Source: a virus
Lineage: Duplodnaviria; Caudoviricetes
Virus record (IMG/VR): IMGVR_UViG_3300027847_001698
DNA length: 64,000 nucleotides
Reading direction: 5' to 3' (one strand)
The translations under genes were made by a program, and so were the position numbers. Below, in pieces: positions 1 to 64,000 of this stretch. The notes below the pieces were generated by a model. The model saw only the letters and a list, made by a program, of their open reading frames with translations. It had not been told where the DNA came from and made no database searches. Numbering within the stretch: the stretch's first letter is position 1; every line of letters begins with the position of its first letter.

Positions 1-238
1 CTGAATAATCTAATATTATATCTTTGAATGCATTCTGTGCGTCTGTAAAAATTATATTCTTGTCATGATTTAGATCGCCAAGAATATCAATATTTTTTAT
101 CTTCTCTTTTCGTGCGTAATCACAAACCTTTCTTATCAATGAAATAAGATCGCTTAATCTTTTAGGTAGTCCATCTTCTTGGATATTAGAATCTCTATAC
201 CAAGACAGATGTAAATCCGCTAAGGCAATTCTTTTCAT
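1..238 (-). CDS. Mre11/SbcD (T4 gp47-like) metallophosphoesterase nuclease, N-terminal part; runs off the window edge
   Basis: Not in the ORF track; translated by hand from ATG at 238: MKRIALADLHLSWYRD...IDILGDLNHDK, with the calcineurin-like motifs DxH and GDxxH. AGGAG lies upstream (256-260). Confidence 0.75.
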   Translation of the reverse strand, partial: MKRIALADLHLSWYRDSNIQEDGLPKRLSDLISLIRKVCDYARKEKIKNIDILGDLNHDKNIIFTDAQNAFKDIILDYS

Positions 239-294
239 AATCTAAAAAATTTAAACTCCTTTTTGTTTATTCTAAAAGTCGTACAATCTTATCT

Positions 295-1161
295 TTACAA
301 CAGTGTTAGAATCTCAGTGTCATCGTCATCATCTGCACCGTGTTGTATTCCCGCAGAATTTACAGCCTCTTCTTGGCTAATGACATCATGATCCATCAAT
401 AATACATAATCTTGCAAACAAGCACTTCCATCTTCCATTGATTCCATTGCTTGTTCTAATCTTTCTCTCAACATATCAGCGGGATCTACAATAGGAATGT
501 TCATTCCTAGAAAATCTTCACGGTTTCCTACCATTCCTGTCTGATGCTTTACTTGGCCATGGGAATTATAGTTATAATGTCCAGTATGAACAACTGCTTT
601 TTGTTGATAGACCTTTTTACTAACTTTCTCAAGATCAAGATCAAACTTTTTAGTATTTATAATATTAATATCCAACGGTAGTTGAATTCTACCAACTGGA
701 CTATTAATATTAATTATACCTGAATGAATAATTCTATTCACAAACAATAGAGAAAATTCATGATTAACATTGATATACTCATCATCGGTGCCTGAGAATT
801 TTGTACAACCAGAAGGATGTCTATGAATTACTCCATTGAACCCCGCTGGTGCTTCTTCTTTAAAATCTATAGTTGCAGCAGTTACTTCTTGTTCAGGAAG
901 CATCCACTTATTTTCCAGCATTAATATGCCATCGACAACCTTACCCTTTAAATACAATGCAAATTCAACAGAAGAATCTGGAAGATCATATTGGATTTGT
1001 AACATGACTTCCTGTAAATCACTTGGAATTACGACATCTACACTGTTGATTATTTGTAGAGCAGGATTTTCATTTTTCCAAACTACTTCCCCCGAACTCT
1101 TTTTTATTTTCATGTCTGCTTTAGACGTATCTACTGATTCATCCTTTATGGTCGTTAGCAT
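295..1161 (-). CDS. JAB/JAMM (MPN+) metallo-isopeptidase
   Basis: H113-R-H115-P-x6-S123-x2-D126 (HRHPSGCTKFSGTD) has canonical JAMM spacing; upstream EFALYL and PEQEVT motifs are typical of prokaryotic JAB proteins; acidic C-terminal tail. Confidence 0.85.
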   Translation of the reverse strand: MLTTIKDESVDTSKADMKIKKSSGEVVWKNENPALQIINSVDVVIPSDLQEVMLQIQYDLPDSSVEFALYLKGKVVDGILMLENKWMLPEQEVTAATIDFKEEAPAGFNGVIHRHPSGCTKFSGTDDEYINVNHEFSLLFVNRIIHSGIININSPVGRIQLPLDINIINTKKFDLDLEKVSKKVYQQKAVVHTGHYNYNSHGQVKHQTGMVGNREDFLGMNIPIVDPADMLRERLEQAMESMEDGSACLQDYVLLMDHDVISQEEAVNSAGIQHGADDDDDTEILTLL

Positions 1162-1909
1162 TGTACACTTCCTCTGTTACCGGTTGTTGATCTACATTCT
1201 GGCCCAAATAAATTCCTTCTAATAATCGTCCTGTATCAAATGTTATAAGTTTATTAAATAAGTTATCTTTATCATTGCATGAAAAACTTCCATCGTCAAT
1301 TAATGAGTATTTTGGCATTAGAATGTGATTACATACCAAATTTGCAACTAATTGAGCAGAGCAAACAAAAGAAGGAACTATATCATAATTCCCCCGTGCA
1401 CTCGTACCCATTACAGTTGTATGTCTTGGATTTCCGTCTATTGTAACAGACAATCCATCATAACCTAATTTCCAAACCTTTGTATGTTCTGAAAACTGCT
1501 TTATATCTTTAAAGATATTATCTCTACAATCTATAACTACCTCTGGGTAACTCCCCTTCCCCTTAAGTACTTCCAATGAGTTTTCATCATACTTTTCATT
1601 ATATATAACTATATCAATATCAATTCTTCTTTCAAGGATAAGCTCTAATACTACATCTGTTTTATTTCTTCCAATATCACATATTCTAAATAACGTTCTA
1701 TTCAGATTAGTATTTTCAATTGTATCCGAATCGTACATAACTAGTTTCTTAATTTGGCCAGTTAACGCCAAATTAAGAGCAACCCATGAACCTATTCCGC
1801 CAAGTCCAATTACTAGTGCACAATTATATTCTCTAAGATTTAATGATCGTTGTCTGTCACGTACTTCTTCTCCCCGATCATTAACTATATTATAAATTGA
1901 TTGTGTCAT
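1139..1909 (-). CDS. ThiF/MoeB/E1-like adenylating enzyme
   Basis: Rossmann motif VIGLGGIG, then YDSDTIENTNLNR, GRNKT and VIDCRD. No CxxC zinc motifs seen. Confidence 0.9.
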   Translation of the reverse strand: MTQSIYNIVNDRGEEVRDRQRSLNLREYNCALVIGLGGIGSWVALNLALTGQIKKLVMYDSDTIENTNLNRTLFRICDIGRNKTDVVLELILERRIDIDIVIYNEKYDENSLEVLKGKGSYPEVVIDCRDNIFKDIKQFSEHTKVWKLGYDGLSVTIDGNPRHTTVMGTSARGNYDIVPSFVCSAQLVANLVCNHILMPKYSLIDDGSFSCNDKDNLFNKLITFDTGRLLEGIYLGQNVDQQPVTEEVYNANDHKG

Positions 1910-1915
1910 TATAAA

Positions 1916-4039
1916 TCACTCGTTTGTTGAGTTTGTTGAATATCTAATGTCCGGTGAATTATCTATATATTGTATACAATCTGACGCGGATACTATTTTA
2001 TCCTTTATATTCTTATATGCCTCCTTTTCCCAATCTTTAGGTATTATGTCAGATTCTTTAGTCTTCTTTTTGGGTGGAGTTAATAACAATCCAAACTTTT
2101 TCCTTACTGTTTCTGAGAGAAATCCCCATGCCCTACAAATGACATCTCCACCTAATAATGAAAGATTCATGATCACCTTTTCAAAAGTTTCAGGATCATT
2201 AAAAAGCATTGGTCGGGTATATGAATTTTTACAATAGAAATATAAAGGTTTATCACTATCGTGGGAACCATCAGGCAAAAATACACCTATAACAGTTACA
2301 CCATTAGGATGTACCCAAGTTAATCTTCTATCAGAGTTTAAGATGAAAGATGATGAAACAGTTTCGGCATTACGCATTTGATCTAAAATTCGTATATATA
2401 CAGATAATTCTTCAACATCAATTTTATCATCTATAGCCTCTTTAATTACGTCTACATCTATTAATTTGCCGTCCTTAATAATTTCAACTTCATCTTTTCC
2501 ATTTATTGTTCTTGAGGGAGACAGCCCTCTATTATCATCCTTTTCATCATCTATTATTAAATCTCCTGCACCAATAGCAATCATTTTAGATTTAGATGAT
2601 TTTTTAGATACTTTAAGAAATTCTGATTCTGATTTGCATTTAACCTTTAATATTTTGTGATAATACGATTCATTATAAGCACTATCATAATTTAGAATCT
2701 GTAATAACGATTCCATTTTTATTAAATGCTCTTCAATTTTTTCCGTGGGTCCAGAAAATTTAATATTTCCTAAATCACCTAAGCATACTGAACCATCAGA
2801 AGATACATTTGGATGGGTGGATTCTGTAAAAGAAAATCCATCTCCATTAATATATAACCATTTTACTCTAAACATTCTTAACTCTTTAGGAATTATTTTA
2901 CAAACACCATCTCTAAAAAATCGATCAGGTAATATATCTATCTTCTTTTTCCATAACAAATTAGATCTATAATTACTACTAAATCGTTCATGGGTAGCTA
3001 CTTCCCATCCATATTTAGTTAACAGACCAGATATAGTCAATCCTCTATGAAACGATTGTTGTGAGCTGTCTCGATTTTCATTTGAAGCTCGTTCTAATAC
3101 TTTGGTTAATAAACTTGCATATATTTCAGATTTCCCTGATTGATAGATTGTGTCCCACTCTGCGGTAGCCATAGTGCGTTTTAATTCTTTCAAAATCCCT
3201 TCGGAATCTAAAGTAAAGTCTGCATCTGATGGGGAATATTTACATTCCTCTAATCTCTTTATAAGTTTACATATAGATTCATCTTTTCCGTCAGCTTCCC
3301 AATGTTTAATATCTATATCATGAAGTCTATTATGAACGAATGTAATTCGATCAAGAATGTTTTCTAGTAATACATTAACCTTTTCTACATCTCTTGATCG
3401 TCCACTTCTCATCAAATATCTTAATACTGGCCATTTTATATAAGTGGTTCCATCCACACACATAAACCCAACTAAAACTGAATTAGTTCCAACAAAGAAG
3501 ACCTCTGATACTAAACTATCTTTGACATCACAAATATCTTGTAATAATCTTGAATTTACAACTGAAGTAAGATTTGCAAATCCTGGATTTCTAAATCTCA
3601 TATTTGGACATATATTGACACATAATTTTCTAAATGTTACATCGGAATCATTTAAAGGAGTTCCTAAATATTTAGAAAATGACGTAGCCATACTTGCATG
3701 TGAAACTCTAGGATTACATGTAATATATTTTAAAAGATCACTAAGTCCAAAGTTTGTTATAACTAACTTGTGATTCATCTTTAATGACTTACCATATTCA
3801 TCCAAGGTTAGCTGTTCGTCATAAACTAGACTATATGAATTCAACCTATGGGTGTCACCTGGATCGTCAGATATGACATCTCTTACTACTACATTATTTA
3901 CCAAATCTAAATATTTATCATTTACCAAAAGTTTAGAAAGACATTTATTTAGCTTTTCTATAAATCTTCGTTCAAATGTATAATCTCTATGGTTATCTGG
4001 GGTAAACAAACGAGAAAGGGTTTCTTGTGTTCTGCTCAT
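1916..4039 (-). CDS. Large protein with a central prokaryotic E2 (UBC-like) domain
   Basis: STHPNVSSDGSVCLGDL (H409-P-N411, C419) matches the E2 signature HPN-x7-C (compare YHPNINSNGSICLDIL of Ubc4/5). Adjacent to E1 and JAB genes. Confidence 0.7.
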   Translation of the reverse strand: MSRTQETLSRLFTPDNHRDYTFERRFIEKLNKCLSKLLVNDKYLDLVNNVVVRDVISDDPGDTHRLNSYSLVYDEQLTLDEYGKSLKMNHKLVITNFGLSDLLKYITCNPRVSHASMATSFSKYLGTPLNDSDVTFRKLCVNICPNMRFRNPGFANLTSVVNSRLLQDICDVKDSLVSEVFFVGTNSVLVGFMCVDGTTYIKWPVLRYLMRSGRSRDVEKVNVLLENILDRITFVHNRLHDIDIKHWEADGKDESICKLIKRLEECKYSPSDADFTLDSEGILKELKRTMATAEWDTIYQSGKSEIYASLLTKVLERASNENRDSSQQSFHRGLTISGLLTKYGWEVATHERFSSNYRSNLLWKKKIDILPDRFFRDGVCKIIPKELRMFRVKWLYINGDGFSFTESTHPNVSSDGSVCLGDLGNIKFSGPTEKIEEHLIKMESLLQILNYDSAYNESYYHKILKVKCKSESEFLKVSKKSSKSKMIAIGAGDLIIDDEKDDNRGLSPSRTINGKDEVEIIKDGKLIDVDVIKEAIDDKIDVEELSVYIRILDQMRNAETVSSSFILNSDRRLTWVHPNGVTVIGVFLPDGSHDSDKPLYFYCKNSYTRPMLFNDPETFEKVIMNLSLLGGDVICRAWGFLSETVRKKFGLLLTPPKKKTKESDIIPKDWEKEAYKNIKDKIVSASDCIQYIDNSPDIRYSTNSTNE

Positions 4040-4046
4040 ATTAAAT

Positions 4047-4080
4047 AAAAAAGGTGGCTAGAGATTTATCCCTAACCACC
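4047..4080 (-). terminator. Intrinsic terminator-like hairpin between the Ubl-like gene and the E2-like gene
   Basis: Minus strand reads GGTGGTTAGGGAT-AA-ATCTCTAGCCACC followed by TTTTTT. Confidence 0.65.
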
Positions 4081-4101
4081 CTCCTCTATTTATATAATTG
4101 C

Positions 4102-4710
4102 TTACGCAGCTTTATTTACTTTGCCGACTTTCAACGAAAGAATACGACCTTCACCCAGAACGATATCAGTCTTACCGGAAATGTCGGTATTAGTTTTGAC
4201 ATCAGAAACAGCAAACGAGGCCATTCCTTGTTCAGTGGCATAAGTACTAATCGCGGAGAGGGTGTCATTTGCGTCCTCAACCTTGAACTTTGGTTCGCCG
4301 TTGATTACCAAAAGATACGCACCGTCAGCGAGAGACACCTTATAACCTTTCGGAAATGCCTTGTTTGGCGGGCAGTGAACATGAACACGTCCACTCTTTT
4401 TCTTTGCTGTAAACCCAGACAATGTATCAGCAGTCAATGAAGCAGGAGAACCAACCTTGACCATGGGCTTCTTAGATGCTTTGATAGTTGTCACTCCGCT
4501 GGTTCCACTTCCTGCAGAATACGTCACAAATCGACCACCATTATAAACAGAAAGCGTTCCATTTTCTACTAATGTGGTCAGTTCTTCCTTCAGCGATGCT
4601 GATGCCTTTGATGTAAAAAGTACATCCTTGGATATTCTGGTTGCGGTTGAGTTTTCGTTTTTCTTGACATACAACACGACTTTATTACTTACACTTTTTG
4701 TTAGTGACAT
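4102..4710 (-). CDS. Putative winged-helix + ubiquitin-like (beta-grasp) fusion protein
   Basis: aa ~6-66 have a wHTH pattern (helix-helix-helix ending LVENGTL, then a beta wing); a Lys/Ser-rich linker follows; aa ~131-202 have a beta-beta-alpha-beta-beta-beta pattern ending in an exposed small-residue tail KVNKAA. Directly upstream of E2-E1-JAB and visibly more GC-rich than its neighbours. Confidence 0.55.
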   Translation of the reverse strand: MSLTKSVSNKVVLYVKKNENSTATRISKDVLFTSKASASLKEELTTLVENGTLSVYNGGRFVTYSAGSGTSGVTTIKASKKPMVKVGSPASLTADTLSGFTAKKKSGRVHVHCPPNKAFPKGYKVSLADGAYLLVINGEPKFKVEDANDTLSAISTYATEQGMASFAVSDVKTNTDISGKTDIVLGEGRILSLKVGKVNKAA

Positions 4711-4744
4711 AAGGGTATAATTCCTTGGTTAAAAATAAAGAATC

Positions 4745-6166
4745 CTATTTTAATATCTTTTCTTCTATTTGCCAATTCTTTTCTGTATAGAATCCAATCC
4801 GGTACTTTGCCCGATTGATCAAATTATCATCTCCTATATCGACTAAATCTATTACGACTGGTTGTTGTTTATCTGGATGAGATCTAACAACCCGCCCAAC
4901 AGCCTGTTCTAAATTAGAAACAGGAGTAGCCAATATTAAACAATCTAATATTTCTTTATTAGTACCGTCTCTAGCACTTCCATAAGTACTAAAAACTAAT
5001 CTACGCTGTAGATGAGCATCACGCTCATTCTTCGATCTTGGGATGAAGAAACCTACTTCTTCTTTGTTTTTACATGCCTGCGAGGCATGATCTAAAATTT
5101 TAATTCTATCTGCCAAAAATAATAAGTGTCTGGTCGACTTAGACACTTCCATGACCAATTTTTTTATAGCTTTTTTATACGGCTCGGACTTGACTAACAA
5201 ACTCAAATATCTAGCCGTGTCAAAAAACGGTTTAATATTGTTATCCCGATCGTACTTTGTAAGATGTGTAATGTAATTTTTATGATTTTTCATAACACCA
5301 TGATCAAATTTCAATAAGATCACTTTCGGTGCCATAGTGTCTATACCCGAGGAAACCGGTACGTATACCTGTCCAAGATGTTTATATATTATATCTGTAT
5401 TTCCATCTAATCTACTTGGAGTAGCAGACAAACCATAGATTCGTTTAGATGGAATCCAAATCGAAGTTCTAGAAAACTGTTCAGCACTTACCGAAGTATG
5501 ACATTCATCCCATATAGCAATTCCAATTTGTGCATCATTCAATACCTTCTTCATTAGTTCGGGGGGCTTCCGCTTAACCAAACTACAAAATGTTTGAACA
5601 GTTGTGATTATTATATCCTTTTGCAAATCTTCCTCAAATGAAGAAGACCTAAGCCTAGAGATATTATCTTCCGATATATCTGTATGCTCTAAAAACTTAT
5701 CGACCCATTGACTAGCTAAAGAGTCCTTATGTACAAATATTATTGATTTTTTTCCAATTGTACATATCGAGTGGATGCTTACTACTGTCTTTCCTTCTCC
5801 AGGACTTAAACATAGTATACCATTAGTATTCGTTTCAAACCACTTGATCGACTCTTTCTGTCTTTCATTTCTTGGGACGACCTTGGAGGTTATACTTATA
5901 TCCTTCCCTACAATACTTCTATCTGTTATCTGAAACATTGCAGGGAGTTCATAAAAACGTGGAATCATTAATTCGCGAGTTGACTTATCTGTATCGTAAT
6001 ATTTTCTAATATCAACATTTGGAGCATCACTATCTGCCGTTTGTTGATATGACCTGGATTGTCTAGTCAAATCTCGAATTATTCTTGCAAACCATTCCTT
6101 GTCCTTATTGGAATCAACTGGAATTCGAATTGCAGAATCTTTTATGAGAGTTTGACTACATCCCAT
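4745..6166 (-). CDS. Superfamily 2 DNA helicase (UvsW/ResIII-like)
   Basis: Walker A LSPGEGKT, DECH, SATP, QAVGRVVR. Start placed at the ATG at 6166, which overlaps the queD stop; the track ORF extends to 6193. Confidence 0.85.
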   Translation of the reverse strand: MGCSQTLIKDSAIRIPVDSNKDKEWFARIIRDLTRQSRSYQQTADSDAPNVDIRKYYDTDKSTRELMIPRFYELPAMFQITDRSIVGKDISITSKVVPRNERQKESIKWFETNTNGILCLSPGEGKTVVSIHSICTIGKKSIIFVHKDSLASQWVDKFLEHTDISEDNISRLRSSSFEEDLQKDIIITTVQTFCSLVKRKPPELMKKVLNDAQIGIAIWDECHTSVSAEQFSRTSIWIPSKRIYGLSATPSRLDGNTDIIYKHLGQVYVPVSSGIDTMAPKVILLKFDHGVMKNHKNYITHLTKYDRDNNIKPFFDTARYLSLLVKSEPYKKAIKKLVMEVSKSTRHLLFLADRIKILDHASQACKNKEEVGFFIPRSKNERDAHLQRRLVFSTYGSARDGTNKEILDCLILATPVSNLEQAVGRVVRSHPDKQQPVVIDLVDIGDDNLINRAKYRIGFYTEKNWQIEEKILK

Positions 6167-6602
6167 ATTGCGCCCACGAATTAGGAGTTTCAAACAACTT
6201 TACATTGATTAATTCTAATCCTGAAGTTGGCGGTAAATTGTCGTTGACTTGTTCAAAGCACCACCTTGATAATTCTTCTGCTGTTGGGATAAATGGAACT
6301 TTTATAAGATTCCATGTGTCCTTAAATGGTTCAAACATTTCAGCTATCTCTTTGTCATTCTCGTAATAAATAAATCCATGATCTAATACATCATGTACAT
6401 ATGTTGTCATTACATCTTTCAAATCCCCAAAATCAATAACCATTCCTTGTTCAGATGAGCCTGATTCGCTATTTAGATATCCTGAAACTGTACATTCTAG
6501 TCTATATCTATGACCATGGGGATTTCTACATTTACTTTTATGATTAGGGACTCTGTGACCTGCATCAAATTCTATAATTTTAGTTATTCTAATCATCTTC
6601 AC
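6156..6602 (-). CDS. queD: 6-carboxy-5,6,7,8-tetrahydropterin synthase
   Basis: FDAGHR, CRNPHGHRY, VIDFGDLK, LDHG, PTAEEL and ETPNSWA are characteristic QueD/PTPS motifs. Confidence 0.92.
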   Translation of the reverse strand: MKMIRITKIIEFDAGHRVPNHKSKCRNPHGHRYRLECTVSGYLNSESGSSEQGMVIDFGDLKDVMTTYVHDVLDHGFIYYENDKEIAEMFEPFKDTWNLIKVPFIPTAEELSRWCFEQVNDNLPPTSGLELINVKLFETPNSWAQYGM

Positions 6603-6906
6603 TTTTTATTTGGTTTTTATTATTCTGTTCTTTTATTTTCTCTAATAAATCATCATACACAATAGCTAAATTGTCAGTTGGTAAAAAACACATACATTCA
6701 CTCTTCTTCCAAATGTATCTGTCATGTTTAGATGCTTTAACAAAAGCAGGAAATGATAACTCTAAATTATTATCAACGAATTTTACTTCTATTATATTAG
6801 TACATATATATTGATCAACATGTTCGTCTACGACTGTTACTATTAACGTCATTGCGCCATATTGAATTAAAATTACTTTTTTCATTTCAAATATTTCTCC
6901 TTCCAT
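6589..6906 (-). CDS. Hypothetical protein
   Basis: Fills the gap between topoisomerase A and queD with overlapping ends. Confidence 0.6.
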   Translation of the reverse strand: MEGEIFEMKKVILIQYGAMTLIVTVVDEHVDQYICTNIIEVKFVDNNLELSFPAFVKASKHDRYIWKKSECMCFLPTDNLAIVYDDLLEKIKEQNNKNQIKSEDD

Positions 6907-8189
6907 ATGTAATTAGAAAGATCAGCTAGATGAGATTCTACCTCACCCTTTAGTTGCCCAAGCCGCTGTGTATCAGTTGATATTTTAAACAGTCTAGCTA
7001 ATGTATACTTGTCAAACAAACCTTTTAGGATATCCTCAGAGCAAGAGATAGCGGACGATATGTTAGTTATCACCTTATCTAAATCATTTGGATTAGACTT
7101 CAATTCAATGCTCAAATGGGGTTTAATTTTGCCAATTAATGTTAGCTCATCTATTGCAACTTGGAACGCTTTGGTCTTTTTGATTAAATGATTTTTTACA
7201 ACATTAGTAAATACAGAATGAACATTCTTAAGCATTTGATCAATACTTACCAATATTACTTTTCCATCTGTATTACACATGTGACATTCATACGTCACAG
7301 ATCCAATCATCACATCATTCAATTTCTTCACAACTTGTTCAATCTTTAACATTCTAGGCTTTACTATCGTAAATCTAACCTTTGTAGATGTTCTTGATTC
7401 ATCCTGCCAACCAAGTGATTTATCAATAGTAATTTCCTTATTGAACTTTTTTAGAATTGCAGTAAATGTTTTCGATGGGGGGATAGATTCAATAACAACT
7501 GATTTGGTATCAATCTTTTTAAATTTCCCTTTGAATTCAAGTTTTGCTCTTCCTGTTGTGAGTAATGTTTCCAATTCTTCGTTACCTGATATAATCTTAC
7601 TAAGAGATATCGGTTTAATAATTGGCCCATCACCCTTTTTGTCATCTAAAATCCATTCTAATCGTTTTAATAAATCTTTTTGCTTAAAACTAGGAATTAA
7701 TGTTCTGTATCCAAATCCCATACCTTGACAATATGAATTTTGAGGTAATAGACAAATAGGAAACATTGTTGGCAAGAACACTGGCTCTTCTTCCATTTCC
7801 ACTTCATCATACGGAACATCTTTTATATATTCAAACGTCCTATCTAATATATCCTTTTGTAATTTTACTTCTGTGTATCTTTGTGCAGCAGGGGGATTCT
7901 GGTCAACTCCAATGTTATTACCCCAATTTCCTTGTCCTGTTGCAAATCCATTTTGTACAAGCCCAACCAATGACGAATAAGCTGATTCATCTCCATGTGG
8001 ATGATAGTGAGCAATACAATGCCCTACTATCTTGGCAGACTTTACAAAATTAGATTTGGCGACTTCATACAATGAGTACAATAGTCTCCTTTCAACTAAT
8101 TTAGCCCCATCCATAATAAACGGAAAAGATCTAAATTTGTTTATATATTGCCCATACTCAGCGTACAGATCTTTTATTATATCATCCAT
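6882..8189 (-). CDS. gyrA: Type IIA topoisomerase subunit A (GyrA/ParC/T4 gp52-like), lacking the C-terminal pinwheel domain
   Basis: DGAKLVERRLLY, KSAKIVG, YHPHGDES, GQGNWG and catalytic AAQRYTE. Only 435 aa. Confidence 0.92.
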   Translation of the reverse strand: MDDIIKDLYAEYGQYINKFRSFPFIMDGAKLVERRLLYSLYEVAKSNFVKSAKIVGHCIAHYHPHGDESAYSSLVGLVQNGFATGQGNWGNNIGVDQNPPAAQRYTEVKLQKDILDRTFEYIKDVPYDEVEMEEEPVFLPTMFPICLLPQNSYCQGMGFGYRTLIPSFKQKDLLKRLEWILDDKKGDGPIIKPISLSKIISGNEELETLLTTGRAKLEFKGKFKKIDTKSVVIESIPPSKTFTAILKKFNKEITIDKSLGWQDESRTSTKVRFTIVKPRMLKIEQVVKKLNDVMIGSVTYECHMCNTDGKVILVSIDQMLKNVHSVFTNVVKNHLIKKTKAFQVAIDELTLIGKIKPHLSIELKSNPNDLDKVITNISSAISCSEDILKGLFDKYTLARLFKISTDTQRLGQLKGEVESHLADLSNYIWKEKYLK

Positions 8190-8369
8190 TTATATCTCAA
8201 TTATTGGTTGTCCATCCACCAATCCTAGTTTTGGGGCGTCTCCGTCTTTAACATATATTTCAGAGATATCTAAATAATCTTCTTCGTCCCCATCAAATAC
8301 AACAGCTTCCATGTCTAATTGTTCTTCATCCATCTCACCCAACCATTCCTTCAACTCACGGTATATCAT
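8190..8369 (-). CDS. Small acidic hypothetical protein (59 aa)
   Basis: Below the track cutoff; hand translation MIYRELKEWLGEMDEEQLDMEAVVFDGDEEDYLD...GQPIIEI. Its ATG overlaps the gyrB stop and its stop abuts the gyrA start. Confidence 0.6.
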   Translation of the reverse strand: MIYRELKEWLGEMDEEQLDMEAVVFDGDEEDYLDISEIYVKDGDAPKLGLVDGQPIIEI

Positions 8370-10171
8370 ACTAACTTCCTTTTTTCCTCTGACTTTAACA
8401 TCAAGTCAAAAATACCATTACAATCTTTAGGGTAAGCAATCCTAACCAACCTTCTAGTTTTCTCATCTAATAAGCAAACTTGTAATTGGTCTGGATTCAT
8501 TTCACCTAAACCCTTATATCTCTGGATCTTACAGCTAGTATGTTTTTTCTTAAATACGTCTACTTCTTCTTGGGTGTATAACGGGACAAATTTTCCTTTT
8601 AATGTTGAACCGTATAACGGAAGAACTGCTTTATATATGTATCCATTTCTCAATAAATCAGGAACTAGTTTTAACAACACCGTCATTAATAATACAGAAA
8701 TATGTGCGCCATCTGCATCTGCATCTGTTGACACAATAAACTTCCCATATCTAATACCTTCTATATCAAAATCTGGAACATGCCCTGTACCTAAAGCATT
8801 TATCATTTCAATGATTTCTTTATTCTTAAGAAAATCCTTTTTATCATCTGCTATATTTGGTATCTTACCTCTAAGGGGCAATACGGCATGAATCCTAGGA
8901 TTTCTACACATCAACAATGATCCACCAGCCGATTGACCTTCTAATACAAAAAGTTCAGACTCAGAAACATTATGTGTTGTACAATCTCGTAATTTAGAAT
9001 CAACTACTGAATTGAGTCTAGTTACTTGCTTTCCAGTTTTTACAATCTTCTTGCTTGAGTCTTTTTTCTTTCTATAGGAAACAAAAAATTCAAGAAGTTG
9101 ATTTCTAACATCAGGATTTGCAGCTAATTCCTTTTTGAATATAGCTTCAGCTTTAGAATATAGATGAGCTAATTTAGTCCTCGGAGTTGATAACTTTTCC
9201 TTTGTTTGAGAACTATATGATGGCTCGTATAACATTATAGATGTATAACATCTAAATCCAAGCAACGAATCAGTTTTATTAAATTCTATCTTCTCTTTCT
9301 TGGCTTCATTCTCTAATACATTTCTAATAATATCATTTGTGCTATTTACGTGTCCACCATGATTAACACTTAGTATATTAACACATCCTAAATGTTTAGC
9401 AGTTACCGATCCTTCTAACTCCCAACAAAATCGAATATCAAGGGTTTCATCTTTTTGTGAAGTGGAGATATTAAATACTTTACTAATAGAATCTTCACTT
9501 CCACCTAACACATCCTCTTTAAAGAAAGAGTCTAAATCACAATCTATAACTTCTTTCTTTTTATCTACTATAAGTATTAACTTAAGATCATTAAGATGAA
9601 TTGATGCTACTCTAAGTCTCGCCCTAATATCATCTAAATTAAAAATCAATCCTTCAAAGTATTTTTTACTGGGCTTGAATTTTATTTGAGTTGCAAATGG
9701 CCGTTTAGCTGAATCAAAATCTTCTTCTGTATGTTTTGCTACTTCTGCATCTTCAAATCTATAAAAGACATGTTTATCATCTCGATAAACTTCTACTTCC
9801 ATAAAATCACTTAATGCAGTAACAGCAACAATACCAATACCATGAAGACCAGATGCTATCTTGTATACACCACTTTCGCCTTTAGAAAATTTTCCACCAG
9901 AAAACAACTGAGTGGCAATCGTAGGAATGGTGTCATTCTCAAATGGAATTCCTCTTCCATTATCTGCAACGGTGACAGTATGTTTCTTACTATCAATTTG
10001 CACTCCTATAATATCGGAATAGCCACCTTGTGCTTCATCTAATGAATTATCTAATAGCTCATATATCAAATGGTTCGGACATGTCGTATCACCGATATAC
10101 ATTCCCGGATGCTTTCTAATATGATCTAATTGCTCTAATACTTGAATACTTTCGTGTGTATAATCAGACAT
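8366..10171 (-). CDS. gyrB: Type IIA topoisomerase subunit B (GyrB/ParE-like)
   Basis: HIRKHPGMYIG, ELLDNSLDE, DNGRGIP, SGLHGIG (GHKL ATPase); EGQSAGG, PLRGKIPN, DADADG (TOPRIM); RYKGLGEM. Confidence 0.93.
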   Translation of the reverse strand: MSDYTHESIQVLEQLDHIRKHPGMYIGDTTCPNHLIYELLDNSLDEAQGGYSDIIGVQIDSKKHTVTVADNGRGIPFENDTIPTIATQLFSGGKFSKGESGVYKIASGLHGIGIVAVTALSDFMEVEVYRDDKHVFYRFEDAEVAKHTEEDFDSAKRPFATQIKFKPSKKYFEGLIFNLDDIRARLRVASIHLNDLKLILIVDKKKEVIDCDLDSFFKEDVLGGSEDSISKVFNISTSQKDETLDIRFCWELEGSVTAKHLGCVNILSVNHGGHVNSTNDIIRNVLENEAKKEKIEFNKTDSLLGFRCYTSIMLYEPSYSSQTKEKLSTPRTKLAHLYSKAEAIFKKELAANPDVRNQLLEFFVSYRKKKDSSKKIVKTGKQVTRLNSVVDSKLRDCTTHNVSESELFVLEGQSAGGSLLMCRNPRIHAVLPLRGKIPNIADDKKDFLKNKEIIEMINALGTGHVPDFDIEGIRYGKFIVSTDADADGAHISVLLMTVLLKLVPDLLRNGYIYKAVLPLYGSTLKGKFVPLYTQEEVDVFKKKHTSCKIQRYKGLGEMNPDQLQVCLLDEKTRRLVRIAYPKDCNGIFDLMLKSEEKRKLV

Positions 10172-10340
10172 ATTATGTACTAAAACTATTTCTGCAAATC
10201 ATCTGAATCTCCTTAATAAATTTCCTTCAATTCTTATTTCTTATACACTATATTAATCCCATACATATGACTGTTCAACTAACAAGAATTTATTATTCAT
10301 CTTTTTTTACACCAGATCCAATTATCTATATTTAACCATA

Positions 10341-10371
10341 CCCCTATCAAATTAGTTATATTCGATAGGGG
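10341..10371 (-). terminator. Stem-loop downstream of the lipoprotein gene
   Basis: CCCCTATC...GATAGGGG inverted repeat, but no clear U-tract, so terminator function is uncertain. Confidence 0.35.
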
Positions 10372-10395
10372 ACATGTGGTTAATCTTCCAATTCA

Positions 10396-10686
10396 TCAAT
10401 TTTCAGTTTCGGGGACTGAATCGTTCTCACCAATTAAACCATCTATTATTTTATCAACTCCTTTATTGATAATGCCAGCAGCATCTTTCCTTGTAACGTT
10501 AGTATCTGAATTTCGGATAACAACAAATACGTCCTCATTCTGTCTACCTTCGTAAGTAAATTTTCTTACTGGGTCACCAGGAGCATCTAAACTAAGAGTT
10601 CCAAACCCTGGAAGAGTTGTTGTTAAACAGCCACTTGTTAAAAACAAACAACCAATCAACCCCACTACAAATATTACCTTTTTCAT
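10396..10686 (-). CDS. Putative lipoprotein
   Basis: MKK + hydrophobic stretch + lipobox LTSGC. Confidence 0.6.
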   Translation of the reverse strand: MKKVIFVVGLIGCLFLTSGCLTTTLPGFGTLSLDAPGDPVRKFTYEGRQNEDVFVVIRNSDTNVTRKDAAGIINKGVDKIIDGLIGENDSVPETEN

Positions 10687-10753
10687 AAAACGTCTCCCTA
10701 TATCTTTTGACTATTCTTTATAGTTATATGTTCTTTAAATTTTAAATCTAACT

Positions 10754-11806
10754 TTAAGTAACTAAATCTGCATTTGCAAGATATGTCTGACCATCATGAT
10801 CAACAATCTGTTCGCTGAAATCACCACTCATCATTGGACAAGTCCAATTACAACCTTTACAATAATGTTTATAGTCATACTTGATAGCATCTAGTAACTT
10901 GTCAGTGAAAACTCCGTCTGATGAAATGATATCATCTACATCTTTAATTAATGGAGATGCAACTCCCTTAACTCTAAGACACAATCTAAAACTTCCATCT
11001 GGTTCTATACTAACATTATGGAGATCTTTATTTAATGTACATTTCATCTTACTAGGGAGATATTTATATAACTCATCTAGTAATCCGGGAATATGTACTA
11101 GTAATTCCCCACTATCTGCTCCTGCTTTCAACTCATCAAAAATATCTCTGATCTCTTGATCCTGTGGGAGTAGAACTTCTGCTCCAACATTTGAGAAATC
11201 ATAATAAGGAGTTTTTTGATCATCTACAGCAGTTATTGAACTATAGATTCCTTTATCTGTTAATTCCTTTACCATCGTCAAGATGTAGGGAATTGATTCT
11301 TTCATTATGGTGATCTCTGCAACTACATCATCCGATATGCCATCTTTTTTCATAACAGCAAGATTCTCTAATCCCCATCTAGACTTCTTTGCAATATCAT
11401 CATTTCTACCAGGAATGAATGCTACAGGATCAACTGATGAAGTGAATCCTTTAAACTTTCCATACTTCTCATATACCTGATAAATCTTCTTTTTAGCTGC
11501 TGGAGTATTATTTGATATGACCGTGTAATTCATTTTGGTTTCATTAAGATATTTAATGATTCCTGGAAATGATTTTACAATTGTTGGCTCTCCGCCATAA
11601 ATTATGAGAAATACATGAGGATTATTTGCTCTAAGTCTTTCGAATATAGGAATCCATCCATCTGCATCTAATTCAGCTTTATGATAAGCTCTCATTAAAG
11701 GATATTCTTCTGGCATATCCTCATAATCTTTTACAATATTACAATACGAACATGCCAAGTTACAATGTCTTGTAATAAGGATATTTGCTATCCATACTTT
11801 ATTCAT
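10754..11806 (-). CDS. Radical SAM protein with C-terminal Cys cluster (SPASM/Twitch-like)
   Basis: CNLACSYC (CxxxCxxC) and GGEP; C-terminal cysteines KCTL, RLCL, CKGCNWTC. Confidence 0.88.
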   Translation of the reverse strand: MNKVWIANILITRHCNLACSYCNIVKDYEDMPEEYPLMRAYHKAELDADGWIPIFERLRANNPHVFLIIYGGEPTIVKSFPGIIKYLNETKMNYTVISNNTPAAKKKIYQVYEKYGKFKGFTSSVDPVAFIPGRNDDIAKKSRWGLENLAVMKKDGISDDVVAEITIMKESIPYILTMVKELTDKGIYSSITAVDDQKTPYYDFSNVGAEVLLPQDQEIRDIFDELKAGADSGELLVHIPGLLDELYKYLPSKMKCTLNKDLHNVSIEPDGSFRLCLRVKGVASPLIKDVDDIISSDGVFTDKLLDAIKYDYKHYCKGCNWTCPMMSGDFSEQIVDHDGQTYLANADLVT

Positions 11807-11810
11807 ACTA

Positions 11811-12059
11811 TCATCCTAATTCTGTTCTAGTATTGCGTCCGTCTACAATATGAAGTTCACCCATCATATCTTTAATAAAACTTGTTACATCATTGTGATA
11901 TATTCGTTGATTTGTCTTCGAATCAACAACAGTTACACTTGAAAAATCAAGGAGATATTCTAATTTTTGTTTCTTCTGTTGTACAATAAGTCGACTAATA
12001 CAAGGTATCGGAACCGACAGTGGAGGATCATCTTTAACTCTAGCATTTTTTCTTGCCAT
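11811..12059 (-). CDS. Hypothetical protein
   Basis: Co-oriented, tightly packed ORF. Confidence 0.55.
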   Translation of the reverse strand: MARKNARVKDDPPLSVPIPCISRLIVQQKKQKLEYLLDFSSVTVVDSKTNQRIYHNDVTSFIKDMMGELHIVDGRNTRTELG

Positions 12060-12122
12060 AAAATTATCACCTTGTTAACAAATTAATTAATCTTATTAAT
12101 AGGCCATATGTGATCTAAACTA

Positions 12123-12971
12123 TTATAAACCCAAATCAAGTTCCACATCAAGTTCATCTACAACTGAATCAACAACATCCGTTGAATTATCCTCAAATGT
12201 AGGAGCATCATCGTCAACAGATGTCTGCCTTGAATGTCCCCCACTGCCACCATCAACATTGCCAGATAAATCAAACTGCAACTTAAATGGATCTTGCCAT
12301 TTAGACGCCTTCTGGACTATTGATTCTACTGACTTGTCTGGTAACTTCTTGTCTAATGAAAACCCAAATACACTTTTCTTGCCATAATCACTATCAACTG
12401 AATTACGTGTAACTTTAGTTATGAAACGTCTAGGTGTAATGACCGACTCTTCAAACGCATCAGTTCCATCAGATAAATTATCTAACTCCTTAGCCCTCTC
12501 TGAAATTTGATTCAAGAATTCAATAACTGGTCCTACTTTAAGACCATTACACTTGAAAAATATCAAAGCTGCACGTTCGGGATCAGTTTTATCTAGAATT
12601 GGCTTTCCTGCACTATTAACCGCTGCACCAGCTATAACATAATAACATCTAGCTTCCGGAGGATAATTTGGATCCGAATCTGGATCTGCCGAAAAATAAG
12701 TTAGTTTATCTCTATCTCCTAACTTCGTATATGCAGCTCTATACTTGTGTATGAATAACACAATAAAACTAACTTCATCTTCATTTCTAAATACATATTT
12801 TTCATCTACATCTCTAGAATCAAACATACCCGGCCATATTGAATGTAACTTGTGTAATTGTTGTTCATCTCTTTCCTGGCCTGAAATGAAACATGAAATA
12901 AACGGTCCGGACTCTTTTCTTGTAGCAATCGACGTTTCAGCCAGATGCCCATATTCTTCTGCTTTAATCAT
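12123..12971 (-). CDS. Putative single-stranded DNA-binding protein
   Basis: Beta-rich core, Gly linker and a long acidic tail ending in hydrophobic residues (DELDVELDLGL), the usual layout of phage SSBs. Function is inferred only. Confidence 0.45.
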   Translation of the reverse strand: MIKAEEYGHLAETSIATRKESGPFISCFISGQERDEQQLHKLHSIWPGMFDSRDVDEKYVFRNEDEVSFIVLFIHKYRAAYTKLGDRDKLTYFSADPDSDPNYPPEARCYYVIAGAAVNSAGKPILDKTDPERAALIFFKCNGLKVGPVIEFLNQISERAKELDNLSDGTDAFEESVITPRRFITKVTRNSVDSDYGKKSVFGFSLDKKLPDKSVESIVQKASKWQDPFKLQFDLSGNVDGGSGGHSRQTSVDDDAPTFEDNSTDVVDSVVDELDVELDLGL

Positions 12972-13165
12972 TTAAAAACTCCATAAGAAAAATAACTGAA
13001 TGGTTTTATAATCTCCATAACTTATCAACAATCTATAAACTACATCTTCTTGGTTTTGCTTATTAAATACAAAATCCCGATGTAATCAACAGATAACGGG
13101 TCATAACTTATTTCTTCAATCGTAAATTAATATATATGGACTATCAATCTAAAACCAAGTAAAGT

Positions 13166-13405
13166 TTATGGTTGTACAAACGATACAAGATTTTGAGGAT
13201 TAGTAAAATCTATAGTTATATTAGGTGCAGTAGCGGCAGTAACAGTTTCTAACAATCTAGTTATTCTGTTATCTAATTTACAAGGAATGATTATTTCAGA
13301 CTGATCTACAAACTTGAAATATACTTGGTCCATTGATGGCTGAACTGCCATTACGTCACAGTTATTTCTAGTAACGGTCATGCCATGTGTCATAATTGTT
13401 AACAT
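13166..13405 (-). CDS. Hypothetical protein
   Basis: Co-oriented ORF 2 nt after the previous gene. Confidence 0.6.
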   Translation of the reverse strand: MLTIMTHGMTVTRNNCDVMAVQPSMDQVYFKFVDQSEIIIPCKLDNRITRLLETVTAATAPNITIDFTNPQNLVSFVQP

Positions 13406-13407
13406 TT

Positions 13408-14025
13408 TTATTCTACTCCTGTTTGGATTGCGATTTTATTTTCTACAATTTTAGTTTTATATTTCATTATTAATTTAACAACTGTATTGAACACATCTTC
13501 TTTTGATCCAGTTATTAGATAATAATAAACATGTTTGGGTATTGAGTTCTTAAGTTTTTTTATATTATTTATAAACGAATTATAATATAAATCTAGATAT
13601 TCTAAAAGTGTTTCTCTATCATGCATAAAAAATTTATAATCATCAGCAGGAATAGCTCTAGCTAATAAATCACTACAATCTCCTTTTTCAAAAAATCCTA
13701 ATAATACAGTCAAAATTAAACCAGGTTTATTAACTGAATATCTATCTATCAGAAGATCTTCTAGTGTAGTTAACCCGTATATCGTTATTAATTTCTCCAT
13801 ACAAATATTGTAAAAGTTATATAGTGCATCTTGATCTAATTCTTTTAAAATATCATTTAAAAATAGATCTATATTATACGCACATTCCACAGTACCTATA
13901 GTTTCAGAGATAGAATCAACTCTATACTGAGCTTCCCCAGCCAGAATTGCTGACTCTTGATCTCTAGAATCATCCTCTCTAAAAGGATTAACTACAATAG
14001 ATCTATAATATTCTAATGATTCCAT
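13408..14025 (-). CDS. Hypothetical protein
   Basis: 205-aa ORF with no recognisable motif. Confidence 0.65.
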   Translation of the reverse strand: MESLEYYRSIVVNPFREDDSRDQESAILAGEAQYRVDSISETIGTVECAYNIDLFLNDILKELDQDALYNFYNICMEKLITIYGLTTLEDLLIDRYSVNKPGLILTVLLGFFEKGDCSDLLARAIPADDYKFFMHDRETLLEYLDLYYNSFINNIKKLKNSIPKHVYYYLITGSKEDVFNTVVKLIMKYKTKIVENKIAIQTGVE

Positions 14026-14290
14026 CTTTAATATTTATTCTCATTTTGTTAAAAAACATTCTTTTAAGATTAAAAAAACAGGGGAAGAGATTTAATGTAT
14101 AATACAACACCACAAGATAATACAACCCACTCCTGTTATCTTATGAAAATATATATAGTATGATACCATATATAAGGCATAGCCCCAGAACAAATCATCC
14201 AGAATAACATTAACGAAAATAAAATATATATTATCCAAAACTGGGTCTACTTATGTTATTATTCAATATAATAACCGCAGGAGACATATC

Positions 14291-14659
14291 ATGTCAGAAG
14301 AAACAATGGCAGTCGAAGAAGTTACAAAAATAGTCTTAGGTGACTATGGTTGGTTATTTCTAGTTGGTATCATTGTATTAATGAGCAGATCACTGATTAC
14401 TAATATAGTAGCATCAATGATGATTCGTGGCCCTAAATTTTCAGAATTAGATATAATATTTATATCTGGCAGAAAAGCAATGATACTAAATATAGGAATA
14501 AGGAAAACTTCGTTTTATATGTATGATAGACAAACGTTAATGATAGTTCCTAATGAAAAATTAAATTCATTAACTATAGAAGTTGTAGCAGCAGGAATAG
14601 AATTACCTGATCGTCTTAATGGTCATGATAAACCAAAAGACGAAGTAATTTTAGACTAA
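14291..14659 (+). CDS. Short MscS-family-like membrane protein
   Basis: AGGAG RBS; one N-terminal TM region followed by DIIFISGRKAMILNIGIRKT...IVPNEKL, which resembles the MscS middle beta-domain (GDxIxIxG...IGxRxT...IPNxxL). Confidence 0.55.
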   Translation: MSEETMAVEEVTKIVLGDYGWLFLVGIIVLMSRSLITNIVASMMIRGPKFSELDIIFISGRKAMILNIGIRKTSFYMYDRQTLMIVPNEKLNSLTIEVVAAGIELPDRLNGHDKPKDEVILD

Positions 14660-16572
14660 CCTTCTACTATTCCTTTAAACATATCCTTACTCCATTGGAC
14701 TATCTCATCCATCCGTGTTGACAAGTTAGCAGATCCACCAGTATCTAAAGTTAGAGTATAAATATACACCGGTGTATCTTGGCCTATTCTATGGATTCTA
14801 TCACTCGCTTGTTGATAGTCGGTATATCGCCACGGCATATTTAAAAAGATAAGAGTATTTGCTTCAATCAGAGTTACACCAGTTGCCATTGTCTGAACTG
14901 TAGCAATTAAAGGATTTCGTTTAGCATCAGAAGCAAACTCAGCTAATAATGGTTTGATTCTAGAGGATGTATCACCATATACAAGAATAGGATTAAATCT
15001 ATTTTTTTTGAGGTATGATTCACATTGTAATACCACTCCCCGATATGTGGAAAAAATAACAGTCTTCTTCTCAGATTTGTTTATAATATCAATGATTCCA
15101 CTTCTAGGAATCATATGTGCATACATTTCAGATCTCAATTTATTTAACAATCCACCTAGTACTTCTCCTCTAATTTTAAGATCAACATATTTTATAACTG
15201 ATTTAGACTTCAAGAACTTCTTTTTTAAATCCGAAGGTAGCAATTTATAAATTGTGGCTTTCTCGTATATATTTGCCCATACTACATTTTCAACTTGCCG
15301 TTTGTCTCTAGCGTTATATCCCGATTTTTTTAATCTTTTTACTATATATAAATATCTAACAAAATCAGAATCATCATTTAATTGAGTGGATACATATTTT
15401 AAACATTCATTATAATCATTTAAATACTTTCCATAATTCTTATTATAATGTGCTTTTCGTTCAATGACGTATGCCATTATTGTCTTTTTAACTTCTTCTG
15501 TTGTATAATCTTTAGAATTAGAAATCTTTACCTTTATCTTGATTTCATTCTTTTTAGGAAGATTCAATACCTCATGCTTCATTTTCCTATGCATCATGAA
15601 TCCCAATCTATTGTTGAGTATATCTAACGCTATAGTGGTATTAAGTCCAAATGCCTTTTTAAATATAGCAAGAGCTTCATCGTCAAAGAAAGGATCTAAC
15701 ACTTTCAAATAAGGAAGCATGTCAATCCCCAATGCTTTTATAGGAGTTCCGCTCATAAATAAAACATCATTACAATTAGTGAATTCTTTTATCTTTACTA
15801 AATTTGTAGTTCTGACTGAATTTATATTCTTAAAATTATGACTCTCATCTACAATTATTCCAATTCTCTTTGCTTTAGATATATGTGATGCGACTTGAGC
15901 AAATTTAGACAGTGATTCATAATTAAAAATATAATACTTTACTGGCCGAGAAGGAGGTGGTTCCCCAACAATCCACGTTGATTGTTCATCTTTAAATGCT
16001 GCATTTATCTCATTTCTCCATACTGTACTTACAGTATTTTTTGGAGCTATGATAATTACACAATCTTTAGATAGCCCCTCCATTAATGCGAGGCTTGTTA
16101 CAGTCTTTCCTAATCCTTGTTCAAATGACAAAATATAACCATTCAAAAAATACTTTTGTTTCATTGTATCATACAACTTAATAAACTGTTGCTGATATGG
16201 CTTTAAAGTAAATACAATACTTTTATTTATTCTTGATCCCTTTACTCTAGATCTTACATTACCATTTAATGTAGATAACCATGAATCTTCTAATATATTA
16301 TTAACTATTATTGCATATATATTTCTACCTGGAAGCTGTCCTAATATATAAACCAATTCTGGCAAAAAGAAATTATGAATTCGTATAGTACTATTTCCAA
16401 AAAATTTAAATCCTATAGCTTCTAATAATTTAGTTATTTTACTAGTTTTATATACCCGTTTAATATCTAATGCAAATCTATTAACTGGAAAAGATTTTAT
16501 TATAGTATATTTATCTTTAGTAATAACGTCATTACTAAATAATTCAGAAACATAAGTAAACTTAGGATTCAT
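14656..16572 (-). CDS. SNF2-family helicase/translocase
   Basis: LKPYQ, EQGLGKT, IIAPK, VDESHNFKN, MSGTP, GVTLIEA, QASDRIHRIGQ. Confidence 0.85.
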   Translation of the reverse strand: MNPKFTYVSELFSNDVITKDKYTIIKSFPVNRFALDIKRVYKTSKITKLLEAIGFKFFGNSTIRIHNFFLPELVYILGQLPGRNIYAIIVNNILEDSWLSTLNGNVRSRVKGSRINKSIVFTLKPYQQQFIKLYDTMKQKYFLNGYILSFEQGLGKTVTSLALMEGLSKDCVIIIAPKNTVSTVWRNEINAAFKDEQSTWIVGEPPPSRPVKYYIFNYESLSKFAQVASHISKAKRIGIIVDESHNFKNINSVRTTNLVKIKEFTNCNDVLFMSGTPIKALGIDMLPYLKVLDPFFDDEALAIFKKAFGLNTTIALDILNNRLGFMMHRKMKHEVLNLPKKNEIKIKVKISNSKDYTTEEVKKTIMAYVIERKAHYNKNYGKYLNDYNECLKYVSTQLNDDSDFVRYLYIVKRLKKSGYNARDKRQVENVVWANIYEKATIYKLLPSDLKKKFLKSKSVIKYVDLKIRGEVLGGLLNKLRSEMYAHMIPRSGIIDIINKSEKKTVIFSTYRGVVLQCESYLKKNRFNPILVYGDTSSRIKPLLAEFASDAKRNPLIATVQTMATGVTLIEANTLIFLNMPWRYTDYQQASDRIHRIGQDTPVYIYTLTLDTGGSANLSTRMDEIVQWSKDMFKGIVEG

Positions 16573-16575
16573 AAA

Positions 16576-17907
16576 TTATTGTTTAGATGATACAATGATA
16601 GCAGTCATTTCTTTCCATCCATTGGGATTTCCTACTCTGGAATCTACCGCATTTTTATAATCTCTAAATGTTATTTGTAATTTCGGATTCTTTTTATATA
16701 ATGATATAATATACTGATATACTTCCTGTTTAATTTTCATATCTATAGATGGAGATGTAAATTTAAGCATATCACCTATCAATGATATAATCTTTTTAGA
16801 ATCAAAAGCTATTTCAATAGCAGGAGCCCTACTTAATACAGCAGAATCTATTTGGTTAAGTGAAAGGTTAGTAATAATAATTAATTTCCCCTTAAACTCA
16901 AATTTATCTGGGGATGCTGATTCGTCTCCTCCAGTTTCTATCGTTGCCAATGTTGCTTTTTTAGGAAGAGATACTATTCGATTATCATAACTATCAGTAA
17001 TTGATTTTATCAGATTGATAACATCATCGTTCTGTAATGGAGTATCAAAATCATCAAGAATTAAAATTCTTTTCCTGTATTTATACAACATATCATAAAC
17101 CTCAGTCAAGCCCAAACTACTTCCCTTTATTATAGCATAATCTTTTCTAGGAGCTAATCCTGAAAAATGCAAAGCTCGTCTAACATTATATGTTTTAGAC
17201 ATCCCAGGTGGGCCATATATTATTAATGCAGGAGAAGGACCAGTTAGAGTATGATTAATCATATTAACCAAATCATTATACACCGCATATGCAGGTTCAT
17301 CTTTTTTCTGACTAGCAAATAACCCGTCATTTATAGCTTGTTCTAAAGGACCACTTACATACCTTTCTTGATACCAATTATATACTTTCTTAAAAATATA
17401 TCTAGCTTTCAAATAAAGACCAACAAGCCACACTATACCAAACATTGCAGCTATCGCCATCGCCGCAGGGTTGGTTTTTATTTGGTTTATGGCGGTAGCC
17501 TTAAGATCAATATCAGTCGACTCATATTGCATCTTATTCTTTTTAGCTAATATTATCATTCCGATAAACTTAAGAAGATCTTCTTTTTCAATATTACTAT
17601 TTATTGAAAATCCAGCGAGTGCTTGTAATTTATTATTACATATATCTAAACTATATATTTGCTTAAATGATTTATTTTTAGACGTAATTCTGATAACTCT
17701 TAACTTTCCACTAGATAAATATAAGAAATATTTTATAGCAAATAATTTACCATGCGTTTTAGTTGTTATTTCTTCTATATCTGGAATCCTGATAATTTTG
17801 TTAATACCAGGTAAGCGCTCTTTATTCAATTTTAAAACAAAACTAAAATCATTATTTTTAGTCTTCTTCTGTAACTCTTCCTTAGCTATTGTATACTTAA
17901 TATTCAT
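16576..17907 (-). CDS. AAA+ ATPase with N-terminal extension and one hydrophobic helix
   Basis: Walker A GPPGMSKT, Walker B ILILDDFD, IIITN, LSRA; hydrophobic AAMAIAAMFGIVWLVGLYL precedes the ATPase domain. Confidence 0.7.
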   Translation of the reverse strand: MNIKYTIAKEELQKKTKNNDFSFVLKLNKERLPGINKIIRIPDIEEITTKTHGKLFAIKYFLYLSSGKLRVIRITSKNKSFKQIYSLDICNNKLQALAGFSINSNIEKEDLLKFIGMIILAKKNKMQYESTDIDLKATAINQIKTNPAAMAIAAMFGIVWLVGLYLKARYIFKKVYNWYQERYVSGPLEQAINDGLFASQKKDEPAYAVYNDLVNMINHTLTGPSPALIIYGPPGMSKTYNVRRALHFSGLAPRKDYAIIKGSSLGLTEVYDMLYKYRKRILILDDFDTPLQNDDVINLIKSITDSYDNRIVSLPKKATLATIETGGDESASPDKFEFKGKLIIITNLSLNQIDSAVLSRAPAIEIAFDSKKIISLIGDMLKFTSPSIDMKIKQEVYQYIISLYKKNPKLQITFRDYKNAVDSRVGNPNGWKEMTAIIVSSKQ

Positions 17908-17922
17908 TTTATATCTCGTTAG

Positions 17923-20900
17923 TTATCCTATATCAGTCTCTAACATCATTCCACGCATATAAGTATCAAATAGATCCTTAGTGGGAGATGTTCTTGGGGT
18001 TCTGTATTCTGCACTTCCTGTCTGAATAATATCAGCTACAATTTGATCTTTAGTTACATGATCATCAGCTAAAGGTCCAAAGAATTCTCTTAAAATATTA
18101 GTTGCTCCATGATTTATAATAGAATAACTATCCATCTCACCAATTCTCTGTCCTCCACCCTTACCAGACATAGCCTGTTTAGTAACAGAGCTTACCATTC
18201 CAGTTGATCTTGCTGACAATTTAATTCCACTTTGTTGTTCAAGTTTCTTGTAGTATAGGTATCCTACAGCAATATCAGTGGATGTACTTGTTCCATACTC
18301 TTTAATTTTTAATTTATATCCTTCCTTTGCACCAACTAACCGTAAGGCAGCTCTAATATGTATAATAGTTGGCTCTTGGAATGGAGGAACAATGATAGGA
18401 ATAAATCCACCTCTATCTACAACAGTTTTTAACCATTTTTGATATGTAGCATTGGTCATTGAATTGACTGCAGTAACCACTTGTCTAGAATAGGACTTTC
18501 CTTTAGTTCCATCTAATACGCCTAACACTTTAGTAAGTAGAGCAATAGTCTTATCATTTTTTCGTGGTCCATAACCAATTATTTTAGTAGCCATGAATTT
18601 AGAAATTAAGGATAAATATAATTCTTTAATGGTTGAGGGGTTCATTCTATTTACAATAGCAATAGGATTAAGAATGATATCTACATGTTCACCCCAAGGA
18701 GTTAGTGGCATATTCTCTTCTTTTTCAATTTTAGCAATAACGCCCTTTCCACCATAGTTGTTAGTGATCTTGTCTCCAAGTTCAGCAACCTGAGTTTCTT
18801 CTATTTTAAATCTGATTAATACTCCAGAAAACTGCTGTTTCTCAGAACCAACTCTAGCAGTAAATTTCTTTGGTGTTGCGTGACCTTGTGCTTCCTCATA
18901 TTTTTCTTTATATGCAGCATGTGCCTTCTTTAATGCAGGAAATTTACTTATAGGAGAATTTGCATAAACCTCTAGGGAAATAATCTTTCCACCTGGAGAT
19001 TTTGTTATTAGCTGACCTTGCTGTATTTCATCTTCTTCGAGACCAACAACATCTTCCACTTCTTTAGAAATTCTCATTAGAAGTGGTTCGCCCCGCTTAG
19101 TCAATACTCCTTCTTGATTAATAAAACTAACTCTGTCTGTTGGTTTTACCAAAATCTCAATTTCATGATATGCTTCAGATGTTAATTTTGTTTTTGCAAT
19201 TTTGTCTGAAACAATATATCCATCCTCATATGAATAACCTTTCCATGTCATAACTGCACACAATAAATTAGTTCCTACAGAAATAACGCCATCTTGAATA
19301 TGTTTCCCTTCCGCAACAATCTGATTCTTTTTAACCTTCTGATTCTCAACCACAATAGGCTTGAAGTAATTTAATGCACTTTGTCCCTGACCAGCTCTTA
19401 ATATCTTAGTAGCAAGAGATATAGTTTGAAGTCTACCAGATTTTAGTTTTATAACAATAGCATTAGTGGTAATACTTCTAACTATACCATCACTAATTGC
19501 TTTCTTAACATAGTTATCAGATAACATAGATGTTAATACGCTTTCATATCCAGTTTGAACAATAGGAGCTTCTTCTCCATTTATAGGAATAGCCTGCCGA
19601 CCTTGGCTTCCTGCGAACATAACTCTAGCTCCATCACAAGATCCGATAAATGGAATCATAACTGAATTTACCCCTAAGATTCCTGACTTCTCATCTCTGC
19701 CATCAGTCTTATCAACAAAGGCACCTCTAGAATTAGTTATAGCAGCACCAACAGAAAGCTGATTAATTATTCCTACATTTTCACCTTCTGGTGTATCCAT
19801 TGAATCTATATTGCCATAATATGTAGGATGAATATTTCTAGCTTGTTTTGTTATTGCATTAGAATCTGGTATACCACCTTCACCAATAGGCTTAAGTCTA
19901 GTCAAGCATGATAATTCTTCAGTAGGATTAATATTCTCTAAATCATCCATCAGTTTAGAGTTAACAATTCTCTTTATAGCTTCTGTTACATCTAACTTGT
20001 ATTCAGCATCTTTAAACCCTGAAATTCTACGCTCTCTGTAATCTGTATATGACCCCAAAATCAATTTCTGAATTTGGTGGGCAAATACTTCTGATGTTCT
20101 AATTCTTTGCTTAGATATATCATTTCGGTCATCAACTCTTTCCTTTACTAACTCTTCACAAATATATAAAACAATTTGGGGATATGTAAATGGTAGAAGT
20201 TTTGATTTCAGTACTTGAGTAGCAACAGGTTCCATTATATTCTCTAATACTTGCTTTACTTTCCATGTAGAGTTTCTATTACCTGTTATTTTGATTAATG
20301 CCTGTTCAAATGTTTTTTGATCCTCTAAGTTATCTTCTGTAAAAATATTTGGAGATTCTGCAAATGAATTTAATAAAATTCTTGCGGCATCTGTTTTATA
20401 ATCTACAACAATAAAGTTACCATCACTCAATATCAGATAATTGATTCCTTCAGGTGGTTCTGTGTCAACTATTTTATATTTAACACCAAACAATCGACAT
20501 GTCTTCTTAAATCCAATGTAATAACCCATGAGAACAATTAATGGGAGTTTATATCCCCCTATCAATATCTGAAAGTATTGCTTTTTAACGGTCTTCTTGA
20601 GGTAAATAGTAGAAACGGCATATAGCGTTTCTAACTTGGCTTGTCCCTTTTTAACAAAGAAAATAGGATCTAATATGATCTGATATGTAAGATACTTCTT
20701 CTTTCCATTTATTAAAAATGTACCATCACCCATTAGACGGGGTATTTGGATTTCTACTTCATGTTTATTTTTCTTGTCATCTTGTAATACAACAATATAC
20801 CTATCATATAAAGAAGGATTCAAGTCACCAGGATCAGATGGGATAGGTTCCTTTTTCATACTGAATAGTTTCAATGGATAATCTTTTTTCTCCAACAATT

Positions 20901-22122
20901 TAAATGAATTTAATAAATCCTTTTCAAATGAGGTAGCAAAATCTAATTGACGTTTATTTAATATATGACTAGGATCTTTATGTTCAACTAACCCATGTAT
21001 ATCAACTTTAGAATGAATCAAATCTCTATTATTGTTTTGTGGTGGATCTCGTTTAACCACATCAGATAACAATTCCTTCTTAACCTGATCCAACATATAC
21101 TTTCTTCGTTCAGGAACAACTGTTTCAACTGTTTCATTTGATTTTTTAAGATCTCCAGATACACTAAACAAAATAGATTTTGTTGCTAGAGTTGTCGCTG
21201 CATTCTTATCAATACTTCTAGATAAAATACTTCTCCTAACTTGAGGTGGCATTGCTTTCAGGTAATTTGCAACTGCATATCTAATAGTATCTCTTTCTTC
21301 TTCTGTTTTTTCTATAATCGGATCAACTGTTACTGTATCTTCTGTATCTGAAATAATTTCATCAGTCGTCTTGTTATTGGGTAACTTAACAACCATGTCA
21401 TCATTAGGAACTATATCAATTTTACCAACTGCCAAATCAGCAGCAGCCATTGCTTCATCTTGACTTATAAAATCAGTTTTAGTCGATATAAGGGACTTTA
21501 AGATATTTCTAATTCTTGTATAGGGGAGACTATCATTTTCATTCCCCAACATTGAATATTTAGTTATTCCGTTTTTGATGATCGCTATTAGGAAATATTC
21601 AAAAGGATTTTCACCTTCAGTCTTTAACATTTCTAGAATTGGCCAAGCTCGTCTTTTAGTTATTCCTCTTGGTAATTCCTCATCTAGATTCACAACATAC
21701 AGTAAGACTTTCTTTCGGCCTTCATGTAAGCCTCTAAGACCAGATAAATATTCCTTTATCCTTGAACTAACAACGTTTCTTCTGTAATTTCCTTTTTTGA
21801 ATTTTACATCAATAGCATCCAAGTATCTAGTTAAATCAATATAAATATTATCTGCTTGACGTTGTAAATTTCTAGCTACAATTAATCCCAGCTTTCTATA
21901 AGGAAGAATTGCCTTACCATTAATCATAACTCTAGGATATCTAGACGCTATAGGAACAATCTTTCTGACATGTGTTTTCTTTATCTTAAGATGTTCATAT
22001 GTTGTTATAAAATCCACATTCTCTGGATAGAAAAAAATGGAATATGAACTAGCCCGTGAATTATCAATTCCTATTTGGGCAGTAGAAAACGGGAATAATT
22101 TTAACCGATCAATAAATATCAT
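17923..22122 (-). CDS. rpoB: Multi-subunit RNA polymerase beta subunit with long N-terminal extension
   Basis: GTFLING (aa 467), DTPEGENVG, GSQGRQA, YSYEDG, GDKITNNYGGKGVI, DIILNP, GQRIGEMD. Confidence 0.95.
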   Translation of the reverse strand: MIFIDRLKLFPFSTAQIGIDNSRASSYSIFFYPENVDFITTYEHLKIKKTHVRKIVPIASRYPRVMINGKAILPYRKLGLIVARNLQRQADNIYIDLTRYLDAIDVKFKKGNYRRNVVSSRIKEYLSGLRGLHEGRKKVLLYVVNLDEELPRGITKRRAWPILEMLKTEGENPFEYFLIAIIKNGITKYSMLGNENDSLPYTRIRNILKSLISTKTDFISQDEAMAAADLAVGKIDIVPNDDMVVKLPNNKTTDEIISDTEDTVTVDPIIEKTEEERDTIRYAVANYLKAMPPQVRRSILSRSIDKNAATTLATKSILFSVSGDLKKSNETVETVVPERRKYMLDQVKKELLSDVVKRDPPQNNNRDLIHSKVDIHGLVEHKDPSHILNKRQLDFATSFEKDLLNSFKLLEKKDYPLKLFSMKKEPIPSDPGDLNPSLYDRYIVVLQDDKKNKHEVEIQIPRLMGDGTFLINGKKKYLTYQIILDPIFFVKKGQAKLETLYAVSTIYLKKTVKKQYFQILIGGYKLPLIVLMGYYIGFKKTCRLFGVKYKIVDTEPPEGINYLILSDGNFIVVDYKTDAARILLNSFAESPNIFTEDNLEDQKTFEQALIKITGNRNSTWKVKQVLENIMEPVATQVLKSKLLPFTYPQIVLYICEELVKERVDDRNDISKQRIRTSEVFAHQIQKLILGSYTDYRERRISGFKDAEYKLDVTEAIKRIVNSKLMDDLENINPTEELSCLTRLKPIGEGGIPDSNAITKQARNIHPTYYGNIDSMDTPEGENVGIINQLSVGAAITNSRGAFVDKTDGRDEKSGILGVNSVMIPFIGSCDGARVMFAGSQGRQAIPINGEEAPIVQTGYESVLTSMLSDNYVKKAISDGIVRSITTNAIVIKLKSGRLQTISLATKILRAGQGQSALNYFKPIVVENQKVKKNQIVAEGKHIQDGVISVGTNLLCAVMTWKGYSYEDGYIVSDKIAKTKLTSEAYHEIEILVKPTDRVSFINQEGVLTKRGEPLLMRISKEVEDVVGLEEDEIQQGQLITKSPGGKIISLEVYANSPISKFPALKKAHAAYKEKYEEAQGHATPKKFTARVGSEKQQFSGVLIRFKIEETQVAELGDKITNNYGGKGVIAKIEKEENMPLTPWGEHVDIILNPIAIVNRMNPSTIKELYLSLISKFMATKIIGYGPRKNDKTIALLTKVLGVLDGTKGKSYSRQVVTAVNSMTNATYQKWLKTVVDRGGFIPIIVPPFQEPTIIHIRAALRLVGAKEGYKLKIKEYGTSTSTDIAVGYLYYKKLEQQSGIKLSARSTGMVSSVTKQAMSGKGGGQRIGEMDSYSIINHGATNILREFFGPLADDHVTKDQIVADIIQTGSAEYRTPRTSPTKDLFDTYMRGMMLETDIG

Positions 22123-22125
22123 GTC

Positions 22126-22551
22126 TTACTTCAATTTCTTTAATGTAACAAGTCCTTTCTTTTTACTAGCAGTAAGACTCCATTTGCCTTCCAATATCTC
22201 AGACGTAAATACGAAACGTTCTGATCCTGCATTCACATTTCCTTTCAGATTATAGCTTCCCTGTCTTGTCTTTCCTGCAAACTTAATCCGTTGTTTAAAT
22301 GTTTGAGGTTTAGAAGCTGGCATTATACGGCCCATAATCTCATCCCCCTTTTTTAACAGTTCAATTGGTGTTTGAGATATGAGCATATATGACGCCCATC
22401 CGTCTGCAAGATTGGTTCCATCTGAAACTGAATTAAAATATTTAAAATGTAAAGCTAACTCTTTCCCACTATTTGAAAAGGATATTGCTAATATATTATC
22501 CATCTTTGCTTCAAACAGAATACGTTTAATGTAAAAAAATTTATTATCCAT
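22126..22551 (-). CDS. Hypothetical protein (possibly virion-associated)
   Basis: Tightly packed between the peptidase and beta genes. Confidence 0.65.
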   Translation of the reverse strand: MDNKFFYIKRILFEAKMDNILAISFSNSGKELALHFKYFNSVSDGTNLADGWASYMLISQTPIELLKKGDEIMGRIMPASKPQTFKQRIKFAGKTRQGSYNLKGNVNAGSERFVFTSEILEGKWSLTASKKKGLVTLKKLK

Positions 22552-22553
22552 GG

Positions 22554-23417
22554 TTAATGTCCAATTTTCTTGTTTTTCATTGCAGATATAATTTTATCTG
22601 CTGAAATATTAAATATGCCCGCCACCTTTGTTGCTACATTTTTTGGTTTATCAATTTTTTCATTTTTCATTGATCCTCTGGCTTCTTCTATTCTTTTTCT
22701 CATATCGGGATGAGTTTTGAATATTTCAGTAAACTTGTTAACTGCGACCATAAATTTAGACTTGGATTTATTTAAATTCATTTTGTATGCATTAGCTAGA
22801 ATTTTAAATGCTTGAATTAACTCCTTTCCGTATCCCATCTTCACAGCAAAATCATCAGCTCTATACTCAAATCGTCTTGACATATAATTAGGAACTGTGG
22901 CTACTAATAGAGCAGTGACAAACATAAAAATACCTACTATTTTAAGGTCTTTGATATTCCCGGACTTCATGAGATCCAGTGGCTTGCCGATCTCTAAATT
23001 AAGTGACACTAACACCTGAACAAGAATAAAAGCACTAGATCTCTTAATAACATCATTATTAGTAGAATGTGCCACTTCGTGTAATAATATCGATATTGCT
23101 TGTCTATCATTAGTTAATTTTACAAGACTATCGGTTATGTACAAATTTTTACCTCCAAATGTAAACGCATTTGGGATTGGCTTTTTTCCACCACTCATGT
23201 CATCTATTTCATGAACGATCCATCCACCTTCCTTCTTTGCCTTCTTCATAATATCATTAAGAAGTTTAGTAAACTTCTTATGAATTTTAGTAGAATTTGC
23301 TAACTTAGCAGCTCGGAGCATACACACCGTAATCATAATAACTACAAAAACAGGAGTTGCCATGAAGGTTGGACTATCCATTAACCCTTCTTTGACTTCT
23401 AAATATTTTTTATTCAT
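22554..23417 (-). CDS. M48/HtpX-like zinc metallopeptidase
   Basis: PNAFTFG, LLHEVAH (HExxH), EYRADDFA, THP; hydrophobic helices. Confidence 0.85.
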   Translation of the reverse strand: MNKKYLEVKEGLMDSPTFMATPVFVVIMITVCMLRAAKLANSTKIHKKFTKLLNDIMKKAKKEGGWIVHEIDDMSGGKKPIPNAFTFGGKNLYITDSLVKLTNDRQAISILLHEVAHSTNNDVIKRSSAFILVQVLVSLNLEIGKPLDLMKSGNIKDLKIVGIFMFVTALLVATVPNYMSRRFEYRADDFAVKMGYGKELIQAFKILANAYKMNLNKSKSKFMVAVNKFTEIFKTHPDMRKRIEEARGSMKNEKIDKPKNVATKVAGIFNISADKIISAMKNKKIGH

Positions 23418-23492
23418 AATATTAAATATTCCTTATTTATTATTTTGTTCTGAGATTTAAGGTTTTATAAATATGAACCATAACCAACTGTC

Positions 23493-26400
23493 TTAAAGTG
23501 TACCATTTACCATTTGTTCCAATATGCTTTCACTCTGGTCTCTATCATAAGTGAGACCAGTCATAACTGCTAATCCCGGATTTTCAAAACTAAGAGCAGA
23601 TAACCAACTTTCCAATGAAGGTATCTTTTTAAGACTTACTACTATTGCATTATAATCTTTGTTTAATCTTGCTGGGAATGACGGGTTAGATTTATCTCGT
23701 AAAAGTTGACTTGCGAGAATTTCAAAATGAACCATATCTGCACCTGTCATTGGGCCATACTGATCATAAATTTTCATACAAAAGTGATCGGCTGATTTCC
23801 ATGGTTTCTTACCAGACAGTAAATGATTAATTATTCTAACCTTATCTGAAAAATCAGATGTAGAAGCAGGACATGTAAATACTGCTGAGTTATCAGAAAA
23901 CGGAATAGTGATTATATTACCATCATCTTGTACTTGGCGTCCCTTCAATGGAATATGAGTATGAAAATCCAATGCACAATCAATCACAACTCTATCTTTT
24001 GTAACTATCTCAAAATAACCATACTCTAATTCAAATGTATCACCAACTTTCTTAATATCCTTTTTCGGATCTAAAAATTGATTTCTATTAATGATAATAC
24101 TTCCAGATGTTTTAGTCACTAAGTCATTGATCTTTTGTGAAAACATTTTAGAGAAATACTGACTAGTCTTAACATCCATATTTGCGGTTAATGGCTTTAT
24201 GATATCCACAGCAGTAACAGATATCGCTCCACCACTATGAAATGTATTATGATTTTGAATTCCTCCCAACATATAATCTTTAGTATTGGTTTGGATATCG
24301 TATACAGGATAATCCCATTTCCAAATATCTTTTACTGTAGATACTACATCAAAGCCACGAACAGGCAAGTCTCTTCTTATTTTTATTGGTAGAATTTTAC
24401 CATTTGCTTTTAGTTTTTCACTACTAAGATTCTCATTTTTTAGAAATCGTATATCAATTGCAAAATTAGGTCTTTTTTGTTTACACCCCTTAGATCCTTC
24501 TTTATCTGGAGGGACAATACATGTATTACATTTATAACCTAACTTATCACATATAGCTTTAATCTGCTGAACCAGATAATAACTACAAGTGTACACCCTG
24601 CAACACGTACTAGCTGTATTAAATACAGTCCCGTCTCCATCAATCATTCCAGATAGAAAATCTTTTAACCATGATTTACTAAAATCTATAAAATTCTCTG
24701 GGAGTCTCTTTTCCCATGCATACGAACCATAAACAACATCATTAACATATCTATCATTATCTACAATAGTAATATATTTATCATAAACTCTAATATCATT
24801 ATATTGTTTTTTCAATTCTGATATTATTCTAGGCTTTATATAATTATCATGTTGGGAGATTATGTTCCCTTTAGTATTTCTGCCTTCTCCCGCTTTACAT
24901 CCTTCGGCACAATATATTCCAGCAACATAACCACTTACACCAGGAACTACTCTCTTTTTATTATTAGATGCAATGGTCGAATCTATCCATATGGCATCAT
25001 GTTTTGTTAACTCAGATGCTTCTATCTCAATTAATTCTTCATCGGTTATTGTAAATGGTGTTCGGGTAGATTGTGTTTCATTATATAATCTATCCCCAAT
25101 AAGCCTACACTTGTCATTAGAATATTTTGAATGAATAGAAGTTTTCTTGATCCATAATGGATGATTGGATTGGCACACCAACGTATGGCCACTTTTTGTA
25201 GTTATGAACATCATCTTTTCAGTAGGATCATGTTTTTGTATTGTAAGTGCCTTAACCTCTCCTTCCTTTCCTTGTACGGTAAAAGTAGATGGTAATTCTT
25301 TTGTTTCTTTTCCATCAATAATATCAATATCAGATGATACTGAATTCCATAAATCCTTAAATGCTATAAGGTTAGAATTATGATGAACTAATCCATCTGA
25401 ACATTTCATAATCATCTGGGTTCCACGTTCACCAAAGATCTGACCAGCCAATACTCCAACGTAAGGAGTTCTATTTCTTTCTAATAGATCACCATAACAA
25501 GTTTTGCATATTTTAGGAGATATACAATACAGTGGAGACTTTAAAGAAATGACTTTACCCATAGCTTTACTGGGATCTAGTTTAATAGGATTACCAACTT
25601 TATTAAGATAGTATCGGCCTTCTAATCGTCTTGCTATATCTGGAGTTACTTTTAATTGGAATCCCCGTTGGGTCTTACAATTAAAAATAGTAGGATCAGC
25701 TTCTACCCGTTGAAGTGCGAATACTAACTGTCTGCTCAAATATCCAGTATCAGCAGTATTCAATACACGATCAGCAATACCACGTCTACTTCCTGCTCCA
25801 CTCATAAAGAAATCTTTACTGGTCATTCCTTCTGCATATGACTGGGCAATTGGCTCTTGGATATTCCCTTCATTATCAGAAATTAATCCTTTAGCTACAA
25901 GTATCTGTCTAGCTTGATCATAACCACCTTTTAGAACTCCAGCTTTTCCTAACGTCCCAATATTGCCATCTTTCTTTTCTAAATGAGCACCAATATCAAC
26001 AGTGGATTGTTGAATTATTCTATCAGCCTCTTGTGGTGATTTTCCTACTAATTGTTTTTTAGCATCGACAATAGATTTTGGAATTTCAAGGTCTTCAAGG
26101 CCAAATGAAGGAGAACCAATTGTTCCATACTTATAAGATATTTTTAATATCTTATCAGCCCAATCAACATATTTTTCTCTTCCATATGTTATAAAGTATT
26201 CATTAGCTATATTGTTTAGCTTCTTCTGATTCACTTGTTCATTTATAAATGTATGACCATCAGGAAAGATATCATTAAACATAATCCTTCCAACTGTGGT
26301 ATCAAGTGTTCCATACTTTACTTTATCATTAATAGGCAATCCTTTTAACTGTCCAGGTCTAGTTACCCTTACTGCCGCCTTTCTAGACTTCGAATCCTTA

Positions 26401-27665
26401 GTAAGCAAATAGATACCAATTGCACTATCTTTATCAAACGAATCACTAATTTGATTTATTGAGTCCTTTGATGTGGTGACCATCATCTTGTCCTTTGCTT
26501 CCTCAATAGCCTGTCTAGTTATTGGGACATAGACTGCCATTTGATCCCCATCAAAGTCTGCATTATAAGCTGAACATTTCATGGGATTAATTCTAATGGT
26601 ATTTCCGTCTACTAATACAGGTTTAAATGCTTGCACCGATTCAGCATGGAGACTAGGATCTCTTTTTGCTAATACAATTTTATCTTTGATTGCATTATTT
26701 GTTGAAACTACTAATATGTCATATAACTCTTGAGATATTTCATCATGCTTTGATATTGCAATGAATAGTCTTCTTAGACTTAATGCAGATAATTTACTTC
26801 CGTCAAAACGTTCTAATGCATCAGAAAGCTGTTCTTTTGGTATATTTCCACTATTCAATAAATCAAATATAATAAATGGTTCAAATAGTTTAACAAGAAG
26901 CCTTAATGGTATTCCTAATTCGTCTGCACGTAGTTCGGATGCAGCTCCAGATATAACTGCCCTAGCTGTAAAATCTACTCTCTTACCCAATAAATCACTT
27001 CTAAGTAATCCTTTCTTCTTAGAGACTTTACTTGTAAGATAATTGTATAATTCGAGTACTAACTCATGCATTCTAAATGCTAATACATCATATACGGGTC
27101 CTGATGTTTGTGTTCTTAATTGTAATGACAATCTAAGAATTTTAAGGTAGTAATCATTTAAAGGATTAACTGTAATATCCCCAGTATCAGTGATCTCAAG
27201 TTGTCTATAATCTGGAGGAATAATGATACACTTATCAGTAAATGCATGTCCTTTCTTTGTATAGAAATCAACCATTCCAATTAAATCAGCTCTCGATTTT
27301 GAATCTGCTGAAAATTTTATTTTTGACCAATTATCAACCACTGAAGACATTCCCGTTATCTCACCATCCTCATCAAGAATCAATTCACCGTTCTGTAGAG
27401 TAAATGTTTTCTCTCCTGACATTGCAGTTATAACAGATCTCTTTAATCTCCTTATAGTACCAAATAACGCTGGATGTAAAACATTACAATTTAAATCAAT
27501 GAAAGAATATATTTTTCTTCTATCTGAAGTATCAACTGCCCCAAAGATCTTTTCAGAGAAAAATCCTTCGGGGTGAAATGTTGTAGTTTTTCCTACGAAA
27601 TATTCAGTAGATGTAACAGGAACTAATTTAGATGTCTCCTTATCTATATTCAACAATTTTAGCAT
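23493..27665 (-). CDS. rpoC: Multi-subunit RNA polymerase beta' subunit, intein-containing
   Basis: IIPPDYR, LLGKRVDFTARAVI, catalytic YNADFDGDQM, TADTGYLSRQL, C-x-C-x-CxxC zinc site, and GERGTQMIMK^TFHSGG split by an intein. Confidence 0.95.
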   Translation of the reverse strand: MLKLLNIDKETSKLVPVTSTEYFVGKTTTFHPEGFFSEKIFGAVDTSDRRKIYSFIDLNCNVLHPALFGTIRRLKRSVITAMSGEKTFTLQNGELILDEDGEITGMSSVVDNWSKIKFSADSKSRADLIGMVDFYTKKGHAFTDKCIIIPPDYRQLEITDTGDITVNPLNDYYLKILRLSLQLRTQTSGPVYDVLAFRMHELVLELYNYLTSKVSKKKGLLRSDLLGKRVDFTARAVISGAASELRADELGIPLRLLVKLFEPFIIFDLLNSGNIPKEQLSDALERFDGSKLSALSLRRLFIAISKHDEISQELYDILVVSTNNAIKDKIVLAKRDPSLHAESVQAFKPVLVDGNTIRINPMKCSAYNADFDGDQMAVYVPITRQAIEEAKDKMMVTTSKDSINQISDSFDKDSAIGIYLLTKDSKSRKAAVRVTRPGQLKGLPINDKVKYGTLDTTVGRIMFNDIFPDGHTFINEQVNQKKLNNIANEYFITYGREKYVDWADKILKISYKYGTIGSPSFGLEDLEIPKSIVDAKKQLVGKSPQEADRIIQQSTVDIGAHLEKKDGNIGTLGKAGVLKGGYDQARQILVAKGLISDNEGNIQEPIAQSYAEGMTSKDFFMSGAGSRRGIADRVLNTADTGYLSRQLVFALQRVEADPTIFNCKTQRGFQLKVTPDIARRLEGRYYLNKVGNPIKLDPSKAMGKVISLKSPLYCISPKICKTCYGDLLERNRTPYVGVLAGQIFGERGTQMIMKCSDGLVHHNSNLIAFKDLWNSVSSDIDIIDGKETKELPSTFTVQGKEGEVKALTIQKHDPTEKMMFITTKSGHTLVCQSNHPLWIKKTSIHSKYSNDKCRLIGDRLYNETQSTRTPFTITDEELIEIEASELTKHDAIWIDSTIASNNKKRVVPGVSGYVAGIYCAEGCKAGEGRNTKGNIISQHDNYIKPRIISELKKQYNDIRVYDKYITIVDNDRYVNDVVYGSYAWEKRLPENFIDFSKSWLKDFLSGMIDGDGTVFNTASTCCRVYTCSYYLVQQIKAICDKLGYKCNTCIVPPDKEGSKGCKQKRPNFAIDIRFLKNENLSSEKLKANGKILPIKIRRDLPVRGFDVVSTVKDIWKWDYPVYDIQTNTKDYMLGGIQNHNTFHSGGAISVTAVDIIKPLTANMDVKTSQYFSKMFSQKINDLVTKTSGSIIINRNQFLDPKKDIKKVGDTFELEYGYFEIVTKDRVVIDCALDFHTHIPLKGRQVQDDGNIITIPFSDNSAVFTCPASTSDFSDKVRIINHLLSGKKPWKSADHFCMKIYDQYGPMTGADMVHFEILASQLLRDKSNPSFPARLNKDYNAIVVSLKKIPSLESWLSALSFENPGLAVMTGLTYDRDQSESILEQMVNGTL
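24246..25403 (-). mobile_element. Intein (386 aa) with LAGLIDADG homing endonuclease
   Basis: Starts at Cys (CSDGLV), block B-like QSNHPLW, endonuclease motifs YVAGIYCAEG and FLSGMIDGDG, ends His-Asn, +1 residue Thr. Removing it restores GTQMIMKTFHSGG. Confidence 0.9.
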
Positions 27666-27712
27666 AAATATTTCCTTCCGTTACACGTTATCTATATACA
27701 GAAACTTATATT

Positions 27713-28855
27713 TTAGAGAGTCTTTTCGAATTCTTCTCTACCATCTACATCACTTTGCTTAACTTTACTTAGATTATAATTATCTACCATTTCTGCAAAT
27801 AGGTACATAATAATAGCTCCACATATAATCGGAATTGCAACCTTTATTGTTAATTCCCCAATCTTGGTTCCATGAAATTTTCCTTTACTAAGAGCGCTAC
27901 TAAGAGATTTAGGGGGAGCTAAGTCATGATGTTTAATCTTCTTACCAGTAGAATCAACAACCTTTTTAATGAGACCTGTATTCAGGTCCTTTGCCGTGTC
28001 CTTGATTATTGTTGATCCGTCTGTCGACCATATGGCTTTCTTTGTCTTTTCATAGGAGCCTTTTATCCCCGTAAGCCAAGGAATTTCATCACCAGCATTT
28101 GCAACAAAATCTTTAATACCCCATATACCTCTAGCTAAACCTTTACCCAATACACTAAATGCTCCAATTACTTTAGTTTTGAATACTTTTGTTCTAATAA
28201 AAATAAGGAATGCTGTAATTATAGCAGTACCAATAGCAAATCTACCCTGTTCCTTTTCTAACTTTAAGGTAGTAAACCATCTCTTAAATCCAGAAATTAC
28301 ATTTTTAGATGCAGATTTAATATCAATTACTTTTGATTTATCTCGCATATCTTTAGTTTGTTCAACTGCATTAATAATACATGTTATAGTTAAAATCAAT
28401 GCGATAGGAATAACAATAGGGGCATTTAATAAACCCAATGATACTCCAAATCCAACAGTCCCTAATGCCTTAACTACCACGACCAATGATGCATCAAATA
28501 CCTGATCAACATCTCCAGCTTTCAATCCAGGAAGTTTTTTGTCAAGATAACCGGTCAGCTTCTTTAAAAATGATTTTGCTTCTCGGGTTGTTTTAGGTCC
28601 ATCACGTTTAACAGGAGAGTTAGTGCGAGATGGCTTAGATGTATCACCAAATAGATCATCATCCGCCGACGCTAATGCTAGTTGTGTCGCATTAATAACA
28701 ACTTTCTTATGATTACTAAATACTTTCTTTATATCCGCCCAATTTTTAATGTTAGATGTTGAATCTATTGCTTTCTTTAATGGACGCAGTTTAGTAAATT
28801 CTAATACAACGCTTCCCTCTTGTAGATAAGAAGTAATTTTTTTCTCTGAACTCAT
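27713..28855 (-). CDS. Hypothetical membrane-segment protein (possible virion/ejection protein)
   Basis: Several hydrophobic helices separated by Lys-rich regions; N-terminal YLQEG motif. Confidence 0.65.
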   Translation of the reverse strand: MSSEKKITSYLQEGSVVLEFTKLRPLKKAIDSTSNIKNWADIKKVFSNHKKVVINATQLALASADDDLFGDTSKPSRTNSPVKRDGPKTTREAKSFLKKLTGYLDKKLPGLKAGDVDQVFDASLVVVVKALGTVGFGVSLGLLNAPIVIPIALILTITCIINAVEQTKDMRDKSKVIDIKSASKNVISGFKRWFTTLKLEKEQGRFAIGTAIITAFLIFIRTKVFKTKVIGAFSVLGKGLARGIWGIKDFVANAGDEIPWLTGIKGSYEKTKKAIWSTDGSTIIKDTAKDLNTGLIKKVVDSTGKKIKHHDLAPPKSLSSALSKGKFHGTKIGELTIKVAIPIICGAIIMYLFAEMVDNYNLSKVKQSDVDGREEFEKTL

Positions 28856-28870
28856 TAGTGTAATCCTATT

Positions 28871-29764
28871 TTACTGTGTCTCTGGTGGCTCTATGCTACC
28901 TGTTTTACGTTCTGTAGATTGGCTTTGGTCAGCTTCTCTAGCTGCTACTTTAAATTTCTTCAATCTTTCTTCTTCTGTTTTTAAGATGTCATTATATTTT
29001 GCAACATGCTCAATCAGTTTACGTTGACATGATTCTGGATTATCGGTCACTTTACAATCACTTACATCCCGACGCAATTTAGCTATGACATCTGCTAATC
29101 CTCCAATTTTACATCTAGAAATACATATTTTTAAATCCAAACCTTGGTGATTCTCCTTACGACATTTATCCTTACATAAACTTTTTCTTTTCTCAATTGA
29201 TATAAATAATATTTTAGTTAATAGTTTAGACATTATCTCATAACCAACCATAATCATAAATACTGCGGCAGCCGCCTTTCCACCCTTCCCAAGTTTTCCT
29301 GCTATATTACTTAACCCTGTATTAAGTCCTCTAGATTTTGGCGTAAGACCTAATGTCTTAGCTGTGTTCCCAATCTTCTTAGCTACTGCCGTATAATATC
29401 CTTTATTTTTACCAGTCTTAAATGAATGTAATAATTTCTTTTTTATTCCGCCTGCAAACAATGCAAGAGATAAAGTCATTATACCAGAAATTATTCCTTC
29501 AGTATTTTTTAACCTAAGATTCCTCTGGGCATCAGCTTCTACTTCTCCTAGATTAGCTTCTTCTAACATATCAAAGTTTCTTCCAACTGAAAGAACTACT
29601 TCATTATATGACATTTCATGGACAATATAACTAGTCAATCCTCCATAGTCTTTATACTCGCCTTGATCAATTGCATCTAATAGATATGCTCTACAAAAGA
29701 TATCTACACTATTTTTATCTATCATTCTATGAAACTCCAATTTTTTAATTTGTTCTTGTCGCAT
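28871..29764 (-). CDS. Hypothetical protein with hydrophobic helices and Cys-rich helical C-terminus
   Basis: Two hydrophobic segments; spaced cysteines CKDKC...CISRC...CKV...CQ. Confidence 0.65.
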   Translation of the reverse strand: MRQEQIKKLEFHRMIDKNSVDIFCRAYLLDAIDQGEYKDYGGLTSYIVHEMSYNEVVLSVGRNFDMLEEANLGEVEADAQRNLRLKNTEGIISGIMTLSLALFAGGIKKKLLHSFKTGKNKGYYTAVAKKIGNTAKTLGLTPKSRGLNTGLSNIAGKLGKGGKAAAAVFMIMVGYEIMSKLLTKILFISIEKRKSLCKDKCRKENHQGLDLKICISRCKIGGLADVIAKLRRDVSDCKVTDNPESCQRKLIEHVAKYNDILKTEEERLKKFKVAAREADQSQSTERKTGSIEPPETQ

Positions 29765-29854
29765 ATTTAAAATAGTCAGGATCCTTTCTTGTATGTCGAG
29801 TCAGCTCTATATATATTACTTTACCAAGAGTAACATTTATCAATAGGAGCATCC

Positions 29855-31261
29855 ATGATAAAACTCAACAAAACAGAGAAGAGGAAATATGATGTTGTAT
29901 ACATCAACGGGGAAGAGGAAGAAAATTTGGTTTCTCTAGACCTTATTTTTACCCCTGCCACAAATAAGTTTGACAAGATTGTAGAGTTTGTAGAAGATTG
30001 CTCTTTGACATTAGGAGCCGAATTTGATGATTGGTTCAAATCATATATAACAGAATACATATCATCAGGATATGATTCAGGAATCATCAAAAAGAATATT
30101 CCGCAGATAACTTCATTGTGTGATAAATACCTTGAAGCATGTGAAATTGATTTTGATGGATATGTGGATAAAGGTAAAGTATCTAAAAATTCGATTTTTT
30201 TCGATTCGCCTGAAATCAAGAAGATCGTGCGCGTATCTAATTATTTAAAGTTATATTTTATTATATCACAGGACATCAATCTAAAATTACCAATAAAGTT
30301 TCATAGAGAAGTATACAATGAATTAGTAGCACCAATAACGGAATGTGATATTCTACACAAGCTATTCAAGATTGTATCTTCTAAAACATATAAGTATAAT
30401 ATGTCTGATTCATATATGTGGGAATACATTAGAACGATCTACTGTAAAACTACGGACATGCACATCATGTCTATTTTTAATTTTATTGTCAACAACATTC
30501 TTGTAGCATGTGATACAAGAAAGAATCCAATACCATTCATCATTACAGTTGTTGATGAATCTATTAGATGGATCCTTCAAAGTGTATATAAGGATGCAGT
30601 TGTATATTCTGATACAATAAACACAGAAGATACATATTCAACTCCAGGTAAAGATAATCTCAAAACATATGCATACAATGACTCAATTGGTAAATTGGTT
30701 GTTATCGCATATAACTATCTGGAAGATCATGGAATTTCCGATGTATCGTTTAATGAATCAGTAAAGGCAAATAATGAAATTTCATTATTCTCAACCTATT
30801 TGACATATCCGATTTTATGTAAAGTACTTAACATCCCATATCGTCATTTCCTAACGATTCCTGCTGAACATGGTTATCTGTTGAATATCTTATTGTACCA
30901 TCACTTACCTGAAGGATTCAAACGTAAATATTCGACAATTATAAATCTCCTATTATTCTACAACAAGAATAAGGCGATATCGAAAACAACTTATAAAATT
31001 AAAGATATAAATCATTTTACTTCGACTACTGGGAACTTCCTTGGATTCAAAAACCAAATGTTTGTTTATGAATTCTATTCTAGTATTGTAGGTAAAATTG
31101 CTAGAAACTCATATATCGGTTTTAAAACCGGAGAAGAGATATCTAATTTTCCTTTAGCCAAACTTGAAAAGGATTTAGTATCATTTTATAATGATTACTT
31201 TGATGGTAAGTTAGATGAACCATTTAAAGAGATTCAAGATAAATTAGATTCACTAGTATAA
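29855..31261 (+). CDS. Hypothetical 468-aa helical protein, opposite strand within the RNAP/virion block
   Basis: Long ORF with AGGAG RBS; no motif recognised. Confidence 0.75.
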   Translation: MIKLNKTEKRKYDVVYINGEEEENLVSLDLIFTPATNKFDKIVEFVEDCSLTLGAEFDDWFKSYITEYISSGYDSGIIKKNIPQITSLCDKYLEACEIDFDGYVDKGKVSKNSIFFDSPEIKKIVRVSNYLKLYFIISQDINLKLPIKFHREVYNELVAPITECDILHKLFKIVSSKTYKYNMSDSYMWEYIRTIYCKTTDMHIMSIFNFIVNNILVACDTRKNPIPFIITVVDESIRWILQSVYKDAVVYSDTINTEDTYSTPGKDNLKTYAYNDSIGKLVVIAYNYLEDHGISDVSFNESVKANNEISLFSTYLTYPILCKVLNIPYRHFLTIPAEHGYLLNILLYHHLPEGFKRKYSTIINLLLFYNKNKAISKTTYKIKDINHFTSTTGNFLGFKNQMFVYEFYSSIVGKIARNSYIGFKTGEEISNFPLAKLEKDLVSFYNDYFDGKLDEPFKEIQDKLDSLV

Positions 31262-31270
31262 GAGGATTGA

Positions 31271-31463
31271 ATGGTTATTAAAAATCCTGAGAAATTAATT
31301 GAAAAACTAAATAGTTTACAACAAGAATGGAATGAAGGTCAATCATATCATTGGGGGTAACGATGATCATAGATATGACGAAGGTATCGAGACAGGAAAA
31401 CAAGGATGTGCTTCGGAACTAGAAGATTTACTTCTAGTTCATAATTTACTCAAACCTAAATAA
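31271..31463 (+). pseudogene. Small ORF apparently interrupted by a frameshift in a G5 run
   Basis: AGAGGA RBS then MVIKNPEKLIEK...SYHWG* (stop 31358-31360). The +1 frame continues GNDDHRYDEG...HNLLKPK* to 31463. Removing one G gives a continuous ~63-aa ORF. Confidence 0.35.
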
Positions 31464-31503
31464 AGGTTAGTCAATAAGACTAATTAATAAGAACGATATT
31501 AGT

Positions 31504-32148
31504 TTATGTAATCAACTGTTTAAGTTCTGCCGTATGTTTTTTCAAACCATATAATTCTTGTGCATACAATGATGCATAGCGTTTATGAGCAGCATCTTTG
31601 CATATTTCTATATCTTTAGTAATTTTTGGAATTAATGTGGATACAAAGAATTTAGCTTTCTTGTTATCATCTACTTCTTTTCCCATTTTGTACAACCTGT
31701 ATTGTTTATTATATTTATACAAAATTACACTCATAACATAAACGGGATGTCTTTTTGCCAATTCTTCGAGTGGAAGTTCCGCAGCCGTTTCTTTCATGGA
31801 AGAAAATTTATCTTTACGTAATTTAATAAACAATTCATTAATAAGTGCTAATATTCCTGCAATTCCTGCAATTTTTCCTAATGACAAATTTTTGAAAATA
31901 GGAACTACATATGGGTTGGAAGGCACCTGTAACCAAGATAATATCCCAGCAAATGTTATAGATGTTATCCCCATTCTACTCAAAACAAATCCTATTTTGC
32001 CCCATACTCCACCATCTGGTTTAACTCCATCTTTTCTCCACCGATCATTACTAACATTTGAAGTTAAAACCTTTCTTTTTAGTTTATCTAACATTGATAA
32101 ATTATCCTCTAATACTAATATACGATTTACTTCATTATACTTATTCAT
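31504..32148 (-). CDS. Hypothetical protein with two hydrophobic helices
   Basis: GITSITFAGILSWL and IAGIAGILALI segments. Confidence 0.65.
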   Translation of the reverse strand: MNKYNEVNRILVLEDNLSMLDKLKRKVLTSNVSNDRWRKDGVKPDGGVWGKIGFVLSRMGITSITFAGILSWLQVPSNPYVVPIFKNLSLGKIAGIAGILALINELFIKLRKDKFSSMKETAAELPLEELAKRHPVYVMSVILYKYNKQYRLYKMGKEVDDNKKAKFFVSTLIPKITKDIEICKDAAHKRYASLYAQELYGLKKHTAELKQLIT

Positions 32149-32281
32149 TTTTTTTCCCTTTATTAAATAATTTTTTCACTGCATTAACGGTCGATAATTT
32201 ATTAAAAAGTTCAATTATCTTGAATTCTTCTTTATCTTTTGATTCTAATAATATAGCTACTAACGTATATTTGTCATTCAT
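32141..32281 (-). CDS. Small hypothetical protein (46 aa)
   Basis: Hand translation MNDKYTLVAILLESKDKEEF...KGKKNE; overlaps both neighbouring genes at its ends. Confidence 0.5.
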   Translation of the reverse strand: MNDKYTLVAILLESKDKEEFKIIELFNKLSTVNAVKKLFNKGKKNE

Positions 32282-32937
32282 TTTTGTTCCTTCAATAAAA
32301 GATTTTTTACTGCGCTATATGTTGAGTCAAATAATATTTTCCTGGATACATCATACGGTATTTCTGTCTCGTATATCGACAGAACATTTAACCAATCTTT
32401 TTTGATCATCTCAACTGGATCAAATGTTCCCCCCTCGTTCCCAGGATAAGGTTTCATATTTAAAATATTCTTGGTTGCAGTTACGTGAGTCTTTATTATT
32501 TTTTTTGCATACTGTACATTAGATTTTTCCCATTTAGGTTCTAAATTTAATGAGAATGCTTCATCATCATAAATAATATATTTTTTTTGATTTTTAGATA
32601 ACCACTTTAATAAAAAATCAAAACTTTTATAAAACTTTTCTGATTTATCTTCTATGTTTAATTTATTAGTAAGAAGTCTAAGTCTCTTTAAATTATCTAA
32701 TCCTTTCTTATAATCTGAAATAAAAATATTTTGAGTGAATTCACTTCCATCAAAAGAATCTCGGCTTTTAACTTTTATAAATTTAAGAGGCTTAGACCCA
32801 ACTAAAAATATAAAAGGAATAATCATATATACATTTTGAGAATATATACTAGAATATATAGAAAATTCACCTTTACCACTATCGTCATAATCCTTTGGAA
32901 AATTATTAGATCCATGTATTGAACATCTTACACCCAT
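32278..32937 (-). CDS. Hypothetical protein
   Basis: 219-aa co-oriented ORF. Confidence 0.6.
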   Translation of the reverse strand: MGVRCSIHGSNNFPKDYDDSGKGEFSIYSSIYSQNVYMIIPFIFLVGSKPLKFIKVKSRDSFDGSEFTQNIFISDYKKGLDNLKRLRLLTNKLNIEDKSEKFYKSFDFLLKWLSKNQKKYIIYDDEAFSLNLEPKWEKSNVQYAKKIIKTHVTATKNILNMKPYPGNEGGTFDPVEMIKKDWLNVLSIYETEIPYDVSRKILFDSTYSAVKNLLLKEQK

Positions 32938-32943
32938 AATAAA

Positions 32944-33471
32944 TTATCCCTTCGGAATGGCAACCATTCTTACATGCGCTAATAGTTTCTTTTTATCAAA
33001 GTTTCTACCAGGACATGCATTTTCCATTTCCTTGTCAGTAGTTACTTCACTATGCAACATAATCTTTGTGTACGGTACTCTAAATAATTGAGCTATGGGA
33101 GCCAAAACTCTATATGCCAATTGTTTATACAGCCTAGCATTAGGACTTTCATATACAAAATTACCCATAACTGCAATATGAATAGCGTTCTTATATGGAT
33201 CAATAATATCATCAAAATCACAATGTGCTGTAATTGGACGACCAACTACTGTTTCGTAGTCATCTCCAATTCGTTCTGCGATAAAATGAAAACTTAAATC
33301 ACTTTCACCATGCAAAACATAATCATTGACCCTAAGTCTATTAGACTGCATTTTAATTGAGTCTTTATAGAAATCGGATAGGTGAGAGAACTTACAAGAC
33401 ACATCATGGATAATAATGTACCTTACTTTTTTTAGTCGTTTAAATGACGCTGGTTTATATGGGATTCTCAC
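32944..33471 (-). CDS. N-acetylmuramoyl-L-alanine amidase (Amidase_2-like)
   Basis: YIIIHD, SFHFI, IHIAVMGNF, LHSEV, ACPG zinc-amidase pattern; GTG start; next to the gp5-like gene. Confidence 0.7.
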   Translation of the reverse strand: MRIPYKPASFKRLKKVRYIIIHDVSCKFSHLSDFYKDSIKMQSNRLRVNDYVLHGESDLSFHFIAERIGDDYETVVGRPITAHCDFDDIIDPYKNAIHIAVMGNFVYESPNARLYKQLAYRVLAPIAQLFRVPYTKIMLHSEVTTDKEMENACPGRNFDKKKLLAHVRMVAIPKG

Positions 33472-33496
33472 TATCTAGCTTCTTTATATTTTTGTT

Positions 33497-34558
33497 CTAA
33501 TCTTCAATATCTGATATTATTAATGTGGTAGGCAATACAATAGGATTCGTAACTGGTAGTTCATCTTCTGGACCTTGAGTTGATCCGGGTATAATTCTTT
33601 CTCCGTTAGGTTCAGGTGGAGTTGCCACAATTCCAGAAACCAAAGAAGATATTGATGTGCTTGACTGTTGGGACACTTTAGAAGCATCTATATTTACTGT
33701 ACCACTTGCCTTAAAATGAATTGAATTACTAATGGATGTTTGAAATATTCCTCCATCCACTTTTATATTACAATCCCCTCCAATATTCTCACTCAACGAA
33801 TTACCAATATCAATATTCGCATCAATATTCGCTGTAATATTTATATTCTTATGAGCTAGTAATTCAATATTATCAGCAGCTTCAAAGAATATAGATTTTC
33901 CACTTTTAATTCTAATATTTTTAGTAAACGAAATATGTAATTCTTGATTCTCAATATCAAAGTTAATAAAGTTACCTTTATGATCTTTGATTAAAATTTG
34001 TTCTTCCCCATCTCTCTCATTCAACAAGATAATGGTTTGATTATCTTGAGTGTCATATACACTCTCGGGGTTACCAGATACATCATCCCCACTCAACTTT
34101 CTTTTTTTACCCGTTATTTCTACACGTTCATCATGAGGATCATCAGATACTATAATGGTCCGACCTTTGCTAGACTTGAATATGGTAGTCTTGTTGTAAT
34201 ATTCATCACCTTGTTGATTCTCAATAGGGACTTTAGACTGACCAAAATCTCCAGCAGCAAAATATCTAGGTTCTGTAGGATCATTATATTCAAAAAATAT
34301 ATAAACCCAACTCCCAACAGGAGGTATATAACATGTTCCTTGGTAATGGTGATTTGATCCGTTTTCCACTACGTTACGGCCACCTAATGGGTTATTAGCA
34401 GGTCTCGCCCATATACCTTTATCATCATCTATTTCGGGCATAGTATCAGGACACCAAATTTTAACTCGTCCTTGATACTCAGGATCTTTAGCGTCTATGA
34501 CCTTAGCTCTATAATTTCCTGTCCAAGAAAACCCACTATCTTCTCCTGGATTTGGCAT
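33497..34558 (-). CDS. Baseplate hub/spike protein (T4 gp5/VgrG OB-fold + beta-helix)
   Basis: YRAKVIDAKDPEYQGRVKIW, WARP, IPPVGSWVYIFFE, KSSKGRTI and repetitive beta-helix segments. Confidence 0.8.
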   Translation of the reverse strand: MPNPGEDSGFSWTGNYRAKVIDAKDPEYQGRVKIWCPDTMPEIDDDKGIWARPANNPLGGRNVVENGSNHHYQGTCYIPPVGSWVYIFFEYNDPTEPRYFAAGDFGQSKVPIENQQGDEYYNKTTIFKSSKGRTIIVSDDPHDERVEITGKKRKLSGDDVSGNPESVYDTQDNQTIILLNERDGEEQILIKDHKGNFINFDIENQELHISFTKNIRIKSGKSIFFEAADNIELLAHKNINITANIDANIDIGNSLSENIGGDCNIKVDGGIFQTSISNSIHFKASGTVNIDASKVSQQSSTSISSLVSGIVATPPEPNGERIIPGSTQGPEDELPVTNPIVLPTTLIISDIED

Positions 34559-34569
34559 ATATTATCTCC

Positions 34570-35064
34570 TTAGGTAATTACAAGACGTCCAACAATTTTA
34601 AACGTATTTATAAGATTCTTCTTTTGCCATAATTTAATTATATCATTTTTAGATCTTAGTTTAGACAATCTTTTGCTTTCCATCTTATATCGTCTATTTT
34701 TATTTTTAGATATACCAGCATAAAATACATCAGCTAAAGTTATATCATATACAGAATTATTATCTATATTTCTTCTACAATAAAAATTAAATGAAATACT
34801 ACCAGCCGATGATGACATGGAGCAGAACATCACTACATAATTTTTTACTTGCATATTATGTTTATCTTTAGGATAATCCACAGATATGGTTTTACCATGA
34901 GTTATATGACTAGGGTCTACAACTTTTAATTCATCATTAATAATATCAAGTGTTTTATTTGTAATTGGTCTAAACATATTAGCCAACGTATCAAATTCTC
35001 TAATTTGTATATGATGAGGCTTGTCTTTAAAAAACCCTTCGGTTAGTATGAATTTATTATTCAT
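34570..35064 (-). CDS. Hypothetical protein
   Basis: Co-oriented; N-terminal ILTEG motif. Confidence 0.6.
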   Translation of the reverse strand: MNNKFILTEGFFKDKPHHIQIREFDTLANMFRPITNKTLDIINDELKVVDPSHITHGKTISVDYPKDKHNMQVKNYVVMFCSMSSSAGSISFNFYCRRNIDNNSVYDITLADVFYAGISKNKNRRYKMESKRLSKLRSKNDIIKLWQKKNLINTFKIVGRLVIT

Positions 35065-35942
35065 TATGTAATGTCTTTTTTCATAGTATCTATTATTTTC
35101 GTAAACAATTGCGGATGATATTTTGCTATAGCTGGAGAAAATAAATCATTACCATTAATAGTAGATGCTCCCAATGTGGCCATAAATCTCATACCATCTT
35201 CAAACATAGAAAGACTTTGTACTCCAAATGTTCTAATTATCTTAGATGCAAACTCATATGTTGTCAATCCATGCAGTACACCACTATCAGATAAACATCT
35301 AAGAAAGTCTTTAGCATCTGAAAAATCAAAATCAGTTAAATCAATATCAAAATCCTTAATAGTAATTTGAGATAGATTACCTGCCTTTTTGAATGCTTTA
35401 CTTAGACTTGCATTAAAGAATGACTTCATTGTAAATGTAGTTACAAGAAATCTTAATTTATTAATTTCCCCTGCATAACTACCCATTAGTCCATATCTCT
35501 TTGCAAATAATTTAATATAAATACTAGACATGAAATCACAAATATCATTTTCAAATGCAGGCTTTATTGGTTTAACTGAATAATATGCACAGATGTAACC
35601 ATAAATTATAATAGAATATAAATCTTGTGGGGGAATATTAAAAACATTCTTTCTCCCCCATACAGACATGTTTATTAAAATCTTTTTTGTGTTAGTATTA
35701 AATGCTGCGGGTAGAATATATTTTTGAATATCCACGAACGTATAATTTTTAAGGTCGTTACCCATTTGTCTCTGTACTAGTTCGTATGCAAAATTACCTT
35801 TTGCTTTATTCGAAAATAATTCTACAGTATCAAGAATTGCCTTTCTGCCTTCTTCTTCTACTTCGAATGAACTTAGCTTAGACTTTGGATAGTCTAAAAT
35901 ATTCTTAGCATTGTTTAATAAAACTAATTTTTGCTTAGCCAT
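35064..35942 (-). CDS. Hypothetical protein (virion block)
   Basis: 292-aa ORF with 1-nt overlaps at both ends. Confidence 0.7.
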   Translation of the reverse strand: MAKQKLVLLNNAKNILDYPKSKLSSFEVEEEGRKAILDTVELFSNKAKGNFAYELVQRQMGNDLKNYTFVDIQKYILPAAFNTNTKKILINMSVWGRKNVFNIPPQDLYSIIIYGYICAYYSVKPIKPAFENDICDFMSSIYIKLFAKRYGLMGSYAGEINKLRFLVTTFTMKSFFNASLSKAFKKAGNLSQITIKDFDIDLTDFDFSDAKDFLRCLSDSGVLHGLTTYEFASKIIRTFGVQSLSMFEDGMRFMATLGASTINGNDLFSPAIAKYHPQLFTKIIDTMKKDIT

Positions 35943-36733
35943 TAATTAGCATCCTCATCTTTAGCATATCTAACCTCTAAAATATCATTAACTTCTAATG
36001 TCCCATCCATTCCATCACCCAATGCGTTATCTACTGCTTTCCATGATAATCGCTTTGCATCACCACTAATATCATCTATTAAAACATAATCTTTATTATA
36101 TACAGGAAGAGCTGATAACTTGACCTGTGTAGGAGAAGCTATTGCAATATCTACCGATTCAGGATGCGGGACATAAGCCAAATCAATAAACCCATTATCT
36201 ATGTTCGTATCGGTAAGATCAAATTTTTGTCTGATAAAAAATACACTTGTTGCCACTGTGGTTTCCTCTGCTGCAAAAATACTCAATTTAGGCTTAACTT
36301 TAGTTGAAAATAACTGAAGAGTTAACGTATTAGTATTAACTTCTGGAGATGCATCTAAATTAATCAAATTAACTGATATTTGATTATCTCTAGCTATATC
36401 CAAAATAGCCGAATGAGTAGGAACTAAAATTTCTGATTTTGTAAAATCTTCAATTGATGCCATGTCATTTATATATAGGAGCAATGTCCATAATCCAGTA
36501 ACGCTATATTCTTCATATGAAAAATAATCTGGTCGGTAATGAAACTTCTGTTCTACTTTCTTCTTAACTGAATTCTTTAGAAGATAATATCTGAATTTTT
36601 CATATGTAACTATTTCAGGTGAAACAAACTGGACAGTTACAGATCCTTCTTTTTTTAGGAATCTTCTTCTATGTTTATCGACATCAGTAATAAGATTCCT
36701 AAGCTTCTTTGCTTCAACATCTATTGTAGCCAC
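35942..36733 (-). CDS. Putative baseplate wedge protein (gp53/LysM-like)
   Basis: YRPDYFSYEEYSVTGLWTLLLYIND...ILVP resembles the gp53/LysM-like RPDxISYxxYG...W.IIL..N pattern; near the gp5-like gene. Confidence 0.5.
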   Translation of the reverse strand: MATIDVEAKKLRNLITDVDKHRRRFLKKEGSVTVQFVSPEIVTYEKFRYYLLKNSVKKKVEQKFHYRPDYFSYEEYSVTGLWTLLLYINDMASIEDFTKSEILVPTHSAILDIARDNQISVNLINLDASPEVNTNTLTLQLFSTKVKPKLSIFAAEETTVATSVFFIRQKFDLTDTNIDNGFIDLAYVPHPESVDIAIASPTQVKLSALPVYNKDYVLIDDISGDAKRLSWKAVDNALGDGMDGTLEVNDILEVRYAKDEDAN

Positions 36734-36751
36734 TTATACGTCTCCTAGTTA

Positions 36752-37450
36752 CTAATATGGGAGAGTACCAACGACTTTCCCTGTTTCTGTAATCATTTTA
36801 ATTTCAGGCTTAGGTGGAAGAACTGATGTAGAATCTTTCTTCTTATCACTTGATCCCGGATACATATCTTTTCCCCATGTCATATTACATTCTTCAGTAG
36901 TAATAGTCGCTAACCCCATTATCCTTTCACGTTCGTCGTCATCAACAGGGTAAGTCTCTATTATATGCTTCCAATTCCCGCTTACGTGGTCAATAGGAAG
37001 GTTTAAGTATCCATTATGATACTTAGCATGTAAATCAGATAACAATGGCATACATCCTACTTTGTTTTGAAAATGTAATTCAATAACATCCTTACATATA
37101 TCAAATGTACAGAAAGATAATCCTTTATTTAATTTATCAGATATTACAGCTTTACAAATAGTAAAAAGGTTTATTGGATGGTGATGTATTTCAATGCTAC
37201 ATTCAGAAGATAACTCTTTAGTCAAAGAACATGCATTCTTCCCTAAGTTTTCAACTAAATATCTTATCCATTGTTTATACTCTAAACTACTTCTAATCAA
37301 TCGTTCAGTATTTTTTATAAACTTGATAAAATCACTTTCAGCATAAAAACATTTTATACGGAGAGACAAAGTGAAGGGACTATCATTTACTTGTATAGTA
37401 TTATCTTCTTCGTCGTTAGACTGTTGTATTAATTCTTTTTCTAGATTCAT
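36752..37450 (-). CDS. Putative HNH/His-Me finger-like protein
   Basis: C...C..IEIHHHP and VGCMPLLSDLHAKYH pattern. Confidence 0.4.
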   Translation of the reverse strand: MNLEKELIQQSNDEEDNTIQVNDSPFTLSLRIKCFYAESDFIKFIKNTERLIRSSLEYKQWIRYLVENLGKNACSLTKELSSECSIEIHHHPINLFTICKAVISDKLNKGLSFCTFDICKDVIELHFQNKVGCMPLLSDLHAKYHNGYLNLPIDHVSGNWKHIIETYPVDDDERERIMGLATITTEECNMTWGKDMYPGSSDKKKDSTSVLPPKPEIKMITETGKVVGTLPY

Positions 37451-38789
37451 TTACTGCATCCGTAAATCCATCGTGATACATAGATAGCCTGTTAATAGCT
37501 TCATTCTGTACATCCATGCTTTCTTTCATTTTCTTGAGATTAGTTCTCTTAAACTTACCAACTACTCGTTTAGTAAATCCTGATAAGGCTTCTAAATCTT
37601 TAAATAAATCTGAACCATTTAAACTATGGAACAGATGTGAATATGGAATCTTTGTACACATTCCACCTTCATAATAAGAGCAAAAGATCAATTTCTGTTC
37701 GGTATCATTCATTACCCCAAAACTATTCCATCCTACTTTAAATAATTTTGAAACCTTAGCTGGGTCTGAAAAGAAATCTTGTTCTTGATGGCGAATATCA
37801 TCTGCGCTCATTAAAACTATTGCCGCTGAATATTTTTGATAACTTGGTCCTTGTGTACTCGATCTAAATGTACCCGCATCAATGTATCCTTTCTTATTCA
37901 AGAGAATATCTTTGTACAATGAAATATCCTCACCATCTATAAAAATATTGGTAAATTTTCTAATCATTGTTCCAAAATAAGAATTAAGTTTTCCTGCAAA
38001 TGCCCTAAATACTCCTTTATAAATAGAAGAATATTTATTAGCATAGTAATCATCAACTAGTACATCATATATGCTTGAAAAATTATTTGCTATCATTGGA
38101 ACTACTTTAACACTTAATGGAATTGATCTTTCGTCAGGCTCACCACGGGTAGGAGCATCAAAATGTATCTTCTGTCTTACCTCTATCTTAGCGGTAATAG
38201 AAGTAGACGTAGGACGCAAATCTAACATCGTACTAGTATCTACTCTAATATTAGTTGCTCCTTTTGAATATGTTGCCTTAGGAGCTTTATCTTTTTCTTT
38301 AGCTGCTGCAGCTACATCTCGCTCTGAATTCTGTATTAGTTTTTGGATATGGCGAATATCATCTACTATTGCCTCTAGACTATCTTTTGCGGCGACATAA
38401 TCACCATATAACTTCGAGTCTTTATATCTGCGTTCGTTATCTGGGCCACCGCCAGAATGAGCTGTTGCCTTTCTTATAACTGCTAGAGCTTTATCTCTCT
38501 TTTTTGTGAGATCTGCTAAATCAGTTAGTTGTTGATTTAATTTCTCTTCTAATTCTTCTTTGTTATCTTCAAATAAAATTGCTTTATTTACATCAGTATC
38601 AGTAGACTCCAATCTGATCTCAGAAAATTTACCAGTTATTCTATTTTGTGTAATATAAAACTGGAGAGTTCCACTTGAGACCGCTTCAGTTATGTGGTGC
38701 AGATAGTATAACTCTATAGTCTTTATCATACCGGGAAGATATCTCTCCTCAATATTACCTGAAATAATGGCGGGGTATACAAATATCAT
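37416..38789 (-). CDS. Putative virion structural protein with coiled-coil insertion
   Basis: 457 aa in the structural block; resembles from memory a conserved jumbo-myovirus virion protein family (N-terminal FVYPAII, RPT, SVKV). Unverified. Confidence 0.4.
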   Translation of the reverse strand: MIFVYPAIISGNIEERYLPGMIKTIELYYLHHITEAVSSGTLQFYITQNRITGKFSEIRLESTDTDVNKAILFEDNKEELEEKLNQQLTDLADLTKKRDKALAVIRKATAHSGGGPDNERRYKDSKLYGDYVAAKDSLEAIVDDIRHIQKLIQNSERDVAAAAKEKDKAPKATYSKGATNIRVDTSTMLDLRPTSTSITAKIEVRQKIHFDAPTRGEPDERSIPLSVKVVPMIANNFSSIYDVLVDDYYANKYSSIYKGVFRAFAGKLNSYFGTMIRKFTNIFIDGEDISLYKDILLNKKGYIDAGTFRSSTQGPSYQKYSAAIVLMSADDIRHQEQDFFSDPAKVSKLFKVGWNSFGVMNDTEQKLIFCSYYEGGMCTKIPYSHLFHSLNGSDLFKDLEALSGFTKRVVGKFKRTNLKKMKESMDVQNEAINRLSMYHDGFTDAVNESRKRINTTV

Positions 38790-38804
38790 CTTTATAATCC
38801 TATT

Positions 38805-39095
38805 TTACCAAAGGGTAACAATATCTCTTTTTTTATTAACTTTTTTCTTTTTAAATTTTTGATTGATATTTTTCAATCTAGAAATTTTAGTTTGAGCCGT
38901 TGTCTCCTCAACAATAGCACTACTATCTTGAGGAGATTCAATAGCTTCTTCTACCTCAGGAGCTTGTGCAATTACAGTTACTGGTCGTTCAGTTAAATAA
39001 TGTTTAACAATAGATTTCTTTTCAGATTCTAATCTATCAGCAACCTCTTTATGAATTGCGGGCATTGCGGACATCTCGAGCATTTCGAGTACCAA
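38805..39095 (-). CDS. Hypothetical protein
   Basis: Fills the gap; start uncertain, overlaps the upstream gene. Confidence 0.4.
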   Translation of the reverse strand: MVLEMLEMSAMPAIHKEVADRLESEKKSIVKHYLTERPVTVIAQAPEVEEAIESPQDSSAIVEETTAQTKISRLKNINQKFKKKKVNKKRDIVTLW

Positions 39096-39972
39096 CTTGC
39101 GCTTTCGAAGGCTCTAATCCATGTCGTTTATATAAATCAGCAAGAGCACGTTCATATTGAGAAGCAGAAGTAATCTTTCCAGCTGAAACAGCTTGTTTTA
39201 AACGAAGAACTCCAATTTTTAAATCGCTATTTCTTCCTGTTCCTATTCTAGATACCTTTCTAGCAGCATTAGCCATAGTTGTTCTCAAACTATTAGAAAT
39301 ATTTAATGGATTTAAATGTCTAACAGCTTTTTTTATTCCATGTGTAGTGTCTGTTTTATCTCTGTTATACTTTCTACCAACGGCATGGACAATGAAACCT
39401 TCTTGGAGTGTTCCTGAGTCATCAACTTTTTCACATGTTAATGCTAAACGAACTATTGCATCTCTATTCATCTTATGTGCCTTTTCAAGAATCTGACACT
39501 CAAAACTACAAGTAGAATTTATAGATTCACTTTCAAGCAAAGGAATACCGATTAGACAATTATCTAATGATATCTGCATAAACTTCTCATGAATTATTTT
39601 TCCTTGAAATGAATCTAGGTCTGTAATGTTTCTAGATGTAGATTCTGAGATTATATAATTCTTTAAACTAGTTTTTACACTATTCTTTGATAACATATCA
39701 GATGCTAACATTTTACTTTTCTTCGCAGTATTAACTGCTGATTCTTGTAAAGTCTTAACTGTATTAGGAATAACTCTATTTTTTGGTTTATAACCAACAT
39801 GATTCCAATACTCAAACAAATTACTTAATAATCCAGCCTTTAATACACAATATTCCCGATATGCACTTCCTTCACGAATAATGTTTCTGGCATGGCCATT
39901 AAATAAAATTGAGTCAATAGAATACCAGTTTTCCAAGTTAGTTGAAACCCTTGTTTTAAATGTCTTATCCAT
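39049..39972 (-). CDS. Hypothetical protein, possible internal head/scaffold-like protein
   Basis: Repeated xLxE(S/G) motifs (TLQES, LLESE, TLQEG) and a basic C-terminus. Confidence 0.55.
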   Translation of the reverse strand: MDKTFKTRVSTNLENWYSIDSILFNGHARNIIREGSAYREYCVLKAGLLSNLFEYWNHVGYKPKNRVIPNTVKTLQESAVNTAKKSKMLASDMLSKNSVKTSLKNYIISESTSRNITDLDSFQGKIIHEKFMQISLDNCLIGIPLLESESINSTCSFECQILEKAHKMNRDAIVRLALTCEKVDDSGTLQEGFIVHAVGRKYNRDKTDTTHGIKKAVRHLNPLNISNSLRTTMANAARKVSRIGTGRNSDLKIGVLRLKQAVSAGKITSASQYERALADLYKRHGLEPSKAQVGTRNARDVRNARNS

Positions 39973-40036
39973 AGTATAAGTAATCCTTGTGTATTTTTCG
40001 ATAATAAAAAATCTTTTATTTTTGTTCTGTTAGTAT

Positions 40037-40474
40037 TCAATCAAGTAAATCCGATAAGAGGGATCTATCTGGAATATCTTCCTTGTTCCTATTAGCTCTG
40101 TGTTCCATTCCTGTTATTTCATTATCAGTAAACAATAAACAAAATTCAGAACTATTCTCAACTATGACAGCATAGTAAAAGTCTTTTGCTTTCCAATGCC
40201 TCTTATTTTTATTTGGTACTTGTTCTATTCGGCCTAGTTTTTTAGAACTTCCGAATATTTTAGAGAATAATCCTGTATCTCGTTCTATGCAATCTTCTTT
40301 ATTTTTTGATGTTCTAACCAATGCTCTATCATATTCTTCATGTGTGAGTAACCAACATCTTTCATTTGAGCCATTTGAGTCTTCAACCCAAATGGCATAA
40401 TAAGCATTTTTAGCATTAGTGAATACAGGTTTATCTCTATTTATTATCTCTGTAACTATTCCCATTTTCGACAT
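40037..40474 (-). CDS. Hypothetical protein made of two tandem homologous domains
   Basis: YYAIWVED...RCWLLT...RTSKNKED and YYAVIVEN...FCLLFT...RANRNKED. Confidence 0.65.
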   Translation of the reverse strand: MSKMGIVTEIINRDKPVFTNAKNAYYAIWVEDSNGSNERCWLLTHEEYDRALVRTSKNKEDCIERDTGLFSKIFGSSKKLGRIEQVPNKNKRHWKAKDFYYAVIVENSSEFCLLFTDNEITGMEHRANRNKEDIPDRSLLSDLLD

Positions 40475-40485
40475 TTTTAATTCTC

Positions 40486-41781
40486 CTATTCAATTACGGC
40501 TTTATAACGATCTATAATTTCTGTTTGAATTGTCTCTTGTACTGCTGCGTCAAACTCTTTTGCAAACTCGGGATTTTCATTATATTTAACTAAACAATTT
40601 TTAGTCCCTTGCCATTTTACTTCTGGACATGTAATCAATTTACCCCATGCTCCAGGTTGTATTCTTTTATGATTTACTAATAAGTTATAATTAGTCCAAA
40701 AATTAGAAATGCCAGTATTGAAATCAACAACTAACTGGATAATTACATTTGGGGGAAATAACTTATTCTTTACACATTTAGCATCTATCATTACACCATC
40801 AAATCCCCATTGATCATATTTAAGATCAGATTTGACTTTCAATAGTAATAAATGAAATGCATTATATTCAATAGCCTTGCCTCCTGGCATAACTCTATTC
40901 TGGCCTAAGTATCTCAAAGGATTGGCTGTTTTAAATTGTCCTATATCAATTTTATCTCTTAATTGATTGATTGCTATAAGGCTAATATTACTCTTTCTCA
41001 TTTTAGAAATATATCTAGGTAAACAAGATGATAAAATTCTAGCCTTTAAACCCATTGTTTTTGCAGGGTCAGTTTCTTCACTCTCTCTTTCTTTATCCGT
41101 TGACGTATTTGCAATGGAATCCCATGCTACTATAGCTGGATAGTCTTCAATGCCTTTACTTATCTTGTATGCCATAGTACCTTGAATAGTCTTGAAAACC
41201 TTCTCAACCGATATATCAGTTGAAATTTTTAATCGTCTGGCACCCATTGATGCACCACGTTCCACTGTCATAGCTTCCTCTGAATCCAGGAACTTGTGTA
41301 GCAATTTACCATTAAACTTTTTCTGACTAGTGCCTATAATCTGAGCTAGGAGTGCAGACTTAAATGTTCCTGGTTCCCCAACAATAATTGAAAATGCACC
41401 ACATGCAAATCCTCCACCCAAAATAGCATCTAATACATCTACTCCTGTTGGGAAAGTTTCTATGATTCCTGAACTCTGACTTATATCTGCCTTTGTTTCT
41501 AAGAACTCAGAAAAGTCATCAAGTAATTCATCACTCTGAACTTGTTCTTCGTCAGATAGACCATTATCTTTCCAATTGTTGTCTGGCTTTAATACTTCTA
41601 CTTCTTGATCTTTCTTAGAATCTATTAATTTCTGTTCGTCTTCATTTAAATTGAGAGTCATGCTCTCTAATGATTTTTTTGCAGCAGCATTAAGTTCATG
41701 TTCTGCATTTTCATCAAATAGCTCTTCAACGCTATCAACAGTATCTACATCGTCAGGACCTATGGTTATCTCTTTAGGCAT
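40486..41781 (-). CDS. recA: RecA/UvsX recombinase with acidic N-terminal extension
   Basis: TGVDVLDAILGGG, Walker A GEPGTFKS, DSEEA, WDSIA, INQLRDKI, PGGKAIEY, KNKLFPP. Confidence 0.9.
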   Translation of the reverse strand: MPKEITIGPDDVDTVDSVEELFDENAEHELNAAAKKSLESMTLNLNEDEQKLIDSKKDQEVEVLKPDNNWKDNGLSDEEQVQSDELLDDFSEFLETKADISQSSGIIETFPTGVDVLDAILGGGFACGAFSIIVGEPGTFKSALLAQIIGTSQKKFNGKLLHKFLDSEEAMTVERGASMGARRLKISTDISVEKVFKTIQGTMAYKISKGIEDYPAIVAWDSIANTSTDKERESEETDPAKTMGLKARILSSCLPRYISKMRKSNISLIAINQLRDKIDIGQFKTANPLRYLGQNRVMPGGKAIEYNAFHLLLLKVKSDLKYDQWGFDGVMIDAKCVKNKLFPPNVIIQLVVDFNTGISNFWTNYNLLVNHKRIQPGAWGKLITCPEVKWQGTKNCLVKYNENPEFAKEFDAAVQETIQTEIIDRYKAVIE

Positions 41782-41847
41782 TTATAACTTCCTCATCTAT
41801 TCTACAAGTGTTAAACTTATTGTTAATTTATTCTTAATCGCCATTTA

Positions 41848-42216
41848 TTAATCCTTAGTTGAAACTTTAAGACCTTCCGATTCTAGTCTCGCTACAATGT
41901 CTCTAACGCCCAATTCTTCATCACCACCCGCAGCACTTAGCTTTCTTCTCACTTCAATTTCTTGTAGAATAAGTTTATTAATTTCTTGATTCATTGTTAA
42001 AATAGTAGAGAAGAAAGATGTAGTCGTTTTAACTTTTTCTTCCATTATGAACTTATGTTTATAATCCATATCCTTAGGAAAAATAGCAGAGACCCCATCT
42101 TTCAAATCATATAGATCTTGTAGATCAGTTTCTATTCTTGCTTTCTTCTCAGTTAGATCAGCTAACAGTTCATAAATTTTAGGATCAATTTTATCTACTG
42201 CAAAATCATCTGCCAT
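41848..42216 (-). CDS. Hypothetical coiled-coil protein
   Basis: Heptad-rich 122-aa ORF immediately after the actin-like gene. Confidence 0.65.
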   Translation of the reverse strand: MADDFAVDKIDPKIYELLADLTEKKARIETDLQDLYDLKDGVSAIFPKDMDYKHKFIMEEKVKTTTSFFSTILTMNQEINKLILQEIEVRRKLSAAGGDEELGVRDIVARLESEGLKVSTKD

Positions 42217-42218
42217 TA

Positions 42219-43280
42219 TTAATCCCCATAATCAGATATACCCTTTATTAATAATCCCTCCGCTACACATGCTAGAGGATCTTGAGCATGAACTATGTCC
42301 TGTATCTCAAATGGAAATTCATCATAATCACCAATGATCCCTTTAAACATATCCATGAACCCTTTAGCCATACTAGTTCCACCAGATACAACCACAGGGA
42401 CCGATTCGGGCAATTGAACGTCCTGTAGTTCATTGTCTAATTTATCTTTAATGGTGTCTAATGCATATGTTATTAAATTCTGATAGTAATAACAAATAGC
42501 TTCTCTAATTCTACGTTCTTTTTTGTTTCCTTGTTTATAATCCGAAATATCTGTATTATTTTCTTTTATTGATGTGATTCTGTTTGGAACTGTTCCAAAT
42601 TGTCTAGCTACATTGTCGTCAATCCAATCTCCACCTCTACCAACACTAAATTCCAAAACTAGATTTCCTTTAAAAGACATAGCACAATTCGTCATACCCG
42701 ACCCAAATGAAAATGAAAGCCCAGTAAAATTACTATCTGAACATTCATTATATATTATAGCCATTGCTTCATTGACAGGAACTGCTTTATATCCTAACTC
42801 GTTGAATATTCGCTTAAATACATTTGTATGGTACAAGATATCATTATTAGAATCTATTGATGCAGCAGGAATTGAATAATAACATATTCCGTTTTTGGTT
42901 CGACCAACTAAATGTTCCATAACTAATGCAAGAACATCTAATGAATCAACATCTGATGATGATATAAGACCGTCTTTCATTGGTCTCTTTACAGGATTAC
43001 CAAAAATATTAGCCATCCTATAAGCATCTTCTGATATGATGTATATCATATCTTCTGTTTCAACATAACTAAGTTGAGTTAAATCGGAAACATTTGACGA
43101 ATCCTTTTCAATTGGAAGATACATATTTCTGATACTTTTTACTGATATAGCCGAATCATTATCATCCTGTCGGGCACAAACTAAGTTCATTGTACCCACA
43201 TCGAGTCCAATAATATCTAGCTTTTCTTCTTGTTTAGATGTTAAATCTGTTATTTCGGATTCATCTTTTTTCTTTGGCAT
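42219..43280 (-). CDS. Actin-fold ATPase (MreB/FtsA/ParM superfamily)
   Basis: Phosphate-1 GLDVGTMN, connect-1 NEAMA, phosphate-2 FSFGSGMTN, GRGGDWID, adenosine VSGGTS, connect-2 AEGL. Confidence 0.8.
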   Translation of the reverse strand: MPKKKDESEITDLTSKQEEKLDIIGLDVGTMNLVCARQDDNDSAISVKSIRNMYLPIEKDSSNVSDLTQLSYVETEDMIYIISEDAYRMANIFGNPVKRPMKDGLISSSDVDSLDVLALVMEHLVGRTKNGICYYSIPAASIDSNNDILYHTNVFKRIFNELGYKAVPVNEAMAIIYNECSDSNFTGLSFSFGSGMTNCAMSFKGNLVLEFSVGRGGDWIDDNVARQFGTVPNRITSIKENNTDISDYKQGNKKERRIREAICYYYQNLITYALDTIKDKLDNELQDVQLPESVPVVVSGGTSMAKGFMDMFKGIIGDYDEFPFEIQDIVHAQDPLACVAEGLLIKGISDYGD

Positions 43281-43779
43281 CTTCTTTTCCTATATTCTTA
43301 AGGTTTTTTATTCTGTCTTTTATGTTTTTTAGTGGTTTCTTCTGTTTAGTATTTACTACACCCTTTACAGACATTCCACCTGTATCAATAGTTGGAATAT
43401 AATCATCAACATCATTCTTGTTAGTTCTTTGTTTAGATGTATCATCATTTCCAGATACAACAATTCCACTAGTCACCAATATCTGAAGTTGGTCATTTAT
43501 TAGAGCTAAAGACTTATCTAAAGATCCAGATTTATCATTAACTAATTTTTCCAATTCACTAAACCGTTTATTAACACTAGATCTTAATCTATTTATAGAT
43601 TTTTCAATTGTTGGTGCATCTGTATCTTCTTCATCATTACCAAGAACAGGAATATTATATTGATTGTGCATAAGGTCACACATCATGTCAAGATTTTCTA
43701 ATACCCGTCCTTCCCAATTTATCTTAAGTTTTTCAGCATCCCTTTCAAGTTGCTTGGTTCTCGCTTTTATATTACTCAC
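43261..43779 (-). CDS. Hypothetical coiled-coil protein
   Basis: GTG start; central heptad region; overlaps the start of the actin-like gene. Confidence 0.6.
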   Translation of the reverse strand: MSNIKARTKQLERDAEKLKINWEGRVLENLDMMCDLMHNQYNIPVLGNDEEDTDAPTIEKSINRLRSSVNKRFSELEKLVNDKSGSLDKSLALINDQLQILVTSGIVVSGNDDTSKQRTNKNDVDDYIPTIDTGGMSVKGVVNTKQKKPLKNIKDRIKNLKNIGKEDAKEKR

Positions 43780-43800
43780 ATTCCACTCAATATGTTATGA

Positions 43801-46302
43801 TTATGAACAACCACTAAATCCACAGTTTGTACACATTATGCAACCATTTTCATACTTTAAGGATTTAGTTTCACAACTGGCACAATAATCTGCGGATGTT
43901 TGTCCATCGTTGATATATTTCTTTAACACTCTTGAAATTCCTTTCTCAAAAGTAAACATATTTATATCTGATGTTTTGTGAAGTTGCTCACATATAAAAT
44001 GAATCGGTACATAATGTCTCAACATTGTTGATACCATTCTAGTATACGTTCCCAAATCCGGTCTAAATGAAGATGCTAAATCCTTTATTACCATTCCTTC
44101 ATCCCCATCTACAGATCCTAAATACAAATCATAAGTCCTAATACCATTATCACTTCTTTTATTTTTCTTAATCCACCCTGACTTATATTTAGACGGAATA
44201 GATATTTCTCCCTTCTGACCACCAAATATCTCATACGGTTGGCCATCAATTTGTCCTACAAAAAAGATCCATTCGTTTCCTTCAATAGTTGAATAGTGAA
44301 TATCACATTGTAACATATCAGGACGTTTAGATGGAAAAACTTCTTCATTTTTATCTTCATCAATTGGTTCTTTTGATATTAGAACTCCACTTCTGCAACC
44401 ATCTCTATAAATTGTAATACCCTTTAATCCATGTTTCCATGAGTCCATATAAATATCACAAACTTCATCAACAGTAACATCACTTGGTAGATTAATAGTA
44501 GAAGATATAGAATGAGTTATATATTTTTGAACAATGCCTTGAAGTTTAACTCGTTTGCTCCAATTGATGTCCGACGCAGTACATCCCCAATATGGAGATT
44601 CTTCTAAATTAGTTTTCTTTGTTGCTGTTCTCCATGCTGCTAACTGTGGATGATCTGTATCAAATTCCATCCATGAATCACCAAGGTCATCAACAAAATC
44701 AACTTTTGCACCTGGATCATTTGGATTTACCTTTCTGCGTCTTGTATATGATAATTGGTATACTGGCTCAATGCCGGATGAAACGTTAGCCATAAGTGAA
44801 ACTGTTCCAGTAGGAGCAACTGTACTTATTGATACATTACGTCTACCATATTTCATGTTTCGGTTATATATCTCAGGAAAATCAGATTTAAGCATTTGAA
44901 TGAAGTCAGAAGTTTTCTCTATGTTGGGATCGAATCCTGCAAATGGACCCCTTTCAACAGCCATATCAATAGATGAATCCCATTCAGCTTCACACTTAAC
45001 TTTCATTATCATATCAGTAATAGTTAAAGCATCATCGCTATCAAACTTGATATTTTGTGCCGCTAAACAATCACCTAATCCAGTAAAACCTAATCCGGTT
45101 CTTCTTCCCTGTTCTGCCTGAAAACGAATCTCCATCCATGTTCGTTTTTCTATCTCTTTTATATGTACAGGACAGTCATCAGAAGCTACCTTTTCTAAAA
45201 TTCTATCAATGTATTTAATTTCCAAATCTACAACATCATCCATAAGGCGTTGTGCTTCATACGTGTACTCATAAAACAATTCAAAATCAAACTGTGCATT
45301 TTCAATAAAAGGGTTCTTTACAAAGCTATAAAGATTCATACACATCAATCTACAAGTATCGCCGCCCTGCATCGCAATTTCCGAGCAAGGATTTGTAGAA
45401 CTATTCTCATACTGAGGATAAACTGAAGATGGCGAATAATTATGCTGAGTATCCCAAAAAATTAAACCAGGTTCTGCTGTTGAATGAGCAGATTCATTTA
45501 TCTTCATCCATAATTCTTTTGCATTAACAGTCTTGTAAATATTATCTGAATTACATGGCCAACACAAATCAAATGTATCATCATTTTCAACTGCATTCAT
45601 AAAATCATCACTAAGACGTACTGATATATTTGCACCAGTCACCTTAGTCAAATCGGCTTTAACTGAAATAAACGCTTCAATGTCAGGATGCCTAACGTCC
45701 ATTGTAATCATCAATGCTCCACGCCTTCCACCTTGTGCAACTTCACGTGTAGTATTAGAGAATCGCTCCATAAAAGAAACTGATCCAGTTGACGATATCG
45801 CCGCATTACTCACATGTGTGCCTGCTGGTCTTAAATCAGAAATATCGACTCCAACCCCACATCTCCGTTTCATCAATTGTGCTAACTGTTGATCACTATA
45901 ACATATACCCGCATATGAATCATGTGGGGGATCTATAACCACACAATTAGATAGTGATCCAATCTGTTTATCATTACCCAATATGGACATAATTGATCCT
46001 TGGGGTATTATATATCTAAATCCGTGTATAAGATGATAAATTTTAGAACGAGTTAATTGTTTTCTATTTCTGCCATACTCTGATAATTTTCCAGTATCTT
46101 TTACCTTTTTAGTTGATTCTACTTCAGATTTAAAAAATTCATCAGCCAATCTGCTATGCATATCATCTGGGGTTAATTCAAAATAGTTTCCACTAGAATC
46201 TTTTACACAATATTTATTTATCCACGTTGTTGATGGTAAATCTTCTCCGTTGAAATAATTAGTAGCGGCACCTAATACATCCTCAAATTTATAGCTATCC
46301 AT
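43801..46302 (-). CDS. nrdJ: Class II (adenosylcobalamin-dependent) ribonucleotide reductase
   Basis: SLSNC, RRCGVG, RRGALM, TNPCSEI, RRTGLG, APTGTVS, ISSTIN, YRDG and C-terminal CxxC...CxxC; no small subunit nearby. Start set at the ATG at 46302 behind AGGAG; the track ORF extends to 46389. Confidence 0.93.
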   Translation of the reverse strand: MDSYKFEDVLGAATNYFNGEDLPSTTWINKYCVKDSSGNYFELTPDDMHSRLADEFFKSEVESTKKVKDTGKLSEYGRNRKQLTRSKIYHLIHGFRYIIPQGSIMSILGNDKQIGSLSNCVVIDPPHDSYAGICYSDQQLAQLMKRRCGVGVDISDLRPAGTHVSNAAISSTGSVSFMERFSNTTREVAQGGRRGALMITMDVRHPDIEAFISVKADLTKVTGANISVRLSDDFMNAVENDDTFDLCWPCNSDNIYKTVNAKELWMKINESAHSTAEPGLIFWDTQHNYSPSSVYPQYENSSTNPCSEIAMQGGDTCRLMCMNLYSFVKNPFIENAQFDFELFYEYTYEAQRLMDDVVDLEIKYIDRILEKVASDDCPVHIKEIEKRTWMEIRFQAEQGRRTGLGFTGLGDCLAAQNIKFDSDDALTITDMIMKVKCEAEWDSSIDMAVERGPFAGFDPNIEKTSDFIQMLKSDFPEIYNRNMKYGRRNVSISTVAPTGTVSLMANVSSGIEPVYQLSYTRRRKVNPNDPGAKVDFVDDLGDSWMEFDTDHPQLAAWRTATKKTNLEESPYWGCTASDINWSKRVKLQGIVQKYITHSISSTINLPSDVTVDEVCDIYMDSWKHGLKGITIYRDGCRSGVLISKEPIDEDKNEEVFPSKRPDMLQCDIHYSTIEGNEWIFFVGQIDGQPYEIFGGQKGEISIPSKYKSGWIKKNKRSDNGIRTYDLYLGSVDGDEGMVIKDLASSFRPDLGTYTRMVSTMLRHYVPIHFICEQLHKTSDINMFTFEKGISRVLKKYINDGQTSADYCASCETKSLKYENGCIMCTNCGFSGCS

Positions 46303-46396
46303 TTTCTTCTTAGTTCTCCTAGATTTTTTAACTACAGTACTCTTCTTTAAGACCATTAAAAAAACTTCCTTTCTTGTCGGATTCTTCAAATCCTAA

Positions 46397-47143
46397 TCAT
46401 TCTAACTTCTTATGTAAACAAAGAGCGATACCGATAGAATCCGCAATATCTGAAGATACTCCAGTTTGTGAATAGATGTCATTTCCTATCACGGATAACT
46501 CTTTGTCGATTTCCTTTTGCTCAATCTTAAATTTGATTTTATTATTTTCATAGAGCAAGGTCTCATCCTTTATTTTGTTCTCTATTTCAACTTTTTCATC
46601 TCCACTAAATGGGTTTCGTTTTCTCTTCAATGACGACTTTAGTTTATCTAGAAGCTTCTTTTCACCAACTAATTGCTTTTTAAAGTTATCAATATAAATA
46701 TTCTTTTCTGCTATTAAATAATCAAAAGTTTCAAAATCACCAGTAACACTAATGTTAAAAGTTCGACATACCTCTAATTGTGTTTTCCATTTTGGTGTGT
46801 TGGATGCAATTCCATTCAATGAATTGGATTTCCAATGGCTAGGATCATACAATACAATATTGTCTTTTACTGCTGAATATGCAGCATGTATAAATACTCC
46901 ATTTATCCTAGCCAAATACGTCAAAGTCTTAGCTCCTGAAATAGCCAAGATTACATCCTCCATAGCAACATAATCAGGTTTATATCTATTAAATAATCGA
47001 GTAGCTTCATTGTGATAGAAACTTAATTTCTGAGGAAGACTTAATTTAGACGATGGGCAAATAGATCCATAATCAACTAACAATCCATCATCTAATACCG
47101 ACCACCCTGTTGTGGTGGCCGGATCAAAGCCTAATATTATCAT
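46397..47143 (-). CDS. ruvC: RuvC-like Holliday junction resolvase with coiled-coil insertion
   Basis: ILGFDP, VAMED and DIADSIGIA catalytic acidic motifs. Confidence 0.75.
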   Translation of the reverse strand: MIILGFDPATTTGWSVLDDGLLVDYGSICPSSKLSLPQKLSFYHNEATRLFNRYKPDYVAMEDVILAISGAKTLTYLARINGVFIHAAYSAVKDNIVLYDPSHWKSNSLNGIASNTPKWKTQLEVCRTFNISVTGDFETFDYLIAEKNIYIDNFKKQLVGEKKLLDKLKSSLKRKRNPFSGDEKVEIENKIKDETLLYENNKIKFKIEQKEIDKELSVIGNDIYSQTGVSSDIADSIGIALCLHKKLE

Positions 47144-47625
47144 TATGGAGTAACCTTCTCTCGTATATCCATTAATATTTTACCTAATTGATTTTGACCT
47201 CTATTTGAATAACCCCAATAATTACTAAACGGTGACATTTCCCGAAGTTCTTTATCTCCAGTTGAAATTAGACGTGACTTCAATTCAGGATTCTGATCAA
47301 ATTTAGCATAGCAGCCATCATACATCAACTGCCACTTGTTATTATCCCAATCATCTATTGACTTGCACCCTTTAGATATAGCTTTAGCTTCTGCTGGAGT
47401 AGTTGCCGCCTTTATGTATGCCCAGTCTCCAGGTTCATCACATCTTCTAGTATAATACCATTGTGCCACACTATCCCACCATTCATCATCCAAATAAAAC
47501 TTTGATGGATGAAATACTGATAGAAAATAAAACACACTGCTACTATGTGGACCATGGAAATCTATATAAGATACTCCTCTTGGGATATTTATAACTTTAT
47601 CTCTTTTCTGTTTTTTTAATGCCAT
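47143..47625 (-). CDS. NADAR (YbiA-like) family protein
   Basis: FLSVFHPS, AKFDQNPELK..LISTG, LRE.SP, YWG, GQNQLGKILMDIRE. Confidence 0.85.
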   Translation of the reverse strand: MALKKQKRDKVINIPRGVSYIDFHGPHSSSVFYFLSVFHPSKFYLDDEWWDSVAQWYYTRRCDEPGDWAYIKAATTPAEAKAISKGCKSIDDWDNNKWQLMYDGCYAKFDQNPELKSRLISTGDKELREMSPFSNYWGYSNRGQNQLGKILMDIREKVTP

Positions 47626-47640
47626 TTTATAACCTCTCTA

Positions 47641-48570
47641 TTATAAAGACCAAGATTGTGTATGTAATTTCACAATCTCAGAAGTAACATTCTCATTATC
47701 AGGAATACTAACAATATTACAAGCTAAGTCAAACTCATCTACTGAATTATCAAAGAATACTGTACATTCCAATTTGTGACATAAACAATATGTAATATAT
47801 CTCGACGGAAATCCAAAGAATCGTTCACATGAATGTAATATATTTACTATATTTTGATCCGTTACATTTGAAACTGGCATCACATTCAATAATTCTTTTA
47901 TTTCAGACATCTGATGATATGTATAATGTTCACTTAGATCACCTAATATGTAAACTATCAGTGATTTATGTTTTCTTGCTAAAAATTCTAAATAACTAAA
48001 CTCAATCATTTGGTCCTCATCAGATTTCTCTAAGTGAAGAATAATAAATGGTCGGTGTGACTGAATTCTTGCAGTTGGAGGCATTAAAAAGAAATCATCT
48101 TTCTTTAAAGAATTAAATTCTTCTATAACGCCATCCTGTTTATTATTACCATGAATAGTTTCAGGTTTACCTTTTGGTGTTTCTACTATTCTAGGATCCT
48201 TTTTCTTTTCCTTTTCAGTTCTCATATCAGAAGCAGTAAAATCAGTTATGCAATCATGATCTGCTTCCTCATCAACTTTTCCACATTCTACACATAAAGA
48301 TTTCTTTCGTCTATATGATAAAATAGTTTTTATTCGCGCATCCAATTCAGGAATAACCTTTAATGGAGTAGATTCTTCGGGTTTAAGTTCGGGCTTACCC
48401 GAAATTATATCTTTGTCTTCTAACTCAACTCCTCTCATATCAGATTTAACATAATTTTCATAACATGTATGTTCTGATTCAGCTTCCGCTGTACCACACA
48501 ACACACATAAATCTTTCTTTTTTCTATATCCGGAGATAGATCTCTTTTTGGGTTCTGATACTCTTTTCAC
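47641..48570 (-). CDS. Protein with two CxxC...HxC repeats and a degenerate GT-B/GT9-like C-terminal half
   Basis: Repeats YRKKKDLCVLCG...HTC...SDMR and YRRKKSLCVECG...HDC...SDMR. The C-terminal ILHSCERFFGFPS...CTVFF parallels the GT9 segment of the neighbouring gene. Confidence 0.5.
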   Translation of the reverse strand: MKRVSEPKKRSISGYRKKKDLCVLCGTAEAESEHTCYENYVKSDMRGVELEDKDIISGKPELKPEESTPLKVIPELDARIKTILSYRRKKSLCVECGKVDEEADHDCITDFTASDMRTEKEKKKDPRIVETPKGKPETIHGNNKQDGVIEEFNSLKKDDFFLMPPTARIQSHRPFIILHLEKSDEDQMIEFSYLEFLARKHKSLIVYILGDLSEHYTYHQMSEIKELLNVMPVSNVTDQNIVNILHSCERFFGFPSRYITYCLCHKLECTVFFDNSVDEFDLACNIVSIPDNENVTSEIVKLHTQSWSL

Positions 48571-48578
48571 TTAAATTC

Positions 48579-49811
48579 CTATAGTTGTAATAATCTATTT
48601 ATTTTTTCGTGTGCCTGTTCAAAATCAATATTATTGAAACAAGGGGACATTCCATTATCATTAAATGGACATGGGGTATGACCATGTAAACAACAGTATC
48701 GCCCACCATAACTACATACATCACTTGGCTTAGGTTCTATGTAATCAACATTATCATATAAACTAACTCGTATATGACCAGGAAATGGACCATACAATGA
48801 AAATGCAGGAACCCCCAATGCAGCAGATAAATGTACAAACGATGAATCTGGTGTTATAACCATTTTAGAATGGGCTATAATACTAACAGCAATAGCTATC
48901 GTTGAACTTAACTTTGATATGTTATATACATTCTTTCTTAAATCAGGAGGGATAGTTGCTTCAATAAACTTATCCATCTGTTCTTTTAAATCTGGTCTGT
49001 CAACTATGACTATAGTTCTACCTTGTTCTAATAATGGAGTTAAAATATTCTTCCAGCATAGCAATGAAGGAGTTCTAATAGGTGACGAAGCTCGTATCTG
49101 AACTCCTATAAATTCACCTGCGGTTATACCCATCTCTTTCAGTTTAGCAGCTACAATGTCGTTATTTTCAGTTTTAGTGTACTGTATGGGTTTTAATTCA
49201 TTATCCGGTATATCAAGTCCCATCCACCTTGAAAATAGTTTATATGCATTTACTTTCTTAGCTTCATTGCATCGCTCTATGACTCCTTCAAATGTTACAT
49301 GATAATCTGCTTTCTGAAAGTAGTTATAATCAATTGGTAGGTGGACCAACTCATCTATACATTCCCAATTATCAACTAATGAAAAGTAATTAGGAGCACA
49401 CGAGAAGATTATGTGACAGCTAGGATATTTCTTTTTGAGATAGTATAGATTAGGCTGGATAAACATCAAGTCACCTATTCCTCCAGTTCTCCACACCAAT
49501 ATTGATTTGTTAGTTAAATCTTGTCCATTGTATGGACGATATATATCTTTGAATTTAACCTTGGAAGGTTCTAAACATTCATCCCCATTAGGATCTTGTT
49601 TTAATCTATCATACAAATAGATAGACATTACCTTTGATGTTCCTTTTGTGAATTTATGCTTTGCAAATCTATCTATTGAAAATTCAAATGTGACTTTAGA
49701 TGTTCCTATAACCATACCTGGGGTAGATTTTCGCAACTCTTCAATATTATCATACATAGTAGTAACATCGCTATGGACAATACCTAACTCAGTTAATAAT
49801 TTAGGATCCAA
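48579..49811 (-). CDS. Glycosyltransferase family 9 (heptosyltransferase-like)
   Basis: RTGGIGDLMFIQP, ITPDSSFVHLSAALGVPAFSLYGP, and a C-terminal Cys cluster. Confidence 0.8.
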   Translation of the reverse strand: MDPKLLTELGIVHSDVTTMYDNIEELRKSTPGMVIGTSKVTFEFSIDRFAKHKFTKGTSKVMSIYLYDRLKQDPNGDECLEPSKVKFKDIYRPYNGQDLTNKSILVWRTGGIGDLMFIQPNLYYLKKKYPSCHIIFSCAPNYFSLVDNWECIDELVHLPIDYNYFQKADYHVTFEGVIERCNEAKKVNAYKLFSRWMGLDIPDNELKPIQYTKTENNDIVAAKLKEMGITAGEFIGVQIRASSPIRTPSLLCWKNILTPLLEQGRTIVIVDRPDLKEQMDKFIEATIPPDLRKNVYNISKLSSTIAIAVSIIAHSKMVITPDSSFVHLSAALGVPAFSLYGPFPGHIRVSLYDNVDYIEPKPSDVCSYGGRYCCLHGHTPCPFNDNGMSPCFNNIDFEQAHEKINRLLQL

Positions 49812-49813
49812 TT

Positions 49814-50158
49814 CTAATTTTTCCTCAGGTTCAATATTAATTCAGTTTGCTTATGTAATATAGAATCGTGTAAACAATTCAAGGTAGTTGAATCAAACAG
49901 AGTAACTGCTCTTCTACCAGCCTTCTCCAAAAAATCAAAATATTGAGTTATATGGGTTTCTACTTCCTCCATTTGAGAGATCGGATTCAATAACGATAAA
50001 GATATAGCTTTTATAATCGAATCATTTCCTTCACGGTATAACTCTTTCTTATCTTTGTTATCTAATATTTTAGATCTACTTCCTATCTTTGAAATCTTCC
50101 TAAGAAGTATTCTCTTAGTTTTTCTGTAACTTCCAACTTCAATTTTAATTTTTGCCAT
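49814..50158 (-). CDS. Hypothetical protein
   Basis: First gene of the long leftward block. Confidence 0.6.
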   Translation of the reverse strand: MAKIKIEVGSYRKTKRILLRKISKIGSRSKILDNKDKKELYREGNDSIIKAISLSLLNPISQMEEVETHITQYFDFLEKAGRRAVTLFDSTTLNCLHDSILHKQTELILNLRKN

Positions 50159-50368
50159 TTACTCATTTATTCTTTATATAAGTAACAGTATCTTATTTGT
50201 GAGTATAAAAAGATATATTATATATATTAATAATTGGAATACTTCTTATGTAGTATTCTGTGGTGGTAGCTGGTGGGATTTTTATTATCAATATTATTTA
50301 GAACATATTTAAAGAAGGTTCATCAACGATACAGCCTTCAAAAAGAAACTAAAAAAAGGAAACACAAA

Positions 50369-50596
50369 ATGGAAAGCAACGAACAAGTACCAGTACCAGT
50401 AGCGGAAGTAGAACTAGATGCATATGATTCAACTATTTCATCACTACAAGGCAAGTTCACTGCATTCGTAACTGAAGCTCAATCCGGAAAAGGAAAAAAA
50501 GCCTCTGCTCTTAGAGCAAGAAAACTAAGTCTCGAACTTAGAAAGGATCTACAAGAATTCAGATCAGCTTCAGTTACTAACGATAAAGCACACTAA
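50369..50596 (+). CDS. Small histone H1-like (Hc1-type) DNA-binding protein
   Basis: AAGGA RBS then MESNEQ...; GKKASALRARKLSLELRKDLQEFRSAS resembles the GNKAAGxRARKxSLEL...FRKxS signature of short bacterial H1-like proteins. Confidence 0.7.
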   Translation: MESNEQVPVPVAEVELDAYDSTISSLQGKFTAFVTEAQSGKGKKASALRARKLSLELRKDLQEFRSASVTNDKAH

Positions 50597-50611
50597 GATT
50601 TTATTTTTTAG

Positions 50612-50656
50612 TAAAAAAAAAGCGACTTAGGAATAACCCCCTAAGTCGCTTCTTTC
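50612..50656. terminator. Bidirectional intrinsic terminator between convergent genes
   Basis: A9-AGCGACTTAGG-loop-CCTAAGTCGCT-TCTTTC. Confidence 0.85.
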
Positions 50657-50666
50657 ACGTCTTGGA

Positions 50667-51203
50667 CTACTCTGGTGACTTCATCAACTTGATTCCGAAC
50701 ACTTGTTGGGCATCGGTGATGAACGAGGTCACCGCAGCATCCCGTGCACTCAAATGCAAAGCACGAAGTCTATCAATTTGATCATCGATTTGATGGAGGG
50801 CTGTTGCGTATTGTGTCGGCGTTGTCGCTGCCTCCACATCATGCTGAAGCATGTCGAATTCAGTACGACGTGACTTCGGAGGTGTGGGGGTAGATGACGG
50901 AGTAGCCACCACCATCTCCTCCACATCCAAATCAATCAGATGCGAAACATCCATATGACGTTTTCCCTTGATCCGGTTCTTTCCCTTGTTTCCTTTCTTC
51001 CACCTTTGCCTATCAATGGTGGTTATCCCGAGGATGTTGCAAATATTCGTCGACCGCATCGTGGGATATATGGTCGCGATTGCATTGTACTGCCCCAAAA
51101 GAATTCCCTTCTGATCTTCGGACCACATCCGGGAAATTCCTGAACGCTTCTTCTTCATACTGATCGGACCCAAAATAAGGTCCTGTTGGACGTTGATGGT
51201 CAT
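50667..51203 (-). CDS. Hypothetical protein, GC-rich relative to the genome
   Basis: GAGAGGGA RBS, basic N-terminal half, helical C-terminal half; ends at a strong terminator. Confidence 0.7.
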   Translation of the reverse strand: MTINVQQDLILGPISMKKKRSGISRMWSEDQKGILLGQYNAIATIYPTMRSTNICNILGITTIDRQRWKKGNKGKNRIKGKRHMDVSHLIDLDVEEMVVATPSSTPTPPKSRRTEFDMLQHDVEAATTPTQYATALHQIDDQIDRLRALHLSARDAAVTSFITDAQQVFGIKLMKSPE

Positions 51204-51236
51204 GATGTTCCCTCTCTGTAGAGATGTTTTTTGTGA

Positions 51237-51269
51237 AGGATGAAACTAAAGACCAAATAGTTTCATCCT
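51237..51269. promoter_or_regulatory. Perfect 12-bp inverted repeat in the divergent region upstream of the polymerase gene
   Basis: AGGATGAAACTA-(9 nt)-TAGTTTCATCCT; operator or leader hairpin. Confidence 0.5.
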
Positions 51270-51356
51270 GATTTAAAAGATATATATATAGTACAGATTA
51301 CTCATAAAACAAGAATTTATTTTAGAAATAAGGAATAACAGTTAAAGGAGCTTTTA

Positions 51357-54300
51357 ATGTATAAAATTACCAGCAGTCATGCTGATTGTAACAATTGCGA
51401 ATTACTAGATTGCGCGTCCGCCACATCTGATACCAACTGCAAGGATAACTTAAAGTCAGTAAACGTATTTATTGTTTCAGAAAATCCAAGTAAGGAAGAT
51501 ACCATCGGGGGGACATGCCTAGGTATAACATATCCACCCGGAACCCCATTGATAGGCAAAGGTGGAAAATTATTCAGGGAAGTATTTAATGATACAATTA
51601 TCCCTTTAAATATTAATTATTTTATTACAAACATGGTGTTGTGTCATAGTACGAAACCAGATGAATCTCCACAATCAAAGATTGCACATACAGAACATTG
51701 CAAACCAAACATGTTAAAAATGTTAGAGGTATGTGAACCTGATTTAATCATTTCATTAGGCGCAAATCCAATGAAAACATTTGGTATTCACGGAGGAGTA
51801 ACCAGTAATAACGGAAGAATGTTTTCATACACACACGAAGGAAAACAATATCCAGTATTAGTTGCAACTTCCCCTAATTATATTGACAAGAAAGGTGGAC
51901 TGAACTCTGAAGCTGGAGATGAATTCATATTGGCATTTAAAAATGCAGCAGCATTCTTAAATGGAGAGGAAATAGACGATGGGGCCGAAGAATCAGAAGG
52001 CCAGAAACATTTATTCAATATTGATCCTAAATATTACAGCGAAGATTACAGACTTGTAGATATTCAATATATCGCAAGACAACAAAAATTGATATTCATC
52101 TTTAGAGATAAAGATAATAATAAAATCTTCTATGAACAAGATCAACAAGATAAAAACTACTACTGGTACACTAATAATTCAGAGGGAAAGTTAATTGAAT
52201 CATTTGAAGATTTAACTCTTAGAGTTGGCAATTATAAGCAACGTGGATTAACCAGTAACTGCTATGAATCAGATATTAGACTACCTGAAAAACATGCAAT
52301 AGATTATTATATCCAATCAAAAGGAGAATGCAGTATTGAAAAACAAAATATTTTATTTTTTGATATTGAAGTCTATACTTATGACTATAAGGGTTTTCCT
52401 GGCGTACAAAAGGCCGAATGGCCAGTAAATGCTATTTCGTTTGCTTTAGATGATGACGATACAGAGATGTACCTTTACCATATTGAAGGGAGAATTGATT
52501 CACGGATAGAAGACGAAAAAGATAAATATCCAACTTTAAAAATCTTCAAAAGTGAAAATCAAATGTTAGAAGCATTTATAAAACGTATTCATGAATTGGA
52601 ACCAGATTATATTGTTGGATGGAATAGCATCCGTTTCGATATGAGTTATTTATATCAACGAATGATGAACATAAAAGTCAAGTTCAACAATATGTCCCCC
52701 TTCAAAAGTACATGGGTAGATGCAGAAAAGGGAAAATGTGATGTAACGGGTTATATATGTTATGACATGTTACAGTTATACAAAAACTTAACATATATAA
52801 ATGAGCCTAGTTATAAATTAGATAGTATTGCACAAAAGGTACTCAAGACTAATAAAATAGAATACACTGGCAGTTTAAATCATATTTATGAAAATGATAT
52901 TGCGACATTCTTAAAATATTATGCGACTGACACGGATCTTCTAAAAGGTCTTGATAAAGCATTAGGTCATGTTGCATTACAAGACGAGTTGAGACGAGCA
53001 GCAACAACAACTCACCATGGAGCAAATTCTACGACTGGACTTGCAGATGGGTTATTCAATTATGCATTGAAGACTGATGGATATGTAATGAAGAATTCCA
53101 GTAAGGGTTATAAAGAATCTATTATAGGTGCATATGTAAGAGATCCAATAGGTGGAGTATATGATTGGGTAATTGATTTTGATTATACTAGTTTGTATCC
53201 ATCTATCATCTGTTCATTTAACATTGGACCGAATACATGGTTGGCTAAAATCAATCCAACGTTGGCACACGATTACACCTATAAAACAGATGAAGTAACC
53301 GATAAGACGTTTGACATAACACTTGATCCCCTGTATAACCCCACAGTTGAACAATGGTCCTATGACACGTTTACAGCGTTTATAAAGGAACGTAATGCCA
53401 TTATAACCCCATCGGGTTGCATATTTAAAAATCACACAGAAGAGAAATCTATTTTCTATAAAATCATCAAAACCTTATTCCAAAAGAGAAAGGAATATAA
53501 AACCTTGATGTTTCAGTGTAAAGAATCTGGAGATTCATCAAATCAACAGATCTTTGATAATAGACAAATGGCATACAAGATTTTATTGAATAGTTTATAT
53601 GGCGTTTTGGCACAAGAATACTTTCGATTTTTTAATCTCGATTTAGCATCAACTGTTACATTATCAGGTAGAGAGTTAATTAGATTTGCTGGAGAACATG
53701 TAGATAATTGGATGATAGATGATACTAATACTGATATTAACTGTAACTTCAATGAAGATGTAGATAGTCAGAAGGAGTATTTCAAATATGCAGATACTGA
53801 TTCAGTATTCTTGCACGTTCAGCCTTATTTAGAAAAAAAGGGGCTTCCTGTTGACAAGGAAACAATCGTAGATGAAGCATTAAAAATTCAAACGTATCTA
53901 AATATCGAATTACTTCCAAGATATGCAATAATTCATAATATTGATCCTGTTGAAAGTATGTTTGAGTTAAAAAACGAATTGATATGTAGACGATATTACA
54001 CGTTGAGCACTAAAAAGAAATATGCTTTACATGTAGTTGTAAATGAAGGAGTAGATACAGATGAGGTTGATATTAAAGGTCTAGAAATAAAACGATCTGA
54101 TTATTCAGTGTTAACAAAAACAATGTTAACTAAAATATTAGATATGATTATAAGACCTGAAGGTCAACCAGATATTGATAAAATATTAGATTACGTTAGT
54201 GAGACTAAAACGTATGCAACTCAGTTAGCTATTGATGGCAATGCTGATTTATTCAAGAAAGTATCATTCAACAAACCATTAGAAGAATATAAAAATACTC

Positions 54301-54623
54301 CTCAACACATCAAAGGTATGTTAATATGGAATGCTCTAGAATATGAGTATTTCCAATTAGGTAGCACAGGTATCTTATATCCTCTAAAATCATTTGAATT
54401 ATTTAATGCACCAGATGAGATTCAAGATAACTTCCAGAATTTATTTCTAAAGAAGTTTGAGCAAAAGGATTTAGATGTTATTGTTCTCCCAGAGGACGTT
54501 GATTCATTACCTGATTACTACGGAGTAGATGTAAATAAAATTGTAGATTTTTCAGTTAATGATCGTGCTGATATATTATTGGAGCCACTAGTCAAAAAGA
54601 CAGATGACTTATTATTATGGTAA
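51357..54623 (+). CDS. polB: Family B DNA polymerase with N-terminal family-4 uracil-DNA-glycosylase-like domain
   Basis: Exo motifs FFDIEV, VGWNSIRFD, YYATD; Pol motifs DFDYTSLYPS, KILLNSLYG, YADTDS. aa 1-~203 align by eye to UDG4 (CxxC, SENP, PLIGKGG, FITN..LC, HC, LGA). C-terminal DDLLLW is a clamp-binding-like peptide. Confidence 0.95.
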   Translation: MYKITSSHADCNNCELLDCASATSDTNCKDNLKSVNVFIVSENPSKEDTIGGTCLGITYPPGTPLIGKGGKLFREVFNDTIIPLNINYFITNMVLCHSTKPDESPQSKIAHTEHCKPNMLKMLEVCEPDLIISLGANPMKTFGIHGGVTSNNGRMFSYTHEGKQYPVLVATSPNYIDKKGGLNSEAGDEFILAFKNAAAFLNGEEIDDGAEESEGQKHLFNIDPKYYSEDYRLVDIQYIARQQKLIFIFRDKDNNKIFYEQDQQDKNYYWYTNNSEGKLIESFEDLTLRVGNYKQRGLTSNCYESDIRLPEKHAIDYYIQSKGECSIEKQNILFFDIEVYTYDYKGFPGVQKAEWPVNAISFALDDDDTEMYLYHIEGRIDSRIEDEKDKYPTLKIFKSENQMLEAFIKRIHELEPDYIVGWNSIRFDMSYLYQRMMNIKVKFNNMSPFKSTWVDAEKGKCDVTGYICYDMLQLYKNLTYINEPSYKLDSIAQKVLKTNKIEYTGSLNHIYENDIATFLKYYATDTDLLKGLDKALGHVALQDELRRAATTTHHGANSTTGLADGLFNYALKTDGYVMKNSSKGYKESIIGAYVRDPIGGVYDWVIDFDYTSLYPSIICSFNIGPNTWLAKINPTLAHDYTYKTDEVTDKTFDITLDPLYNPTVEQWSYDTFTAFIKERNAIITPSGCIFKNHTEEKSIFYKIIKTLFQKRKEYKTLMFQCKESGDSSNQQIFDNRQMAYKILLNSLYGVLAQEYFRFFNLDLASTVTLSGRELIRFAGEHVDNWMIDDTNTDINCNFNEDVDSQKEYFKYADTDSVFLHVQPYLEKKGLPVDKETIVDEALKIQTYLNIELLPRYAIIHNIDPVESMFELKNELICRRYYTLSTKKKYALHVVVNEGVDTDEVDIKGLEIKRSDYSVLTKTMLTKILDMIIRPEGQPDIDKILDYVSETKTYATQLAIDGNADLFKKVSFNKPLEEYKNTPQHIKGMLIWNALEYEYFQLGSTGILYPLKSFELFNAPDEIQDNFQNLFLKKFEQKDLDVIVLPEDVDSLPDYYGVDVNKIVDFSVNDRADILLEPLVKKTDDLLLW

Positions 54624-54735
54624 CACCTATGGAAGACCGAACAAGATTTAGAAAAATTAAAAAAGAGTTAGATATGAAACAATAGAATGAACGGATACAC
54701 CCATAGGGAAGAGTATCTATACATAAAAGGTAATT

Positions 54736-55134
54736 ATGGACATATTGAAAACATACAAGTTAAAAAAGGGGAAGTATAAAGATATACCCATTATAGAAGT
54801 ACCGAGATGGTATCTAAAATGGGCATTAGAAAAGTGGGATGAATGTGAAGACACAACAATGTGTGCAACTGTATTATCTTTAGATAATAAACGAAACAAA
54901 CCACTAAATAATATAACTGAAGAGTGTATGTGTACTATGAATGACATGGATGGAATTGTTTTATTTCATGGAAAAATATCAGAACTACAAACAGAAATCT
55001 TTGGTAATGATAAAAGTCTTAGAATGGAAAAGCCAGGATTGATAACTAAATGTGCATTTCCAGACAGAGACCCATATGGTACTAATGAAAAATATGCGAC
55101 TTTAAGTATAACACCAATAATGACAAAAAAATGA
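54736..55134 (+). CDS. Hypothetical protein with DUF3820-like N-terminus
   Basis: LKKGKYKDIPIIEVPRWYLKW resembles the (F)GKYKG..I.EVP..YL.W motif. Confidence 0.55.
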   Translation: MDILKTYKLKKGKYKDIPIIEVPRWYLKWALEKWDECEDTTMCATVLSLDNKRNKPLNNITEECMCTMNDMDGIVLFHGKISELQTEIFGNDKSLRMEKPGLITKCAFPDRDPYGTNEKYATLSITPIMTKK

Positions 55135-55400
55135 CTAATAAGATAGTTAGATCTGTTTATAAATCGAAAGAACAAAAAAACGAGGATCGATTATTTGGAA
55201 TTAGGATACTCTACCATAATACGATAGTATCATTGGAGACTAATCCATTTCAAGTCTCATCCTTCCCTATAAGGGATGAGTAGTGATCATATTAATAATA
55301 CTAATATTGATCACTGCCTTTTAACTCTCAATAGTTTTTGGGGTTCTAACATAACATAACATAAGAATAATTAATTGAAGTTAAGGAGATTTTATAGTCC

Positions 55401-56097
55401 TATGAGACTAATTGGGTATTCAAGTGGGGCACTAGCTAAAGGGAAATTCAACGTTGCAATTGATATGTTAAATAAACATAAAAATGTTACAGCAATTGAA
55501 TTATCCGCTCTATTATACTCTGAACTAAAAACATTAATAGATGCAATTCATACATTAAATTTATCAAAATATGAATACATATCCATACATGGTCCCAAAT
55601 TTGAAAATGAAACAGAGGAAGAAATAACAGTAGAAACATTACTTCCTCTAATAGATTTAAATTGGAATATTATATTACATCCAGATGTGATATGTGATAT
55701 TAATAAATGGAAAGTATTTGGGAAATTACTATGTATTGAAAATATGGATAATAAAAAATCATTTGGCCAAACAGCAGAAGAATTACAAACCATATTTGAA
55801 GAGTTACCAGATGCGTCAATGTGTTTCGATATAGGCCATGCCTTTCAAGTAGATCCTACAATGAAAGAAGCAAAGAAAATTCTATGGATGCACGGTCACA
55901 GATTACAAGAAATTCATATGAGTTATGTAAAACCAGATGGTAGTCATAATCCTTTATCAGTTCAATGTTACAAGCAATACCAATTAGTAGCTAGATATAT
56001 AACAGAAGATATACCAATAATATTAGAATCTGGAATAGAAGCTAATAAAATACAAGATGAACTTAAAACCGCTCATAAGTATTTAAAAATAAAATAA
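55401..56097 (+). CDS. Xylose-isomerase-like TIM barrel (AP endonuclease 2 superfamily)
   Basis: IELS, IHGP, LHPD, IENMD, FDIGHA, EIHMS, ILES metal-ligand pattern. Start set at the ATG at 55401 behind AAGGAG. Confidence 0.7.
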
Positions 56098-56698
56098 ATC
56101 TAATCTTTTAACTTTTAAAAGAATGTTTTTATTTTAAATAAGAACAACAAACAATTGCTACAATGGTATGTTGAATATTATTCTCAAGTCGTTAGACAAT
56201 TCAACAGTAAATAGTCCTAAGCAATCAATGGATGTCAGTTTTTTTAGTTCCGAAAGGAACTTAGGATGTTTCTGGCCTTGGAAATAATCACCCAAGTATT
56301 AAAACCAAAAAAATAACCTGAATAAATAGGCCAAAGTAATTTCTATCGGGTCAGAGAAAGATTCGATGCGTCAGCTTTAATTCCTGCACTGAAAATCAGA
56401 TGGAAGGTCAAGTCATTTTAATCGGATGGTGGCGCGATCGGAGGGAGGGCGTAGCCCTCCGATTAGCCCAAGTTCAAATATCCTATTAACACCTGAAGAT
56501 TAAATATTAATCAAATAATCAAGCAAAAACAGAAGAGCGCGGAACGCCAGTGGATGTGCCTCTACTGGAGCTAGAAGTTCAGAAAGAATCCAATTAAAGG
56601 GGAAAAAAAGGAAGTTAATTAAAGAGAAATTCGTCAAGATCCAAGTGCCCCAGGAAGGCAGTCCTGACGGACAGCTTCCCTCCTAGGTCTCAGATAAA

Positions 56699-57037
56699 TC
56701 AATATTCTTTGATTTCTTCTTTCAATTGAATATTATTAGATTGTGAGTTAATAACCTTTTGAACCCTTAAGATTACTAACTTCTGACAGATTACAAAGAT
56801 GACAATTAATAATATTTCAAATGTAATCTTCTTCCATGTATAAATATCAAAGATACAAGTTAAGATAATCAATGAAAGGGATATAAGTGACAACCCCATT
56901 ACATATTTAAATATTATCAATCCTATAAATTCTTTTTTAATTGTAAATGGTGAAGGGATAATATCCCATCCAACTGTAAAAGTTGATACTCCCATTAATA
57001 TGCATCCTACTGCAAGAAAAAGAGTTAAAACATCCAT
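56699..57037 (-). CDS. Hypothetical membrane protein
   Basis: Three hydrophobic segments. Confidence 0.5.
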   Translation of the reverse strand: MDVLTLFLAVGCILMGVSTFTVGWDIIPSPFTIKKEFIGLIIFKYVMGLSLISLSLIILTCIFDIYTWKKITFEILLIVIFVICQKLVILRVQKVINSQSNNIQLKEEIKEY

Positions 57038-57217
57038 TTTTTTTGATTCCGATTAGTGTTAGAAATGATTAGAACTATTTTAAAGTTCTAATTGTGAGAT
57101 GAAGGAGATAATATTCAATAAACTTCCTTCGGTCGAATTACCCTCTTATTTTCCTACCCGGTGGGGAAACCCTTCGGGTTTATCCTGTCCTTCGGATAGA
57201 TAAGTTTATCTTGATCT

Positions 57218-57562
57218 TTAAGTTACGAGGTTAAATATTATTAATGATATAAATGATATAATTACATATCCAATAGAAGCCTGAAATGCAGGTTCGCTTT
57301 TTCTAATAGTTGAATCATGATATGTTGCACCAGCCAGAAATGCGAATCCAATAGATATGATATGAGACATAAAAATAATTACAAATGATACTATCTTTAA
57401 GGGATAAATTATCATTGCAAGTATGACGAGTACCACACATGCTGTATTTGTCCCTTTTAATTTTTCAGTGTTTGATTGGTATAAATATCCAGCTGTTGCA
57501 GAACACCCAACTGATACTATTACTAATACCATAGTGATAAGTAAAGATGATAAAATAATCAT
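57218..57562 (-). CDS. Hypothetical membrane protein
   Basis: Almost entirely hydrophobic, 3-4 TM segments. Confidence 0.5.
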   Translation of the reverse strand: MIILSSLLITMVLVIVSVGCSATAGYLYQSNTEKLKGTNTACVVLVILAMIIYPLKIVSFVIIFMSHIISIGFAFLAGATYHDSTIRKSEPAFQASIGYVIISFISLIIFNLVT

Positions 57563-58038
57563 TTGATTTCCAGATTGAGTGTTATAGATTCAGAAGAAGT
57601 GGAATCTAAAAATATATAGAAGTTCTGACAATAGGCTAAGTAATATCAAAACTCTTACATTCTCTAATTTTATTAAAGACCACAAGTTAATCAATTCTTA
57701 GATTTTTATTTGGATCTTAAGTTTAGAAATTATCTGATTTGTTATAGATATTTTTATTTAAATTAAGGCTTATTAATCTTCCTGTTTTAAAAGATAACAT
57801 ATCTTCTTTGGTAACTACTATCCAATTTAGTGTCTATCATATACTGATGTATGGGATGTCATCATTTGTGAGATTCATTAGTTGATACGCACCCTGATGT
57901 AATAACAAGTATGATTATTATGAATAGATGTCTCATGAATAAAGATTCATGTTGGGATAGATTGTTAATTCAAAAATTAATATATATAGATAAGAATTCA
58001 TTTACTTATATGAGAATAAACAATAAAGGAAATTATAT

Positions 58039-59016
58039 ATGTCAATTGAATCTGATGCATTAGATTCGTTATGGGTCGAAAAACATCGTCCCAAGGAACT
58101 AGCTGAAGTAGTACTAGAAAAGGAACATCAAGATAAAATAGAAGAATGGTTAAAGAAAGGGGCGATTCCTCATTTATTAATGGTAGGTCCAGCAGGATCA
58201 GGTAAGACCACCACCGCTAGAATTATATGCAATTATATTATTAAGGATGATGCAGATATTTTAGAACTGAATGGTTCTGATCAAACTGGAGTAGATACTG
58301 TTAGAGATTCTATTAAAGGATTTTTAAAATCTCCCCCACATCTTAGTGCTCATAAAATAGTATTCATTGATGAGTTTGATTATATGTCCCAAAATGCACA
58401 AGGTGCACTTAGAAATATATTTGAGACATATGCAGGCACAGGCAGATTTGTATGTACGGGTAATTATAAATCAAAGATCATAGATGCATTACTATCAAGA
58501 TTTCAAATTTTTGAGATGAAAACAGTATCTCAAGAGTTTGCGATTAAATATTGTCAAAGTATTTTAGATTTTGAAAAGATAGAATATGATATTGATACGG
58601 TATCGGTTATTGTTGAAAGTCTTATTCCTGATGTTAGAAAGATTGTTGGTACATTACAACAAACCGTAATAGATGGAAAGCTACACAAGATTGATAAAAA
58701 TTCTATAGCTACAGCCGAGAAAAAACTAGTAGGGTTAATCTGTATGATGTTAGACTCTATTGGAACTATTGGTTGTAAAGAAATAGTTAATTCTAGTATT
58801 GTAGAAGTACATGAATTATTAAATCAAGGAGAGGTAGATTATCTTTCTATTTATGATTTATTATTTCATAATAAGAAGATTCCAGTATGGGCGAAGATCG
58901 TTGTAAATAGATATAGTAATATGCATTATCAATGTTTATTTCCGAACATGCATTTTGTTGCAATGGTTTATGAGTGTATACAGAATGGTAAGAAATATCA
59001 CGAAACATTTGAATAA
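58039..59016 (+). CDS. Sliding-clamp loader ATPase subunit (T4 gp44/RFC-small-like)
   Basis: LWVEKHRP, PHLLMVGPAGSGKTT, ELNGSD, DEFD, AQGALR, LLSRF (SRC-like). Confidence 0.92.
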   Translation: MSIESDALDSLWVEKHRPKELAEVVLEKEHQDKIEEWLKKGAIPHLLMVGPAGSGKTTTARIICNYIIKDDADILELNGSDQTGVDTVRDSIKGFLKSPPHLSAHKIVFIDEFDYMSQNAQGALRNIFETYAGTGRFVCTGNYKSKIIDALLSRFQIFEMKTVSQEFAIKYCQSILDFEKIEYDIDTVSVIVESLIPDVRKIVGTLQQTVIDGKLHKIDKNSIATAEKKLVGLICMMLDSIGTIGCKEIVNSSIVEVHELLNQGEVDYLSIYDLLFHNKKIPVWAKIVVNRYSNMHYQCLFPNMHFVAMVYECIQNGKKYHETFE

Positions 59017-59039
59017 ATAATATAGGGACCAAGGGGTAT

Positions 59040-59378
59040 ATGATTAAAACTATACAAGAACGATTAAAGAACATAGAAGAAATAAAAGATACAGTCTCAG
59101 AGTTTGTTGAGGACTTAAATACTGTGATGGGAGAACCAGTTTTTTCCCATGAATCAGATATTGTATATTATAAAATATCTAATATAAAAACTCCATTATT
59201 AGAAGTACATATTATGACAAGTAGGCTTGATGGTTTCCCTGTTAAACTTCATTGTGAAATAGATACAAGATTAGGATTCAGTGCTGAATCCGTTGAGGAA
59301 TTGGAATCTAATTTATCTATGTTTTCAAATCAATCGGTTATTACTGAATTGTTATCTAGAATTAAATCTAAACTATGA
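59040..59378 (+). CDS. Hypothetical protein
   Basis: Co-oriented; stop overlaps the primase start. Confidence 0.6.
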   Translation: MIKTIQERLKNIEEIKDTVSEFVEDLNTVMGEPVFSHESDIVYYKISNIKTPLLEVHIMTSRLDGFPVKLHCEIDTRLGFSAESVEELESNLSMFSNQSVITELLSRIKSKL

Positions 59379-60412
59379 ATATAGACAATCTTAGAAAGCT
59401 AATAAAAGATAAAAAATTATGGGTAAAGGAAACTACTAAAAATATAATATGCATATGCCCTTATTGTGGTGATCACAAAGATGATAGAAAAAAAGGACAT
59501 TTGTATGTTAGTAAGAATCCTGAAATTCCAGTGGTTCATTGTTTTATTGGGGGATGTGCTAAAGGATTAGTACAATTTATTGAAGATATTTCAGGTTCAA
59601 GAGTTGCTGCTGATTTAATCATTTCTAAAGAAGAAGTGAATAAAGCAAAAAAGAAGTCTAAATCAGAAGGAGCAGTACAAAAAAATCAAGATGTATATGA
59701 TATACCTAAACTCGACATTAAACCATTTCCAATGAAGGTGTCACACATCAAAAAAAGAACTAATGGTAATTTGACACCTGAACAGGTACCAAATCTTATT
59801 TTTGATTTTCAAACATTCTTTAGTATGAATAATCTTGGAAGTGTAGTTGAAAATGAAGTTGGGGAATTTTTAACTACCCTGCAACGTCAATATGTTGGAT
59901 ACTTAGTTGAAAATCAATCATATATAGTATGTAGAAATATTGATCCTAAATCTGAATTTAAACATAGAAAGATTATGATCAGAGAACGGAATTTTGGATT
60001 ATTGGATTACTACAAAGTAGATGGGGGTAATCCTGATAGTGATAAAATTGTGTTAGCAGAAGGAGTTTATGATGTATTGGGTGAATATTCAGCCAACTCA
60101 TTAAAGTACAAAGGCAATGTTAGATTATATGCATCTGGACAATCGTATTCTTATGCATCATTACTTAAAGCTGTTTTATTTGACGAATGTTTATGTAAAG
60201 CAGATGTTGTTATTTTAAGTGATTCTAATATCAGCACCCCATTTTATAGAAAATTATTAACTAACTATAAGCACGTTATAAAGAATTTAAAAGTGTTTTA
60301 TAATAAAAATAAAGGAGGAGATTTTGGAAGCTTCCCACTCGCACCTGTGGAACTCAGAGTACAACCATACAAAAAATGGAATGGCTCTACAAATAAACAA
60401 TATCGCAGATAA
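59375..60412 (+). CDS. DNA primase (zinc finger + TOPRIM)
   Basis: ICPYCGD...HCF..C zinc-binding domain; LAEGVYD and LSD TOPRIM motifs. Confidence 0.75.
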   Translation: MNIDNLRKLIKDKKLWVKETTKNIICICPYCGDHKDDRKKGHLYVSKNPEIPVVHCFIGGCAKGLVQFIEDISGSRVAADLIISKEEVNKAKKKSKSEGAVQKNQDVYDIPKLDIKPFPMKVSHIKKRTNGNLTPEQVPNLIFDFQTFFSMNNLGSVVENEVGEFLTTLQRQYVGYLVENQSYIVCRNIDPKSEFKHRKIMIRERNFGLLDYYKVDGGNPDSDKIVLAEGVYDVLGEYSANSLKYKGNVRLYASGQSYSYASLLKAVLFDECLCKADVVILSDSNISTPFYRKLLTNYKHVIKNLKVFYNKNKGGDFGSFPLAPVELRVQPYKKWNGSTNKQYRR

Positions 60413-60980
60413 TTTAGATGCACTTAGATTCAAAACAGTAGTAATGACCAATGGGTGTTTTGATCTATTTCATATAGGTCATTTGTATACTTTGCAAGAA
60501 GCCAAAAAGTTTGGTGACATCCTTGTAATTGCTATAAATTCAGATGAAAGCATAAGAGCGTTAAAGGGTGCCGGTAGACCCATTCTTAATTTAGAAACTA
60601 GAATGGCGATATTGTCATCATTAGAAATGGTAGATTATGTTATCCCGTTTTCAGGGGAAAGAGCAACTGATGTAATAGCTCAGATTGAACCAGATGTATA
60701 TGTCAAGGGTTCAGATTACACGTTAGATACGTTAGATGATGGGGAACGGGAAGCATTAGAAAATGTTGGTGCTCAAATCAAATTCATAAATACAATAGCT
60801 ACTGAATCCACTAGTGATATATTAGATAGAATTAAAAAATCTGATAATAATACTGAAGTTAAGTCTAAATTTATAAATGATGGTAATCAACTTTCAGTGG
60901 GTTGGAGATATGGTGACGAAGAGATAAAAGTCGGCATTGATGCATCTAGTGGTAATGTATTATGGGTCATGGGTGTTTAG
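60381..60980 (+). CDS. HldE/RfaE domain II-like nucleotidyltransferase (ADP-heptose synthase-like, cytidylyltransferase fold)
   Basis: VVMTNGCFDLFHIGH, LVIAINSDESIRALKGAGRPI, VDYV, PDVYVKGSDY, STSDI. Start set at the ATG at 60381. Confidence 0.85.
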   Translation: MALQINNIADNLDALRFKTVVMTNGCFDLFHIGHLYTLQEAKKFGDILVIAINSDESIRALKGAGRPILNLETRMAILSSLEMVDYVIPFSGERATDVIAQIEPDVYVKGSDYTLDTLDDGEREALENVGAQIKFINTIATESTSDILDRIKKSDNNTEVKSKFINDGNQLSVGWRYGDEEIKVGIDASSGNVLWVMGV

Positions 60981-61007
60981 AAAAAAAGGGCTCATGTCCC
61001 TTCTTTT
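60981..61007. terminator. Short bidirectional terminator-like hairpin
   Basis: A7-GGG-CTCATGT-CCC-TTCTTTT between convergent ORFs. Confidence 0.45.
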
Positions 61008-61076
61008 GTTGGATCCCCTTCCACCCAAAGTGGGTGCTTTCGAATCTCATCTCGAATCTCTGGTGTTGAGTGAAAG

Positions 61077-61208
61077 TTACTGCGGGTAATTTTCGAGGTC
61101 GTACTGCGCTTCGGCATCTCCCACTTCAGCGACTTTACGGGTGGCGTACGAAAAGCCGGTAAAGATCCCGTTCCGGATTTTCTTCAGAAAGTTCTTTAGG
61201 CTAAACAT
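61077..61208 (-). CDS. Small GC-rich hypothetical protein (43 aa)
   Basis: AAGAGG RBS then MFSLKNFLKKIRNG...ENYPQ. The longer track ORF runs into AT-rich promoter-like sequence. Confidence 0.4.
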   Translation of the reverse strand: MFSLKNFLKKIRNGIFTGFSYATRKVAEVGDAEAQYDLENYPQ

Positions 61209-61382
61209 AATAAACCTCTTGATAAATTGTTGATTAGAACTCCCAATCATATAATTAGTATATAATTGTATTCCTTTCAAATTATTATATATATAGACGG
61301 ATATAATATATAACAAGTAAGAATCTAAAATTAAATTTGAGAACAACAAGTAATAATAAACAATTTTAATGGATTAAATAAT

Positions 61383-61727
61383 ATGGCTAGAACGCAATCG
61401 GTAGTTAAAAAATTGTATAATGAGACTGTATCTGGTGATATTGTTTTGGATTCAGAAGCACTACCAGTTGACATTATTAGAGAATGTAATGACAAAAAGA
61501 CACTTTGTGAACATGACGGATTTTATATGGCATTCTGTAAAGCAAAACATGAAGACCAGAAATGCGTTAGGATGATTTTTGCAATCAAAGAAGGAAATAA
61601 AGTAAAGAATATAAGTAAGATAATGGATATGATTAAAAATTTAGAATCAGTTTTTGTTTACATGGATCAGTGTTTGACAAGTAAAGAAAATGGATTCTCA
61701 TATATTGATGCAATCAAGATGGCATAA
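61383..61727 (+). CDS. Hypothetical protein
   Basis: 114-aa ORF leading a plus-strand operon. Confidence 0.65.
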   Translation: MARTQSVVKKLYNETVSGDIVLDSEALPVDIIRECNDKKTLCEHDGFYMAFCKAKHEDQKCVRMIFAIKEGNKVKNISKIMDMIKNLESVFVYMDQCLTSKENGFSYIDAIKMA

Positions 61728-61741
61728 CAAAGGACATTAAA

Positions 61742-62539
61742 ATGAATTTAGTTGAAGACGTAACAGAGGAAATTAAAAAGGAACCATCAAAGGAAGTTTC
61801 ATTAGAGGATTTTCAAAAGTTGGTAGAATGTTTTAGAATAATCACTGAAACAAATTGTACTGATTGTGACATCGAGAAGGGGGTTATCAGACAACGAACG
61901 AATGATAGACATTCTCTATTACGAATGGACTTGACTCCAATTCTAGGAGATTTTAATTTAGGTATTGCATCCACTAAACAGAAAGTGGGTATAATGAGAA
62001 TGTTTTCAGATTTTGAAGATTCGAAGAATATTCTAATAACTGATAAAGGTACATTCTTCAGATATAATGATCAACATTCAAAGATTGAAAGCACAAAGCC
62101 AGATAGAGCATTACTTGACAATCAATATATTTCAGATGAAAAATATAATGATTACACCAATATAGATTCGGATGAACTTCTATTATCTACTGAAATTGAA
62201 TCTAATTTTAATAAAAAGATTAGTATTGTAGGTGAGCATATTGATTCAGATATGGTTATCATTTCAATGAATAAGCTAACTGCAACTATTGGATTAGAAG
62301 AAGCAAATAAAGAAAATAAAATAACAGTAGTTAAGGATATTCCTCTTAATCAGGAAGTTGAAAAGTCATCTTGTAGGGTTTTTATTCTACCATTCAAAAT
62401 GGAAACAATTGGACCAATCAGTCTTAATATTTATAAACGAAAGAAGAATGTTGCGTTTTGTCAGTTCGATATGACACTAATAAACGGAATTACTTTCAAT
62501 GTCTATATCTTAGCAAAAATAACTTATACCACGAAGTAA
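61742..62539 (+). CDS. Putative DNA sliding clamp (gp45/PCNA-like)
   Basis: 265 aa with an alpha/beta two-domain pattern; N-terminal FQKLVECF...IRQRTNDRHSLLRMDL resembles the PCNA N-terminus; clamp loader and PolB are nearby. Confidence 0.5.
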   Translation: MNLVEDVTEEIKKEPSKEVSLEDFQKLVECFRIITETNCTDCDIEKGVIRQRTNDRHSLLRMDLTPILGDFNLGIASTKQKVGIMRMFSDFEDSKNILITDKGTFFRYNDQHSKIESTKPDRALLDNQYISDEKYNDYTNIDSDELLLSTEIESNFNKKISIVGEHIDSDMVIISMNKLTATIGLEEANKENKITVVKDIPLNQEVEKSSCRVFILPFKMETIGPISLNIYKRKKNVAFCQFDMTLINGITFNVYILAKITYTTK

Positions 62540-62561
62540 TAATACATAGGAATACATTAGA

Positions 62562-62759
62562 ATGAAATTCATTGTAGTATGGTTAGCAGGTATGATTATA
62601 TCCCCAGAAGATAGATTAAATTGGAAGATTGAGTTTCAAGTAACAAAAACTGGATACACTGGAACTTCGTTTTTTAATACAGCGGGGATCGTGGGTCTCT
62701 TAATTAAAGGTGGTTTTAGAAGTTATGAATCTTGTACTATTACTAAGTTGAAAGGTTGA
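62562..62759 (+). CDS. Hypothetical protein
   Basis: Short co-oriented ORF. Confidence 0.45.
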   Translation: MKFIVVWLAGMIISPEDRLNWKIEFQVTKTGYTGTSFFNTAGIVGLLIKGGFRSYESCTITKLKG

Positions 62760-62808
62760 AAGAAGTAATTGGGAATACCCGAAATTAAACTAGTATGGAA
62801 CATAATCT

Positions 62809-62994
62809 GTGATTATGATATACGACATACTGACTGACAATTTTATAATACAGCTAGAATTGATGGGAGGGTCCTGTAGTTGCAGAAAGCAACGAGTGAG
62901 ATTTACCCCTATCTCATATGAACAGGTAATAGAAATAATGAATCATAAAAAACCATTTAAGGTAGTAGATCATCATAACCGAGAAGACGAATGA
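62809..62994 (+). CDS. Hypothetical protein
   Basis: Short ORF; stop overlaps the next start (ATGA). Confidence 0.4.
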   Translation: MIMIYDILTDNFIIQLELMGGSCSCRKQRVRFTPISYEQVIEIMNHKKPFKVVDHHNREDE

Positions 62995-64000
62995 ATATAT
63001 CACAACTAATGAACTATTATCCCAAATACTCATATTTGGATCAGATAGTATCTTCATCTGGTAAAGACAAAATAACGCTCTTTATTGATTTAAAGAGTTG
63101 TATGCAATCTCTTTATCAGGAGTGGGCAGTTCGATATATCATAGATCAATCAAGAGGAACCCGTCAAGTGGATTGCTCTATGTTTGGATCTCTGTTAGAG
63201 TTTATCTCATGGCATAAAAACTATGCAAAAAAACGAGGATTGGGGATCTCCTTCTTCGTTTTTTTGGAGTCAGGAAAATCGGGTTACCATACAAACATAG
63301 AACCTCGGTATAAAGCAAATCGTAAACTAACAGATTTTTTTGGTCTTGATTCAGATACCAAAGAGCTGTTCTTTAATGTAATGGATAAAAACTACAATGT
63401 AATAGAAAAGGTATGCAATAAGCTTCCTGATGTTACTTGTATCAGGTTAAGGTATCTTGAAGCTGATTTTATTCCATGGTATACTGTCAAAAATTTAAAT
63501 GTAATGGATGAAGATCAGGTTGGGGTTATATATTCAACTGACAAAGATATGTTACAATGTTTAGATGATGGGAAAATGTATCAATTTTATAGGCATTATA
63601 AAAATCATAAAATCTTATCTGGTAAAGATGTGTTTGATCATTACTTTAAAGATACGTTAGAGTGGAATTATGATCCTGAATATATTGCTTTAATATTAGC
63701 AATTGTTGGGGATACTGCCGATGGAATCGAAGGTATAAAGGGAATAGGGGATAAAACTATTAAAAAAGTTCTCCCTGAAATTATTGAATCATGTGGGTCT
63801 ATGGAAGATATTTGCAAAAAGGTACTAAATAAAGAAAAACTATTTGAAAATCTCGGAACAAATAAAAATAAACCTCTAGAAAAAATTGCAGCAAATGAGG
63901 ATATTGTAACCAGAAATTTGAAACTTACATCATATAGAATATTATCTGATCATGTATCTAATAGTATTGATTATGTAGAAAGAGTCAAAACGATAGGAGA
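62991..64000 (+). CDS. 5'-3' exonuclease/flap endonuclease (T4 RNase H-like); runs off the window edge
   Basis: Not in the track; hand translation gives LFIDLKS, YKANR, LEADFI, YSTDKDMLQ and the H3TH motif GDTADGIEGIKGIGDKT. Confidence 0.85.
   Translation, partial: MNISQLMNYYPKYSYLDQIVSSSGKDKITLFIDLKSCMQSLYQEWAVRYIIDQSRGTRQVDCSMFGSLLEFISWHKNYAKKRGLGISFFVFLESGKSGYHTNIEPRYKANRKLTDFFGLDSDTKELFFNVMDKNYNVIEKVCNKLPDVTCIRLRYLEADFIPWYTVKNLNVMDEDQVGVIYSTDKDMLQCLDDGKMYQFYRHYKNHKILSGKDVFDHYFKDTLEWNYDPEYIALILAIVGDTADGIEGIKGIGDKTIKKVLPEIIESCGSMEDICKKVLNKEKLFENLGTNKNKPLEKIAANEDIVTRNLKLTSYRILSDHVSNSIDYVERVKTIG

What the first reader, a model, noticed from the sequence alone, without database searches (positions are those of the whole stretch)
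51357..51965. Family B polymerase fused to an Fe-S UDG4-like domain that appears catalytically degenerate
Seen: the four Fe-S cysteines and the TN uracil-pocket Asn are retained, but GEGPG is SENPS, the stacking Phe of PFVG is Leu (PLIG), and the catalytic His of HPAY is Ser (SPNY). Known: UDG-like fusions are described for some phage family A polymerases (SPO1-type), archaeal PolB senses template uracil with a different pocket, and poxvirus UDG acts as a processivity factor. Inference: a non-excising reader of uracil or modified bases, or a processivity module on a PolB. It would fit a genome with non-canonical bases (compare queD and GT9, or the dU DNA of AR9/PBS1).
Basis: partly seen in the sequence, partly recalled or inferred. 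Interest (0 to 1): 0.75.

Follow-up and report, generated by a model that had tools for sequence, protein, structure and literature searches.

The report
Phage polymerase with degenerate UDG domain
A widespread uncultured marine phage makes its T4-type DNA-copying enzyme with an iron-sulfur uracil-glycosylase-like domain on the front. In this phage that domain has lost its key catalytic histidine, and across more than 100 related polymerases the catalytic residues were lost many times while the four iron-sulfur cysteines were kept.

Summary
ORF 51357-54623 (+) encodes a 1088-aa protein. Residues 1-203 form a family-4 UDG fold (Pfam above cut-off; AF2 pLDDT 94; Foldseek top hits 4zby, 1ui0, 1vk2). 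A ~30-aa acidic linker joins it to a T4-like family B polymerase with intact exonuclease and polymerase motifs.

- [AS]ENPG and Leu-for-Phe (PL[IV]G) are traits of a large uncultured UDG-PolB family, not decay of this copy.
- The water-activating Glu and the uracil-pocket Asn are kept.
- Special to this phage is His172Ser in motif B. It comes with 15 other changes at conserved sites and faster divergence of the domain.

Across 113 relatives the catalytic set changes state at least 11-13 times. The four Fe-S cysteines are kept in 111 of 114.

My best reading (confidence 0.55) is a weakly excising or non-excising DNA-handling or structural Fe-S module on the replicase. Relatives with the full residue set probably inspect template uracil, as the SP15-like UDG-PolA enzymes do.

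I found no support for dU or hypermodified DNA. I found no paper and no isolated phage with a UDG-PolB fusion. First readers of this scan noted the fusion in two other genomes.

The parts
51357..54623 (+). Whole gene: 1088-aa UDG-like domain fused to a family B DNA polymerase
   Evidence: Single ORF. Pfam finds UDG, DNA_pol_B_exo1 and DNA_pol_B. PHROG 262 DNA polymerase, E 2e-127.
51357..51965 (+). N-terminal family-4 UDG-fold domain (aa 1-203)
   Evidence: Pfam PF03167 above cut-off. AF2 pLDDT 93.7. Foldseek top hits 4zby, 1ui0, 1vk2, UdgX and 9qhs.
51387..51398 (+). C11-N-N-C14, first two putative [4Fe-4S] ligands
   Evidence: Aligned to the CxxC of TM0511. Cys in 112-113 of 113 fused relatives.
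51477..51491 (+). Motif A, S41-E-N-P-S45 (canonical family 4 is GE[AG]PG; this clade's consensus is [AS]ENPG)
   Evidence: Glu42 is retained. Gly45Ser is seen in 10 of 113.
51504..51533 (+). Clade-specific 10-residue insertion IGGTCLGITY (aa 50-59), a beta-hairpin in the model with a conserved Cys and a YPxG signature
   Evidence: Present in only 8 of 140 aligned sequences. Strands 52-54 and 57-59 in the AF2 model.
51546..51566 (+). P64-L-I-G-K-G-G70, the counterpart of PF[VI]GxAG, with Leu at the base-stacking position
   Evidence: Fused clade Leu 103 of 113; stand-alone Phe 23 of 27.
51627..51644 (+). T91-N92-M-V-L-C96: uracil-pocket Asn and third Fe-S Cys
   Evidence: Aligned to NVVKC of TM0511. 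In the 113 UDG-detectable fused rows of A1, Asn 105 and Cys 113.
51699..51701 (+). C115, fourth Fe-S Cys (in HCKPN)
   Evidence: Invariant column of the 140-row alignment.
51870..51890 (+). Motif B, S172-P-N-Y-I-D-K178 (family consensus HPS[YF][VI]xR). The catalytic His is replaced by Ser and the intercalation-loop Arg by Lys.
   Evidence: The codon is TCC. It is identical in independent seawater contigs.
51966..52061 (+). Acidic linker and start of the PolB N-terminal domain (aa 204-235)
   Evidence: pLDDT falls below 50 at aa 212-216. The conserved I-P-x-K-Y-Y..Y-R-L-V-D-V-Q motif starts the PolB part in all relatives.
52323..52937 (+). 3'-5' exonuclease domain with Exo I (FDIE), Exo II (NSIRFD) and Exo III (YYATD)
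   Evidence: Pfam DNA_pol_B_exo1 at aa 323-491. Invariant D/E columns. Residues read.
53067..54293 (+). Polymerase domain with motif A (DFDYTSLYPS), motif B (KILLNSLYG) and motif C (YADTDS)
   Evidence: Pfam DNA_pol_B at aa 571-979..
54564..54620 (+). Conserved C-terminal tail (LLEPL...LLLW), candidate clamp-binding tail
   Evidence: Conserved in the 93-row PolB alignment. Clamp binding is inferred from T4 gp43. A clamp-loader gene lies at 58039-59016.

Best explanation
The gene encodes the phage's replicative T4-type family B DNA polymerase. Its exonuclease and polymerase sites are intact. On its N-terminus it carries, through a ~30-aa acidic linker, a [4Fe-4S] family-4 UDG-fold domain.

The fusion is the hallmark of a large clade of uncultured viral PolBs. 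Most members keep the water-activating Glu, the uracil-pocket Asn and the leaving-group His. Those members probably inspect or excise uracil in the single-stranded template ahead of the active site. This has been shown by cryo-EM and assays for SP15-like UDG-PolA enzymes, and the mpox E4 UDG contacts the template ahead of the replication site.

In this phage the His is Ser. The intercalation Arg is Lys, the conserved T-x-N-P loop is gone, and the domain has diverged faster than the polymerase. It is therefore most likely a very slow or non-excising module.

What selection keeps is the folded Fe-S domain itself. Its likely role is to guide or bind the template strand, possibly still sensing uracil, or to serve as a structural part of the polymerase.

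Shown here: the fold, the residue states, the phylogenetic pattern and the faster divergence. Inferred: the position at the template entry, the loss of excision and the non-catalytic role.
For: Fold and family.

Size of the family:
- 298 hits to the domain; nearly all of the best 50 are N-terminal on PolBs of 830-1570 aa.
- 296 PolB hits; the best 120 are 1025-1135 aa, most with PF03167.

Residue census over 114 full-length members: Fe-S Cys CCCC in 111, Glu in 67, Asn in 73, His in 68.

On a tree of the PolB part, the catalytic set changes state at least 13 times. Well-supported branches alone force 11. His alone changes 9 times. The window sits in a 12-row clade with 9 intact members, so its His-to-Ser change is private.

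A 35-member subclade has deleted motif A, the PLIG loop and motif B. It still matches the UDG profile (hhalign probability 99.95%, E 1e-38) and keeps all four Cys.

The window deviates at 16 of 55 conserved positions; relatives with the full residue set deviate at 2-8, except P0153/P0154 at 18 and 10. Its UDG-domain identity is about 10-17 points below expectation at equal PolB divergence.

The Ser codon is real and stable in the population.

Roles of the residues: His178 and Asn91 hydrogen-bond uracil, Glu52 activates water, and Arg184 intercalates (PMC10359453). Glu53 and His178 are the catalytic residues of phiLo PolA, whose UDG domain engages the 5' template ahead of the fork (PMC13697223). 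N4-like PolAs carry an inactive UDG domain that was proposed to act as a processivity module (PMC10201439).

The 193-kb record holds no AP endonuclease and no PolX.
Against: - No activity was measured.
- Glu42 and Asn92 are kept and Arg178 is conservatively replaced by Lys. Family-2 UDGs (MUG/TDG) excise without the motif-B His (my own knowledge), so Ser172 may only slow catalysis.
- His became Ser in three lineages: the window, P0176 and P0047. That could mean a selected alternative chemistry or specificity rather than decay.
- All PolB-fused domains have Leu for Phe, so even the members I call intact have unproven activity.
- I could not obtain the position of the domain relative to the polymerase or the DNA.
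- The genome record is only about 61% complete, so missing BER genes are weak evidence.
Confidence: 0.55

Rival explanations
1. The domain is still a working glycosylase. It excises uracil, or a related lesion, from the template ahead of the fork as the SP15-like UDG-PolA enzymes do. Glu42 and Asn43 do the chemistry, and Ser172 or Asn174 replaces His as hydrogen-bond donor to O2.
For: - Glu42, Asn92 and the four Cys are kept, and the fold is confidently predicted.
- The clade's ENPG motif puts an Asn where families 2 and 3 (GINPG, GMNPG) have their water-positioning Asn (my own knowledge of those motifs).
- His became Ser three separate times.
- An ATP-dependent DNA ligase is encoded in the record.
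Against: - The motif-B His is invariant in all 27 stand-alone relatives and in 104 of 113 fused ones. It is described as a key catalytic residue.
- 15 further substitutions at conserved sites, including the T-x-N-P loop and the intercalation Arg.
- Accelerated divergence of the domain.
- No AP endonuclease or PolX in the record.
Confidence: 0.22
2. The pocket has been re-tuned to recognise, without cutting, a modified base of the phage's own DNA or of host DNA. The polymerase could then tell self from non-self template or tolerate a hypermodified base.
For: - A clade-specific 10-aa hairpin insertion lies between motif A and the PLIG loop, which flank the base pocket in family-4 UDGs; its position relative to the pocket in the model was not examined.
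- Recurrent His-to-Ser change.
- UDG-PolA fusions are enriched in phages with T-modified DNA.
- QueD and a radical-SAM gene lie in the window.
Against: - No thymidylate-synthase-family hydroxymethylase, dUTPase, dCMP deaminase or TGT/DpdA in 193 kb.
- QueD alone does not make modified DNA.
- The insertion is shared with relatives that keep His, so it is not tied to the loss.
Confidence: 0.1
3. The domain is a decaying vestige with no remaining function, kept only because it is in frame with an essential gene.
For: Faster divergence and many substitutions at conserved sites. Repeated loss of catalytic residues across the family.
Against: - No member of the family examined has clearly shed the domain. 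The two short rows look truncated.
- Even the 35-member clade that deleted the catalytic loops keeps a ~170-200-aa domain with all four Cys.
- The window's domain folds with pLDDT 94.
- It is identical across independent seawater samples.
Confidence: 0.08

Closest known systems
N4-like family A DNA polymerases with an N-terminal inactive family-4 UDG domain (Czernecki et al. 2023, PMC10201439)
   Same: A replicative phage polymerase carries an N-terminal family-4 UDG fold whose catalytic residues are not conserved. A non-catalytic role, such as processivity, has been proposed.
   Different: The polymerase here is family B (T4/RB69-like), not family A. In N4-like enzymes a helix and the His-bearing hairpin are deleted. 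Here the fold is complete, and only His, with some neighbouring residues, is substituted. The two fusions are not homologous as fusions.
SP15-like UDG-PolA enzymes of phages YerA41 and phiLo (Missoury et al. 2026, PMC13697223; PDB 9qhs)
   Same: A UDG domain is fused to the replicase. The structural match to the window's domain has Foldseek probability 1.0. It gives an experimentally supported model in which the UDG domain receives the 5' template strand ahead of the fork.
   Different: Those enzymes are family A. They keep Glu53 and His178 and do excise dU. Their phages have T-hypermodified DNA, and most also encode PolX and ligase (phiLo lacks PolX). The window's protein lacks the His, and its record shows no PolX or sign of T modification.
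Stand-alone family-4 UDGs (UDGa: T. thermophilus 1ui0, T. maritima 1vk2/1l9g, S. tokodaii 4zby) and UdgX
   Same: Same fold, same four Cys ligands of the [4Fe-4S] cluster, the same Asn in the T-N-x-V-x-C strand, and Glu in motif A.
   Different: Motif A is SENPS rather than GE[AG]PG. Leu replaces the stacking Phe. Motif B is SPNYIDK rather than HPS[SA][LV][LV]R. There is a 10-aa insertion after motif A. The domain is covalently joined to a polymerase.
Poxvirus and herpesvirus UDG acting in trans with a family B polymerase (vaccinia D4-A20-E9; mpox E4-F8)
   Same: A UDG fold is physically coupled to a family B replicative polymerase. In mpox the UDG contacts the template ahead of the active site (as summarised in PMC13697223). 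D4 is part of the processivity factor (PMC4889955).
   Different: Those UDGs are family 1, have no Fe-S cluster, are separate subunits and are enzymatically active. The phage also encodes a clamp loader, so clamp-based processivity is expected.
Uracil read-ahead pocket of archaeal family B polymerases
   Same: It works alike in principle: a non-excising uracil sensor sits N-terminal to the exonuclease domain of a PolB and scans the template strand.
   Different: That pocket is part of the PolB N-terminal domain itself, not a UDG fold (my own knowledge). No homology is implied, and nothing was tested here.

Membership tests
Family-4 uracil-DNA glycosylase (UDGa) | UDG alpha/beta fold | tested here: met
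   AF2 pLDDT 93.7. Foldseek to 4zby, 1ui0 and 1vk2: probability 1.0, TM by target 0.75-0.77. Pfam PF03167 above cut-off.
Family-4 uracil-DNA glycosylase (UDGa) | Four Cys ligands of a [4Fe-4S] cluster (CxxC ... C ... C) | tested here: met
   C11, C14, C96 and C115 align with the Cys of TM0511 and are invariant or nearly so. The cluster itself was not observed.
Family-4 uracil-DNA glycosylase (UDGa) | Motif A GE[AG]PG with the water-activating Glu | tested here: inconclusive
   The window has SENPS. The Glu is kept, but three of the five positions differ. [AS]ENPG is the consensus of the PolB-fused clade.
Family-4 uracil-DNA glycosylase (UDGa) | Motif B HPS[SA][LV][LV]R with the catalytic His | tested here: not met
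   The window has SPNYIDK. His is present in 27 of 27 stand-alone and 104 of 113 fused relatives.
Family-4 uracil-DNA glycosylase (UDGa) | Uracil-recognising Asn (UdgX N91 equivalent) | tested here: met
   N92 in TNMVLC.
Family-4 uracil-DNA glycosylase (UDGa) | Aromatic residue stacking on the flipped base (PF[VI]G) | tested here: not met
   Leu65. This holds for the whole fused clade: Leu 103 of 113 against Phe 23 of 27 in stand-alone relatives.
Family-4 uracil-DNA glycosylase (UDGa) | Uracil excision activity | not testable with these tools
   Needs a biochemical assay.
Family B DNA polymerase, T4/RB69-like replicative type | Exo I, II and III motifs and Pol motifs A, B and C with their acidic residues | tested here: met
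   FDIE, NSIRFD, YYATD, DFDYTSLYPS, KILLNSLYG and YADTDS. Pfam and PHROG hits. 26-29% identity to T4-like and cyanophage gp43.
UDG-PolA fusions (SPO1-like, N4-like, SP15-like) | Family-4 UDG domain N-terminal in one chain with the replicative polymerase | tested here: met
UDG-PolA fusions (SPO1-like, N4-like, SP15-like) | The polymerase belongs to family A | tested here: not met
   The polymerase is family B. This protein works like those fusions but is not a member.
Uncultured UDG-PolB fusion clade (defined here) | CxxC..ETN..[AS]E[NA]P[GA]..PL[IV]G..TN..LC..CKxN domain, followed by IPxKYY..YRLVDVQ and a PolB | tested here: met
   The window branches inside the clade. Its nearest relative has 59% identity in the PolB part.

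The most novel reading that the evidence does not exclude
The conserved and essential feature of this viral PolB clade is the [4Fe-4S] domain itself, not glycosylase chemistry. On this reading, a phage B-family replicase recruited an Fe-S module, as a structural element or a redox or DNA-sensing element, in parallel to the Fe-S clusters of eukaryotic B-family polymerases. Uracil excision would be an ancestral accessory activity that lineages, this phage included, shed repeatedly.
Probability: 0.25. Interest if true: 0.75.

Novelty: new variant of a known kind. Interest (0 to 1): 0.55.

Why it matters
UDG-polymerase fusions have been studied only for family A enzymes. There, the fused domain was recently shown to repair template uracil ahead of the fork.

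This work shows the same idea on T4-type family B replicases, across a large and diversified clade of uncultured viruses. This copy and its nearest kin come from seawater; contigs of more distant members were binned with archaeal MAGs. The clade includes full-length, split, intein-bearing and N-terminally extended forms.

The clade offers a natural series of variants:
- members with the full catalytic residue set;
- single-residue variants such as this His-to-Ser copy;
- forms with the catalytic loops deleted but the four Fe-S cysteines kept.

That series makes two questions directly testable. What does a polymerase gain from a UDG fold once excision is lost? And does a phage replicase need an iron-sulfur cluster?

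On the practical side, annotation pipelines label some of these proteins 'uracil-DNA glycosylase family 4'. For this copy that label is probably misleading.

Tried and rejected
- AF2 of aa 1-235 without an alignment failed (pLDDT 31). It was replaced by the alignment-based model.
- The word-index search with the domain found only the protein itself. The exhaustive HMMER scan was needed.
- Complex prediction of the UDG domain (aa 1-205) against the PolB core (aa 236-1030) returned no answer, score 0.00. It gives no evidence either way on whether the domain docks on the polymerase.
- Megablast of 15 kb around the gene against GenBank phages found no match.
- tblastn of the window's domain, and of two relatives' UDG+PolB N-termini, against 50,697 phage records found no isolated phage with a UDG-PolB fusion. 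The only hits were PolA- or DnaE-fused domains and one 4-kb faecal fragment.
- Literature searches for a UDG-PolB fusion found nothing.
- Read laying gave too little variation for any dN/dS estimate. There were four differences in the polymerase part of one contig and one 2-base gap in a low-depth contig, which I treat as possible error.
- One metatranscriptome run held a 0.07 share of the words. I did not lay it, so I make no claim about expression.
- I rejected a mis-joined ORF. There is no stop or frame break, and more than 100 relatives have the same architecture.
- I rejected a dU-DNA genome of the AR9/PBS1 type. No supporting genes were found, and the uracil-pocket Asn and Glu are retained.
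Full report
**What is there.** Between 51357 and 54623 on the + strand lies one uninterrupted ORF of 1088 codons. Pfam places a UDG-superfamily domain at aa 34-179 (35.6 bits; cut-off 24.3). It places a PolB exonuclease domain at aa 323-491 and a PolB polymerase domain at aa 571-979. PHROG 262 'DNA polymerase' matches aa 237-998 at E 2e-127.

The finding's coordinates (51357-51965) are residues 1-203, which is exactly the UDG-like domain.
- C11-N-N-C14, C96 and C115
- S41-E-N-P-S45
- P64-L-I-G67
- T91-N92
- S172-P-N-Y175

The window is part of a 193.5-kb IMG/VR virus record, estimated 61% complete. The gene opens a plus-strand replication block that includes a clamp loader (58039-59016) and a primase (59375-60412). 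The block starts where GC skew changes sign.

**Is the UDG assignment sound?** Yes.
- phmmer of aa 1-230 finds the family-4 UDGs of T. thermophilus, T. maritima and S. tokodaii at E 2e-5 to 6e-5.
- A profile of 140 relatives matches TM0511 at E 1e-50 over the whole domain. The CxxC, N-V-V-x-C, C and HPS columns are in register. That profile includes 27 stand-alone UDGs, which inflates the score but not the register.
- AlphaFold2 without an alignment failed (pLDDT 31). With the alignment it gave mean pLDDT 93.7.
- Foldseek against the PDB then ranks family-4 UDGs first (4zby, 1ui0, 1vk2; TM by target 0.75-0.77). UdgX follows, then the UDG domain of the phiLo family A polymerase 9qhs, all at probability 1.0. 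Families 5 and 2 come far behind.

**The polymerase part is a working-looking T4-type PolB.** These motifs are present and fall on invariant columns of a 93-row alignment:
- Exo I: FDIE
- Exo II: NSIRFD
- Exo III: YYATD
- Pol A: DFDYTSLYPS
- Pol B: KILLNSLYG
- Pol C: YADTDS

The nearest isolated phages are a Microcystis phage, cyanophages and T4-like jumbo phages. They share 26-29% identity and align only from about residue 215-330 onward, so they lack the N-terminal domain.

**The fusion is a family, not a one-off.**
- An exhaustive HMMER scan with aa 1-235 gave 298 hits at E below 1e-3 and 49 below 1e-10. Nearly all of the best 50 carry the domain at the N-terminus of a long protein.
- Pfam on a sample confirmed UDG+PolB in several layouts: full-length (about 1070-1130 aa), a split form that ends within the polymerase domain (830-850 aa), intein-bearing forms, and forms with an extra 160-200-aa N-terminal extension.
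- A search with the PolB part gave 296 hits below 1e-10. The best 120 are 1025-1135-aa PolBs, most with PF03167 precomputed. Some are named 'uracil-DNA glycosylase family 4' by JGI, and some are filed under archaeal MAG names at NCBI.
- None of 50,697 GenBank phage records has the fusion, apart from one 4-kb faecal fragment. The window's domain there hits only PolA- or DnaE-fused UDG domains.
- I found no paper describing a UDG-PolB fusion.
- First readers of this scan noted the same architecture, with AENPG and HPS intact, in two other genomes.

**Re-reading the motifs in family context.** In the 140-row alignment, the 113 PolB-fused domains compare with the 27 stand-alone relatives as follows.

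| Position (window residue) | PolB-fused (113) | Stand-alone (27) |
|---|---|---|
| 41 (S) | Ala 77, Ser 20, Gly 7 | Gly 24 |
| 42 (E) | Glu 100 | Glu 22 |
| 43 (N) | Asn 72, Ala 23 | Ala 17, Gly 4, Asn 4 |
| 45 (S) | Gly 68, Ala 22, Ser 10 | Gly 25 |
| 65 (L) | Leu 103, Phe 4 | Phe 23, Leu 4 |
| 92 (N) | Asn 105 | Asn 27 |
| 172 (S) | His 104, Ser 4 | His 27 |

So 'SENP' and 'PLIG' are signatures of the fused clade. They co-occur with a conserved Glu, Asn and His in most members, and they cannot be read as decay of this copy.

The literature assigns these roles (UdgX study PMC10359453; phiLo PolA study PMC13697223):
- Water activation to the motif-A Glu.
- Stabilisation of the leaving uracil to the motif-B His together with the Asn.
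- DNA intercalation to the motif-B Arg.

The window keeps the Glu and the Asn, replaces the Arg with Lys, and replaces the His with Ser.

**The His-to-Ser change is real and private.**
- The codon is TCC.
- The exact protein is recorded on 11 contigs, and its two cluster mates differ at one or two other residues.
- The gene is near-identical in at least 11 marine or seawater metagenome runs from many studies.
- Contigs from runs not flagged as possible sources are identical over the UDG part, including that codon.
- On a FastTree of the PolB part (113 rows, UDG columns excluded), the window lies in a well-supported 12-row clade. Nine of its members keep Glu, Asn, His and Pro. The loss therefore sits on the window's own terminal branch.

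**This copy has drifted more broadly.** Among 60 members with the full catalytic set, 55 positions of the domain are at least 80% conserved. The window differs at 16 of them. These include Gly45Ser and Glu48Asp in motif A, the T-x-N-P loop (Thr104Ser, Asn106Gln, Pro107Ser), and His172Ser, Ser174Asn and Arg178Lys in motif B. Most intact relatives differ at 2-8.

At equal divergence of the PolB part (50-60% identity), pairs of intact members share about 54-55% identity in the UDG domain. The window shares 37-46% with them. The two closest relatives, P0153 and P0154, have their own small deletion after the P-[LI] motif and deviate at 18 and 10 of the 55 positions, so comparisons with them are less clean. 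The other seven comparisons show the same gap.

**The family-wide pattern is the most informative result.** Over 114 full-length members, the four cysteines are all present in 111. The other three look N-terminally truncated or miscalled. By contrast, Glu is kept in 67, Asn in 73 and His in 68.

The catalytic set changes state at least 13 times on the tree. Strongly supported branches alone force 11. His alone changes 9 times, and the mean for shuffled labels is 38. The tree is unrooted, so gains cannot formally be told from losses. But the stand-alone relatives and most branches carry the residues, so losses are the economical reading.

One 35-member subclade has deleted motif A, the PL[IV]G loop and motif B. 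It gives no Pfam UDG hit, yet it still has a 160-200-aa N-terminal domain with CxxC, C and C-K-x-N. That domain matches the UDG profile by hhalign at probability 99.95%, E 1e-38. Part of that score comes from the shared start of the PolB.

No examined lineage has clearly discarded the domain. Selection therefore maintains the folded Fe-S domain on the polymerase independently of glycosylase chemistry.

**How it most likely works.** For members with the full residue set, the best model is the one shown experimentally for the SP15-like UDG-PolA enzymes. There the fused domain receives the 5' single-stranded template ahead of the active site and flips out and excises dU. The polymerase then bypasses the abasic site, mostly with dA (PMC13697223). 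The same paper notes that the mpox UDG E4 sits at the equivalent place on a family B polymerase.

Here the domain precedes the PolB N-terminal domain. In family B enzymes that domain borders the template entry, which is where archaeal PolBs have their own uracil pocket (my own knowledge, not tested).

For this phage I infer a domain that binds or guides the template strand and may still recognise uracil through Asn92, but excises very slowly or not at all. That amounts to a structural or DNA-handling Fe-S module. N4-like PolAs are the precedent for an inactive UDG domain kept on a replicase (PMC10201439).

A processivity role of the poxvirus D4 kind is less needed here. The phage encodes a clamp loader, and the polymerase has a conserved C-terminal tail of the sort that binds the clamp in T4. 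That last point is inference.

**Alternatives.**
- The domain may still be active. Glu, Asn and a basic intercalation residue remain. Family-2 enzymes work without the His (my own knowledge). His became Ser in three lineages (window, P0176, P0047), which hints at a tolerated or selected replacement.
- It may have been re-tuned to another base. A clade-specific 10-residue hairpin (IGGTCLGITY) with a conserved Cys sits between motif A and PLIG. However, relatives that keep His share it.
- A functionless vestige is unlikely, given the retention pattern.

**Non-canonical DNA.** I found no support.
- Absent from the 193-kb record: thyA-family enzymes, thyX, dUTPase, dCMP deaminase, TGT/DpdA, PolX, ExoIII-type and EndoIV-type AP endonucleases.
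- No second UDG is present.
- An ATP-dependent ligase is present.
- QueD (window 6156-6602, minus strand) lies between a helicase and topoisomerase II subunit genes. A radical-SAM gene lies 4 kb away. There is no transglycosylase.
- Because the record is incomplete, these absences are weak evidence.

**Verdict.** This is a new variant (family B) of a known kind (UDG-replicase fusions, including ones with an inactive UDG domain). The window's copy is one of many lineages in which the catalytic residues have eroded while the Fe-S scaffold persists. Interest is moderate. It is higher for the family-level pattern than for this single copy.

Noticed in passing
P0165-P0209 (relatives), N-terminal ~160-200 aa: A 35-member PolB subclade has deleted motif A, the PL[IV]G loop and motif B of the UDG domain and gives no Pfam UDG hit. 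It keeps all four Fe-S cysteines and still matches the UDG profile (hhalign 99.95%).
   Followed up: partly
window 51504-51533 (aa 50-59): A 10-residue hairpin insertion (consensus GGxCxGxxYPxG) lies between motif A and PLIG. It has a conserved extra Cys and is present in only 8 of 140 aligned sequences, most of which keep the catalytic His.
   Followed up: partly
relatives P0176 and P0047: The motif-B His is replaced by Ser (SPNY, SPTF) in two further lineages whose nearest relatives keep His. The same replacement therefore recurs three times.
   Followed up: partly
relatives P0003 (1571 aa), P0015 (1546 aa), P0031 (1223 aa), P0013 (1281 aa): Some UDG-PolB genes are 150-500 aa longer than the rest. 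P0031 has a Pfam intein splicing domain inside the exonuclease/polymerase region.
   Followed up: partly
relatives P0024, P0025, P0030 and others (830-850 aa): A branch with the AEAPA form of motif A ends within the PolB polymerase domain (profile position about 238 of 453). This suggests a split polymerase whose C-terminal part is a separate gene.
   Followed up: no
relatives P0045, P0053, P0044 (971-1289 aa): Another branch carries an unannotated 160-200-aa extension in front of the UDG domain. Proteins of 460-560 aa with the UDG domain at residues ~200-370 also exist, and one of them has a weak AAA hit.
   Followed up: no
window 6156-6602 (-) and 10754-11806 (-): A QueD/PTPS gene sits between a ResIII/SNF2-type helicase and topoisomerase II subunit genes, with a radical-SAM gene nearby. 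The record has no TGT/DpdA.
   Followed up: partly
window ~50000-52000: GC skew and AT skew change sign where transcription diverges: minus-strand genes lie upstream and the polymerase block runs on the plus strand. This may be a replication origin or simply a strand switch of the genes.
   Followed up: no
G000:C1:69034-69591 (-), outside the window: An ATP-dependent DNA ligase (PF01068, E 1.5e-20) lies in a 438-aa frame.
   Followed up: no
window 52276 in run X9: One low-depth seawater contig lacks 2 bases inside the polymerase gene. This is probably an assembly error or a defective variant.
   Followed up: no
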